In this document: positions 1 through 64,000 of the stretch, one piece after another
Numbering within the stretch: position 1 is the first letter of the stretch
Layout: the number at the start of each line of letters is the position of its first letter
From: Octopus vulgaris
Lineage: Eukaryota
NCBI GenBank assembly: GCA_951406725.2
Contig: OX597820.1
Location: 71,982,001 to 72,046,000, forward strand
Length of the DNA: 64,000 bases
Direction of reading: 5' to 3'
Made by a program: the position numbers and the translations under genes
Notes under the pieces: generated by a model
Databases searched by the model: none
What the model was told of the DNA's origin: nothing
The model's input: only the letters and a program-made list of their open reading frames with translations

Positions 1-200
1 ACTAACATTACACATCCATCGGAGCATACTGGCTTCATTTCTTGCGAGCTTATACATATCCTCAGCAGTCACAACTCATGTTTCACTGCCATGTAGCATG
101 GTTGTTCGTACACATGCGTCATACAGTCTGCCTTTTACTCTGAGCGAGAAGCCTTTTGTCACCAGCAGAGGTAAGAGCTCTCTGAACTTTGCCCAGGCTA
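1..200 (-). mobile_element. RTE-clade LINE fragment (post-RT region), continuing off the left edge
   Basis: Minus-strand translation AWAKFRELLPLLVTKGFSLRVKGRLYDACVRTTMLHGSET*VVTAEDMYKLARNEASMLRWMCNVS fits the RTE C-terminal pattern (K.RLY...V...LYGSETW...E..MLRW). Confidence 0.85.
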
Positions 201-389
201 TTCTTACTCTTAGCCTGGGCAAAGTTCAGAGAGCTCTTACCTCTGCTGGTGACAAAAGGCTTCTCGCTCAGAGTAAAAGGCAGACTGTATGACGCATGTG
301 TATGAACAACCATGCTACATGGCAGTGAAACATGGGTTGTGACTGCTGAGGATATGTATAAGCTCGCAAGAAATGAAGCCAGTATGCTC
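22..389. repeat. Near-perfect fold-back: arms 22-200 and 211-389 (179 bp each), 10-nt loop
   Basis: Direct reverse-complement comparison; I count 2 mismatches; loop TTCTTACTCT. Confidence 0.95.
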
Positions 390-1029
390 AAGCACGTTTA
401 AATGAAGCAGCTTCAGATATCTTTATGGTTCCCTATATTAGTCATTAACAACACTTAGCTGCAAAACATCTCAGCAAAACATCTCATAAAAATTTATGCA
501 ATGATATTAAAGCAGTGGATACCTGCATTTATTATACACTGGTCTATTCAGGCTAGTGCCCTCATTTTGGTCTTTAAAGTCACAACATCTCAACCATTGT
601 AACCTCTATCCTTCTTCAAATGCCTGTTGTATTTGGTAACATCCTCAGAATATCAAAATAAATTCTTTATTGAACCCATGTCAGTAGATTCTTCTCATTG
701 AGGACCAGGCAAATTTTCCTATCATTTATTGTCCCATTTGTGGTAATGTTTCCTTGTTCTGCTTGAACTAGTGTATATATAATTTGACTGGCCCAGGTGT
801 TGAACTTATACCCACAAACTAAATTATACACTTAACCTTTGACACATAATCAATACTTATATTCACTATTCCATTGTTCTGTAGGACAATAAGATAATCA
901 TTATTAGAAGCGTTTAATGTAACTTTTTATTGCCATAGACATAATTAGTTAATCCTTAATTAAAAGCATTCATATGATGTTCTTTTCTAAGCTAGTCTTA
1001 CTGAGGAAAATATCAAAGTCTAGCATATT

Positions 1030-1490
1030 CTTTTATTCTTTTACTTGTTTCAGTCATTTGGCTGCAGCCATGCTGGAGTACCATCTTGAAGGGTTTCAGC
1101 TGAACGAATCAACCCTAGGACTTATTTTTTTAAGCTTAGTACTTATTCTATCTGTCCTTTTTGCTGAACTGCTAAGTTATAAGGATGTAAACATACCTAC
1201 AGTGGGTGTCAAGCTGTGGTGGGGGTGACAATCACAGACACAAGGACATACACACATAGTTATATACATACATATATGTATATAAATGTATATATATATA
1301 TGTGTCTGTATACATATATATATATGCACACACAATAGGCTTCTTTCAGTTTCTGTGTACCAAATCTGCTCACAAGACTTGGGTTAGCCCAAGGCTATAG
1401 CAGAAGACACATGCCCAAAGTGCCGCACAATGGGACTGAATAGAGAATTATATGATTGGGAAGCAAGCTTCTTACCACACAGCCATGCCC
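1030..1490 (-). mobile_element. tRNA-derived SINE family A (CORE-like), head plus tail
   Basis: Reverse complement of the copy at 5200: head ggcatggctgtgtggtaagaagcttgcttcc, internal (TA/CA)n, tail ccagcatggctgcagccaaatgactgaaacaagtaaaagaataaaag. Confidence 0.85.
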
Positions 1491-4110
1491 GTGTTGATTA
1501 TTTCAATCATCTTATCTTCCAGTGTATTGTTTCCCATCTATTATCTTGACTTTGTTTCATGAAGTTTAGCGATTCCCCTTTTCTATCTACAGATTATCAA
1601 GCATGCCAGAATTTTCTGTCTCAGTACAAATTACCCTTTTATGATGTTCTTCTAATCTTACTTAAAGGGGCAACTGGACCACCTTTATAATATCTACCAC
1701 TAAGATAAAATACCTACTGTTCTTAGTCACGATCTCTTCTGATGGAGGCCTTGCTGGAATACAGTCCTGATGTTGTATAAATCTCAAATCTTACTTAGAG
1801 GTATGTTGGGGAAATATTTGCTAATTATACTAAAGGAGTATTAGGTTATATCTGAAAGATGACATAAGCAAAAGAATTGAAAAACACTGATCTAGAGTAT
1901 GTTGTCCTGCCAGAGCACATTTTGTAGATCAAAACAGAATTAAAACTCAACCATGCAAACTGGTTAAATGCTCACCAGTTATAATGAACTTGCATTCATT
2001 GCAGAGTTGTGATCTATAAACAATGGACAGATTACAACACTTCATTGGAATACTAATCAGAGAGTTTTTGGCAGTATGCTGAAATCATATCAGCTTAGCC
2101 CAAATCATTCAAATTAATTCATTTTTGAAAATATCTGTGGAAATCCAGAACAGTATTGCATTCCTTTTAGTAATATGCTGCTATTTTTTTACATTACTTA
2201 TGACTAGTTTTTAGAACTAGTCATAATATTTCTGTCAAGTGTCTGTGATAGTACATTCTTTAAAAAACACTGTTAAACTTTTGTAATTCACTTCTAGATC
2301 CATTTAGGGATAAGGGTTTATTTCTACCAAAATATTCAGTTTTACCCCATATTGTAGTTTTTAAACAATAACATCATTGATTACTGATTCCCAATAAGTC
2401 AATCACTAAGCTACCGCATTTAGGGTAACAAAAGTGACAAGGGTGTTTCTGTGAAACTTGGGTGGAACAAATATAACTGATTTGTTAGTTTTCTTGCTGA
2501 TGCTTACATTTTTCACTGGTATATATTGGGAGAAGATTTACACACACACACACACATATAATCAAACATGTATATGCAGACACTTTGCTTTGTGGTTAAG
2601 ATGCAAGATTCATGATCAATTAAAGGTACATTGTATCCTTAGCAAAACACTTCATTTTATGTTGTTCCAGTCCACTCAGCTGAAACTGAGTGCCAGCAGT
2701 AGGTGGGAGTTAACCCAACAATAAACTGGCATCTTTGTCAGAGAAGTTTCTTGTACCCCCATTAGCTTAACAGCTCAAAAGTCAGTATACACTCTGCCTA
2801 ATGAGCCTCTAGGCTCAATATAAACTTTATAATGACACATACATGCACATACATACAAAAACACACATACATACATGCACAAACACACACACAAATGTGC
2901 ACATGCATGCACACACACACACATGCAAATTCCACTCACAAAGCATTCATCAACCTCAGACTGTGGTAGAAGACAGTTGCTCAAATTACTGAGTCTTATT
3001 TGAACCTGAAACCATTCAGATTCAAAACTTAACTTCCACACCACTTCTTTACTCTCTTAATCACACAATTATGCATGTGCTTCCCACTCGTTTGAGTCTG
3101 CTATTCTACATACACCATCCTTTTCTCTACAAAACATTTTTCCTTCTATCAAAATAAGCTATTTCATAATATTCACCTTTGTCCAGATTTGGATCTAAAT
3201 TATTATTTCTCCTATTTGTAATTCTCCATTGCATTGTTAAATACTGTTTCATAAATGAATATATGTGGCACCATAATATGTAAATGTTAATAGAGTTGGG
3301 TGTCGCTTTGAGTTAAATGTCATAAGAGTTAAGAGTCAGTGAAAATTGGTGCTCAGAACAATGATAGCAATATTCTGCATATTCAAAGGAGATGTTACCT
3401 GGACATCAGTGTGTATTATGAGCCAGATTAAGAGCACATTACCTTTTAGATTCATGTGAAAATTTCCATTGTGCTATGGTGGAATATGATGACATGAAAA
3501 TTAATAAATTAGTTATCAGGATAACATTGAGATACTTCCAGGAATTATTATAAATTTTTACAAATAAGATCTAAGGCTAAGACAGACATAAAAAGATCAA
3601 ATTTGATAAGCTTGATAAACTACCGGAAAGGTATACAATTACAGGGATTCTATTTTCATAACCTTAATGCACCACGTATAGACATGGAATAAACTTTTAC
3701 CTGAGTTAAAACATCACATTAAATGGGATGAAAGAAGTAACAATATTACCCTCTCAGGAACTGTCTCTGATCTTTAGACATGTTAAATGGAATGCCTAAA
3801 TGTTGCTTAATGTGAATGATGAATGTCACTTCTGTAACCAGTTTTCTAAAAAAAGTAAATTATATCTCAACAAGGTATCCTCTATTAGCCTTCATAGAAT
3901 ATTCTTGAATAGGAATCTGCAAGTTATGTGTCTAGCTGCCAAGATTCAATTTTTTAAAAATAAACTTGCATTACACTTACACACACTGCCACCAGTACTT
4001 GTGTTCCACCTCATCATCATCATCATCATTAACATCATCATTAACATCATCACAAGCACTACCATTACACCACCACTATCATCATATCTTTTTAGTGTTA
4101 GCTTTTGGAT

Positions 4111-4436
4111 CAGTGGTTCTCAACCATTGTCCATATGGCCTCTGAAGTCCATATAAGAGTTTTTGGGGTCCATACAACAAAATAGTAAATTGTTCGCAAT
4201 AGTACTTTAAGGGCTCTGAAAAAGTTTTGTTTTCGATGTATATATTGCTATATATTGCAAGAAACAGTTAGGTTTCTTTCTTGAACATTTTACATAGTTA
4301 AACTTACGCAAGTTAATATGTGAAAAGCAAAATAAGAATTTTGAAAGAAGTTTCTATAAAACTAGCTTTTAAACATCAAATGTCCATAAGGGTTCACCAG
4401 AATAAAATACTAATCAAAAATGTTTGAGAACCCCTG
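4111..4436. mobile_element. hAT (Charlie/MER5-like) MITE
   Basis: TIRs CAGTGGTTCTCAA ... TTGAGAACCCCTG; 8-bp flanks ttttggat / ttttaaat (6/8 match, TSD-like). Confidence 0.75.
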
Positions 4437-5199
4437 TTTTAAATGATGGCACTACTTGAGAGAATATGCTGTACAACAATTTTACTTGTGCATGATCTCT
4501 TTTTTGACCTGTCTATGTCTTATGTTTTCATCACTGTTCTTGTGCTATAAGCACCATCCACTGTCAGCACATAACACTTTGTGTTACACAATACTTCTTA
4601 ACATTCATGACAATTGCATATGCTCACACAATTGTCCCTTCTGCATAAATTAACTGTTTTAATGACCAACCACTCAATCTCTAATGTTGTCAATACTGTT
4701 GTTTTAGCATCCACTTTTCTATACTTGCTTGGGTCAGGCTGAATTTGTTGATTCCTATCTTCCAAGTTCACTCTCAAGGCTTTGATTGGCCTGCGACTAT
4801 AGTAGAAGACACATGTTCCACGTTTTGCCAAGCACTGAGATTCCAAAACTTTTACCATAAAATAATCTATAATCAATATTCTTCTCTAACCTTTTTCCAT
4901 GCAAAAAATAGGTAAACTAGTAAATAACCTGCTCAAAAAAAATGAAATCAAGATGTGTCAACCACTACTACAAGAGGTCTTCATATGTTCATATGGTTGT
5001 GGTATGGCGTATTTGCAGATATTGGTCCAGAAACAACACATGAAAATTGTGTGTACATAACTTGTTTACCTCTTTGATTTGTGTACATTCATAAGGTAAG
5101 GCAGAAAGTAGGAAGACAACGCTAATACAGAAAAATTTCCCAACTAAATGTATTTGTGAATATATTTTATATCTTATTGAATATATTATATATTTTATA

Positions 5200-5365
5200 G
5201 GCGCAGGAGTGGCTGTGTGGTAAGTAGCTTGCTTACTAACCACATGGTTCCGGGTTCAGTCATACTGCGTGGCACCTTGGGCAGTGTCTTCTACTATAGC
5301 CTTGGGCCAACCAAAGCCTTATGAGTGGATTTGGTAGATGAAAACTGAAAGAAGCCTGTCGTATA

Positions 5366-5397
<32 letters not shown>

Positions 5398-5753
5398 CAT
5401 ACATACATACATTTACTGAATCTTCAGTCATTTTATAAGCTAGACCACTGGTTTTAAATTGATATTAATCAAATTAATATCCAATTTTTCACCCTCATTT
5501 TAATTTTATGTATGTGTGTGTGTGTGTGTGTGTGTGTATGTTTGTGTGTCTGTGTTTGTCCCCCCCCCCACATCACTTGACAACCGATGCTGGTGTGTTT
5601 ACATCCCCATCATTTAGTGGTACGGCAAGAGAGACCGATAAAATAAGTACTAGGCTTACAAAGAATAAGTCCTGGGGTCAATTTGCTTGACTAAAGGTGG
5701 TGCTCCAGCATGGCCACAGTCAAATGATTGAAACAAATAAAAGAATAAAAGAA
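5200..5753 (+). mobile_element. tRNA-derived SINE family A
   Basis: A-box-like TGGCTGTGTGG, B-box-like GGTTCAGTC, CORE-like ggcaccttgggca..gtgtcttc, internal (TA)n/(TG)n, 3' aaaagaataaaagaat. About ten related copies occur in the window. Confidence 0.9.
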
Positions 5754-6399
5754 TCACACAGCCAGCTATCATTTGTGAGTGAGTAAAAGTTGGTAATGTA
5801 TACCATGCTTTTGCTAATTGTTTTAGGTGCTTGCATAATTGCAAACAGGTATAGACACCATCTCAGCCTCCTCACTCTTGATCCATCCAGGATGTGACAA
5901 GTGGAGAGAGAGATAGAGAGCTACATGGGCATGGTTGGTACTCATTTTCAGCTGAGTTGACTGGAGAAACTTGAAATGATGTACCTTGCTCAAGGACATG
6001 ACATGCTGCCCAGTTCAAGAATTGACCCCACAACCTTACTTTCATGAGACAAATGCCATCAACACTAGGCTACATATCTTCATTTTATCCAAATATTTCA
6101 AAAGCAAAAAATTAAGTCTTTGCAACCCTTTCAGAAATATACTGATCTGAGTAGAGTCATGGTCCATAGGTTGAGAATTAATAATCTAACAAATCTTACC
6201 TACCTCAATTCCCTTCAGACTCTACTGATCTTCAGTTATTATTCTCCATACCTCTCTGTCATGCTGGTCTGCTTTTCAGAAACACTTTATTGACTACTCT
6301 GTTGCTCTACTTCTTTTTTTTTCTCCAACTATTATACTTTGACTACAGCCTCCTCCCTCTTGTACTAAGTAGGTTACATTGAACCAATGAAGAAGTATT

Positions 6400-6815
6400 T
6401 GTGTGGTTATTTGACTAACTAGAAACACCAGGTAAAACTGTCTCAAATCACACCCGACCATCTTGAACCCTTTAGCATTCAGATATCTCTGTCAAATAGA
6501 ATGCTTATTTATTCATATTGTTTTCAATTAATCCTGCATTATCTTGTGGCTTTGTGATTTCAATGATGTGTTTGTTTAGTTTTGGAATGACTTTGTAGGG
6601 TAGGTATACGAGGCTGAGTCATGACAGTTTGAACATAAAACAGCTGGAATATTTGAGCTGGATATGGCCAGTTTAAACATTAAATGCTTAAAAAGGAAGG
6701 ATACAAAGAATAATGTATTCCAAGTTATACTTAGCTTGAAAAAAGATGCAGCGATAATGGCTAGGCTACTTTTGATGATAGGTTTTGCATGTTCAGGGTG
6801 ACATAGAGGATAAAC
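6400..6815 (+). mobile_element. Interspersed repeat family D (SINE-like), interrupted by a TTAA MITE
   Basis: Shares ctagaaa..ctcaaatcacac ... gatggtcatggctggaatgcctttgatcatagg-like sequence with copies near 13490-13680, 22655-22865, 22990-23400, 41020-41190 and 53955-54110. Confidence 0.55.
6468..6687. mobile_element. piggyBac-type MITE (degenerate copy)
   Basis: Starts CCCTTTAGCATT; body homologous to 50871-51093 and 61853-62064; right flank TTAA. Confidence 0.7.
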
Positions 6816-7386
6816 TTCTTTTTCTTACTACATTACCTAGGTAAGAGTATTACATTTAGTGAGCCTGCAGTGCAATTTACGAACTTCGTTCATGTCTGCA
6901 CTTATTATATCCTTGTGTTTCGCAATGAAATTACAGTTATTAGATCCTGTGCACCTTTAGCAAAAAGATTGCTTATATGCTTACACTATGAATGCAACCT
7001 TGTAAGATATGTCAAAAATTGACTGGTGTCCTAATGAATGGCTTAACAATACTGAATAGCTATAACAGATACAAGCTGAGAAGATAGTAAATTACACTGA
7101 CCAATCTAACAAATTAAATTCATTATGGCATAATTATATTTGTAATGGAACTGACTCGCTTCACAGTCATTTCTACAAAGACACTGATAACTTACTTACT
7201 TATAAATTTAGACATATGGAAATGTCAGGATGTTGCCAAGATTGGTTTTCTTTTCTTTTCTTTTTTTTCTTGTTTCTCAACATTCATTTGCTAGGAATAT
7301 TTGTATACATATGTAACTGAGAAATATATATGCCATTCTTTGCTATATAAGAAAGGTAAAACCTAATAATACTCAGTAATTTTCAG

Positions 7387-7585
7387 ATGATGAAGACAAT
7401 GATGATGCTGATAGTGGTGGTGGTGGTGGTGGTAGTGGTGGTGGTGGTGGTAGTGGTGGTGGTGGTGGTGGTGGTGGTGGTGACGGTGATGGTGGTGGTG
7501 GTGACGGTGGTGGTGGTGGTGACGGTGGTGGTGGTGGTGGCGGTGGTGGCGGCGGTGATGGTGGTGGTGATGATGATGATGATTT
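7387..7585. repeat. (GGT)n/(GAT)n compound trinucleotide microsatellite
   Basis: Seen directly; explains the spurious poly-Pro and poly-Val ORFs. Confidence 0.95.
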
Positions 7586-7589
7586 CACT

Positions 7590-9895
7590 TCATCCATAAC
7601 TGATGTCGTCCAGAACTCAGAGCAAATACCTGCCTGGTTGACTGAAGTAACAACATACCTTCTACCAAAAACTGAAGACATGAAAAATCCAAAGAACTAC
7701 ATGTCTCAACACCACCTACAAGACCCTCACATCTATACTAACTGAAAGGATGTACACTTTCCTGGAACAGAACTCTATTCTTCCACAAGCTCCAAAAGGT
7801 TGTAAAAGGAATTCTTATGGTTGCAACGGTCAATTACTTATAAATAGAACGATTGTAGAGAATTGCTGGAGCAACAAGAAAACCTGAGTATGGCATGGAT
7901 AGACTACCGGAAAGCGTTTGATAGTGCCCTTGCGTTATTGGCTACCCAAGGCCCTTGAGATATGCAAGATCTCTCCTTTAGTCTCCTAATCCTTACAAGG
8001 TAGTATGGCCAAATGGAATACATGTCTCCTAAACCATAGTAATGGGATGAGCTAATCTAACATCAACATCAAATGAAGCATCTTTCAAGATGACTCCTTC
8101 TCCCCATTACTCTTTTGCATGGTACTGATCCCACTCTCAAACAAACCGAGTAACACCAGGTATGGGTTCGAAGTGTATAATACTCTAGTATACCATCTGT
8201 TTTATATTGTCGATCTGAAATTGCTTGGTAGAAATGACTCAGCGCTAGGAGGGCTGTTAACAACTGTTAACGAGTTTAGTAATGACATCGGGAAGGATTT
8301 TGGCCTTGATAAGTGTGCTAAAATAACTTTTGTAAGAAGCAAGTTCAACCAAACAGCTTCCATTAAATTAGATAGTGACACTACCATCAAGGAGCTTGAC
8401 CCACAAGAAAGTTATAAATACCTGAGGATAAACAAAGGAGATGGTATACAATATGCTACTGTGCAGGGAAAAATAAGAAAGGAGTATTACAGGAGAATAA
8501 GATTCATACTAAAACCTGAACTCAACTCCAAAAATTGCATCAAAGCCATTACCACTCTGGCACTTCCAGTAGTCCAATACAGTTTTAACATCATTAACTG
8601 GAATCTTACAGAGCTCCAACATCTGGACAGGAAGACAAGAAAACTACTAACATCCAAGAACAAGCACCATCCAAAAGCAGACGTTGATTGTCTTTACCTA
8701 CTTAGGAGTAATGGGGGAAGAGGAATGATGCAGGTAGAACTGTGCTATAAGACCTCCATAATAGCAATGAACAGGTACTTATCTAGTACAGAGGATTGGA
8801 TGTTGCAGCTTGTGTGCAAACACAAAAGCAGCAAAAATCACATTCTATTGTCAAGGAAGATTTCATATTTGCAAGGGAACTTGGCATTGACTCTAAATTA
8901 GATGAAGAATCTGAAACCACAGCCACAAAACAAGCAAAATGGATCAAGCAGACTGCAAAGAGGAACGGCAGAAACAAATTGAGGAGCAGTGAAGCCAGAA
9001 GCCTCTGCATGGACAGTGTATACTTCAAAGTCGAAATGCTGATGTACACCAAGCAACAACTCATCAATGGCTGAGAAGCTCAGGACTGAAAGGAAAGACT
9101 GAAGGTTTCATATTGGTAGCATAAGATCAAAGCTTGCTCACAAAAAACTACTAGGCTAACATTCTTCAAAACAGTTCTGACCCTAAATGCAAATTCTGCA
9201 ACACATTTGACAAAACAATAGACCATCTCATTTCAGGATATCCTGTACTGACACCAAATGAATACAAAAATTGCCATGATAGGTTAGGACAGTATTTACA
9301 TTGGAAAATGTGTAAACACTACAAAATCAGCACACCTGCTTATTGGTATGAACATCATCCTGAGCCAGTCATTGAAGGTAAAAAGTCCTCCTGAATTTTC
9401 CAGTCAACACCAACAGAACAATCCAGGTTAATTGACCAGACATAGTCATTAAAGACAGAGAAGAAAATACTTGTAGATTAATAGATGTAAGTGTTCCCAC
9501 TGATAAAATTATACCTGAAGAGTAAAAGTGTAAATTATGTAAATTTAAAGACCTAGAAATTGAAATACTAAAGATGTGGCATCTTAAAATGAGAACTGTT
9601 CCTGTTATTGAGGGTGCTCTAGGTATGATAAAAAAAAGAGATGTCAGAAACATCTAAAGAATATCCCAGGAAAGCCATTTCTCAGAGAAATCCAAAAGTT
9701 TGTGCTGACAAGTACTGCCCACATCCTTAGACAAACCATATCAATTAAAAAGTTTGTCTAGTATTACATGAAGATATTTTGCTACTCACCCCACTAGGCT
9801 TTCAGTCATACTGTAACATCTCTTATCCTTCACTCGCCCTAGGATGCTGGTTGTGTCTCAGCAAGTGATTGTAACAAACATGCAGATTAAAAGTA
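7590..9895 (+). mobile_element. Decayed R4/Dong-clade non-LTR retrotransposon (RT, zinc knuckle, REL endonuclease), 5'-truncated
   Basis: Frameshifted motifs PAWLTEVTTYLLPK, MAWIDYRKAFDS, FQDDSFSPLLFC, YIVDLKL (degenerate YMDD), FGLDKCAK, HHPKADVDCLY..RSNGGRG, CKFC...DHLISG, PDIVIKD...IDVSVP, KDLEIEILKMW; 3' UTR followed by (TAA)n. Confidence 0.9.
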
Positions 9896-9916
9896 ACTAA
9901 CAATAATAATGATAAT

Positions 9917-10121
9917 CCTTTCTACTATAGGGGACAAATTGATTACATCAACTCCAGTGTTTCACTGGTATTTAATTTATTGACCCCAAAAGTAGGAAAG
10001 GCAAAGTCAACTTCGGAGAGATTTGAACACAGAATGTAAAGACGGACAAAATGCCGTCTTTTGCCCAGCAAAACACAAAGCATTTTGCCCGGCATGGTAA
10101 TGATTCTGCCAGCTCACCCCC

Positions 10122-10122
<1 letters not shown>
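9917..10122 (-). mobile_element. tRNA-derived SINE family B
   Basis: Reverse complement of the copies at 51214 and 57808 (gagctggcagaatc..., gttcaaat, gactttgcctttc); flanked by (TAA)n. Confidence 0.8.
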
Positions 10123-10156
<34 letters not shown>

Positions 10157-10242
10157 TGTGGTGGTAGTGGTGGTGGTAGCTGAAGCAGCAGCAGTACTGG
10201 TGGTGGTGGTGGTGGTGGTGGTGGTGATAGTAGTAATAGTAA

Positions 10243-10286
<44 letters not shown>

Positions 10287-10310
10287 CAGCAGTGATGGTG
10301 GTGGTGGTAA
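10123..10310. repeat. Compound (TAA)n-(GGT)n-(TAG)n microsatellite
   Basis: Seen directly. Confidence 0.95.
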
Positions 10311-10819
10311 TGTAAAATTGAAAATAATAAAAGAATTTTAAAAGTTTTACTTCAGAGAAAACTGAAATTTATTTTCATTTTTACATATGTTATTAACAAC
10401 ATGTTTTGTTTGTGTCATATAATTGTTAAAAATTAGTTTGCCAGCAAGATGTTATTTAATGAGTATTTTGAAAAAAGAATTTTTTTTTTATTACTGTTTT
10501 TATTATTTACACCTTATTCAATGTAATTATTGCTCAAATCCCTCTGCTCATAATGGAGTTGTAAAAATTCTTATATTAAGAAGAAAAAAAAGAACTTTCT
10601 AAAATCATTAAGAGAATTCAATTAACAACATTGTTTTTATTTTTGGATATTTTATTATCATCATCAAAGTTTGTTTTTTAGAGAGCTGTGGTTTTCCAGG
10701 TAACACATTTACCATTTCAAATAGTGAGCTGCTTGGTTATATAGATGAGAATATTTAGGCCTTTCTGATATCTTTAGCCTATTCATCTTGGGCTTATGGT
10801 TTAAAACAAAAATGTCTAT

Positions 10820-11196
10820 GATTATGAAGCTTGTTTTGCAACCAAGTGGTTTGAAGTTCAGTTCCATGTGTGTTACAATGGGCAAGTGACTTCTACTGTA
10901 GCCCTGTACTGATCAATACCTTGTGATTGAATTTGGTAGATGGAAACTGTGTAGAAGCCCAACATATATGTGTTGCTGTGCGTCTTTATATTGGTGTTTG
11001 TGTCCCACTACTGTTTGACAACTGGTGTTAGTTTATTTACATCCCCATAACTTAGTTGTTTGGCAAAAGAAACCAATAAAATAAATACCAGATTCTCAAG
11101 TAAGTACTAGGTTCAATTTGTTTTTGACTAAACTCTTCAAGCTGGTGCTGCAACATGGCCGCAGTCTAATGACTGAAACAAGTAAAAGTTAAAAGA
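10820..11196 (+). mobile_element. Older SINE family A copy
   Basis: Homologous to 5200-5753 in both head and tail. Confidence 0.75.
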
Positions 11197-11639
11197 CATT
11201 TTAGTTTTTGTATTTCTACATTCTGAGAAAGTATTTTGTTTCAAATAAGGTCACATCATTACACATCAGCTATATGGTTGAGATAGGGGGAGGGAGGGAG
11301 AGAGAGAGAGAAAGAGCTTCATGCAAGCATTCATATTACAGATATGAGATTTCACTGAATTTTCCTTACATGTTAGGGTTTACTTTGGTAGTCTTTAGTC
11401 TAGCTGGACTGGTTGAAGTGGCACTGAATTAATGTGTTTCAGATTCAAGTGTAATAATAAACAGTTTTCTATTTCATTTCTTTAAATATGCCAAGGTACC
11501 ATATGCTATTTAAGGTGGTGAGTGGCAGAATTATAAGTGAGTTGGACAAAAAGGTTTAGTGGTATTTCTTCAGGCTCTTTCTTTCTGAGTTCAAATCCCA
11601 CTTTGTCTTTCATCACACATTTAACCGTTTAGCATTCCA

Positions 11640-12360
11640 ACACCTAAACAATAACAGCATCTATCCCAGAGTCACTAGGGTCACCACGACCATACTAGAA
11701 AAGCTGATCAACAACACCTGGATCAACATCTGTAACAGCATAAACTCCTAGCACGGATAAAAAAGAACTTCACCACAGTCAACAGTAGAATGCCTACATT
11801 TTCCATCTTATCAAGGCACATAAACAGGAACCTGACCTCCATGTCAGACCCATAATCTCTGGCATAGAAGGACCTTTCTACAAAGCCTCATTGATCCTAT
11901 CCAGAATTCTAAAATCCCTACTGTCAACATTCCTGGCTCATGTCAACAGCTCAGATGAGGTCATCCAACAACTGCATCATCTTGGACCTGACATGCTCAA
12001 ACACAACAGGCATACTTTCAGTTTAGATGTGGCTTCTCTATACACTTCGGTTCCTACCCTTCCCATCATCAACCTGATGGCAAAATGTGTCACCTCCTTT
12101 CACTGACACTGTTCCAGACTTACTTCCTTCAACATCCACCAGCTACTATCAGTTATAGTCACCAACACACACTTTGATTTCTTGGGCAACAGCTATAAAC
12201 AGTGTCCAGCCTCTCAGGCCTGCTGGCTGTTGTTTACTTAGACCAGCTGAAGCATAGGGCACTCAGCACATGCCATGCATATGCCTTCTTCCACCAGGTA
12301 TATGGATGACATCCTCATAATCACTCCATTCCAAGAGAAGTTCAATAATATGGACCAACA
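11640..12360 (+). pseudogene. Penelope-like element (PLE) reverse transcriptase remnant
   Basis: Frameshifted translation HLIKAHK...VRPIISGIEGP...FSLDVASLYTSVP...FDFLGNSYKQ...SSLSGLLAVVYL...RYMDDIL (12296-12316). RPIIS, LDV.SLYT.VP and RY.DD are PLE RT motifs. Confidence 0.85.
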
Positions 12361-14133
12361 TATTACTTTTCCTTGCCCAATCCTTCTTGTCCAGAATAGC
12401 ATCCCACCAAAACACACTCCCTATTCATCTTTTCTTTACTGACAACATTTCAAACAGAATATCAAGCACATGAACCAGGAATGTCTAGCACAATCCTCTG
12501 ATGAAGAAGCTCCAACTTCAATACTGAGTTAGCCAATGTGCACCATGTTCATGGCATAACAGGAATAACCTAAATGTAATTTCTACCAGATTCCTGTAAA
12601 AACAGTAATGAACAACACGCATAGATGAAGAAGTTAAGACACTAAAAATAAACAACCAATTATATTGCAGTTTTGTTATTAGGTGTATTTATGACTCATT
12701 GTTAATGGTGTCCCCCATAACTTGTTTGCTTTTGTTTTTAATGAACAAAAAATGTATTGTTTTTGCTATGAAATGAGTAAGGAACCCAGCATTTCGTCTA
12801 GTAAATGAGCAAAGTCTAGACACTTTACAGTCGGGGAAATTTTTGATGATATTTATTCTTTGAGTAAGGAGCTTACCCTTATGCAGACAATGAGAGTGAG
12901 GTAGACAATTCAACTGGTGAAAGAGATGAGGTGAACAGGTGAACAAATATGATAGTTGAAAACAGGCCTATTACAGTTATCCTCCAGAGTTTGTGATTCT
13001 GCCATTAGTTTGCCTGCAATCGTTACTCTTGACCTGTATTTGCAACTATTTATTTTTTTGCTTAGGAACCCAGGTGGAAGAAAAAGTTAGACATAGTGTG
13101 AGAGGGTTAATACAAGATACTACTTGTTCAAAGCAGTTGCTACTAAACAGTGAAGTGTTTTGTAGACTAGTATTATGTGAGTCCTACAATGATAAGCAGA
13201 TTGATCCTCAGTTTTCTCATGAGAGTTTTTCTCTTGAAACATATTTAAATTAAAGTTGCTTTAAGACAAATGTCTTCATATTTCACTTTCCATTAATATT
13301 TAATTACTTATCACATGAGAGCACTTTGATAGTTAGCTACTCCCACACTGTGTTAAATACTAGGTCTTCAGTTGTAGTTTTATTGAAGTCTTTGGTTATA
13401 TATATTTTTCAGTTTATCATTTGCTACAGCAGCTTCACTGATTCATTTTTGATATCCGCAAATGTGTTGCTGTTATTTTACCCAAGGTTCACCTTCATTG
13501 AATAGATCTATGATCAAAAGCATTCTAGCCATGACCATCTTGTCTTTCATCAGATATTGCATACCCTACTTTAAGCAATGTGTTCTTTTCTTTTTTCGAT
13601 AATGTAAGGTATGATTTAAGAGCGGTTCAGTTATTATTTCTAGACGGTCAAACAACCACAAAATCTCCTTTCATTCATTACCCTTTGTTGGTCATTGGTT
13701 GTCATAGCCTTTTGCTTTTTTATTGTGTGTTTTTGACAGATGTGCAAGTATTTCTTAACTGACTCTCCATAGGATATATTAAAGCTAATATTATCTCAAT
13801 GTTTGTAAAAGCGAGTCAAAAGTTGAGGTTTACTTTTACACGGAATTTCTAGAAATGTCAAGATTATTTATTTGGAACTGACATATTAAAGTGTGATATT
13901 TCATATTTCATTTTGGTTTCTGATTTTCATATGTATATTATTTTCTTGTGTGAAATCTATTATCATACTAAATCTGTGGTTATATTCTATTATCTTTGCC
14001 TTCAGTTAATAGTATTCAGTGTACATAACTTATGAAGGATCTTATTTGAAACTCATATATCAGTCAATTTCTTTCACAGTAGTTTATTATATTTGTTCTC
14101 TAACATAGTTAAACTTTCATATAATATATATAG

Positions 14134-14180
<47 letters not shown>

Positions 14181-14771
14181 TAGATATAGATATAGATATA
14201 TATGTATATATAAAATGAAGAACTCCAGCAATTTGCTTAATAATATATTTTGTTTCTATTGGTATTGGCTATTTTGAAATATCTGGGTTTCATAATTACT
14301 GCTTTTCCATGCTATTCTTTCTATTCACAGCTGCATGCTAGGAAATTGTCTCCTTAACTGCAATTTTTATCTTATAACCTATATTTCAAGATGCCAAACA
14401 ATACATTAGTTCCACCCTGTCCACCTCTACATTTTTATCACTTACCTTCTGACAAACTTATCCATATAGCTTCTGGTTATAGATTTATGTTTTCTCATTA
14501 GTGATATATAATTTTATAGTAAATTCTATCAATATTAAAAGGATTTATACTTGTGTAAAATCTGTTCAGATTCTGAATTACTGTATTGAATATACTTTTG
14601 TTTTCCAAACTTTAGCTATTTTATAGATTATTTACATGATAAGAATTTTAGAAAGTTTGAGAGACATGAAGTAAATTACTTTTTTAATGGTGAAACTAAA
14701 GTCAATAAAGCTATAGATAATAGTGTGTCAAATATTGGGATAAAAATCCCTTTGGATGGAAAATAGTTAAA

Positions 14772-14843
14772 GGCTACCCATGGGACACAAACTCACATCT
14801 TTTGTAAACATTGCAGATATTCTAACCATTACACCAAAGTAAC
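14772..14843 (-). pseudogene. Degenerate tRNA-like sequence (tRNA pseudogene or SINE head)
   Basis: gttactttggtgtaatggttagaatatctgcaatgtttacaaaagatgtgagtttgtgtcccatgggtagcc: A-box-like D arm and a GTTACTT/GGGTAGC acceptor-like stem; inverted homolog of 15054-15125. Confidence 0.5.
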
Positions 14844-15053
14844 ATTTTGAATTTTTTCTCCACTTATTTAGAAGCTTTGTTCTTATAAGTGAAATTTGTA
14901 AATTGTTTACAACAATTTTAGAAACTTTGTGAGATGTGAAACAAATTATATTTTTAATAGGGAAACATAAAGTCAATAGGGCCATAAATAGTAGCAAACA
15001 ACTTATAATTATCTTTTCAAGAACAATGCTTTTTAATGGAGAAAATCTGAAAT

Positions 15054-15125
15054 GTTGCTTTGATGTAATGGTTAGAATGTCTGTCATACTTACAGAATTT
15101 GTGGGTTCAAGTCCCAAGATAGCCC
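15054..15125 (+). pseudogene. Degenerate tRNA-like sequence (Val-TAC-like anticodon arm)
   Basis: D-arm-like TGATGTAATGGTTAG; anticodon stem TCTGT/ACAGA with 7-nt loop CATACTT; T arm GTGGGTTCAAGTCCCA. The acceptor stem is imperfect, so it is not called functional. Confidence 0.55.
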
Positions 15126-15439
15126 TCAATTTTTTCCCATCTAAAGGTTTTCTTACCCAGTTTTGGAGAGTATCAAAAAGCATGGAGAAGGATAAAGAGG
15201 AAATGGCAATTGAATACCCAGTATAGCTGTTTCAAAAAGTCTGCCTCTTTGGTATGGCCAAAATTATGAGGAAAGTACTAGATACTTGAGAAAAATAGCT
15301 TGGCATTGTAGCCTGCACATAGCAAACTTGTTACTCATGCAAGACTCCAGAAATTCCAACAAAACCCAAATTAAAAGAATAATAATGATGATGATGATGA
15401 CAACGATGATAACAATGATGATTAAAATAATAGCAATAA

Positions 15440-15905
15440 TGGTTTCTAATTTGGGAAAAAGCCAACAGTTTTGACAGTGGGGGTAAGATGACACCATCAA
15501 CCCTAGTACTTTATGTTTTTGATTCTAAAAGGCAAAGTTGACCTTGGTAGAATTTGAACTCAGAATGTAAAGAACCAGAATGAATGCTGCAAAGCATTTT
15601 TCTGGTACTCTAGCAATTCTGTCAAGCCATTGCCATAACAACAACAACAACAACAATAATAATGGTCTCAGATTTTGGCACAATGCCAGCAATTTCATGA
15701 TAATAGGTAAGTCAATTATATCAATACCAGCGCACAGCAGGTATTAATTTTATTGACGCCTGAAAGGATGAACAACGTCAACCTCTGTGGAATTTGAACT
15801 CAGAGCATGAAGATGGACAAAGTGATGCTAAGCATTTTGACTAGTGTGCTAACAATTCTGCCAAATCACTGCCTAATGGTGATGATGATGATGAATATAA
15901 TAATG

Positions 15906-15952
<47 letters not shown>

Positions 15953-16353
15953 CTTTTCTACTAAAGGCACAAGGCCTGAAATTTTGTAGGAGGGGACTTA
16001 TCACTGCTACTTAATTTATAGACACTGAAAGGATGAAAGGCAAAGTTGACCTCAGCAGAATTTGAACTCAGATCATAAAGACAGACTAAATGCCACTAAG
16101 CATTTCACCCAGCATGCTAACAATTCTGCTAGCTCATCACCTTACTAATAATAATAATAATGATTTCAAATTTTGGCACAAGGCCAGCAATTTCAGGAAA
16201 GGTAAATCGATTCCATTGACCCCAGTACTCAACTGGTACTTATTTTATCAACCACGAAAAGCAAAGTCAGCCACGGTGGAATTTGAACTCAGAACACAAA
16301 GATAGATGAAATGCCACAAAGCACTTTGCCCAATTCTGCCAGCTCACTGCCTT
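15440..16353 (-). mobile_element. Four tandem SINE family B copies separated by trinucleotide tracts
   Basis: The motif gaatttgaactcag recurs near 15550, 15790, 16058 and 16279, each within a ~200-bp unit. Confidence 0.85.
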
Positions 16354-18272
16354 AGTAATAATAATTTAAAAAATGACCCCTTCATCATATCATTTGTGAT
16401 ATGTCTCCCCTAAAATTTTGGGGGCTGTAATTGCTCAGTTCCCCCACATTATCTCACTAGTTACCAGAACCTTACAGTGGCACAAAGAAAACCATTTTAA
16501 AAAATTAAGAATATTAGCATTCATATTCTTTGAAGGCCAAAGACTAGATAAATCAATACATTTGATGTTTAACTTGATTTATCTTGGTTGATATTTGCAG
16601 AGAGAGGCTGAGCTGTGAGGAAGTTCCAAGGAGTTACAGTTGAAAAAAGAAATCCTTCGTATTTAGAATCCAGTCTAGGGTTTTGGTTATTGCAAGAAGA
16701 GAATACAAAGGTGCATCAAATGGGCTTTGACTGGCATTATAAATAGCTTGCTAGCTCTGAGAAGTCAAAACAAGAAGAGCTAATGGCAAGCTTATTGATA
16801 GATGATAGGTTGTGGTGAATGATAGTTTGCTAATCAATAAGATGGCTTATTTTAGGAGGTGACTTAAAATGCTGTCAAGTGTAGCCAAGCCATTTCTCCA
16901 TCTCAGATATGTGAGCAGTACTTGCAGGCAAGCTCCTAAAAGTACAAATGTTCTTTTATCAAATAAATATTTGAAATTCCATCACAAATATTGCATTGCA
17001 CTGCATTAAGTACCAAAACCTTTTTCTACATACCAGGTACAGCCGTTTGTTAGGTTTATCAATAATCGTTGCTCACAACTTGCATTTTACATTTGTACTT
17101 TCAGAAACCCTTTAAAGAAAGCAAACATTGTTCCATAAAATTTCTTCATCCATTTCTGTTTACTCCTTTAGGAAATTCATTATATATCACACAAACAAAC
17201 AATTCTGAAAAAGTGTAGATTCCTTTTAAAGAGGCTAAATGTACATTTGACATAGATCTCATGCATATTTGAAATGAAGTAACATTTGCCTCAAAGAAAG
17301 CTATCACTTTTAATAAGTTCTACATGTAACATTCATAAATATTTCTATTCCTCACACGTTTCCAGTTAAAATATTTGGTATCAAACATTATTCTACAGTG
17401 CCATTCATATAACACATGGAAAGCATAAGAGCAAAATAAAGATTACACTCTTTGCTTACATTTACAAGCATTGCATTCAGGTTGTACAAAAATAAAAGAA
17501 CAAACAGCCCCTTAGTATAGAAGCAATATAGTAGCTTCATCACAAACTAGAACTACTCCTCTAATCTTTCTTAAAAATCCAAAATATTCTTCTGCATGGA
17601 AAATGATGCTAAAAGGCTGCATATAAGCTGAAGTAAGTCTACAATATCTCAATAATTTCTCTCTCTCCCACTCTCTGATTCTCTCACTCATTCTGCTGAT
17701 GGATGAGAGTTTGAGGAACTAGGTGTAAGGAAAGACTGTATCCAGGATTTATTCTCGGGAATCATAGAGGAGTCTAGCAGAGATGAGCAAAGTAACTTTT
17801 TGATGACTTTCTGATTTCTTAATTTATCCTTAAATCTGATGGTTTATCTCTGTAAACACTATAATATACATATTCATACCCAAAACTTTAAAACAGTCCC
17901 TGGATCTTATGAAAATATACGAATTTAATATTCATAACATTCCTTGTTTTTTGAGGAAGTTCCAAACCAAAGACTCCTCACATTACTGGTAAGCAACTCT
18001 ACATGCATATTCATAGTATCACATCAAAAATAACAAGGATCTATAAATATCTGTACTCATGATAAGCTAGCAAAATTTTCTTTATCGGCTCAGAGAGCTG
18101 CTGAAATTTCAGTACCATTTCTGTGCAAAAAATTCCAAATTCCACAATAAAATATTGGCTACCCTTCCAAAATATCGGTGATGTTAGTGTACCAAATTAA
18201 ATATGAACCATTTTATTATTGAACATATTTGTTCTTTGAATACCTTCCTTATTGGATAAACTAACACCTTTT

Positions 18273-18900
18273 CATCATCATCACCATCATCGTTTAACAT
18301 CCGTTTTCCATGCTAGCATGGGTTGGACAGTTCGACTGGGGTCTGGGAAGCCTGAAGGCTGCACCAGGCCCAGTCAGATCTGGCAGTGTTTCCACAGCTG
18401 GATGCCCTTCCTAACGCCAACCACTCCGTGAGTCTAGCGGGTGCTTTTTACATGCCACCAACACAGGTGCCAGACAAGGCTGGTGAACGGCCAAGCTCGG
18501 ATGGTGCTTTTTACGTGCCACCGGCACGGAGGCCAGGCGAGGCTGGCAACGGCCATGATCGGATGGTGTTTTAATTACGTGCCACCGGCATGGAGGCCAG
18601 TTGATGCGGCGCTGGCTACGGCCACATTCGGATGGTTCTCTTACGTGCCACCGGCACTGGTATCACAACTACAAATTCCATTGATGTTGATCAATTTCGA
18701 TTTTTGATTTTCACTTGCCTCAACAGGTCTTCACAAGAAGAGTTTTGTGTCCCAAGGAGGAAGGTATGCACCAGTGGACTGACTACGTCTCAGGTAGAGG
18801 CCACGGGTTATGGCCTCACTTGTCCTGCCGGGTCTTCTCATGCACAGCATACTTCCAAAGGTCTCGGTTTCTAGTCATTTCCTCAGTGAGACCTAAAGAC
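18273..18900 (-). mobile_element. RTE-clade LINE 3' end (ORF terminus, VNTR-bearing 3' UTR, (GAT)n tail)
   Basis: Minus translation LGLTEEMTRNRDLWKYAVHEKTRQDK*, then repeated gtggcacgtaaaaagcacc units and ggttggcgttaggaagggcatccagctgt. Confidence 0.8.
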
Positions 18901-19479
18901 CTTTTGTATATAAATATCCACAATAAAGTGTTGATTGTGTATGTCCACTTAATTGTGATTATTATATTTGAAATTAAATTGCAAAATAACATGTACGGAG
19001 AGCAACAAACCAATTGATAACAAAGCAGTTTTATATAATAATGAAGAAATAAAAGTTATATTTTTAATTTCAGATCACAAATGCAATGATATAAATAAAT
19101 AATTAAAGAACATCCTGTTCCCATGTAGCAATAAAACTGATTTTGCTCATATATGTCATTGTGCCATCTTTACTCATATTCTTTCACATAACTATTAAAT
19201 ACCTTGAACATAATCAGACTCTTCTTAACCTTGCTTTACTTACTCAATCTTTCACAAATCAACTTAGTGGCGACCCCAAACTCCTAACCACCAAAGGTTT
19301 AATCAGAATATTAAACTTCTTTTATTGTATTGAATTGAATTGGGTCCCAGCATGTCCTCTCCACCAACCATGGTCTGATGTGGAAGCTGTGAAATTGAGC
19401 TTGAGATCACACTGGTTTGATGAGCCACACTGGCTTGACATGGCTTGATGGAGGAATGCAGTTTTTCTACTCATCCCCA

Positions 19480-19655
19480 AGGGTAGTTAAGCCAATTACA
19501 TCGACCACACTGCTTAGCTGGTACTTATTTTATTGACCCCGAAAAGATAATAGGCACAGTCATCCTCAGCAGAATTTGAAATCAGGGAATAAAGATGGAC
19601 AAAATCTTGCTAAGCATTTCACCTGGCGTGCTAACAATTCTGTCTGCTCACCACC
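19480..19655 (-). mobile_element. SINE family B
   Basis: Homologous to the other family B copies. Confidence 0.75.
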
Positions 19656-22600
19656 ATAAGAATGAAAAGTGAGTAGTGGTGTGGAACTGTGGTGATTGCT
19701 AAATGCTGTTTTCTGGCCTAATTGGTGGATGCAACCTGTAAATTAATCTACATTATGTGCATAGGCATAGGTAGACTTTGCACTGCTTAGAATGGCCCTT
19801 AAGTTTGTTCTCCCTTCCTCTAAAAGCCAACATAATACACATACACAGTGCCACCCAGAGTGGACTGCTCTTTCATTCTCTTTTAGCTGTGTTTGTCATT
19901 ATGGGATTTATTATACCTGAACAAAATATGCATGCATAATTCATAATAAATAATAAAATCTTCACTGAAAGTTGACAAAGGATAGCTAATCATATCTCTA
20001 TTAGTAGAACATACAAAAAAAAATAGATGAATAAATGAAACAGGAAATTAATAGATAGGTATAAGCACTATTCCCACATATCCCCCACCACTCGCCATTT
20101 CCACCACTAATTCATTCATTCATTCATGCAGCCTGCTATGACTTTCACATGTAATTCTACACAAACATGATAGATTAACATGCATGACATACTGCCAGTG
20201 AAGAAAAAGCCATTTTATATATATATATGTGTGTGCGTGTGTATGTGTGTATGTGTGTGTGTATATATATTCATATATATATATATATATATATGTATTT
20301 ATATATTAATATTTGTGTTATCAGCAATTGTTCAATTATCTGTGGTTTAACTGACAAAAGTTTATCTAAAGATGCAACATTAAGCGGCCTGTTAAAAAAA
20401 TACCTGTTTAATAAATAAATACGCCCCCTCACACAAACTGCACATCCTTGCCAGTTTAACTAGCAGCCAGTAAATTCACTCCACTTCCTCCTCTACTATA
20501 TCTTTATATCTTTTCTGCTCTTCAGTTCTATCCATTTCATTCTAACCCACTTAAAATGATTACATAACTCCCACTGCTTTTCTCTATCTTTCTGCTAAAA
20601 TACAATATTAAATAGCCTGCTCAGTTTCTCTTTGATAATATCACTTTGTAAAATGAATGACTCATTTCAGAATAAATATTACCCACTTCTGACTTGTGTA
20701 ACTTATTACTGATCACTCTTTTACTCCGGATGTGTCCTCAAAGCTGAGAGTAGAACTCATATAGATACCTCATATCTTTAATGCAGAGAAAATTCACATT
20801 AAAAGATAAATTATCATATGTTTTGATTTCTCTGCTAATCTTCGTGAGTTTATCTTGTATTTTTAAAACTTCTTAACCAGATATATTGGAGCATTTTTGT
20901 AAAGCTTCTTTTCCATTTTGTTATCACCAATGAAATTTCTAGCTTCATTTTTAGTTTCGTTGTTACATTTGGCTGATTACATCTACCTTTCATAAAAGTC
21001 TAGCTAAGATTTTTAGCTTGTGATAACTGATTTTCCCAAGAGATAAGCTTTTAGAAAACTGGTTATTATAAATAACACTACTGAATGTATTTTATCTCTT
21101 TCTTTCCAACCTTTTAGCTGCATGAATTTATGTATATCTTTAGTTGTATGAATACATGTATGGTTTTCCAGAGTGTGTGCATTTGTATTTCTGTATTATT
21201 TGCTTACAAAATTATCTGTATATAAAACAGCTTTCTAAGTATCAGAATTCACAATTGTGTTTGTTTGTATTGTCATATCTCTTTGTATGTCTCTTTATAT
21301 ATCATATCTGTGTGTATATTACTTGAGCATGTTTAGACATATTGTTGCTTATGTACACCTTAGTATATGCTTGTCTACATACATAGATCTAGATTTTGAT
21401 CAGTAGATATTTTTATGGAATTGTGTGTCGTTATTTTGAACCTAATTTTGTGATTTGGCCACACATTGAATTTTTATTATTAAAGTCTCTGTATTACATC
21501 ATCTGGTAACATTTTCATTATTGCAGTATCTTCTTGTTTTTCCTCTCTTCCATTGGATACATTTACAGCCATTATTAGCTTGTTCACTGAACAGGAAGAC
21601 CAGTCTGCTTTTAGTTGGAAGTAGGAAGTACAACTGATGTCTCGTTTATCTTTGCTTGCTCTTACTTAGCACTCCGTACCAATGTAGACATAGTCACAAA
21701 AGAGGAATGGTATTTGCTTAGAAGAAAATACCAATTCCTAAAGACTGTGTAAAAAAAAAAGCAAAAAAAAAAAAAGTCATGTTGTGAAAAAAGGTTTCCA
21801 TTTCAAATGGGAAACTACTTAATGTTTTGAAAACAGTTATAAATAGAGAAAAAATACCAAGAGCATATTACATCTGGCAAAATACTTAACTTGAAATTGT
21901 CGATGAGGAAGTGTTGGAAATGACGCAAAACAATTATGCCTAGACACAAATTTAAACACATGCATCCAGACTGATACATATCCCCTCCCACACTTACTGT
22001 CTCGTGCACACCTACCCAATCCCACACACACGCACACCCACACACATGCATAAAACAGAGTGAGGTAAAAACAGATAGAAAAGTAAGTTTGTCTGAATAT
22101 CTAGTTATTTGTAACTATATATACTTCTGCTCTTGTACATGTATAAATGATAGATATGTAGAATCTGTGTATCTCTACATAAATAAAGTAATGATTTGGC
22201 AGGTAGTTTAGCTGTGATTTCCTTAAAAACCTATAACATTTTAATGACATTTTTATTTGCCATATTATTATTTAGGGAAAATAATTATAACTTAATTTCA
22301 ATGTAAGCAAGGTGTATCCTATTGTTCTAGATTAATTAAACTGAAATTATATTTTTAAAAATAGTACAAAAACAATCAAAACAGTTAAATTCTCCAGTTA
22401 ATTTCTGCATGTTTCATACTCTCATTTAAAAAGACATTTTCCAACTAACCAAATATTTATTTTTCTTTTATGGAAATGTTATGCAGTAATGGTTACTTTG
22501 TAGTTGTTAGGGATATCTTAATACAGGAGAACAATAATCCATAAATATACTGCTGCAACATTTTTAAATGGATATAAGGTCAGCCCTGCTGTGATATCTT

Positions 22601-23106
22601 TAGTTGTTTTGTTTTGTTTTTTTTTTGTTTTTTTTAAAAATTTCTATTTAGCTTTTGTTGTTGTTGTTGAGCATTAGGTCAATCCTTGTCAAGCTGACCT
22701 GTCTATAACCAAAGACAATTCAGTCATGGCCATCCTATCTTCTTATATGTATGTCAAACTAATGTATCTGATCTTACATAAAACAGTAAGATGAGATTTG
22801 AGGTAGATTTGGTTGCTATTGGTAACTGTTTTGAATGACCACATAGAAGTTCTCTTATTGACTCATGCTGCCACAGTTATATAAGCATCATATACTTTAT
22901 TTACTTAATTCTAAATCTCACTGTGAAAGTCAAGATGAATTTTGAGGAGTAACAAGAGATCTACTTGAAATATTTCTAATGTGGATGACTTTGTTGTTGT
23001 TGAATTCCATATAAGCCATGACTGAACAGACACCTATGACAAAATGTATTCCAGTTGTGACCATAACATTTCTTAGGATGGGGCAGGGGTGGGCATAGTG
23101 CATGTA

Positions 23107-23320
23107 CAAGGGGGTGCTGAAGAGTTCCTGGCTTTGGGTAGAAGAAAATACTGGGGGATCAATTAATCGTGATTTTATTCAACATATTCCGCTCTCAAAT
23201 TCGCACACTTATTGAACAGTCCTTCAGTTTTCCTAAGACCTGTAAAAGAACTTGGAATGTTGGGCCTCTAACCGGCCTTTGGTGATACCCTTAAGGCCAG
23301 GAACTTTTCAGCACCTCTTA
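23107..23320. mobile_element. mariner-type MITE
   Basis: TA-flanked TIRs caagggggtgctgaagagttcctggc ... gccaggaacttttcagcacctctta; second copy at 59846-60036. Confidence 0.8.
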
Positions 23321-23861
23321 TAAGTCTATCTTTTCCATATGTTTTCCTTCTTTAAAACAAAGTAAAATTTCATGATGTGGCTGCTATTTCTAGCGAATCA
23401 ATATGTGCTCCATGGTAGAGATTCATACCAGGAACTTGAATTGTATTTGCATGAATATGTAACCTGTGAATGAAAGTTATCATATGTCTTTGTATACATT
23501 TATTTATGATCACTTGTGGTTCATTGTATATAATAAATTAAAGAAAATTGGTTACATAGCAGAAATAGCTAGAGTACCATAAAATATTCCTTACTGTATT
23601 TGGCTCCCTTCATCCTCTGTGGTTTAAGTTTTAAATCCCTCTATAGCTGACCTTAACTTTCATATTGCCAGGCTTTATGAAATAAGTACCATATATGTAC
23701 TGCTAGGATCAGTTCATTCCACTAAACCTTCTCTCATAAATTTATGACCTTGTGTAAATATTTATTAATAAATTAGAAATTAAACTAGCAAGGCCATAGT
23801 CCATGGCCAAAGTCAGTGAAAGAGTAAAGAGCTATTCTTCTGTTTTGAAAAGATTTTACTA

Positions 23862-23919
<58 letters not shown>

Positions 23920-25639
23920 GAGAATACATCTGTCATCATCATGAGCTGGTTTACAAATGGACTCACTCCTTAATTCTAATACTTAAACCATGAAATGGAA
24001 GAGTAATTTATCTTCAGTGAGAAAGTTGTATGAGAGAATAACAAATGCTCGAAGCAAGGTTTAAACTCATTACTATTGTAATCAACCTGTACTCTAAATT
24101 ATTCAGTTATTCTCTCGTTTGGTTACTTTAACTCTTTTAATCTATACAATAATTGATGATGATGATGATGATGAATAATTATTTGGGATGTAGGATAGAC
24201 AAATTCCAGATTCTGAATAGGAAAATGTTTGCTTTAAATTAAGATTAAATGTAGGTTTTTTGGGGGGTTTTTTTTATCGCTGACTTGGTATTTAATTCTT
24301 ACATTAACATCAAGAAGGTGAGTATTTTAGGACTTGATAAGGTTTTAAATAGAAAAACTGATGAATTTCAGTCAGATAGAAATATATTATAGCTCCAAAA
24401 TAGACCACCACACAAATATAACAAATTTAATTTTCTAATTGTGCAGTATGACCTGCAGACTCTCTATTTGTAGACAAAAGTCAAGAATAATAAATTCACA
24501 GTTTTGGATAGGACGGCTTCTCTTGATATAAATCCATCTTCTTCGAGAAAATTGGCATAACAACAAAAATAAATGAAATCTTTGAAAGTTATCTCTTCAA
24601 ATAGTGTCCAATAAAATTTTATTTCCTGTTACTAGAATATGTCCTGATAACATTTAACATCTTTAATACATACTTTTGCAAAATTTTACATCATTTAATA
24701 CTTTCTCATCCTGTAAATTCTACCAAAAATATCCCTTTTAAAACATTTTTATCCCACTAAATAGGTAAGTTTAATTTGTTTGTTTATATGATTGAATATA
24801 CATACTATTTTAAGTATTCTTCCTTATATTTCTTCACACTTTTCTGATAATACTTATCTTTTTATTAAGGGAAATTAGCCTATTTTAAAATGTGTCTATT
24901 TTTACTGGAATGGAAATTTCGTGTGATGCAAGAACTATGAATCTCTGTAGCCAGCTATTCTCTCTGGAATGGTTGTAAATAATTCAACTTCATAATAAAA
25001 TTGCTAAGCCTATAAAAAGTACATTTTTAGGAAGCAAAGTTGTAAACATGGTTTTATATTTCTTTTAATAAATGGGTTTCTTTTTAATATATTTTATCTT
25101 TTATTTTTCCCTTGAAAAGAGTTTCTTTCTTCATGTTTCCATCTGTGCTTACTTTGTCTTTGTTTAACATTTTATCAGTTCTTTTACTTACATCTTTCTG
25201 TTCATATTGTGCTCTGAATTTCAAATTATATGTAAGAACTTCTTCCAAATTCACTTTTAATCTAGGCTATGCATTTCAGCTTTATCAAATAAAAAAAAGT
25301 ACTTTGTATTTTCACTAAGCAATGATCAAATGGCTGGTTTTGTTTAATTATTTAACCTTAAATTTTACATTTAATTATGAAAATCACTATATGTTTATAT
25401 TTCTTAAATGAGCTGTCATGTACACTATTTAGTCCTTTTTAAATAACAAGATTATTTGAATAAAGTACTACAGTGTATTTATAATCAAAGATTGGCAATC
25501 TTTGATTAGAAATGCACTGTAGTACTTTATTTGTTTAATTTACTCTAAGAAGCTATATTGTTTAACTGGAAAAGTTATTGCTTTTTTTAGTGCATATGTA
25601 CTCTATTGTATTTTCATGAAATATTTGATACTTCCTTCC

Positions 25640-26030
25640 TAACGATGTAGTTCAGGTTCAATACCACTGTGTGGCACTTTGGGCAAGTATCTTTTGTTGT
25701 AGCTCTGGGCTGACCAATGCCTGGTGGATGGATTTAGTTGATGGAAATTGGAAGATGCCCATTATGTGTGTGTGTGTGTGTGTGTGTATGTGTGTGTTTT
25801 GACATCATTTGATGGTTGTAAGCAAGAATCAGTGTTATACAAGCAATGTTGTTCGTTACCAGTCTTTCATGAAAAACATACCTGGCTTTGTGAAGCATTA
25901 CCTTACCTGGAAACAGGTGAGGGTTGATAATAGAAAAGGCATTCAGTCTTAGAAAATCTGCCTCAATAAATTCTATCTGATTCACCATGCAAGTATGGAA
26001 AAGAGAACATTAGACGATGATGATGATTTA
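25640..26030 (+). mobile_element. Chimeric SINE: family A head with an RTE-like tail
   Basis: ggttcaataccactgtgtggcactttgggcaagt head; after (TG)n it continues into gggttgataatagaaaaggcattcag...catgcaagtatggaaaag...(GAT)n. Confidence 0.6.
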
Positions 26031-28148
26031 ATGCTACCTACCGCAGTTCACTTAGCTAGTATGAAAGATAAAATAACTTTGTGGTCATAGTGTTAATTGT
26101 GGGAAAATATTAATCTAATTTTATTTGATAGACATCTATCATAAAATGTATGTTGACATTTTGTTTTGCACTCTACTCACATTTAAATAATATCCATCCA
26201 TTAATGGATGCTTTTACTTGACCTACAAGATATTCTAATAGCAGAATTTAATTGTTACTTTATCAGCCACGTCTTCATTACAAATACAAATCAGATTTTT
26301 TTCAGCATTAATTCAATGCTTTATTAGCTTTATATTTATTATTGTCATCAAGTTTATACCCAATATATAATGTAATTTAAAACTAATGAAAAGAATTGCA
26401 CTTAGTGTAACCATTAAGATTTTATAAATTATTGTCTCATCTGATATAACCAGTTAGTTTTAATTCAATTAACCTTCAAATAAAACTTTAATAGTGTGAG
26501 AAGTAATTATTAGGTATGTTTCCTTTTTAATCTAACCTCTAAGTATTTACCATCAATAAACGTTATGGAAATATAAAATATACTTGAAATTGATAAAATG
26601 ACTTTTGTACTTTTTAAATGAATAAAATCTCAAGATCTAGTATAGAAGGCTCTATTTAGAATATATAGCTAGTGTAGGATCAGATTTTAATAGGAAATGA
26701 CACAGTATCAGAAGAAAAAATGCTCTGTCAATTAGAAGTCAAGCAGAGCTTTTTGTTAAGATTCCAGAATTTTTTTTTTTTCCATTTTGAACTGCCAGCA
26801 AAAACTCACTTTTATTGGGAGAACAAAAGAATATTGATCTTGATAGGGTATTGAATAGTAGAGAAGGCACTTCCAGCTGAATGAATATATTTATTTAGTA
26901 CACTGAAAGGGAGAAAATTATATTTAAAAAAAAATCATCTTAATACTTAAAGCAGCTGACTTTCTGACAAGATACATTTCATTCATTGAGTAAACAAGTT
27001 TCAAGTTGATCAATCCATGTTACTTTAAATAGGAACAGCCACACTGGCATTGAAAATTCCCAATTGGAAACTTGGTCAATCAGTTCTTAATATACTTTAA
27101 GACAGGCTGCTTTGGTCTATCTATATTCCTTTAAAATAAATGAGCTCAACACATCACAATTGTAAATTGATCTTTTCAGACATAATTATCTTTATGCATA
27201 AGTGTCAGAGAGGAGGGATAAAGAAAAACGAGAGTTAGAAAATAAAGAATTTTTATATATACATCTTTTTTTTTATATATATATTTTGTGAAAAAAGTAA
27301 CTATGTTCTAAGCAGAAAGAAAATTGTAGGATTACTGATAACATTTTCAAATAGAATTCATTAAAAAATTAATGAAAGACAAGCTTTAGAATCTTGCCAA
27401 AATTTATCAATATTTTAGTGTGTTTAGTTTTAATTAAGAATTGCTGTCTTAAAGGAAAATATTCTTTTAATTAGATTTTTTTTTTATTTTTAAAAGTGTC
27501 AATTACATTTTGATAAAATAAAATTAATCAATTTTTTTCTATTCCAGTTTCTGACAAATCAAGTGTTGTTAAATATGCATAACAAGATATTGTTAATTAC
27601 CTCCTTTTTTATTAAGTAAGTCACTAGTAGAGTATAAGTAAAGTATTTTGAAATGATAAGGTACACTTTGTATGCATGAATGTTGCCATTTTTTTTTATA
27701 ACAAACTGATGTAACATTGTCACCAGACTCAGAACTCTCTTCTCTATGCTATGTTGGTGTTGTTTTAGAGCAGCTGTTGTGTAATCTCAGATCAACCCTG
27801 ATGAAGCAAACCTATAGTGTGCAGGTGGTTGGCCAAATATCTAGGAGCTGTCCACAGATGCATATATGATGCTGTTACATAGCTGTGGAATATACTACAC
27901 TATACTGCACATTCTGGTATACATTGGTTAATTATATGTGGTGCAGTATTACAGTCTATGTTGTCCTATTTTCACTGTCCACTCTGTTTCCACTTGTCTA
28001 GCTTTTGTTGCTTATCATGACACAGATGAACAAAGTGAACTCAATCTGAATGAGATAGATGCTTTGCCTCTGCACTCAGAATTTGTAATATGCATACCAG
28101 CACAGTGTTTGAGGTTAATGACTGTATTGATACATGATGCTACTGATA

Positions 28149-28181
<33 letters not shown>

Positions 28182-28887
28182 ATGCGTGTGTGCATGTGTG
28201 TGTGTGTGTGTGTGCATGCGTGTGTGCATGTGTGTGTGTTCTTTCTGTTTCTTGATTGAATGGGTTTAGTATTCTTACGATAGAATTGTAGTAGTGGTCT
28301 GCAGTGGGTTTTTTTTTCTTGTGTCAGTATATTTGGAGAGCATCGATTATGTATATAGTAGCAAGGATTGTGAGAGCTGTTGGTACCGTAGATGGGTTGT
28401 GTTGCCTGGGTCACGCGGAACTGAACTTTTGGTTGTTGAGCCATAACGCAATTACAGACAATCTCTTAATATGAGATTAATAGAAAAATATCATATTCTG
28501 GAGGAAGTGAAGCATGGCAAGTTTGAAGAAGTGCTGAAAGAGAGGAACAGAGAGCATGAGAGGGAGAGAGAGAGAGAGAGGGAGAGAGAAAGAGAGAGAG
28601 AGAGAGAGAAGAGAAGTGATACAGAAGCAAAAGGAGAAAAGAGCAAACATAGAGTAAGAGTGTTGCTCTTAGTTCAAATCCCACCAAAGTTACTTGAATG
28701 TTTCATCCTTATGTGGTTGATGAAGTAGTTCAGTATGGGACCTGATTCTTCCTCTCTCTCTCTTTCTTGTTACCTCTCCCTATTTCAGTGATTCTCAACC
28801 ATTTTCTTACTTATGGACCACTTTAGTTTTTGTTTTATTTGGATGGACCCTTGTAGCCGTTCACTGTTTAAAAAATCCTATTATGTA

Positions 28888-29046
28888 GGTACAAGCATGG
28901 CTGTGTGGTAAGAAGCTTGCATACCAAACACGTACTTCAGGGTTTAGTCTTACTGTGTGGCACCTTGAGAAAGTGTCTCCTACTATAACCTTGAACCAAC
29001 CAAAACCTTGTGAGTGGATTTGATGGATGGAAACTGAAAGAAGCCT
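28888..29046 (+). mobile_element. SINE family A head (its tail probably lies at ~30860-31084)
   Basis: gcatggctgtgtggtaagaagcttgc...ggaaactgaaagaagcc. The cluster has two heads and two tails. Confidence 0.8.
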
Positions 29047-30257
29047 TGTTTTTTATGATCTCATTCTCATTTTGTTCATATTTTTTTGATGTCCTGTACA
29101 CATATATATCTATTATATAAAATCCGTTCTGTCTGTCTGTGAATGTGTCTTCTAGGATCTTGGGCATCCTCCATCCGATTGCACTCAAATTTGATATATA
29201 GATAACGACGGTATCAGGACGTGTATAAGTCTTGAAAAAATTACAAAAACCCATTCTAGGTGAGAATGCAATCGATAAAGCCATGGGAACATGCATTTGT
29301 AAAATCGTTTTTTTTTTGGAATAGAAAAGAAGTCTATCTTTATTTCTTCTTTTGCAGGTGTCTCACATTTAGGTTAAATCAGTGTTTCTCAAAGGGGAGA
29401 CCTATGGGACGGTTGGACAAGTTGTTTTGAGAAAATTTGGTTTAAATGTTTGACAACTCAGTACCATCCATTGGACGGGGGGGGGACGTTTTGCTCGTAC
29501 ATATATATGTAGGTATGTACATATATGTATGTATATATATATGCATATATTTATATATTATTTATATTATTATATGATAGAATGCCACACATCCATTTCC
29601 AAGTAGATTTTATCTTAATAATTCCAATGTGCACTCAACATCCTATCTCTATCCTTTCTATTTATCTCCCTCTCTTGTTCTTCTTCTTTCCTGTTTTTCT
29701 CTCTCACCCTTTCCCTATTCTTCTCCTCTCCCCTTCACCGTTCCCTCTCTCTCTCTCTCTCTCTCTATCTATCTTCCTCCTTGACTCTCTCGTTGCTCAC
29801 ATGTGACCAATGGCTATCTGTCTTTCTTGTTCACCACTTCACCTTGTCTTGGCTTGGCAACCTTCACTGTTTTCTTTTTACTGTTTTGTTCTTACTGTTC
29901 GGTTTTTGTTACCACTTTAACCCTCCACAAAAAATCCCAAATTTTATTTAATTTGCTTTGCGGGAAGGACTGTTTTAATGAAGTCATGTCTTGTCCCTAC
30001 CTTCAAAACGTGGAGTAGATAAAACAGGAGACAGCTAATGAATGGAATGTTCTTTATGTTGCATATCTCGTTTTTCTATTTGTTTCATTTGTTGTTCGAA
30101 AGGATGTTCATTCTCTATGTTTTTGTTTTTTATGTTCTCGTTTCTCATTTTGTTCACATTTTTTTATGTCCTGTACCCATATATGCATGTATATATACAT
30201 ATATATGTAGGTATGTACATATATGTATATATGCATGTATTTATATATTATTTATAT

Positions 30258-30265
<8 letters not shown>
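29047..30265 (+). repeat. Element with direct terminal repeats (possible Penelope tandem pLTR remnant)
   Basis: 29047-29105 joined to 29500-29570 matches 30121-30262 (ttctcattttgttca...tgtcctgtac...gtaggtatgtacatat...tttatatattatttatattat). The Penelope assignment is inference. Confidence 0.55.
29109..29497 (+). mobile_element. Probable non-autonomous Helitron
   Basis: 5' A|TCTATTATATAAAATCCGTTCTGTCTGTCTG (Helitron-type TC start with (CTGT)n); 3' end gctcg|t resembles a decayed CTAG|T; it splits the left direct repeat with no evident TSD. Confidence 0.55.
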
Positions 30266-30294
<29 letters not shown>

Positions 30295-30297
<3 letters not shown>

Positions 30298-30457
30298 TGC
30301 AGAAGTGGCTGTGTGGTTAGTAGCTTGCTTACCAACCACATGGTTCCGAGGTCAGACCCACTGTGTGGCACCTTGGGCAAGTGTCTTCTACTATAGCCTC
30401 GGGCTAACCAAAGCCTGGTGAGTGGATTTGGCAGACAGAAATTGAAAGAAGCCTGTC

Positions 30458-30494
<37 letters not shown>

Positions 30495-30857
30495 TATATA
30501 TACAGTAGTACCTCAGTTTACGAATGCCTCTGATCATGAAAAAATCAGGCTTTATATATATCTATAACAATATCTATATATATAAAGCACAATTTATTCA
30601 TGATCAAAAATGTTTGAAAACCGAGGTACAACTATATATATAGGTGTGTGTGTATGTTTGTGTGTCTGTGTTTGTCTCCCCACTATCACTTCATAACTGA
30701 TGATAGTGTGTTTACATCCCCATAACTTAGTGGTTTGGCAAAAGAGACTGAAAGAATAAGTACTAAGCTTACAAAGAATAAGTCCTGGGGTTGATTTGTT
30801 CAATGAAAGGTGGTGCTCCAGCATAGCCAGTCAAATTACTGAAACAAATAAAAGAAT
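30295..30857 (+). mobile_element. SINE family A with a MITE in its internal (TA)n
   Basis: Head 30295-30460 and tail 30645-30857 homologous to the copy at 5200. Confidence 0.85.
30503..30634. mobile_element. pogo/Tigger-like MITE
   Basis: TA-flanked TIRs cagtagtacctcagttt ... aaaccgaggtacaacta, with internal inverted tgatcatgaa / ttcatgatca. Confidence 0.7.
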
Positions 30858-31864
30858 ATGTGTATGTGTGCCTTTATTGCTATGTTTGTCCCACCACCGC
30901 TTGACAACTGGTGCTGGTGGGTTTACATCACCGTAACTTAGCAGTTCAGCAAAAGAGACTGAAAGAATAAGTTCCAGGCTTAAAAAAAAAGTACTGGAGT
31001 CGATACATTCGATTAAAAATTCTGCAAGGTGGTGCTCCAGTATGGCCACAGTCTAATGACTGAAACAAGTAAAAGATAAAAGATATTTCTATGATTGAAT
31101 ATCATTAGGAATTGTATAAGAAATTGCTAAAATATTTGGCATATCATAGAAGTATAACAAATTCAATTAACACAAATCTGAAAAACAAAGTCAAATACGA
31201 ACCCCTGTTGAGAACCACCACCCTATCTCTTCCTGACTTTCTCACTCAATAAAGAGAAAGTTTAGCCATTATTCAGAGGTTTATGAGTAAGGTAATAATG
31301 GCGGTGGCAGCTGCTACAGCTGCTAAGATATGTCAAATGGAGTAAGCAATGATTTTAAAATTATCTAGTTTCAAGAATGTGTCTTTCAAACAAATAAAAC
31401 TGATCTATGGAAAGTGAAAGTTAAAAATAGAAAGTGTCTAAAAAAATGGCCAATGAAGACAAAAGAGATGAGTTTTTGTGGAACAATAGAAGACCTGTTC
31501 ATAGCATGGAGTAAGGGAAAAGGTGTTGTGTGTTCTTTTGAGTTGATTTAGCTGTGAGGTCAAGAGATTTGAACATTTATATAAACGTTTGTATGGAAAC
31601 AAAAATCATTGTTGTGTATTATTTCTGTTAGTGGATATAAATATATATACATACACTCACATGTTTGTGTGTGTTTATATGTCTCTATGTATGTATATAT
31701 CATCATCATCATCATCATTTAGCATCCATTTTCCATGCTGGCATGAGTTGATATATATGTGTATGTATATATGTGTGTATGTGTGTGTGCACATATGTAT
31801 ATGATGATGATATATGTATGTATGCATATACACATATTTAAGTATGTATACACGCGTGTGTGTG

Positions 31865-32250
<386 letters not shown>

Positions 32251-32803
32251 ATGCTTATATACAGATTTGTGTTTATATTTATTGCTATAAGAAGATCCAT
32301 GCAGCCCCTCCCAGACTGGGCAATGATGCTTTTAATGTTGTTTAAACTGTTACATGTCAACACCTGCCGGAAAGATATGATTGGAGAGGGGTAGATTCCA
32401 GTGAGCACATGCGCAGGGGATGAAGGACTGGGTATGCAAGTTAATGGGTGGGGAGGTAGAGGCCAAAGCACCAAGGATGCTAAGAGATGGTGAGATGAGT
32501 GGGCTAGTCATGCTGGAGTAGGAGAGGCATGTGTTTGTGTGTGTGTGTGAGTTTGTGAGTTTGTGTGTGTGTATATATACATATACATATACACACACAC
32601 AAATATATGTATGTACGTATGCATGTATGTTTATGTTCCAAATTAAAGTTATCACTACTATGTGTGTGTTAGTATCTGAGTATTGTTTTTACAAAGGGAA
32701 GTTTTGTCTATGTAGACCTCAATGCACTATGACAGATGTATAGCTGAAACTTTGAAATAACAGTCAACCTTTCCCTTATGCAGACAATATATTTATATAT
32801 ATG

Positions 32804-32871
<68 letters not shown>

Positions 32872-33421
32872 CTTTTTTACAAGTTATTGTGTGGTAACTT
32901 GTAAATTTAATGTTTTACTGCTTTTATATATACCTATAGAGGAAAAAAGCATTAGCATATTTGTATATATATAAGTTGACCTGTATCCAGTATTATTTGT
33001 TTAAGTATGGCTTACTCACTTTGTTATCTCATACCTGCTATCATAATTCTGTTTTGTATATTTTCTAATTTTCTATCTTCTTCAGTAGCTTTATACATAT
33101 TTTCCATAACTTCCATAACCTTTATACCATTGTATTTTTATATCAAATTATATCATATTATATTACGTTCACATTGTATTATATAATATTTCATTTTAAT
33201 ATATTCTTCATTTTGTTATTTCATTAGATTACATTGTTAAATTCCTCCCTGTATATCTTACCCACTCACAAACAAATGCCAACCCTGCCATCTGTAACAT
33301 GTTTATGAATAAAGAATTTTCCAAAAGCCATGTGGAATCCAATATCTACAAGCTCATGCATCCTCCACTGTCGCCCTACATAGATATTAGCTCCATGACA
33401 AATGTGACACCTATTACATTA

Positions 33422-34140
33422 CAGTCAAACATTGTTTATCTGAAAATCAATTATCCAAATTGCCGTTTATCTGAACAAGCTCTCCAGGACCCTTGAATAT
33501 TTAATTAGCTGTACTGCATGTAACCCAAAGTCTAGAATCATACTGGTGTTAACATCTCATCTTTTGTTTATTGTGATTAAAAGTGAATTCAAATTACTGG
33601 AGAGCATGAATAAATGTTACAGCAACAATGATGTCTTTTGTTTACAGTTGTTGAGGATAACTTGTGTCAGACTATCTGACAGTTGATCTATGTTTGATCT
33701 TATAGTTTTATCTTATAGTTAGTCACATTAAACAGTTAAAATGATTGTAACTCATAAAAATAACTGACATGCTGAAAGAATTTATAGCATGGCAAATCAA
33801 TGGTTACTGCGTCAGTTTGTGACTTTGTTCTAAGTACATATCTGTTATAAGTAATTGAGGTTGTTGCCATGTCTGTGAAGAGAAAGCAAACACCATTGAC
33901 AATCAAACAGAAAAGTGAGATTTTTACAGCTTCTGGATCATAGTGAAAAGAACCACAAAGACTACACAAGGATACACCATTTTATTGATTGAATGCCATA
34001 AAGCTCTGTAAGCATGCTTTTTTACATAATTATGTTTAGCTTGTTTTCTTTTGTTTATGATCATAGCAATTATCTGAACAATCAGTTATCAGCTCAAAAT
34101 ACTCCCCACCAATCCTTTCTGGATGATTGAGGTTTAACTG
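33422..34140. mobile_element. Old pogo/Tigger-like non-autonomous element
   Basis: TA|cagtcaaacattgtttatctgaa ... ggatgattgaggtttaactg|TA; repeated subterminal ttatc motifs. Confidence 0.55.
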
Positions 34141-34832
34141 TATTAGACATAAACTCTACAACCTATGTGTACATTTCATGTGGATGTGTTATGGAAGTTG
34201 ATTCAATATTGGATATGACCATTGCTTGTTAATGAACAGCAAAGCAAATATGACTTGTCATCTCAGTTGATGAACTTTCATGCTATATATAAATTATGTA
34301 TCTGTGTGTACATGCACATACCTACACACACATACACGCACACATCCATACACACACATACATATATATCGCTTCTGTCATTTGTATCAACCAAACTACT
34401 GGATGTTGTTATTAAGCACCAGTCATAATCCGCTTTCAATTCTGTCTTGGTTGTGCCATTCTTTTCCATCTTGACCTAAATCATTTTACTAAATCATCTT
34501 TCTATTGCCATGGAAGCCTTCCAAGTGATTTTACCAATCTCTTGGATATCATTAAGCAACTGCATGGGTCCATATGTTGTCTGTGAATTTTGCAACATGA
34601 TTGGCTGAGAAGAACTTGCGCATTCTGCAATCATGTTGTCCGCTCTGCTTCATTCTTGAATCATCTCATTTCATATATGCTCTTGTAATGATATTGTGTG
34701 TGTGTACACCATTGACAATCAAACAGAAAAGTGACAGACACAAGCATAGCTATGTGGTTAAGAAATTTACTTCCCAACTACATGGTTTCAGTTTCGGTCT
34801 GGCTGTGTAGCACCTTGTGCAAGTGTTCTCTA

Positions 34833-35117
34833 CTCCTCGACAGATTCCTAATATAAATTCTGAACCCTTTATTTTATACCCTCACTTTTATTTGGAAACA
34901 AATATGCATACCTACCATGTCAAGCTGTACATATAAACTAAGAACAAAGAATTGAAGAAAAGGACACATTGTCTCCTTATGTCCAGATGAACATGCATAT
35001 TCCATCATAGAAATGCTACACTGTACACTTTTCTTTAAAAAAAATGAAAATGCAATCAAATACATATAAAAAATTGTCTCCTTTGAAAGGAGGATTACCA
35101 GGCAGACCATCGAGAAG
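34833..35117. mobile_element. Possible TA-flanked MITE inserted at the end of a SINE A head
   Basis: Imperfect TIRs ta|ctcctcgacag ... ccatcgagaag|ta. Confidence 0.4.
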
Positions 35118-35419
35118 TAAAATCATTTAATCTTGTCTGGATTACATTGCTTTCCACATTCCAAACCACACCCTCAGATAATTGCCACTCCAACAATCAA
35201 ATTCTAACCACAGAATCCCATTGATTTTCCTATTTATGTTTCTAGGCATGTCTTGAGTGATGATGGTAGGTGTCTCAGTTAAATAACTTTCTGTTGTAGT
35301 GGTTGTTTTGGAAATTCTTAGGTATAAGGCTTGTGAATGTTTAGTAAAATTGGACTTAGCATTTAAGAAAGAGGGAATTGTGAAATACAGGTGTATATAA
35401 CTGTTACAGTTATACAAAA

Positions 35420-35937
35420 AGGAAATCAAATCAAAATCGCTGCGTGGCCGATGACAGTGCTGCCAGTGGAACGTTAAAAGCACATCTGAGTGTGATTATT
35501 GCCAGGACCACGGATTGGCTCCCGTGACGGTGGTACGAAAAAAGCACCATCCGAGCATGATCGTTGCCAGCATTGCCTGACCAGCACATGTGCCAGTGGT
35601 ACGTAAAAAGCAACATTCGAGTGTGGTCGTTGCCAGTGCTGCCAGACTGGCTCCCACACAGGTAGCACATAAAAAACACCTTTTGAGCATGGTTGTTGCC
35701 AGAACCGCCTGACTGGCCCTCATGCTGGTGGCATATAAAAGCACCCACTACACTCTCAGGGTGGTTGGCATTAAGAAGGGCATCCAGCTGTAGGAACTTT
35801 GCCAGACCAGATTTGAGCCTTGTGCAGCCTTCTGGCTCACCAGTCCTCAATCAAACCATCAAACACATGCCAGCATTGAAAGCATATGTTAAACGAAGAC
35901 AATGACAACGATGATGATAATGATTATGAGGATGAGG

Positions 35938-35969
<32 letters not shown>

Positions 35970-35975
35970 GATGAT
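35420..35975 (+). mobile_element. RTE 3' UTR fragment with about five tandem units and a (GAT)n tail
   Basis: Recurring gtgg(c/t)acgtaaaaagca motif, ggttggcattaagaagggcatccagctgtag, (GAT)n. Confidence 0.8.
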
Positions 35976-37443
35976 GAAGAGGAAAGAAAAAGGGGAAACA
36001 TTAAGGGGCATATTTATTGACAGTGCAAGGAAAACTTTCCTTTATTATCTTTTAGTCAGGATGAAAGCCAGTGTTTATTGTTCATAACAGATTAAATTGG
36101 AGAAAGAGGAAAGTGTCTTCAAATAGGAAACCTTGCCTAAAAACTTACAACAGAATGGATTCTGCCAAAATCCCCGAAGGTGCCAGGTAGTGGTATTAAA
36201 CTGGATGGTAGCCATACCATCTTAAGGCAATAGCACACTGGGCAGATTTAGAGGCCGAATTCTAATCTATGTATGTTATGGCTTGTTATCCATAAATATA
36301 TTCTGTTGGGCCCAGTAAACTGATTTGTCCAGGGGCCATCTTGCTTCTAAGGTAGCTCTGGATGGTAGATTAAGCCTACCACCTAAGTAGCCATGACAGG
36401 ATTTGAACTCAAAACACCAGAACAAATACCATGAAGCACTCAGTCCGGTGATAATACAGTTCCACCAATGCACCACTTTGGATTGGTAGGTTTTTGTTCC
36501 CAAAAGGACAAAAGGTAAATTTGATCATGGCAGGGGTTAAATGCAACACAGAGAGTTGAAACAAATATTGCAAAACATTCTGTCCAACACATGAACAATT
36601 CTACCAATTCACTAGCTGATCATTGCTTGAATAAAAGATGTTAAAACACAATAAAGTCAAAATGCTTACAAGATTCTACATACAAATAGAAGTTAATTTT
36701 CCAATTATGAGAAAAATCAGTTTTCTAATCATTTTCAGCCTTGTAATAGTTCTCAGTCTCTTGTGCAATATTTCTGGAGAACACTTAATTATGAATGGTG
36801 GTGGTGGTGGTGGTGGGGAGTATTTTCAAGAATGAAAGGAAAAGAAACAAATAGCAAAGAGGAGAGATACCTATATATTGGTAGTACAGAAAAAAAAAGC
36901 TGATTACCATTTAAATAAATAAACAAAACAATAAATAGAATGAATAAAATAAAATGAATATGTTCACATGATTCAGTTGATAAATTTGAGTATTTTTTTT
37001 TCCAATAATGAGAAAAGACAAGAGAAGACAAAGCAGTTTAGTAATAGTTTTCAATCTGATTTGAAATATCTTTGAGCAACACTTAGCTACTTCAGAATTT
37101 ATGACGCAAGATATATGTTAGAAAGGAGAACTCTAAACAGTCATACATCATCATCATTGTCTTTTTAAATGTCTGTCTTTCATTCTGGCATTTGTTGGGC
37201 AGCTTCACAGGGTCTGATAGGTTCAAGGACCACATGCCCCAGTGTCTGCTTTGACAAGATTTCTATGGTTAGATGCTCTTCCTAACATCATCCACTTTAC
37301 AGAATGTGCACGATGCACTTTTCATCACATTAGTGAGATTGCCATGTGACTTGCAAGAGCAGCTGCAACAGAAATGAAGGTAGCTTTATGCTATTTGATG
37401 GGAGGTTAAAGTATGAAAGTAGAGACTGAGACAAGTTTCTGGC

Positions 37444-37510
<67 letters not shown>

Positions 37511-37772
37511 GCCACCTACACTTTATATATATATATATATATATATATCCAAACATGATCGATGCCAGAGCCCCCTGACTGGCTCCTGTGCCAGTGGAAC
37601 ATAAAAAACAAACACTACACTCTTGGAGTGGTTGGCATTAAGAAGGGCATCCAGCTATAGAAATATTGCCTGATCAGATTGGAGCGTAGTGCAGTCGCTG
37701 GCTTTCCAGACCTCAGCCAAACTGTCCAACCCATGCCAGCATGGAAAACGGACGTTAAATGATGATGATGAT

Positions 37773-37805
<33 letters not shown>

Positions 37806-38026
37806 ATAGCTAGTTGTAAAATCTTATGCAAAGATCAGACTAGTAACTATACTAAAAAGTTAAATCAGTCACCACATCAAAGTAGGTGTTCTGTGTTACT
37901 ATTAGTTTAACCACAGGCAGATACTTCATTAGCTAGTTATAGGCGCGACATTGCACCCCTTATATACAATATATATTATCAGGGGGAGCGAACTCCTACT
38001 ACCCTCTAGCAAGTAACAGGATTGCA

Positions 38027-38059
38027 AAACCGACTCAGTTTCGAGCTATTTGACTCATC
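38027..38059 (-). ncRNA. 5'-truncated hammerhead-like motif
   Basis: Minus strand GATGAG-tcaaatag-CTC-GAAAC-TGA-GTC-ggtt. The CU of CUGAUGA and the 5' strand of stem I are lost at the microsatellite junction. Confidence 0.45.
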
Positions 38060-38159
38060 CTATATGTGTGTATATATGTGTGTGTGTGTATTTATATGTA
38101 TACTTACACACTCATGCACACACACACACACACACATGTTTTCATATATACATGTGCAC

Positions 38160-38205
<46 letters not shown>

Positions 38206-38259
38206 AACAAATTTCACATAGACATATATTTCCCTTTCAAAGGAAAATATATGTCTATA

Positions 38260-38897
38260 TGGGGACCTTTGGAAATATGCTGTGCTTAAGAAGACTTGGC
38301 AAGTGCAAGTGAGACCATAACCTTGTGGCCTATGCCAGGGATGTAACCAGTCCACTTATGAGTACCTTTCCTTCACTGGACACTAATACTCTGCTTGCGA
38401 AGACCTGTTGAGGCAAGTGAAATCGAAATCAAATTCAATGACTGGCATCCATGCTAGTGGACCACTAAGAATACCATACAAGCATGATCGTTGCCAGAGC
38501 AACAAGCTGGCCTCTGTGCTGATGGCACGTAAAAAACACCATTCAAGTGAGATCGTTACCTGCGTCGCCTTACTGGCACTTGTGCTGGTGGCACAGGAAA
38601 AAACATTCAAGCGAGGTTGATGCCAGTGCCGCTGGACTGGCTCCCGCGCAAATAGTGCATAAAAAGCACCATTTGAGCGTGGCCATTGCCAGTACCGCCT
38701 GACTGGCCCTCATGCCAGTGGCACGTAAAAGCACCCACGACACTCTTGTAGTGGTTGGTGTTAGGAAGGGCATCCAGCTGTAGAAACTCTTCAGATCAGA
38801 TTGGAGTGTGGTGCAGCCATCTGGTTCGCCAGACCTCAGTCAAATCATCCAACCCATGCTAGCATGGAAAGCGGATGTTATACGATGATGATGATGA
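38260..38897 (+). mobile_element. RTE LINE 3' end
   Basis: GDLWKYAVLKKT ORF end (same family as 18816-18900), VNTR 3' UTR, (GAT)n tail. Confidence 0.8.
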
Positions 38898-39519
38898 TAA
38901 TTTCCCTTGCAAACTCCTGGCTCCATCAAAGGTGGATAGAGTAACTCTTCTTTCACAGAAGTGAATTATTGCCCCTTGACAATTAGCGCTTTTTGACTTG
39001 CTGTAGCATGGGCAAAACAAAGCACATAAAGGTACTCCCAGGTGTATGATAGAATTAAAGACCAATTAACTCACCTTACGTTGAAAATATCATAAGGCAA
39101 TATGAAAGTACATATACATATGCTTTTGCATATGTATATACTAGGGACATGCTGCTTGGGTAGGCAAGGTAGGCAGTGCCTATCCTGATGGCAAAATATG
39201 CACCTAATTCAATAAAATTATGAAGGTTCCTTTGAGTACCCTGCATAAAATACAAAATTCTTTTTCTTTATAGATAAAGTAGATATAATTCACCCCTGCC
39301 ATTCAATCTCAGTATTAGAGCTACACATAGGACTGCTGTAGCACATTTGCTGCATACATTCCTACATCAATGTTTCCTTTATGTGCTACAAAAGGCAGAA
39401 GTGAATCTGCCTACAACTCAGTCGCATGCCTGTGTTTCACTAATTTTTTGTGTTTTACTACGTAAACATCACCAACTGCCTACCCTGAGTAATTACTGAT
39501 GGCATGTGCCTGGTATATA

Positions 39520-39875
39520 CAGCTTCATGGAGGCAATCACTGAGACCATTGGCATTGTCGTGCTTGAGAAGAAGAACCATCAAGCCAAGCAAAATCGCAG
39601 TCATGGCTGATACTGGTGTTAGACAAAGTGGTACCCATGTTGGCAGCATGTAAAAGCACCCCGGTGTCATGCAAATGACACCTGTGCCAGTGGCACGTAA
39701 AAGCACCCATTACACTCTAGGAATGATTGGCATTAGGAAGGGCGTCCAGCCATAGAAAACCATGCCAAATCAGACTGGAGTCTCGTGGGGCCTTCCAGTG
39801 TGCCAGCCCGGTCAAACTGTCCAACCCATGCCAGCATGGACAACGGACGTTAAATGATGATGATGATGACGATGA
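39520..39875 (+). mobile_element. RTE-related 3' end or non-autonomous derivative
   Basis: gccagtggcacgtaaaagcacccattacactc...ggaagggcgtccagc...aacccatgccagcatgga...(GAT)n. Related copies near 37140, 37550, 43285, 44360 and 50415. Confidence 0.75.
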
Positions 39876-41472
39876 TATTGATATGAGATTTAATCAAAAA
39901 TAAATTGTGAAGCTTGTTTTAGATTTAGCTGGTTGGATAAACACAGAATCTGGAGGTGGTGAAGATCTAGGGCTGATTTCTTTGGAGGGGTCAAGAGGAA
40001 TATGTTCATCAGGGTGATAAGTCAAAAAGTATGGGTTCAGTAACAGATGTTGAAATCCCAGGAGAAGGAGCACAAACTGGTGAAGGATTTTATAGAAAAA
40101 AAATATCAAGAAAATAGACTGAACTGGATGCTTCTTCCTTTCAATTATACTAAGCCATAGTTTTCTTGACTTCTTTTTTCAACCTGTAAAAACCATTCTA
40201 CATTACCATCCATAGCTTTAAGTATCTGTATTGCTTTAGCAGGTGTATAGAATTCCTCTGCCAACTATGTAGTTATAAATTTCCTTGTTTCTAGTACTTC
40301 CTCACCAATCTTCTTCTCCTCTTCCTTCTCACTGTTTTTCTTTTTCAATCCTGTCAACTCTTCATTCATCAGGTTTTCATTCTTATCCACTATCAACTGT
40401 CCAAAATCCTCTTAATCCACATCAAGACCAAGCTTTTTTTGGCAAACACTACTCTACAATTTTCCATGACTCTTATAAAAGTGTCAACATGAATGACATT
40501 CAAGGTTTTAAAATGTTTTCATAAAATTTTGCTGATACCATTTACACATTCTTTTGCAACACCTTCCTAGGTTTTAGCAATGTTCCTAATTGCCTTCAGA
40601 ATATTGTACCTGTTCCAAAAATGATAAGATGAGGCGATGTGGTCTGTTGCATCAAGCAATTTTACATTCATACATAAACTCTCAATTTAACATTTTATTA
40701 AACTACCTTCCTGTTTTGGAGTGTTGAAGTTACAGGCTGTTGCACACACATGCAAGCACAGATGCACACACTGGCACACATGCAAAGATATTCATTCTCT
40801 GTTATAAATATAGAGATAGAGAGAATGATGGATACATTCTACTACAAATATAATTCCATCCATGTGTGTGTGTGTGTGTGTTTGAGAGAGAGGCGGGTAG
40901 GAAGAATACTAAAACAACAGCAACAACATATACAGAAATAGTATTGGTCACAAACTTGTTCTGTTTATATGTTAAGCTCTAATATCAAACAAACTATATT
41001 TCTACGGCTGCCTAATTCACCTACTGAGCTGCTAGAAATAGCAGCCAAAATCTCTCAAATCACACTTCAGAAAAAAACATGTTGGATAATGAACTCCTGG
41101 GTTCTCTGCACATTTGGCAAAAGATGGGATGGTCGTAATTGGAATGCCTTTGATCATATGTCTATATGACCTGAGGTAAAACAAAAGCAAAATTAACAAT
41201 CAACCACAATGATTAGGTATATATAATAATTGTGTGTGTGTGTGTGTATACAGATATACATATATACTTAGTTTATTGGAATCAAGGAAATGCTTTTGCG
41301 TATGGTATTTAGGGCTTTCCTACTTAACTTATTAATATTACGGAAGACACTTTTCTGTTAATAATGTCTATTAACAAATTTTGTAAGCATCTAAATCCAT
41401 TTCTGTACTATCCATACCTTACCTTCAAATAGCATGAATGTGTGTGTGTATGTATGTGTATAAGTATGTGTG

Positions 41473-41518
<46 letters not shown>

Positions 41519-41592
41519 CGTGTGTATACATACATATATATATTAGGTATATCTATCTATCTATGTATCAATCTATCTATCTATCTACCTAC

Positions 41593-41656
<64 letters not shown>

Positions 41657-41695
41657 GATGATGATGATGATATATATATATATATATATATATAT

Positions 41696-41834
41696 ACTGT
41701 TGTGTCTGAGGAGAGTCATTCTCCTTTGGTGCTTTATAATTTAACACACTCACTGGTAAAATTACCACTTATTTTTTTTATTTTGTTTTTTGTATTTTTC
41801 TAAAATTTTTGTTGCCTCTTGCAACCTTTTCAAT
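41696..41834 (-). mobile_element. Short (TA)n-associated repeat with a degenerate hammerhead-like motif
   Basis: Minus strand TTGAAAAA-GGTTGC-aagag-GCAAC-AAAA-ATTT-TA (GAAA apparently decayed at a CpG); abuts (TA)n. Confidence 0.4.
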
Positions 41835-41864
41835 TGAAAAAAAGGAAGTGGGCATTTTATCAGT

Positions 41865-42305
41865 GAGTGTTGGACGATTTGACTGAGGTCTGACGGACCA
41901 GATGGCTGCACCAGACTCCAATCTGATCTGGCAGAGTTTCTACAGCTGGATGCCCTTCCTAACGCCAACCACTCTGAGAATGTAGTAGGTGCTTTTACGT
42001 GCCACTGGCACGAGGGCCTGTCAGGTGGTACTGGCAACAGTCATGCTCAGATGGTGCTTTTTATGTGCCACCTGCACAGGAGTCAGTCCAGCGGCACTGG
42101 CAACGACCTCACTTCAAATGTTTTTCACATGCCACCAGTACAGGTGCTAGTAAGGCGACGCAGGTAATGATCACGCTCGAATGGTGCTTTTTAACATGCC
42201 ATCGGCACGGAGGCCAGCTTGTTGCTCTGGCAACGATCTCACTCATATGGTACTCTTAGCGCTCCACTAGCAAGGTGCCAGTCATCGAATTTGATTTTGA
42301 TTTCA
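41865..42305 (-). mobile_element. RTE 3' UTR fragment with VNTR
   Basis: Reverse complement of the 38400-38870 region. Confidence 0.8.
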
Positions 42306-42321
42306 ATTCCAATTCACTATG

Positions 42322-42850
42322 GTAAAAATGTCACCATCCTGTGGGATTTTCCCAGTCAACACTAACAGAATGATCCAGGCTAATCAACCAAGCATAATTA
42401 TTAAAGACAAGGAAGGAAATACTTGTAAACTAATAGATGTAGGTGTTCCCACTGATAAAAATATATCTGTCAAGGAATTGGACAAATTAAGTAAATATAA
42501 AGACCTGAGAATTGAAATACAAAAGATGTGGCATCTTAAAACGAAAACTGTTCCTGTTATTGTGGGTGCCCTAAGTATGATACAAAAAGGGATGCCAGAA
42601 GCATCTAGATAAGATCCCAGGAGAACCATGTCTCAGAGAAATCCAAAAGATTGTGCTGACAAGTACTGCCCACGTCCTTAGAAAAACCCTATCCATTTAA
42701 ATGTCTGTGTTGTATTACATGATGATATTTTGCTACTTCCCCTCCCCAAGCTTTCAGTCATACTGTAACATCTCTTATCTTTCACTTTCCCCAGGATGCT
42801 GGGTGTGTCTCAGCAGGTGAGTGTAACAAAAATACTGATTAAAAGTAAAA
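42322..42850 (+). mobile_element. R4/Dong 3' fragment (REL domain plus 3' UTR), same subfamily as 7590-9895
   Basis: NTCKLIDVGVPTDKNISVKELDKLSKYKDLRIEIQKMWHLKTKTVPVIVGAL; 3' UTR very similar to 9750-9895; (TAA)n tail. Confidence 0.9.
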
Positions 42851-42861
42851 TAATAATAATA

Positions 42862-42898
<37 letters not shown>

Positions 42899-45030
42899 TA
42901 ATTGTTGTTGTCCATATCTTCTGCAATATCCATGAATAAGCACATTTATTTAACATTTCCTGGGATGTGTTTGATTGCTGGAAAAAAAATGAGAAGAGAA
43001 AAGAAGAAAGTCGTATTTTATGAGTAATTATTTTAACTTAATTATGCATTGCCAATTAATTAGCACTATAATTTGTTTTGATTTTTTTCTTTCTAACTCC
43101 ATTAACTGATGTTTAATCATTCAGTGGTCATTCAAATAAAATAAGAAGACAGCTAGAAATGTATAAATGCTGCTCCAAAAATATATGTGTTTATACAGTG
43201 GCTGAAGAGATGTGCAGTTAATTTACACTAAGAATGGCTGATACTCCATCATGATGTTTATCTTGTCAAAGAATAGTTACTCATCATCATCATCATCACC
43301 ATCATCACCATCATCATCATCGTCATCATTTAGTATCTGTTTACCATGCTGGCACAGGTTAGACAGTTTGACTGGAAACTGGTAAACCAGAGAGCCATAC
43401 CAGGTTCCAGTCCAGTTTGGCTTGATTTCTATGGATGGATTTCCTTCCTAACACTAACCACTCCAAAAGTGTAATGGGTGCCTTTTACATGTCACCGGTA
43501 TGGGTGCCTTTTATGTGTCACCAGGAAAGGTGCCTTTTATGTCTCACTGGCATGGGTGCTTTTTACATGTCACTGGTAATGGCTATGACTAGAATTTCAT
43601 TTGGCTTGACATGTCTTCTCAAGCACAGCTAAATTTTCAAAGGTCTCACTCACAAAATAAAGTGTGTATCCATCAAAATAAGCATTAAAAATATTTCCAT
43701 CCATCCATTCATACATGAAACCATTTGCACAAAAACCTAGAAATACTTGGTTTCACAGAAAAAGAGCAAAGGTAACTCATGCTGACTCTCTAAATCCAGT
43801 CTATTAGTGGCACAGTGAAAATTTGTAAGACATTCTCAAAGTTCTACATGAGAGATTTTTATGTGAATAGATGCACATGCTTGGGTGTATGCATCGACAG
43901 TTCAACCATCACACCAACTTGATCGCATATTTATGAACACCAGGAAATCTCTAAACTCAAAATGTCTGGTTGCTTTCTTATCAACCAGCTTGAACTTTCT
44001 CAAGATCTAAAATCAAACTAAAAAAGACGAATCATACATACAGGTTGTGGTAATGAAGTCCAATGAAATAGTGATATTTTGAAATCATTTAATATGTACA
44101 TTTCAGGTCTGCCTAATGTATAATAGGGAATGCATCCACTATGTAAGACCTTCCTCAGTTAAAACATTTCAACACATGCACACACACACACACACACACA
44201 CATGCACACACATACATCTTCATTGTTTTAATAGCTTCTGTAGTCTTCTATGGACCTTTGCTCTCACCTGTCACCCTAGGTATTGCCATAGTGGTGCGTG
44301 ATACACAAAAGCTGTACATGAATACTTGTAAAAGAATTCCACAAGATTTCTGAGTAGTAATCATCATTGTCATTTAATGTCTATCTTCCTATCTGGTATG
44401 GGTTGGACAGTTTGATAGATCCAATTGGTTTAAGGACTGCATTGTGCTCGCATGTTTGCTTCAGCATATTTTCTATAGCTGGATGCCCTTCCTAACACCA
44501 ACCATTTTATAGTGAGTACTGGGTTTTTCTCTTTTCATGGCACCAGCACTAGTGAAGTCACTACATAAATTGTGAGACTAAAAATGCTTTTGACCAAATG
44601 GGTCTACAATAAAGAGGGAGGCAGCCTTATGCTAGATAATGATGGATTAATGTCTGAGAGAAGGGGACCAGAGCAGAAAAGGTTCTGAGCTGAAGGAGAG
44701 CCACATAACAACTCATATTAAAGAAAAGAGGAGGGTTGGAGTGGACAGAGGAGGTGATAAGCACTCGTGCCAGTGCCACATAAAATACACTTGTGCCAGT
44801 GCCACATGCATACATGTATGCATGCACACATGCTTGTGTGTGTGTGTATGTTTATGCGTGTTTGCATGTGTGTGTGTGTTTGTGTGTGCTTCTGGTTTCA
44901 GTCATTGGACAGCAGTCATACTGAAGGGTTTAGTTGAGTAAAAGGATTCCAGTATTTATTTCATTCAGTACCTATTTAGATAAAATGGACTTGCTGCATT
45001 TTATCATTGCTACAAAACTGACTGCTAAAC

Positions 45031-45073
<43 letters not shown>

Positions 45074-45074
45074 A

Positions 45075-45405
45075 TTGAAGAAAATGGAATCAGCAAGAAG
45101 GAATACAGTTAGGCAGTTATTTTTTAATCACTACAATTGTTTCCACACAACGTAGTTCTCCAAAAACTACAGGTATTAAGTTATGCAACTGTTTTTTTGG
45201 GAGAACTACATTGTGTGGAAACAATTACAGTGACTCAAAAATAACTTTCCAACTGTACACCTTCTTGTTGACTCCAATTTCTTCAAATTTATATTCACAC
45301 ACTTGGAAGTATATAATAATGCTACTGGATAGTACGGGGAAATTCTGAGGGTGGATGAGCTTTATAAGGTACCCTGCCCCATTCCTAACAGAATATACTG
45401 TAACT
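45075..45405. repeat. Fold-back element: arms ~45075-45166 and ~45193-45286, unique tail to ~45405, in (TA)n
   Basis: Arms are diverged reverse complements; both outer ends meet (TA)n. Confidence 0.85.
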
Positions 45406-45676
45406 ATATATATATATAGTGACCTATCCCACTCAAAAGGTCTCTAAATAAGGTTTGTTTAAGGCTGATGAACGAAACACACATATTTCCAGAGGTGAAT
45501 TATTCAAATCCCAAATAGTTCCTCTCATCACATGGCTATGATGCTCCTCCATTACTTCTGCTTGTGATCAGAGATGCTCATATCGTCAGCCACTAATGGA
45601 CATGCTCAATTGGTTAAGGTCAAGCAACTAACAAGCAAATCTGTGGTATTGAGCAGAATATTTGCTGTAGCCCATC

Positions 45677-45739
<63 letters not shown>

Positions 45740-45740
<1 letters not shown>

Positions 45741-46091
45741 TATGTTTGACTTTTGCTTTATATTTGTACAAGTTGGCTCCAAGTCTCACCCAGAGACCTC
45801 AAGAGGCAACAGGTTGGAAGTTTGTATTGTTGTTATGCCTAGTGTGCCATATATTTGGTTTTGTATTGAGTGTTATGCTAGTGAATGCCTACAAAAGTTA
45901 TGTGTGTTTTAAAACTTGAGATTACATAGAAAGTATTTTGCGTAGGATATGAGCAGTTCCCGTTAGCACTATCTTTTGAATTTCTGCCATTTTGGGGTTT
46001 CCTAGTATCTGAGTTAGGTAACAATCTGCCCCTTTTGCTATCATTCCCAGGGCACCTATGACAACAGGTATTGTTTTAGTCTTCAGGTTCC
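45740..46091 (-). mobile_element. R4/Dong 3' stub (subfamily C)
   Basis: NLKTKTIPVVIGALGMIAKGADCYLTQILGNPKMAEIQKIVLTGTAHILRKILSM*; (TTA)n on both sides. Confidence 0.9.
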
Positions 46092-46123
<32 letters not shown>

Positions 46124-46126
<3 letters not shown>

Positions 46127-48870
46127 TAGTTTTATTTTATTTTTATAGCGTGCTTTCACTTCACTACCGAGCGCAGCTCTGTGTGCCTTGGGTATGTGCT
46201 GTGATTTGTTGTGATGCTCTGATGGTTATTGTATGGAAAGTGTTCTGCGTAGGATGTGTGCAGTGCCTAGTAGTGCAATTTTCTGTATGTTATATGTGTT
46301 TGTAATTCCTGGTGTTTTTGTTATGTATTTGTCTGAATATTTTTTTATCATGCCTAATGCACCTACTATGATAGGAATTGTTTCTGTTTTCAGGTTCCAC
46401 ATTCTAGTTATCTCTATTTCCAGGTCTTTGTATTTTGAGAGTTTCTCCATTTCTTTTAGAGACACGTTGTCATCTGCCGGTATTGATACATCAATTAGAA
46501 AGCATTTTTTTCTTCATGATCTCTGACAACTATATCTGGTCTGTTGGCCTTAATTTCTCTATCTGTGTGTATCGGCATATCCCAGAGTATGGTTGCTTTC
46601 TCGTTTTCTGTGACCTTTTCTGGTGTGTGCCTATACCATCTTTTTTCTGTTGTTATTCCATAATGTTGGCATAGCTTCCAATGTATGTAGGTTCCAACTC
46701 TGTCATGTCTGTGAATATATTCCTTTTTAGCCAGGACTGGGCAGCTAGAGATAATATGATTTATTGTTTCTTGTCCATCTCCACATATTCTGCAGTTACT
46801 TGTAATATTTCTTTTCATTACGTGTTTTTGGTAATTTCTGGTGGGGAGGCTTTGGTCTTGTGCTGCAATTAAAAATCCCTCTGTTTCTGCTTTGAGTCCT
46901 GAGCCTCTCAACCATTGCTGGGATTTTTCTTTGTCTATTTCTTTTGCGTTTAGTTTAGTGCAGTATTTACCATGAAGGGGCTTTTCTTGCCATCGTTTTA
47001 TCATGGCTCGTTGCTGTTCTATTTTTAGTTTGGATTTCATTTGTTTTATAGCTTTTGTTGTTTCTTCATCATCTTCTTCTTCTTTGTGTTTATTAGGTGG
47101 TATGATTTCTTGTTTGTATTTGCCAGCTTCCTTAAATACTGAGAACAGTTTTTTGTTTTGCTCGTGTTTTGCTGCTATCTGGATCAGTTTTCCTTCCTTC
47201 TGAAGTAGGTATTTTTGCAGTCCTATGGTGGTTATTTTATAGTAGTTTTCCAGCTGTATAAGGCCTCTACCACCTTCTATACGTTGTATATATAGTCTTT
47301 CTATGTCAGATTTTGGGTGATGCATCCTAGATCCTGTCAGTATTTTTCTTGTTTTCCTATCTATTTTGGACAGTTCATTTCGTGTCCAGTTAAGGATATT
47401 GTAGCTGTAACTTATAACTGAGACAGCTAAAGTGTTGATACCTATTATCTTGTTTTTAGCATTGAGCTCTGTTTTTAGTATTGATCTAACTCGTCTATAA
47501 TATTCTTTTTTATTTTCTCTTTCATTTGTGTGTGTTGTGTCTTATCTAGTTCATGGATTCCTAAGTATTTGTAAGTTTGGCTTTGGTCTAATTCTTTTAT
47601 TTCATTGGTTTTATCTAGTGTGATGTTGTTACTCTTAACTAGTTTTCCTCTTTTCATGGTTACTTTGGCGCATTTTTCTAATCCAAATTTCATATCTATT
47701 TCTTTGGTAAATCCATGAACTGTCTTTAATAGTGTTTCCAGCTGTTTGTCATTTGCAGCGTATAGTTTTAGGTCATCCATATATAAAAGGTGGCTGATCG
47801 TTTTGCCGTAACATTTATATCCGCATCCAGTTCTATTTAGCATATCAGATAGAGGTGACAGTGCCAAGCAGAAAAGGAGTGGAGAGAGCGTGTCTCCCTG
47901 GAATATTCCTCTTCTAATGGGGATGTCTTTGGTTTTCATGAGTCCCTCTTTTGTTTGGAGGTGTAGGACTGTTTGCCATTTATTCATAGAGTGCTCTATG
48001 AATTTTATGATTGTTGGTGCTACTTTGTTAATGGCTAGTGTTTCGAGGATCCATGTGTGGGGGATGCTATCAAACGCCTTTTGTAGTCAATCCAGGCCAT
48101 ACTGAGGCCTTTCTTCTTTCTGTGGCTGTCTTCAGTTACGGCTTTATTAATCATTAGTTGATCTTTACAGCCATATGAGCCCTTGTGGCATCCGTTCTGC
48201 TCTTCTGGGAACAGTTTGTTTTCGTCCAGGTGCTTGTTCAGCCTTTGCGATATCACTGCAGTAAATGCCTTGAAAATAGTAGGGAGGCAGGTTATTGGTC
48301 TGTAGTTTTCTGGTTTTGTTGTTTCATTTGATTTGGGAATTAAGATGGTTTTCCCCTTCGTGAGCCATTCAGGCATTGTCTCTGGCTCTGCTAGTATGCT
48401 GTTAAAGTTTTCAGCCAGCTTTTTGTGCATTCCTGTTAGATATTTCAACCAGAAGTTGGGGATCTTGTCATGCTCAGGTGCCTTCCAGTTGCTTAGTTTT
48501 TGCAGTGCCTGGGTGACCTCTTCAGTTGTTATGGGGGTCCAAAGTTGTTCAGATGCCGAGTTTGTTATTTTCATACTCCTTTTTTTTGGCTGTTCGTTCG
48601 CCGACCATATTTCTCTCCAGAATTCTTCCAATTCTTCTGCCGTTGGTGCTGCAGTGACTTCTATTTTATTTTTGCCCAGTTCTTGGTAGAACTTTTTGGG
48701 GTCGGAGTTGAACTTTTTGTTCTGTTCAAAGAAGCGTTGGCGTTTCTCGTACCGGCGGATCCTTTGAGCTTTGGCAAGGATATCTTGCTTCAGCTTTTCT
48801 TTTATCTCCGGCAAATCTTTTTCTGTGATGTTATATTTGCGGAGCATTTTTGTTCTCTTTTTGTTGCTTA
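46124..48870 (-). mobile_element. Young 5'-truncated R4/Dong-clade retrotransposon (RT, CCHC, REL), three -1 frameshifts
   Basis: Four ORFs join into one protein: 48847-48035 (PENYRPITCL, GCKDQL, AWIDYK), 47987-47475 (GIFQGDTLSPLLFC, YMDDLKL, FGLEKC, YKYLG), 47325-46495 (CRICGDGQETINHIISSC, RHDRV, NRPDIVV) and 46465-46226 (KYKDLEIEI). (TAA)n at the 3' end. Confidence 0.95.
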
Positions 48871-49000
48871 GTAGAGTTGCTTGTTTGCTGATTGTTGCTT
48901 AGTAGAGTTGCTTATTATTATTATTATTATTATTTTCACTATCATTATTATTATTATTTTTATCATTATTATTATTATTATCATTATTATTATTATTATT

Positions 49001-49400
49001 CTATGTTTGACTTTTGTATTATGTCTGTACAAGTTGGCTCCAAGTCTCACCCAGAGACCTCAAGAGAAAATGGGTTGGAAGTTCACGTTGTTGTTATGCC
49101 TAGTGTGCCATATATTTGGGGTTTTTTTGGTGTTGTACTAGTGAATGTCTAATACATAAATTAGAAAAAAAAAAAAAAATTTTTTTAAACCTTGGGATTA
49201 CATAGAGAGTATTTTGCGTAGGATATGAGCAGTTCCCATGAGCACTATCTTTTGAATTTCTGCCATTTTAGGGTTTCCTGGTATCTGAGTTAGGTAGCAA
49301 TCAGCCCCTTTCGCTATCATTCCCAGGGAACCTATGACAACAGGTATTGTTTTAGTCTTCAGGTTCCACATTTTGCTGATTTCTATTTCAAGATCTTTTT
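49001..49400 (-). mobile_element. R4/Dong 3' stub (subfamily C, second copy)
   Basis: KDLEIEISKMWNLKTKTIPVVIGSLGMIAKGADCY...GTAHILRKILSM*; 3' UTR closely matches 45740-45900. Confidence 0.9.
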
Positions 49401-49420
49401 TTATTATTATTATTATTATT

Positions 49421-49707
49421 ACACGAATGTGGCCGATGCCAGCGCCGCCTCGACTGGCTTCTGTGCCGGTGGCACATAAAAAGCACCAACCGATCGTGGC
49501 CGATGCCAGACTCCCCTGGCATCTGTGCCGGTGGCACGTAAAAAGCACCCACTACACTCGCGGAGTGGTTGGCGTTAGGAAGGGCATCCAGCTGTAGAAA
49601 CACTGCCAGATCAGACTGGAGCCTGCTGCAGCCCCTGGCTTCCCAGACCCCAGTCGAACCGTCCAACCCGTGCTAGCACGGAAAACGGACGTTAAACGAT
49701 GATGATG
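49421..49707 (+). mobile_element. Young RTE 3' end inserted in a (TTA)n tract
   Basis: CpG-rich copy of the VNTR / ggaagggcatccagc / (GAT)n family. Confidence 0.85.
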
Positions 49708-49717
49708 ATTATTATTT

Positions 49718-49771
<54 letters not shown>

Positions 49772-49774
<3 letters not shown>

Positions 49775-49945
49775 TTCCCATGACACTTTTGTGCTGTGAG
49801 ATGTACTGACACTATACCGAAAGAGTGAGCCATATCCAATGGCCAAAGTTCTTTTGGGTCATTCCTTCTCCTCCTTAGAATCCTTGCTGTTTCTAACAAG
49901 GCTCTTTTCTGCAACATTTCATCCTGATATTTATTTTTTTTCTTC
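49772..49945 (-). mobile_element. R4/Dong 3' stub (subfamily D)
   Basis: LQKRALLETARILRR matches the terminal LQK..LLGTARIL motif; (TAA)n tail at 49708-49771. Confidence 0.65.
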
Positions 49946-49949
49946 TAGA

Positions 49950-50312
49950 GTTGAATGGAAAGCAAGCCAGCGAGTGTGTTATTTAATAAGACATACAGAC
50001 AAAATGACTCTCCCCAGACACAACAAAACTTATTAACATTTTGTTGTAATTCCGTGTTGGTATTTCTTTTGCTCTATGTTGACATTGTAACTTGTTTCCA
50101 TATGATTCATATCAGACCTTAACCTTTGGGATAGAATGTTTCCTCTATAAAAGTCCTTTTATGATCTTCCTATATGTCCTCACTTTGCATTGAGTACTTC
50201 CCAGATAATTCTTGCTGAACCAAGCAAACAGGTTTTCTGCACTGCACCTACTCCCAGATTAAGATCCAGCTTTCAATGATTCACTCTCCAAATTTTTGAC
50301 AGTCCTTGAGGC

Positions 50313-50313
<1 letters not shown>
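49950..50313 (-). mobile_element. R4/Dong 3' stub (subfamily E)
   Basis: Minus translation LDLNLGVGAVQKTCLLGSARIIWEVLNAK* (stop at 50180-50182). Confidence 0.6.
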
Positions 50314-50354
<41 letters not shown>

Positions 50355-50870
50355 CCACCACCACCACCACCACCACCATCAACGTCATCCTCACCCTCCT
50401 CCTCCTTCTCATCATCATCATCATTTCACACTTGTTTTCCAAGCTGGCATGGGTTAGATGTCAGGAGCTGGGTAGCTGGAGAGCTGGCTAGGTTTTATTA
50501 ATAGTTGTCTGTTTTGTTGGAATGTTTTCTATGGCTAACACCAACCACTTTACAGAGTGTAGTGAGTGCTTTTCATGACACCAGCACTGGCACAAGTCCA
50601 TTTCATGTGGCACTGGCACGAGTGCTTATCATGTGGTGCTGGCATGAAGATTGCTTTTTATGTGGTGCTGGAACAAATGCTTTTTACATGGCACCAGCAC
50701 GAGTACTTTTAATGCAGTGCTGGTATGAGTGTAAAGACAAAATAATTCTCCCCAGACAACAAAATATGCTACAACACACGAATTCACATAAAGAATCTTG
50801 CAAACCAGATACAAAAACGAAGTTGATAACAAGGGTTTCTGTCATCAGCCACAATGACCTAAAACTTTAA

Positions 50871-51093
50871 CCTTTTAGAATTTAGATTTCTCTGTCAAAT
50901 GTAACACTTATTTATTCACATTGCTTTGAATTAATCGCACATTATCTTGTAGCTTTGAGGTTTTAGTGATGTATTTGTCTATTTGTTTGAGAATGGCATT
51001 GTAGGGTATGTGTGGGATGCCAGATCTAGTCAGTTTGAATATAAAGCAAATAAAATATACGGGCTGGATATGGCCAGTTTAAATGCTAAAGGG
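50871..51093. mobile_element. piggyBac-type MITE
   Basis: TTAA|CCTTTTAGAATTTA ... TAAATGCTAAAGGG|TTAA: TTAA TSD and TIRs. Confidence 0.85.
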
Positions 51094-51213
51094 TTAAGGA
51101 AATTACCAGCCCTGGTCAAACTGTCCAACCCATGCCTGCATGGACAATGCATGTTAAATGATGATGATGATGATGGATTACAAGCACAGTAATGGCATTA
51201 TATTAAAATAAAA

Positions 51214-51445
51214 GGGCGGCAAGGTGGCAGAATCATTAGCACGCCAGGCGAAATGCTTAGTGGTGTTTCACCTGCTGTTACATTCTGAGTTCAAATTTCA
51301 CCGAGGTCGACTTTGCCTTTCATCTTTTCAGGGTCGATTAAATAAATACCAGTTACACACTGGGGTCGATGTGATAGAGTTAATCTTTTTGTCTGTTCTT
51401 GTTTGTCCCCTCTGTGTTTAGCCCCCTGTGAGCAATAAAAAAATA
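51214..51445 (+). mobile_element. tRNA-derived SINE family B
   Basis: ggcggcaaggtggcagaatcattagc (A-box-like), gagttcaaattt (B-box-like), gaggtcgactttgcctttcatc, A-rich end. Confidence 0.85.
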
Positions 51446-51449
51446 TATA

Positions 51450-52855
51450 TTAAAATTTGGAAAGAGTATAGCCCAGATGTAATTGCATCAGTGGATCCCA
51501 ACAGAGATATATTCTCAAAACAGAAAAATATCAGAAAAGGAAATGGAAAATTTTTAAAGAAAAACTACATCAGAAAAATTCATGCAATAAACATAAAACA
51601 ACTAACAAAACTAATAACAATGAGAATATAAAAAAAAATAAGAGAGATATTAAATCATAACAATTCTAGATTATAGATCACCTACAGGCTAGTGACCAAT
51701 AAAAACTGAATCTGAACAACAGGCAAAAATCGAAATATAAAGGAATATGAGGAAGATTTAAGAATGGGAAATTCTAAATGTGTATGTCGTGTCTGTGATA
51801 ATCTAAAGCAGGAAATAATTCAAGGATTGTAAACAATGGATGTTTCTAAGGATCAACAGAAATAGCTCCCAATGATGAAATAACTTGTGGCCATCACAGG
51901 CTTAATTATAACAAACATAAACGTCGATACCATTTGGTTGAATGGAATAATGTGCACAGCAGCCACAGTAGTTTCAAAGTAAACTGGATATTTCCTTAAA
52001 TCTAGTCAAATAGGAAAACAACATGGAAAACAAATAATCAGGGTAAGATAGAAAATAAAAGAAAAAATTTCTCAATAAAATCAATAACAAAATAATGTAA
52101 CCAGAAAAGAAAAGAAAACTATGAAAGAAATATACCAAAAACATGTATTCTAAATCAAAGAACACCTGTAACAAAAGATACCTGTTAAATCACAAAAATC
52201 TGTTGGCATGAGAACAACACTTCTTTGAACAGAACAAACAGTTTGGTTCCAATCCATACAACTTTATAAGGAACTGGGTAAAAATAAAATAGAAATCAAT
52301 GTAGCATCAATAGCAAGTGATGTGGAATATATGTGCAGAGGTGTGTGGGTAGCTAAGAAATCCCCATGGACCAAGTTGCTCAAAAAAATGAACACAGGAT
52401 CTGAGCAATTATGGGACGCCATAACAACTGCAGAAGTTGTCATGATATGGGAAACTACATGAAAACACCAGAACATTAGATTCCAAACCTCTGGTTAAAA
52501 TATTCAATGGGGATATGTAAGTGACCAGCTGAGAAGTACAATGAGATATTGATGGAGTCAAAGCAACCCAAACTGGCTTACTGAAGAGGGAAAAAAAAAA
52601 CCTATCTTCATTTCCAAAATTAAAATAACAGTGAATCTTCAAATCTATAGACTCATAACCTGTTTACTTTCAGCCTACACAACCTTAAATGTAAAGAGTA
52701 AAGAATACCTGGAAAAAAAAAATAATAAACGTTTTCAGAAGAGCAGAAGGGATACTGCAAAGGTTTATATGGGTCTAAAAATTAATTACTGATGAACACA
52801 GCCATTTCCAAAGAAGGAAAAAAAGAGTCTAAGCTTGGCAGGGATTGCTTATCAG
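51450..52855 (+). pseudogene. Heavily decayed R4/Dong N-terminal and RT-start region
   Basis: FFEQNKQFGSNP, YKELGKNKIEI, SEQLWDAITTAEV, IPNLWLK, YRLITCL and EEQKGYCKGLYG align to the 48035-48847 ORF. The left boundary is uncertain. Confidence 0.75.
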
Positions 52856-55209
52856 AATAACAAACAATATTCGGATGGAACCAGATATTAAAGGTCAAAT
52901 GTCTAACAGCATCAGTCCAACCTTTTAACTAAAGATAGCCTTTGGCCTATGACTAGGGTATCACTGCAGTTCTGTCCAGTAACTAGAAATAAAGCTCACC
53001 CCCCCCCCCCCCACCGCTTACTTAACTAATTTATCATGCTATCAGAAAAATGTTTCCGTGTAGGTCCTCAGCAGAAATGCCACATAATTTTTTCATAGAA
53101 TTTTGCTCCTGCTACTGTATTATATGCATATTCATCCAATTCAGTGGCTATCACATTAATATATTATGAGTGTGTTACCACTATCTGGTGACATTTATAA
53201 AGCAGTTCCGTCTTACAAAGTGATGTAATCAACCCCAGAAGGAAGGGGTTCATTCAACACTCTCATTTTACAAAATAAGGGTTTTAATGCCAGTATATAC
53301 ATAGAGAGAGAGAAAATGTGAATTAATAATAATTGACAGGTGGATGAATAGGTTTGCTTTTGAACCAGGAATGAGAGAAGAGTTTCACAATGGCTGACAC
53401 TGGATGTCAGGCAAATCAAAGGATTGTTGCTATGGAAATGTGCATGGAATATTATATATACAGAAGGTAGAAGAAAAGTTCAGCAAAATAGTCAAAAATG
53501 TTTTTTTTTTTTTTTTTAGAAATCTATGTCTTCGCAGTTACAATGATCCAAATTTGTGCAACCTCCTCAACTCAAGCAAACATGGCAAATGTGTTAAATG
53601 TATTTAGATACTGCTAACAACAGCAGTAATCAGAGTGATCTGATCTTACCACACAAATATCTACTAAATAACATACGAAACCCCAAAGAATGTTGTTTTA
53701 AAAAAAAAGTCACTTTAACATATTTTAAATGACATGGATTGAATATTGTGTCAGCTGAAATATTTTTAACAAAACTTGTGCTTACTACCCAGTTAGTGTT
53801 ACAGCTCAGTCATATATTTTGGGAATTAACATTTTAGAGAAAACACTGAAATCACTAGAAATGTTTAGTTAGTCTTAATTTCAACATGAAATCTTTGCAT
53901 ATTCACAATCTTGTGTAAATTAATCCAAGCACTCTATCTATCTTTAACAAAGCTGCTTTTGTTGATTAATCCTGATCAACTAGATGTATCATCACAGGCA
54001 TTCTGGCTGAGGCCATCCTGACTTTAAATATGTCTAGTGCTGCATTGTCTAAGAAAGTTATGTTTATTTAAGACAGCAGGAGGAAATTATTTGGTAATTC
54101 TAGCAGGCTTTCTTGTCATTTATGCTGATAACTCATATTCTCGAACAAATCCAATGTTGTCAGGTAAGAAATGATAAAAAATATTGACACATTTGATATT
54201 TCTCAACATATCTTTTGATCCATTTTTGTGTATAGAGAATAACAGAGCTGTCAAGAATCTCTGCAACAAGGAGAGAAATATTAATGTTTAGTCAATTTCT
54301 CATTCACTGCTGCAGAGTTATTCTTTTCATAAACTTCAGGAATAAATATGTCTGATACTTAATAACATGTTTTGTAAAGTTAACTAGATGAGTGACAAAT
54401 CTCCTTCTGCACTGCATTGAGCTCAATCAAAGCAAACTTTGGTATATATTATTGGCACACAACAGGCATTGTTTTCTCCCCCCCTCTCTCTCTCTCTTAC
54501 TCTTTCTGTCTTTTTCACTCTCTTATACACACATCCACATATATACACACACACACACACACTCTATTTCTCTCTCATGCATTTACTACTAGCAAGAACT
54601 TGATGCACCTACCTTTTCCCTTATCATCATCACAGTTTCTTACTGCAGACCACATACTTACTATTTTATAGATGTTCCAAAGTGAAATAAAGCCTCCTTT
54701 AAAACAAGAAGCTTTTCTCATAAACAGTGAAATGACTACAATAGACTTCAAATCATAATCCATGAACTCACAATTTATTGGCTCTCTTAAAAACTCTTAA
54801 CTATTAAATTAAAAATATTAGTCATTTAGTCATTTTGAATTATTTTGGTCTTTGCCTTGTTGAAGCAAGTCTATTACAAAGAAATAATTTTGCTAAACCA
54901 TTTTATGCCTAATATATCAATCTGCTGGAAAAAAATTATTAGTGAGTTTAAAAGTATTACTACAAATGTTGCAGCAACTTCATGCATTATTACTGCTTGC
55001 ATGCAATAATATTGTTCAAATGATGTTTTCAATTTTATCCTCATCTTTCCATAAGGCTATTGTATTTGATGCATTGAGAATTATTCACACTAAAGCTTTA
55101 TAGAGTTAAAAACATTGAACAATTCTTCAATCGTGTAGATCACTGGCCTGACTACAATATACTATTCATATAACGATTTTACACTTTTAATGTTTGACTA
55201 TATGTCATC

Positions 55210-55440
55210 TTTTATCTTTTACCTTTTACTTGCTTCAGTCATTTGACTGTGGCCATGCTGGGGCACTGCCTTGAAGGGGTTTTAGTCAAACAAATTGACC
55301 CTAAGACTTTTTTTTTCTAAAGCCTGGGACTTATTCTATCAAACTGTTTTGCTGAGCCATTAAGTTATGGGGCTGTAAACACACCAACACCAATTGTTAA
55401 GCGGTGGTAAGGGACAAACACAAAGATACACACACACACA
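55210..55440 (-). mobile_element. SINE family A tail
   Basis: Reverse complement of the 5535-5753 tail. Confidence 0.75.
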
Positions 55441-56102
55441 TATACATATGGGAGCAAGTGCTGTAAGGAAAGCAGTCTAAGGGAGACAATCCCTTATGCT
55501 TGACACTTCACCTTTGTCCCTGTATTTAACAACTAGCTACAAGGTTTTTCTCCCTTCACTTTGAAGGGAGGTTATAGGCTACCAGCCATCAGGGACTGAA
55601 GGAATGCTGTGAAGCAAAATGCTTTATGGATGTAAAACCCTGGTTAACTCCATAGACTGGCCACAGCTATCTTTATCTAATTACACACACAAACACACAC
55701 ACATATATATGTTGTGGTTTAATATATGACATGACTCCCATCACTAGTGCACGCAGATATGAACAGATAAACAGGAAACTCATAGATCCAACTTCTCTGC
55801 TCATTATTATTATTTTCTCTCTGCACTGATAAGCACTATGATAATTTTCAAATTCAAATATGAATATATATTTATGTACGAAACATTTGTATGCATGAAT
55901 AAACTTCTTACAACTTTTTAACATCTTATCTCCTCCATTTTTGACAAAATTGATTGGATTTGTAGAACTTCATTACATAAATTAATCATACACTTTATAT
56001 ATATAACTAATCCCCAAAAATGGAAAAAAAACAAAAGGAAAAATTACAGGAGGATGTAGTACATGCAAAGTAATAAGACACTCAAGGAAGGAAAGAAAGA
56101 GT

Positions 56103-56137
56103 GTTTTATGTTTCAAGCAAAGCTTTTCTTCAGAAAC
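56103..56137 (-). ncRNA. Minimal type I hammerhead ribozyme motif (Penelope pLTR type) within a ~170-bp repeat (~56045-56215)
   Basis: Minus strand GTTT-CTGAAGA-A-AAGC-TTT-GCTT-GAAAC-ATA-AAAC: stem I GTTT/AAAC, core CUGAAGA, stem II AAGC/GCTT, GAAA. The cleavage triplet AUA is probably decayed from GUA. Confidence 0.65.
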
Positions 56138-56244
56138 AGCAGACAGAGGGAAATCCAAGAGAAAAGGAAGACAGAGGAAAATAAATCACCAGCAATTCAC
56201 ATGAAGTTACATTTTGGTATACACACACACACATATATATATGT

Positions 56245-56289
<45 letters not shown>

Positions 56290-56290
<1 letters not shown>

Positions 56291-56445
56291 ACAGGCTTCT
56301 TTCAGTTTCCTCTACCAAATCTACTCACAAGGCTTTGGTTGGACTGAGGCTATAGTAGAAGATACTTGCCCAAGGTGCCACACAGTGCGACTGAACCCAG
56401 AACCATGTGGTTGGGAAGCAAGCTTCTTACTACACAGCCATGCCT
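56290..56445 (-). mobile_element. SINE family A head
   Basis: Reverse complement of 5200-5362. Confidence 0.85.
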
Positions 56446-56535
56446 ACATCTGTTTCTGGACTTATGCCATTCTAAGTGTTGTTGAAATTTCTTTAAAAAT
56501 TCATCAGAATGTCTGTGTAAACCTTTTAAACTTCA

Positions 56536-57248
56536 TATCAACATCAACATCAGCAATATCAAAATCAAATCAAATGGAAATTGTAGTTGTGAGCCCTGTG
56601 CCAGTAGCATGTAAAAAGCATCATCCGAACATGACCGATACCAGTGCCACCTTGACTGGCTTCCATGCCAGTAGCACATAAAAAGCACCATCTGAATGTG
56701 GCTGATGCCGAGTCAAGTACATCAACATCAGCAATATCAAGATCAAATCAAATGGAAATAGTAGTTGTGAGCCCCATGCCAGTAGCACGCAAAAAGCACC
56801 ATCCGAACATAGCCGATGCCAGTGCCGCTGTGGCTGGCTTCTGTGCCAGTGGCATGTAAAAAGCACCTTCCAAATGTGACTGATGCCAGTGCCACCTTGA
56901 CTGGCTTCTGTGCCAGTGACACATAAAAAGCACCATCTGAACATGGCTGATGCCAGTACCGCTTCGAGTGGTTTCCATGCCGGTGGCACATAAAAAGCGC
57001 CATCCGATTGTGGTCGATGCCAGCTCCTCTGGCCCCTTGTGCTGGTGGCACATAAAAAGCACCCACTACCCTCTCAGAGTGGTTGGAATTAGGAAGGACA
57101 TCCAGCTGTAGAAACACTGCCAGATCAGATTGGGGCCTGGTGCAGCCTCCTGGCTTCCCAGACTCCAGTTGAACCGTCCAATCCATGTCAGCATGGAAAA
57201 CGGACGTTAAACGATGAATATGACGATGATGATGATGATGATGATGAC
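56536..57248 (+). mobile_element. RTE 3' UTR with seven VNTR units and an internal duplication
   Basis: Unit starts at 56600, 56667, 56778, 56845, 56912, 56979 and 57041; (GAT)n tail. Confidence 0.85.
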
Positions 57249-57807
57249 ATTAAATAGTGATGGTAGCTACTTTCATGAACACACACACACACAAATGAGA
57301 AATTAAATATATTTAAATTTTCTACAGTGATTGATATATTTCTTTTTTATACCTCTTAAAACTTTTATCAAAGTGATCAATTAGGATTCTTTTCTAAAAT
57401 GTATGAAAAATAGTATTTAACCAAGTTTCAGATGTTTGCGTGTGCGTATGTATTTTGTCTCTGTGAATGTATGCATACATAATCTCAGACATCTTTTGCT
57501 GCTTCTATAAATGTTTTTACATATTGTGTTCATCTTTTTCTATGTAATTCAAAATTGTTTCATTTGATTCACAGCTGGAAATTCTCTTGGAGCAGAAACA
57601 AAAAGCAGAATTACAAAGCTTAAATGACTTCTCTTTTACTTTTCTATCAGAAGTATACATATTACAGAAAATAGCAAGTAAAGGTTGGTTATAAATAATA
57701 GTGTGTGTTTCTTTCCCATAGGAACTCCCAGCTATTAATTACCATATAATGCTACTTTTGTTTAAAACATACTGCTAATATACACTGAGTAATAAATATT
57801 GGTTTCC

Positions 57808-57990
57808 ATGGTGGTGAGCTGGCAGAATTGTTAGCATGCCAGGCAAAATGCTTTACAGCACTTTATGTTCTGAGTTCAAATTCCACTGAGGTCAACTTTG
57901 CCTTTCATCCTTTTTGGGTCGATAAAATAAGTACCAGTTGAACACTGGGGTCGATGTAATCGACTTACCCACTTCCTCAAAATTTGAAAT
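57808..57990 (+). mobile_element. SINE family B with a TSD-like flank
   Basis: Homologous to 51214; taataaatattggtttcc occurs on both sides. Confidence 0.85.
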
Positions 57991-59179
57991 CTAATAAATA
58001 TTGGTTTCCTTCCATCTTCAATTCTTTATATGATGTTTTTCATGTATTTACATAACTTATTATTCAACATTTTTCAAAAGTTACAAATAAGAAAACATTG
58101 CTTTTTAATGAACAGTTTCCTGTTTCTAAGCTATGTTTATTGATGATAAAAATATAGCTTATAGATGTCCATTTTAGCATATAAGATTGTTTCTTATTTA
58201 AAAACCTTTTTGTTATGATTTACATCTAATAAAAATAACAAGTATACATTAAAATAGTTGTCTTCTTGTTTCTACAATTGGTTTGGTTAGCTGAAGTGTA
58301 TGCAAAATATTCTGAATAAGGCTCTGTAATTTAATGAAGAAAATCATTTTGCAACAATAAATATGTTTTATTACCTTAAAAGTCATTGGTGCAGTTTCTT
58401 TTGAATAACTTTAAGATACGTACAAGAACAGTCTTTCAAATGACCATAGTTTGAATGTAAACAGCAGTAACTATTTGGTCTGGAATTCTGAGAGTCTGAA
58501 AAAAAAGGAGAGATATGTGATTGTACCCGCCATGTTACATATTATAGAATTTTTAAGCAACTGCAGCATTCTTTGTAAGGATTGTCAAGAAGCCTCCATT
58601 ATTGTTTGACTCATAACCTTTTAGCAAAAATGAGAAAAAGAGGTGCAGTATGAAAATGGGTTAGTGTGAAAATACTACTGAGATTGATGAAATTTTTTAA
58701 CTTGAATCGGGTGATGTAATTATGTAAATGCATGTGCACATCCACGCATGAAAGCAGATACACAAATTGTACATATATATTCTGATTAAATTTCTTTAAA
58801 TTGACCTGTATTTTGCGATTACATGTTCTTCAAACAAGCAGCTAGTGAGGGTGTTCATACATAATTTATTAGTATGCAGACTGAAGGAATGGTAATTACA
58901 AACTGCACTTAATTTTCATAACAGTTTTGAACTTATTTCTAATTTGTTATCAAGTCCTCAAGTGTTTGTATATTTTATATGACATGTATATAATCAAGGA
59001 AGAAACATGATTGGAAAAGTCTTAATTCAGTTGTAAGGTACTGGAAAGATATCTAGTTTTTAAACACTCACATTTAATACTTTATACAAATATTGAGAGT
59101 TACTGAGCAATCTAATACATACAGATCACCACTAGTTTCTTCTGATCCAACTGGATGGGGAAAATAAGATTGCATTCTT

Positions 59180-59580
59180 AAGGCATGGCTGTGTGTTTAA
59201 GAAGCTCATATTGCAACCATGTTCTTTTAAGATCAGTCCCACTATATGATCCTTTGTCAAGTGTCTCCTACAATAGCACTGGGATGACCAATGCCTTGTG
59301 AGTGAATTTGGTAAATCGAAACTGTATGGAAGCCTTTTGCATATGTATGTGTGCATGATTGCATCTGTGTTTGTGTCCCACCACCATCATTACCATCTCC
59401 ACACCATTAGACAGCCAGTGTTGGTTTGTTTATGTTCCTATAACTTAGAAGTTCAGCAAAAGGAGCTGATAAAATAAGGACCAGACTTGAAAGATAAGTA
59501 CTGGAGTTGATTTGTTCAATTAAACCCTTCAAGACAGTGCCCCAGCATGGCTGCAGCCCAATGGTAGAAAGAAAGATAAT
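59180..59580 (+). mobile_element. Older SINE family A copy
   Basis: Head and tail homologous to the copy at 5200. Confidence 0.75.
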
Positions 59581-59845
59581 AGATAAAAATTGAAGAATAA
59601 ATAAAAAAAATAGAGAGAGAAAGTGTGTGGGAAGGAGAAAGTGTGTAATGGGGAAAAATGTATTTCTTTATTTTTTTTACTGATTTCAATAACTGGACTG
59701 CAACCATTCTGGTGCTTTACATCCAGATCTTTAGTTAACCTAATATTTATTTCACTTTCATTTTATTAATCACTGTTTCTTGAACTACTTAGTCACGGGC
59801 TATGAACAGCACCAGATTTTCTATCAATCTAATCAGATGCATATA

Positions 59846-60036
59846 TATGAGATGTATTGCAAAAGGCCTGGTTGAAGGCCCAACCCTCCGAGTTCTTTTA
59901 TAGGGCTCAGAAAAACAGAAGGACCACTTCAATAAGTGTGTGAATCTGAGAGGGGAATATGTTAAATAAAATCATAATTAACTGATCTCTTGCATTTTCT
60001 TTAACCCAAAACCAGGAACTTTTCAGTATCTCTTCA
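59846..60036. mobile_element. mariner-type MITE (second copy, reverse orientation)
   Basis: Reverse-complement homolog of 23107-23320; ends ccaggaacttttcagtatctcttca|ta. Confidence 0.7.
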
Positions 60037-60068
60037 TATATGCATGCACACACACACACATACACACA

Positions 60069-60105
<37 letters not shown>

Positions 60106-61852
60106 ACACACACATGCTCATGCACATATGTGCACACACACACATGCACATATACATACATGTACACATGTACTCACACACATATGTCCAACCTAAACAT
60201 AGAAAAATGGATATAAAAATGACGCTGTTCATAATATATTAGTCATGGACTTCTGCAAAATTTCTGTCTGCCAAATTCCACTCACCAAGTATTGGTCAAC
60301 TTGACTCTGTAGTAGAAGTCACTTACCCAAGGTGACACCCAAGGTGACACCCAATGAGATCAAAGCCTAAACCATATGGTTACAAAGTAAACTTCTGTAC
60401 CACAGTCATGCTTATATATTTCTTTTCAGGCAGGGAACAGTTTAGAATAAAGAGCTCTGTTCAACACCTTTGAGAGTTAAATTAAATGATGTAATTGAAG
60501 TCGATTTTATTAGTGGATTGTAAAATCTGAAGAAGATAAAATACTAAACTAAGGTATCAGGTGAGATGTAGAATGAGTTTTTGTCTATCTGATAGTATTT
60601 ATGCTGTTTTTGGACAAAACATTTGGCCTCACTTGCTTTAAAAGTGATGTGGTGGTGGGCAATCATGTTCTATACATTATGAGTTTTACACATTGTTAGA
60701 AGTAATTGCTTGTAGTTATTGTTGGTGGGGAAAGAAGCAAGTTGTCTACAAGTCTTGCATATATTCCTGAGAAAATTTTTTGAACAACCTGAAAAATTAG
60801 AATTTAACCTGATTTCTGATAAGAGAATTATTATATCAAAATATTAATACTTTGTGTTCCTCTTCATTTGGTATCAATAGATCAAGCTGAAAAGTGAATT
60901 TAAATTTATTGGAAAGCAGAATCTGCCAACTTATGCATTACTTACTTCACTGCATTCTTCAATAAACACTGTTGACATTTCTCTAGGATTAAATAATTTA
61001 ACACAGTTCTCTCTTGAATGAAGAGTAAATAGGTATCAAAATTATGACTTACTGGAAAAATATTGATTTAGAATAGAATATCAATTCATTTTCCAATATA
61101 TTCTAAACAAATGTTTAATTAAGTATTTTCCATCTTCGAACTACAATGTGAACGTACCAGGCTTCACTTTAACCCATACTCTTTATAATGAAAATAATTT
61201 ACATTTTACATACATTTTTTCATCTACAAATTCTACACCAGCTGTTCTGTTGTTTGGACAGCTATTGAATATCTTTCATAAACTATTCACATTTGAAATG
61301 TCTTTGACAGAGGAATTAAACTGCAATTTCTTTGTCATTTAAATTTTATTCAGTGCTCTATTAACTCTGTTACTAATAATTGTCATAAATCAGAATATCA
61401 AAACTGATGATTTAATAAAATTAAACCAAACCATACGTTTTCAGCTCTATTGTATATTATGACAAATGCAAGTATGATAAATCATACTGATGAATTGAAG
61501 AAATATAGTTGATTGTAAAGTTACTGTGTATCTACAATGGTTTATATGAGAAAGAGCATCTGATTTCATTATTATTAAAATGTTTGCTTTCTTATTGAAT
61601 AGTTCTCTGTTATTGCACTCTGTACCTGCTCCTCAATATTTAATAATTTTTAAGTTTCCAAAATTACATCTCTTCAAAGTTTTCCAGTTGCTTTTTTTTT
61701 TTGGGTGGGTGGGGGTCTTTTCTTCTCCCATTTATTTCAAAACTATCGCTCCTTCTATGTTAAAACTACTCACTTTTAGTTTTCACTGTCTATATATCAT
61801 TAATACACATTGCATTTATTGCTGTTTTCATAAAATCTTGGTAAACATTTAA

Positions 61853-62064
61853 CCCTTTCATATTCTGTCAAATGTAATGCTTATTTGTTCACATTGATTT
61901 GAATTTATCATTCATTATCTCATAGATTTGAGATTTTAAAAACGTGATTGTTCATTTTTTGAATGACATTGAAGGGTAGGTGTGAGTGGCCTGGTCTATC
62001 CAGTTTGAATATAAAACTGGAAAAAGTATTTGGGCGAGATATTGTCGAACAGAATACTGAAGTG
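61853..62064. mobile_element. piggyBac-type MITE (third copy)
   Basis: TTAA flanks at 61849-61852 and 62065-62068; body homologous to 50871-51093. Confidence 0.75.
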
Positions 62065-62314
62065 TTAAACACCACATTGCCACAAAATGTAAGCAACATG
62101 CCAAGTAACTAATCTTACATATCTATAGTATTTGCAGGTCTTGATATCATTCTTATCAATCTTTAATCCAAATCAAGATCTTAATATCTTTGAATAAAGA
62201 ATAAAATAAACAGTTATATATATATATATATGTACATACATATATATATGTGTGTGTGTGTATATATATATATGTATGTGTATGTATATATATGTATATA
62301 TATATGTATGTATG

Positions 62315-62383
<69 letters not shown>

Positions 62384-62400
62384 GTATGTATATATGTATG

Positions 62401-62815
62401 TATCAAAGTATCATTAGAGACAGAAATCCCATAAAATTCATCAAATCAGAATATAAATTCAACCATGTCATAGAATATTATATTCAATACTTACTATTCG
62501 TGTTCAAAGTTGTCAACCTTTACATCCTTCACAGCTGAGAGCATTGTAGTGATAACCTGATGCATGATCTCCACATATTCTACAAAGCTCTTCTTCAGTT
62601 GTTTTTTGTGTTCTGTTAGATCATTTTTGTGGTGTACTTTTCCAGGAATTCTATGACATGGTTGAATTTCTATTCTGATTTATGGGGATTTCTGTCTCTA
62701 AGGATACTTTGATATATATGTATATATTTATTGAGAATAATTCAACTAAATATTCTTAACTTGAATATCTCATCCCTGTGACGCCGGAATTGATATTCCA
62801 TTATTATTATAAAAT
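62401..62815. repeat. Fold-back element: arms ~62401-62476 and ~62648-62714, ~170-bp spacer, tail to ~62815, in (TA)n
   Basis: tatcaaagtatcattagagacagaaatccc...aaccatgtcatagaat versus attctatgacatggtt...gggatttctgtctctaaggatactttgata. Confidence 0.9.
62513..62620 (-). pseudogene. Nuclear receptor NR1H (EcR/LXR/FXR-like) DNA-binding-domain fragment, first C4 zinc finger
   Basis: Manual translation [36 protein letters not shown]-x2-C-x13-C-x2-C with P-box CEGCKG and the EcR/FXR-type ASGYHYNAL; bounded by stops; second finger absent. Confidence 0.9.
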
Positions 62816-62839
62816 TATATATGTATGTATATATATACA

Positions 62840-62934
<95 letters not shown>

Positions 62935-63283
62935 GAAAGAAGGTTTGAAAATGCAATTTTAAAAGATGTTTATTTACTTTACCGGTTTCACTCTTTAGAA
63001 AAAGATTGTCAAAAGTAACATGTAGAAGTTTGGTTGCATTAATTATTGGTTGTTACAAATTGCTACATTACATATATACAGTCTTTGGTAACAGGGACAT
63101 GTTAAGGACATAAAATCATGTCCCTGTTACCAAAGACTGTATATATGTAATGTAGCAATTTGTAACAACCAATAATTAACGCAACCAAACTTCTACATGT
63201 TACTTTTGACAATCTTTTTGCAAAGAGTGAAAGCGGTAAAGTAAATAAACATCTTTTAAAATTGCATTTTCAAACCTTCTTTC
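62935..63283. repeat. Fold-back element: arms 62935-63101 and 63117-63283 (167 bp each), 15-nt loop, tail to ~63328, in (TA)n
   Basis: Near-perfect reverse-complement arms. Confidence 0.95.
62974..63018 (-). ncRNA. Hammerhead-like motif with variant core (mirror copy at 63200-63244, + strand)
   Basis: TTACTT-TTGACAA-TCTTT-ttct-AAAGA-gt-GAAA-CCGG-TA-AAGTAA: 6-bp stem I, stem II, palindromic stem III, GUA site; core UUGACAA instead of CUGANGA. Confidence 0.5.
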
Positions 63284-63348
63284 ATATATAATTCCACTTG
63301 TGTGGTACCCTACAACTCCACTTTGTTATATATATATATATGTATATA

Positions 63349-63590
63349 TACACATTATTTTCATTATTTACATTTGATGGATATTTGTCCTCATCTTGTT
63401 TGTTGTTAACACAACGTTTCAACTCATATACCCTCCAGCCTTCATCAGGTGTTTTGGGGAAATGATGAAGGCTGGAGGGTATATCAGCTGAAACGTGTTA
63501 ACAACAAACAAGATGAGGACAAATATCCATCAAATGTAAATGATGTAAATAATGTACATAATTCCTCATCTCTTAAATATAGAACTGTAG
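63349..63590. repeat. Fold-back element: arms ~63349-63447 and ~63463-63558, tail to ~63590, in (TA)n
   Basis: catttgatggatatttgtcctcatcttgtttgttgttaac... versus ...gttaacaacaaacaagatgaggacaaatatccatcaaatg. Confidence 0.9.
63408..63453 (-). ncRNA. Minimal type I hammerhead ribozyme motif (Penelope pLTR type)
   Basis: AACAC-CTGATGA-A-GGCT-ggagggtatatg-AGTT-GAAAC-GTT-GTGTT: 5-bp stem I, canonical CUGAUGA and GAAA, loopless palindromic stem III AACGTT. The other arm keeps stem II as GGCTG/CAGCT. Confidence 0.7.
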
Positions 63591-63606
63591 TATATATATA
63601 TATATA

Positions 63607-64000
63607 CAGGGGTTGGACAAATTATGGAACCACCAAACATCATAGCATCATAATTTTGAAATATCTATCAAAAGCTTGTTTATCTTTAGGTTTTGGGATT
63701 TATTATTAGTGTTGCTTAATATGTTTTACTAAAATTGCTGTTTCTTTTCAGATATCATCAGAAAAAGGTAATTAAAATTCATTAAAATGATAGACCTATC
63801 AGACTTTCAAAGAGGTCAAATTGTTGGTGCACATATGGCAGGCGCCAGCATAATGAAAACAGCTGAAATGTTTGGTGTATCAAGAAGAACTGTCTTGAAA
63901 GTAATGACAGCCTTTGAGAAAGAGGGAAGAACCTCCTTGAAACAAAACTCTGCAAGAAAACCAAAACTTTCAGATAGGGACCATTGGACTCTTACGCAAA
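63607..64000 (+). mobile_element. Tc1-family DNA transposon, 5' end
   Basis: TA|CAGGGGTTGGACAAATTATGG left-TIR-like start, followed by a transposase ORF. Confidence 0.85.
63787..64000 (+). CDS. Tc1-like transposase N-terminal HTH (partial, runs off the window)
   Basis: MIDLSDFQRGQIVGAHMAGASIMKTAEMFGVSRRTVLKVMTAFEKEGRTSLKQNSARKPKLSDRDHWTLTQ; LS.F.RG.IVG and GVSR.TV are Tc1 paired-like HTH motifs. Confidence 0.8.
   Translation, partial: MIDLSDFQRGQIVGAHMAGASIMKTAEMFGVSRRTVLKVMTAFEKEGRTSLKQNSARKPKLSDRDHWTLTQ

What the first reader, a model, noticed from the sequence alone, without database searches (positions are those of the whole stretch)
62401..62815. Nuclear-receptor (NR1H/EcR-like) zinc-finger fragment captured inside a fold-back element
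Seen: the spacer between two ~70-bp inverted arms reads [29 protein letters not shown] on the minus strand, and the unit sits in (TA)n with the same arm-spacer-arm-tail layout as its hammerhead-bearing neighbours. Known: this is the first C4 finger and P-box of NR1H receptors (EcR/FXR [28 protein letters not shown]). Seen: homology stops at TGTAAAG|GT, before FFRRS, and splice signals are weak. Inference: that point may be an exon boundary, and the CAT (His for Arg) and upstream TGA look like CpG decay. This suggests a host transcription-factor fragment carried by a (TA)n-targeting non-autonomous retroelement, possibly as a multicopy family. Its transcripts could supply antisense or small RNA against the true receptor, and copies could inflate nuclear-receptor annotations.
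Basis: partly seen in the sequence, partly recalled or inferred. Interest (0 to 1): 0.78.

Follow-up and report, generated by a model that had tools for sequence, protein, structure and literature searches.

The report
Host exon caught in Penelope retrotransposon
A broken copy of a Penelope-like jumping gene holds, between its two inverted ends, a single 130-base piece of the host's ecdysone-receptor-like gene; the piece joins exactly where the exon ends and where the element's ribozyme is predicted to cut, so it was likely copied from RNA in a one-off accident and is not a spreading family.

Summary
The sequence is real, but the interpretation needs changing. The arms are the terminal repeat (pLTR) of a Hydra-type Penelope-like retrotransposon (64 arms genome-wide match a 24-base motif). 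The 130-base spacer occurs only here and in the true NR1H gene on another contig (96% identical), so no family carries it. Single contigs bridge its right junction in 4 of 4 runs under three organism labels; the left junction was not checked independently. At the left junction the last base of the host exon meets the first base after the element's predicted hammerhead cut. 61 of 64 arms run on past that site; only this copy and one self-fold-back locus stop there. Best reading (0.6): reverse transcriptase ran off a ribozyme-cut RNA, jumped onto NR1H RNA, and the product was sealed into the usual Penelope inversion. Enrichment of breaks at the cut site is not significant, and no RNA data were obtained. 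The fragment lies in the hairpin loop, so small RNA against the receptor is unlikely. Host DNA between Penelope repeats is published, and this scan noted a similar capture in another genome (e1-7789279). Modest interest.

The parts
62215..62402 (.). (TA)n-rich microsatellite, left half of the inferred target site
   Evidence: target duplication cannot be read inside the repeat
62403..62517 (-). Inverted, tail-less pLTR arm, element positions +1 to +115; its inner end (62517) is the first base after the predicted hammerhead cut
62516..62517 (-). 2-base overlap (GT) shared by the arm start and the NR1H splice donor; 3 bases (GTT) against the predicted spliced mRNA
62518..62647 (-). Captured 3' part of an NR1H exon (hinge-side residues, first C4 finger, P-box); 62518 is the last exon base; 5 differences in 137 bases from the gene at G000:C1:96933551-96933687
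62648..62652 (.). 5-base microhomology between the exon interior and the right arm (inversion junction)
   Evidence: bridged by single contigs in 4 of 4 runs
62648..62713 (+). Sense pLTR arm, 5'-truncated at element position +42
62714..62812 (+). TA-rich linker and one-sided tail, to about element position +210
   Evidence: 22 of 27 inverted copies have the tail on one arm only (hand tally)
62816..62931 (.). (TA)n microsatellite, right half of the inferred target site

Best explanation
This is a dead, doubly truncated insertion of a Hydra-type Penelope-like retrotransposon that carries one 130-base piece of an NR1H exon at its inversion junction, likely copied from NR1H RNA when reverse transcriptase ran off a ribozyme-cut element RNA. 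Shown: the identity of arms and insert, the single source, both junctions, the family layout. Inferred steps: (1) the endonuclease nicked both strands of a (TA)n tract; (2) one strand primed at the tail end, the other at the TA-rich arm end, giving the arm/arm+tail asymmetry; (3) the second cDNA copied 115 bases to the 5' end left by hammerhead cleavage; (4) it jumped onto NR1H RNA at the exon end, either onto a free exon 3' end or by pairing with the adjoining GU; (5) after about 135 bases it annealed to the first cDNA through 5 shared bases. The product lacks the ribozyme core and coding sequence, did not spread, and is decaying. Identity is near certain (about 0.95); the 0.6 is for the mechanism.
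For: Single source gene on another contig, with next exon 2.9 kb on and a weak ligand-binding-domain match further on. Arms are joined in other copies to RT motifs, a GIY-YIG-type endonuclease and a hammerhead motif. The motif is found in 3 of 2000 shuffles at stem II >= 5 bp and 0 of 2000 at >= 10 bp; sister subfamilies keep it with a compensatory A-U to G-C change in stem I (8 both-side changes, reached by 2 of 500 shuffles). Of 64 arms with the +1..+24 motif, 61 run on upstream and 3 break at +1: this copy and both arms of locus L075, a fold-back centred on the cut site. A break in +1..+3 has about 0.7% chance per arm (1.5% among arms broken within 100 bases). DNA identity to the gene ends within 2 bases of the donor. 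The exon is in the same sense as the arm it follows, as an RNA template predicts. Self-derived switches occur in other copies (L023, L025, L026). [quoted passage not shown]
Against: One event, noticed after the fact. Enrichment of breaks at the cut site is not significant: 3 seen, 0.84 expected, P = 0.053, and P = 0.20 without this copy (hand tally). The hammerhead is atypical (U.U at 10.1-11.1 in this family), Rfam did not list a hammerhead among the 150 of 224 rows shown, and within-family covariation is nil; the between-subfamily test does not control for relatedness. PMC11167929 found cleavage unnecessary in vitro and no RNA reads ending at the cut. With a 2-base GT match, 13 to 16 GT sites per 200 bases were on offer, so hitting the donor has roughly a 1 in 13 chance. 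No intron is skipped, so an RNA template is not proven. The left junction was not spanned by any contig piece listed (259 pieces not shown). PMC3846280 proposes self-priming on antisense templates, under which the orientation argument weakens.
Confidence: 0.6

Rival explanations
1. The exon and the element RNA were fused as RNA before reverse transcription, by trans- or cis-splicing to the UAG beside the cut site, or by ligation to the ribozyme's 5'-OH end.
For: Exon ends at its donor and is in sense with the arm. LINE-1/mRNA chimeras often end precisely at donors, some without an acceptor in the element (PMC13174262).
Against: Canonical splicing to that UAG would give one G fewer than the window has; the 40 bases upstream show no pyrimidine tract; no family copy lies in 120 kb around the gene; the next intron is only 2.9 kb. 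Ligation by RtcB needs a 3' or cyclic phosphate, which a spliced-off exon does not have (own knowledge).
Confidence: 0.17
2. The fragment is DNA filler, copied from the NR1H locus by repair synthesis while the insertion was being sealed; the matches to exon end and cut site are chance.
Against: Source is on another contig; DNA copying has no reason to stop at a donor, to start at the predicted cut, or to take the sense orientation.
Confidence: 0.18
3. One reading: a non-autonomous element carries the receptor fragment as cargo, multiplies, and makes antisense or small RNA against the receptor.
For: Strong hairpin; locus shared under three organism labels.
Against: Insert found once outside the gene; 1 of 27 inverted copies has a host exon; fragment in the loop; ribozyme core absent; a stop codon, CpG changes and a 1-base insertion in two other runs fit neutral decay. 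RNA was not tested.
Confidence: 0.03
4. Assembly artefact joining a gene exon into a repeat.
For: Lies between long (TA)n tracts; left junction not independently spanned.
Against: Five differences from the gene; right junction bridged in 4 of 4 runs from 3 studies, 3 of them other than the best holder, with their own differences.
Confidence: 0.02

Closest known systems
Hydra clade of C-terminal EN+ Penelope-like elements (Craig et al. 2021, PMC8557442; passages and section 11 read)
   Same: CxCX5C linker, no CCHH, CxxC and CxH around the conserved E and N, DKT-type motif, hammerhead, insertion in (TA)n, inverted 5'-truncated copy with one-sided tail.
   Different: Tail here is about 95 bases rather than 30-40; stem II of the hammerhead carries a 50-base insert; this copy holds host cargo. 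No tree was built.
Host sequences between Penelope pLTRs in Adineta vaga (Arkhipova et al. 2013, PMC3846280; passages read)
   Same: Unrelated host sequence framed by pLTRs.
   Different: There a whole intron-containing gene between direct pLTRs with a target duplication; here a 130-base exon piece at the inversion junction, ending at the donor and the predicted ribozyme cut.
mRNA/LINE-1 chimeric insertions (Law and Burns 2026, PMC13174262; passages read)
   Same: Exon ends exactly at a splice donor and is fused in sense to the retroelement's 5' end (6 of 17 cases).
   Different: LINE-1, mostly first exons and near full-length elements, ascribed to splicing; here an internal exon, a Penelope ribozyme site and a second, inverted arm.
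[quoted passage not shown] 2013, PMC3774820; passages read)
   Same: Host mRNA sequence at a 5' end defined by a self-cleaving ribozyme.
Internal, two-site initiation of Penelope reverse transcription (Frangieh et al. 2024, PMC11167929; parts 1-2 of 4 read)
   Same: Two start sites explain arm versus arm+tail ends; both strands are cut and extended.
   Different: That study found hammerhead cleavage dispensable and no reads at the cut; this fossil would suggest that cut RNA is sometimes the template.

Membership tests
EN+ Penelope-like element (the arms) | [quoted passage not shown] | tested here: met
   L118: RT motif YRDD, endonuclease, hammerhead half, arm in order on one strand; L051, L044 endonuclease to arm. 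Read by motif; Pfam gave no hit; Atlas lead PF01541 on 18% of one cluster.
EN+ Penelope-like element (the arms) | Inverted 5'-truncated copy with a tail at one end | tested here: met
   22 of 27 inverted copies, hand tally
EN+ Penelope-like element (the arms) | Target-site duplication | tested here: inconclusive
   Unreadable inside (TA)n
Hydra clade | CxCX5C linker, CCHH absent | tested here: met
   CNCRDKNHC; no cysteine pair between the VVY and YIG halves (definition)
Hydra clade | CxxC and CxH flanking conserved E and N | tested here: met
   L044 CLLCVHE...LLN...KCKH
Hydra clade | DKT in place of DKG; RWK motif | tested here: inconclusive
   SDKT in sister copy L103, SDKS in L118; RLKWK / RPKWK rather than RWK
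Hydra clade | Insertion in (TA)n | tested here: met
   This copy and most 3' flanks
Hydra clade | Placement in the Hydra clade on an RT tree | not tested
   No reference proteins were fetched
Type I minimal hammerhead (family, upstream of +1) | CUGANGA, GAAA, NUH, stems I-II, palindromic stem III | tested here: met
Type I minimal hammerhead (family, upstream of +1) | G10.1-C11.1 pair | tested here: not met
   U-A in 4 and unpaired in 7 of 11 rows; so it is filed as hammerhead-like
Type I minimal hammerhead (family, upstream of +1) | Self-cleavage at the predicted site | not testable with these tools
   Needs an in vitro assay or RNA end mapping
NR1H (EcR/FXR/LXR) for the source gene | DNA-binding domain closest to NR1H members; ligand-binding domain downstream | tested here: met
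   Both exons best match EcR and FXR; weak PF00104 match at C1:96942574, E 0.07; no tree
Non-autonomous family or retrozyme carrying the fragment | Cargo amplified; hammerhead kept in tandem units | tested here: not met
   Insert single-copy; core absent in this copy
Pack-TIR / Pack-MULE DNA transposon | Fixed, symmetric terminal repeats tied to a transposase | tested here: not met
   Arms have variable inner ends and a one-sided tail and lead into RT and endonuclease

The most novel reading that the evidence does not exclude
The junction is a fossil of two natural RNA ends meeting: a Penelope hammerhead cut its RNA in the germline, and the telomerase-like reverse transcriptase jumped end to end onto the free 3' end of a spliceosome-released exon. 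That would be genomic evidence that Penelope hammerheads cut in vivo and that their products serve as templates, and would give a way to survey both from genomes alone.
Probability: 0.25. Interest if true: 0.62.

Novelty: new variant of a known kind. Interest (0 to 1): 0.36.

Why it matters
For the receptor it probably does not matter: one dead fragment and one spurious domain hit. For Penelope biology it offers a test of an open point: what the pLTR hammerhead does. The one in vitro study read here found cleavage dispensable and no RNA ends at the site. If truncations and captures pile up at predicted cut sites across the thousands of related endonuclease-bearing copies in this genome (5478 candidates, 150 scored), cut RNA is a real template and Penelope elements can shuffle exon pieces by template jumping.

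Tried and rejected
Rfam: nothing at gathering score in the window; on 12 loci only hairpin and microsatellite matches below gathering score among 150 of 224 rows shown. Within-family covariation: none. Pfam for the endonuclease and RT pieces: no hit. My Pfam query of the window fragment was out of frame and gave nothing; one search has the valid score. Other exon-type junctions at the cut site: pattern search found only this copy against 25 ordinary ones. Source element near the gene: none in 120 kb. Spacers in other inverted copies: 9 checked besides this one; 7 match the element, one is a 19-base AT filler, one looks by eye like a later DNA-transposon end. 5' flanks of 22 single-arm copies were read by eye and not searched in the genome, so captures there are not excluded. 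Host gene around the locus: 80 of 346 open frames scanned gave only RT and transposase pieces; whether the site is intronic is unknown. Contig depth of this copy was about half that of the gene in two runs (4.08 vs 7.93; 29.7 vs 51.4); the tool warns that depth is no copy number, so nothing is drawn from it. Helitron/DINE, MITE and Pack-TIR readings were dropped once RT and endonuclease were found. No paper on exon capture at a Penelope hammerhead cut site appeared in searches (open-access library only; no supplements read; Craig 2021 file S2 and Law and Burns Table S5 may bear on novelty).

Full report
Observation. The fold-back is far beyond chance (z = -10.7, 0 of 100 shuffles), and a genome-wide PF00105 search scores the fragment at 41.4 bits.

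Two origins. Searching the genome with the 410 bases gave 119 matches from 40 of 229 candidates scored; all but one of the other places match only the ends, and one matches only the middle. Searching with the middle alone gave 2 hits: this window and G000:C1:96933551-96933687 at 96%. That place is a real exon: a predicted acceptor 258 bases upstream, a GT donor, and a next exon 2.9 kb on that begins GFFRRS. Both exons best match EcR and FXR among solved structures, and a weak ligand-binding-domain match follows (E 0.07). The copy differs at 5 of 137 bases: two CpG changes, two other G-to-A, and TTA to TGA.

The carrier. In longer copies the arm is preceded by about 900 bases of untranslated sequence, an endonuclease and RT motifs. 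The endonuclease has CxCX5C, lacks CCHH and has CxxC and CxH motifs, which define the Hydra clade of Penelope-like elements in PMC8557442 (section 11). Pfam does not recognise these pieces and I built no tree, so the clade rests on motifs. In a hand tally of 27 inverted copies, 22 have one arm ending at about +117 to +134 and the other at about +210. This is the inverted-pLTR-plus-tail layout of PMC8557442 and fits the two start sites shown in vitro in PMC11167929. The window's unit is such a copy with both arms heavily truncated.

The ribozyme. Upstream of the arm the family reads GAC CUGAAGA, a 12-13 bp stem with an inner hairpin, GAAA, a palindromic CACGUG, UA, then GUC. This matches the minimal type I hammerheads of PMC4209133 except that 10.1-11.1 is U.U. 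My descriptor hit 3 of 2000 shuffles, and 0 at the observed stem length class. Sister subfamilies keep the core and change stem I from A-U to G-C on both sides (2 of 500 shuffles, relatedness not controlled). Within the family there is no covariation, and Rfam does not report it. Cleavage is predicted, not shown.

The junction. The window's left arm begins at the first base after the predicted cut, and the base before it is the last base of the NR1H exon. The overlap is GT against the gene and GTT against the predicted mRNA, so the switch lies within 0-3 bases. All 64 genomic matches to the +1..+24 motif were read: 61 continue into family sequence, and 3 break at +1, namely this arm and the two arms of L075, a fold-back centred on the palindrome at the cut. 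A third locus, L057, breaks at -1. Against a background of 42 breaks within 100 bases among 85 arms, 3 at -1..+3 gives P = 0.053, and 0.20 without the index copy (ten loci fetched later were not in that tally). So the coincidence is unlikely for one arm (about 1%) but a hotspot is not established. The other junction is inside the exon and shares 5 bases with the right arm.

Reality and age. Single contigs bridge the right junction with more than 31 bases on each side in 4 of 4 runs, under organism labels A, B, A, C and 3 studies; X1 may be the assembly's own sample. Two runs show a 1-base insertion in the fragment. No listed piece spans the left junction, and 259 pieces were not shown; that junction and expression remain unchecked.

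Mechanism. Read on the + strand, arm and exon are both antisense, as one continuous cDNA would be. The simplest account is priming from both nicks, run-off at the ribozyme-cut end, a jump to NR1H RNA at the exon end, and annealing to the other cDNA (0.6). Free exon ends exist as splicing intermediates in nascent RNA (mentioned in PMC8122139); pairing with the adjoining GU is as possible, with 13-16 GT sites per 200 bases on offer. RNA fusion before copying (0.17) has precedent in LINE-1 (PMC13174262) but predicts one G fewer, and no family copy lies within 120 kb of the gene. DNA filler (0.18) cannot be excluded because no intron is skipped. PMC3846280 suggests antisense self-priming for Penelope, which would weaken the orientation argument.

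Function. Probably none. One of 27 inverted copies carries a host exon, the insert did not spread, and it sits in the hairpin loop, so Dicer-type processing of the stem would give element sequence (own knowledge). A piRNA route is untested.

Novelty. Host sequence between Penelope pLTRs is published (PMC3846280), as are exon-end fusions to LINE-1 (PMC13174262) and a putative template jump at a ribozyme-defined R2 end (PMC3774820). I found no report of an exon end joined at a Penelope hammerhead cut. Papers seen: PMC4209133 and PMC11167929 parts 1-2 of 4; 10.64898/2026.07.22.740005 part 1 of 5; PMC8557442 passages and section 11; passages only of PMC13174262, PMC13282606, PMC3774820, PMC8122139, PMC3846280; no supplements. 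Verdict: new variant of a known kind, interest 0.36.

Noticed in passing
G000:C6:40512781-40521750 (L129 1781 to L130 750) and on to 40529348: One stop-free frame of 2990 codons holds 9 nuclear-receptor first-finger motifs by regex (8 + 1), and four more lie in short frames within the next 8 kb; 14 PF00105 matches in 17 kb. A receptor-like gene with many DNA-binding domains; one paper search (listing only) showed nothing specific. Possibly of more interest than the finding itself.
   Followed up: partly
L075:2185-2336 (G000:C3:66155184-66155335): Family copy folded back exactly on the GTCGAC palindrome at the predicted ribozyme cut; would fit two cDNAs that both ran off the cut end and annealed.
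   Followed up: partly
L023:644-1667 (G000:C2:55.268 Mb) and L026:1401-1418: Internal jumps within the element: L023 joins position -931 to -12 through a shared GAAA; L026's 16-base spacer matches the same -935 region.
   Followed up: partly
window 62928-63290 and 63352-63555: Neighbouring fold-backs of other families with short tails and decayed hammerhead cores. Further fold-backs at 22-389, 45067-45294 and 14728-15167 gave no clear core.
   Followed up: partly
window 46498-48898 (-): Frame-broken LINE-type RT with zf-RVT.
   Followed up: no
window 63604-64000 (+): Start of a Tc1/mariner-like element with a helix-turn-helix frame at 63772-63999, inserted in (TA)n.
   Followed up: no
window 44092-44158 (-): Only strict hammerhead-descriptor hit in the window (stem II 6 bp, stem I 5 bp); may be chance.
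   Followed up: no
L105 minus-strand frames 788-2065 (G000:C10:17.94 Mb): Frames that look by eye like a Helitron Rep/helicase beside a Hydra-type copy; label recalled, not tested.
   Followed up: no
Hydra-type hammerheads in L105, L106, L109-L112, L115, L117: A hammerhead variant with U.U or U-A at 10.1-11.1 and a 50-base structured loop II, kept across subfamilies and missed by Rfam.
   Followed up: partly
G000:C2:76468520-76469414: A zf-C4 match with two TGA and one with a TAA beside a 634-codon frame; possibly a broken receptor gene.
   Followed up: no
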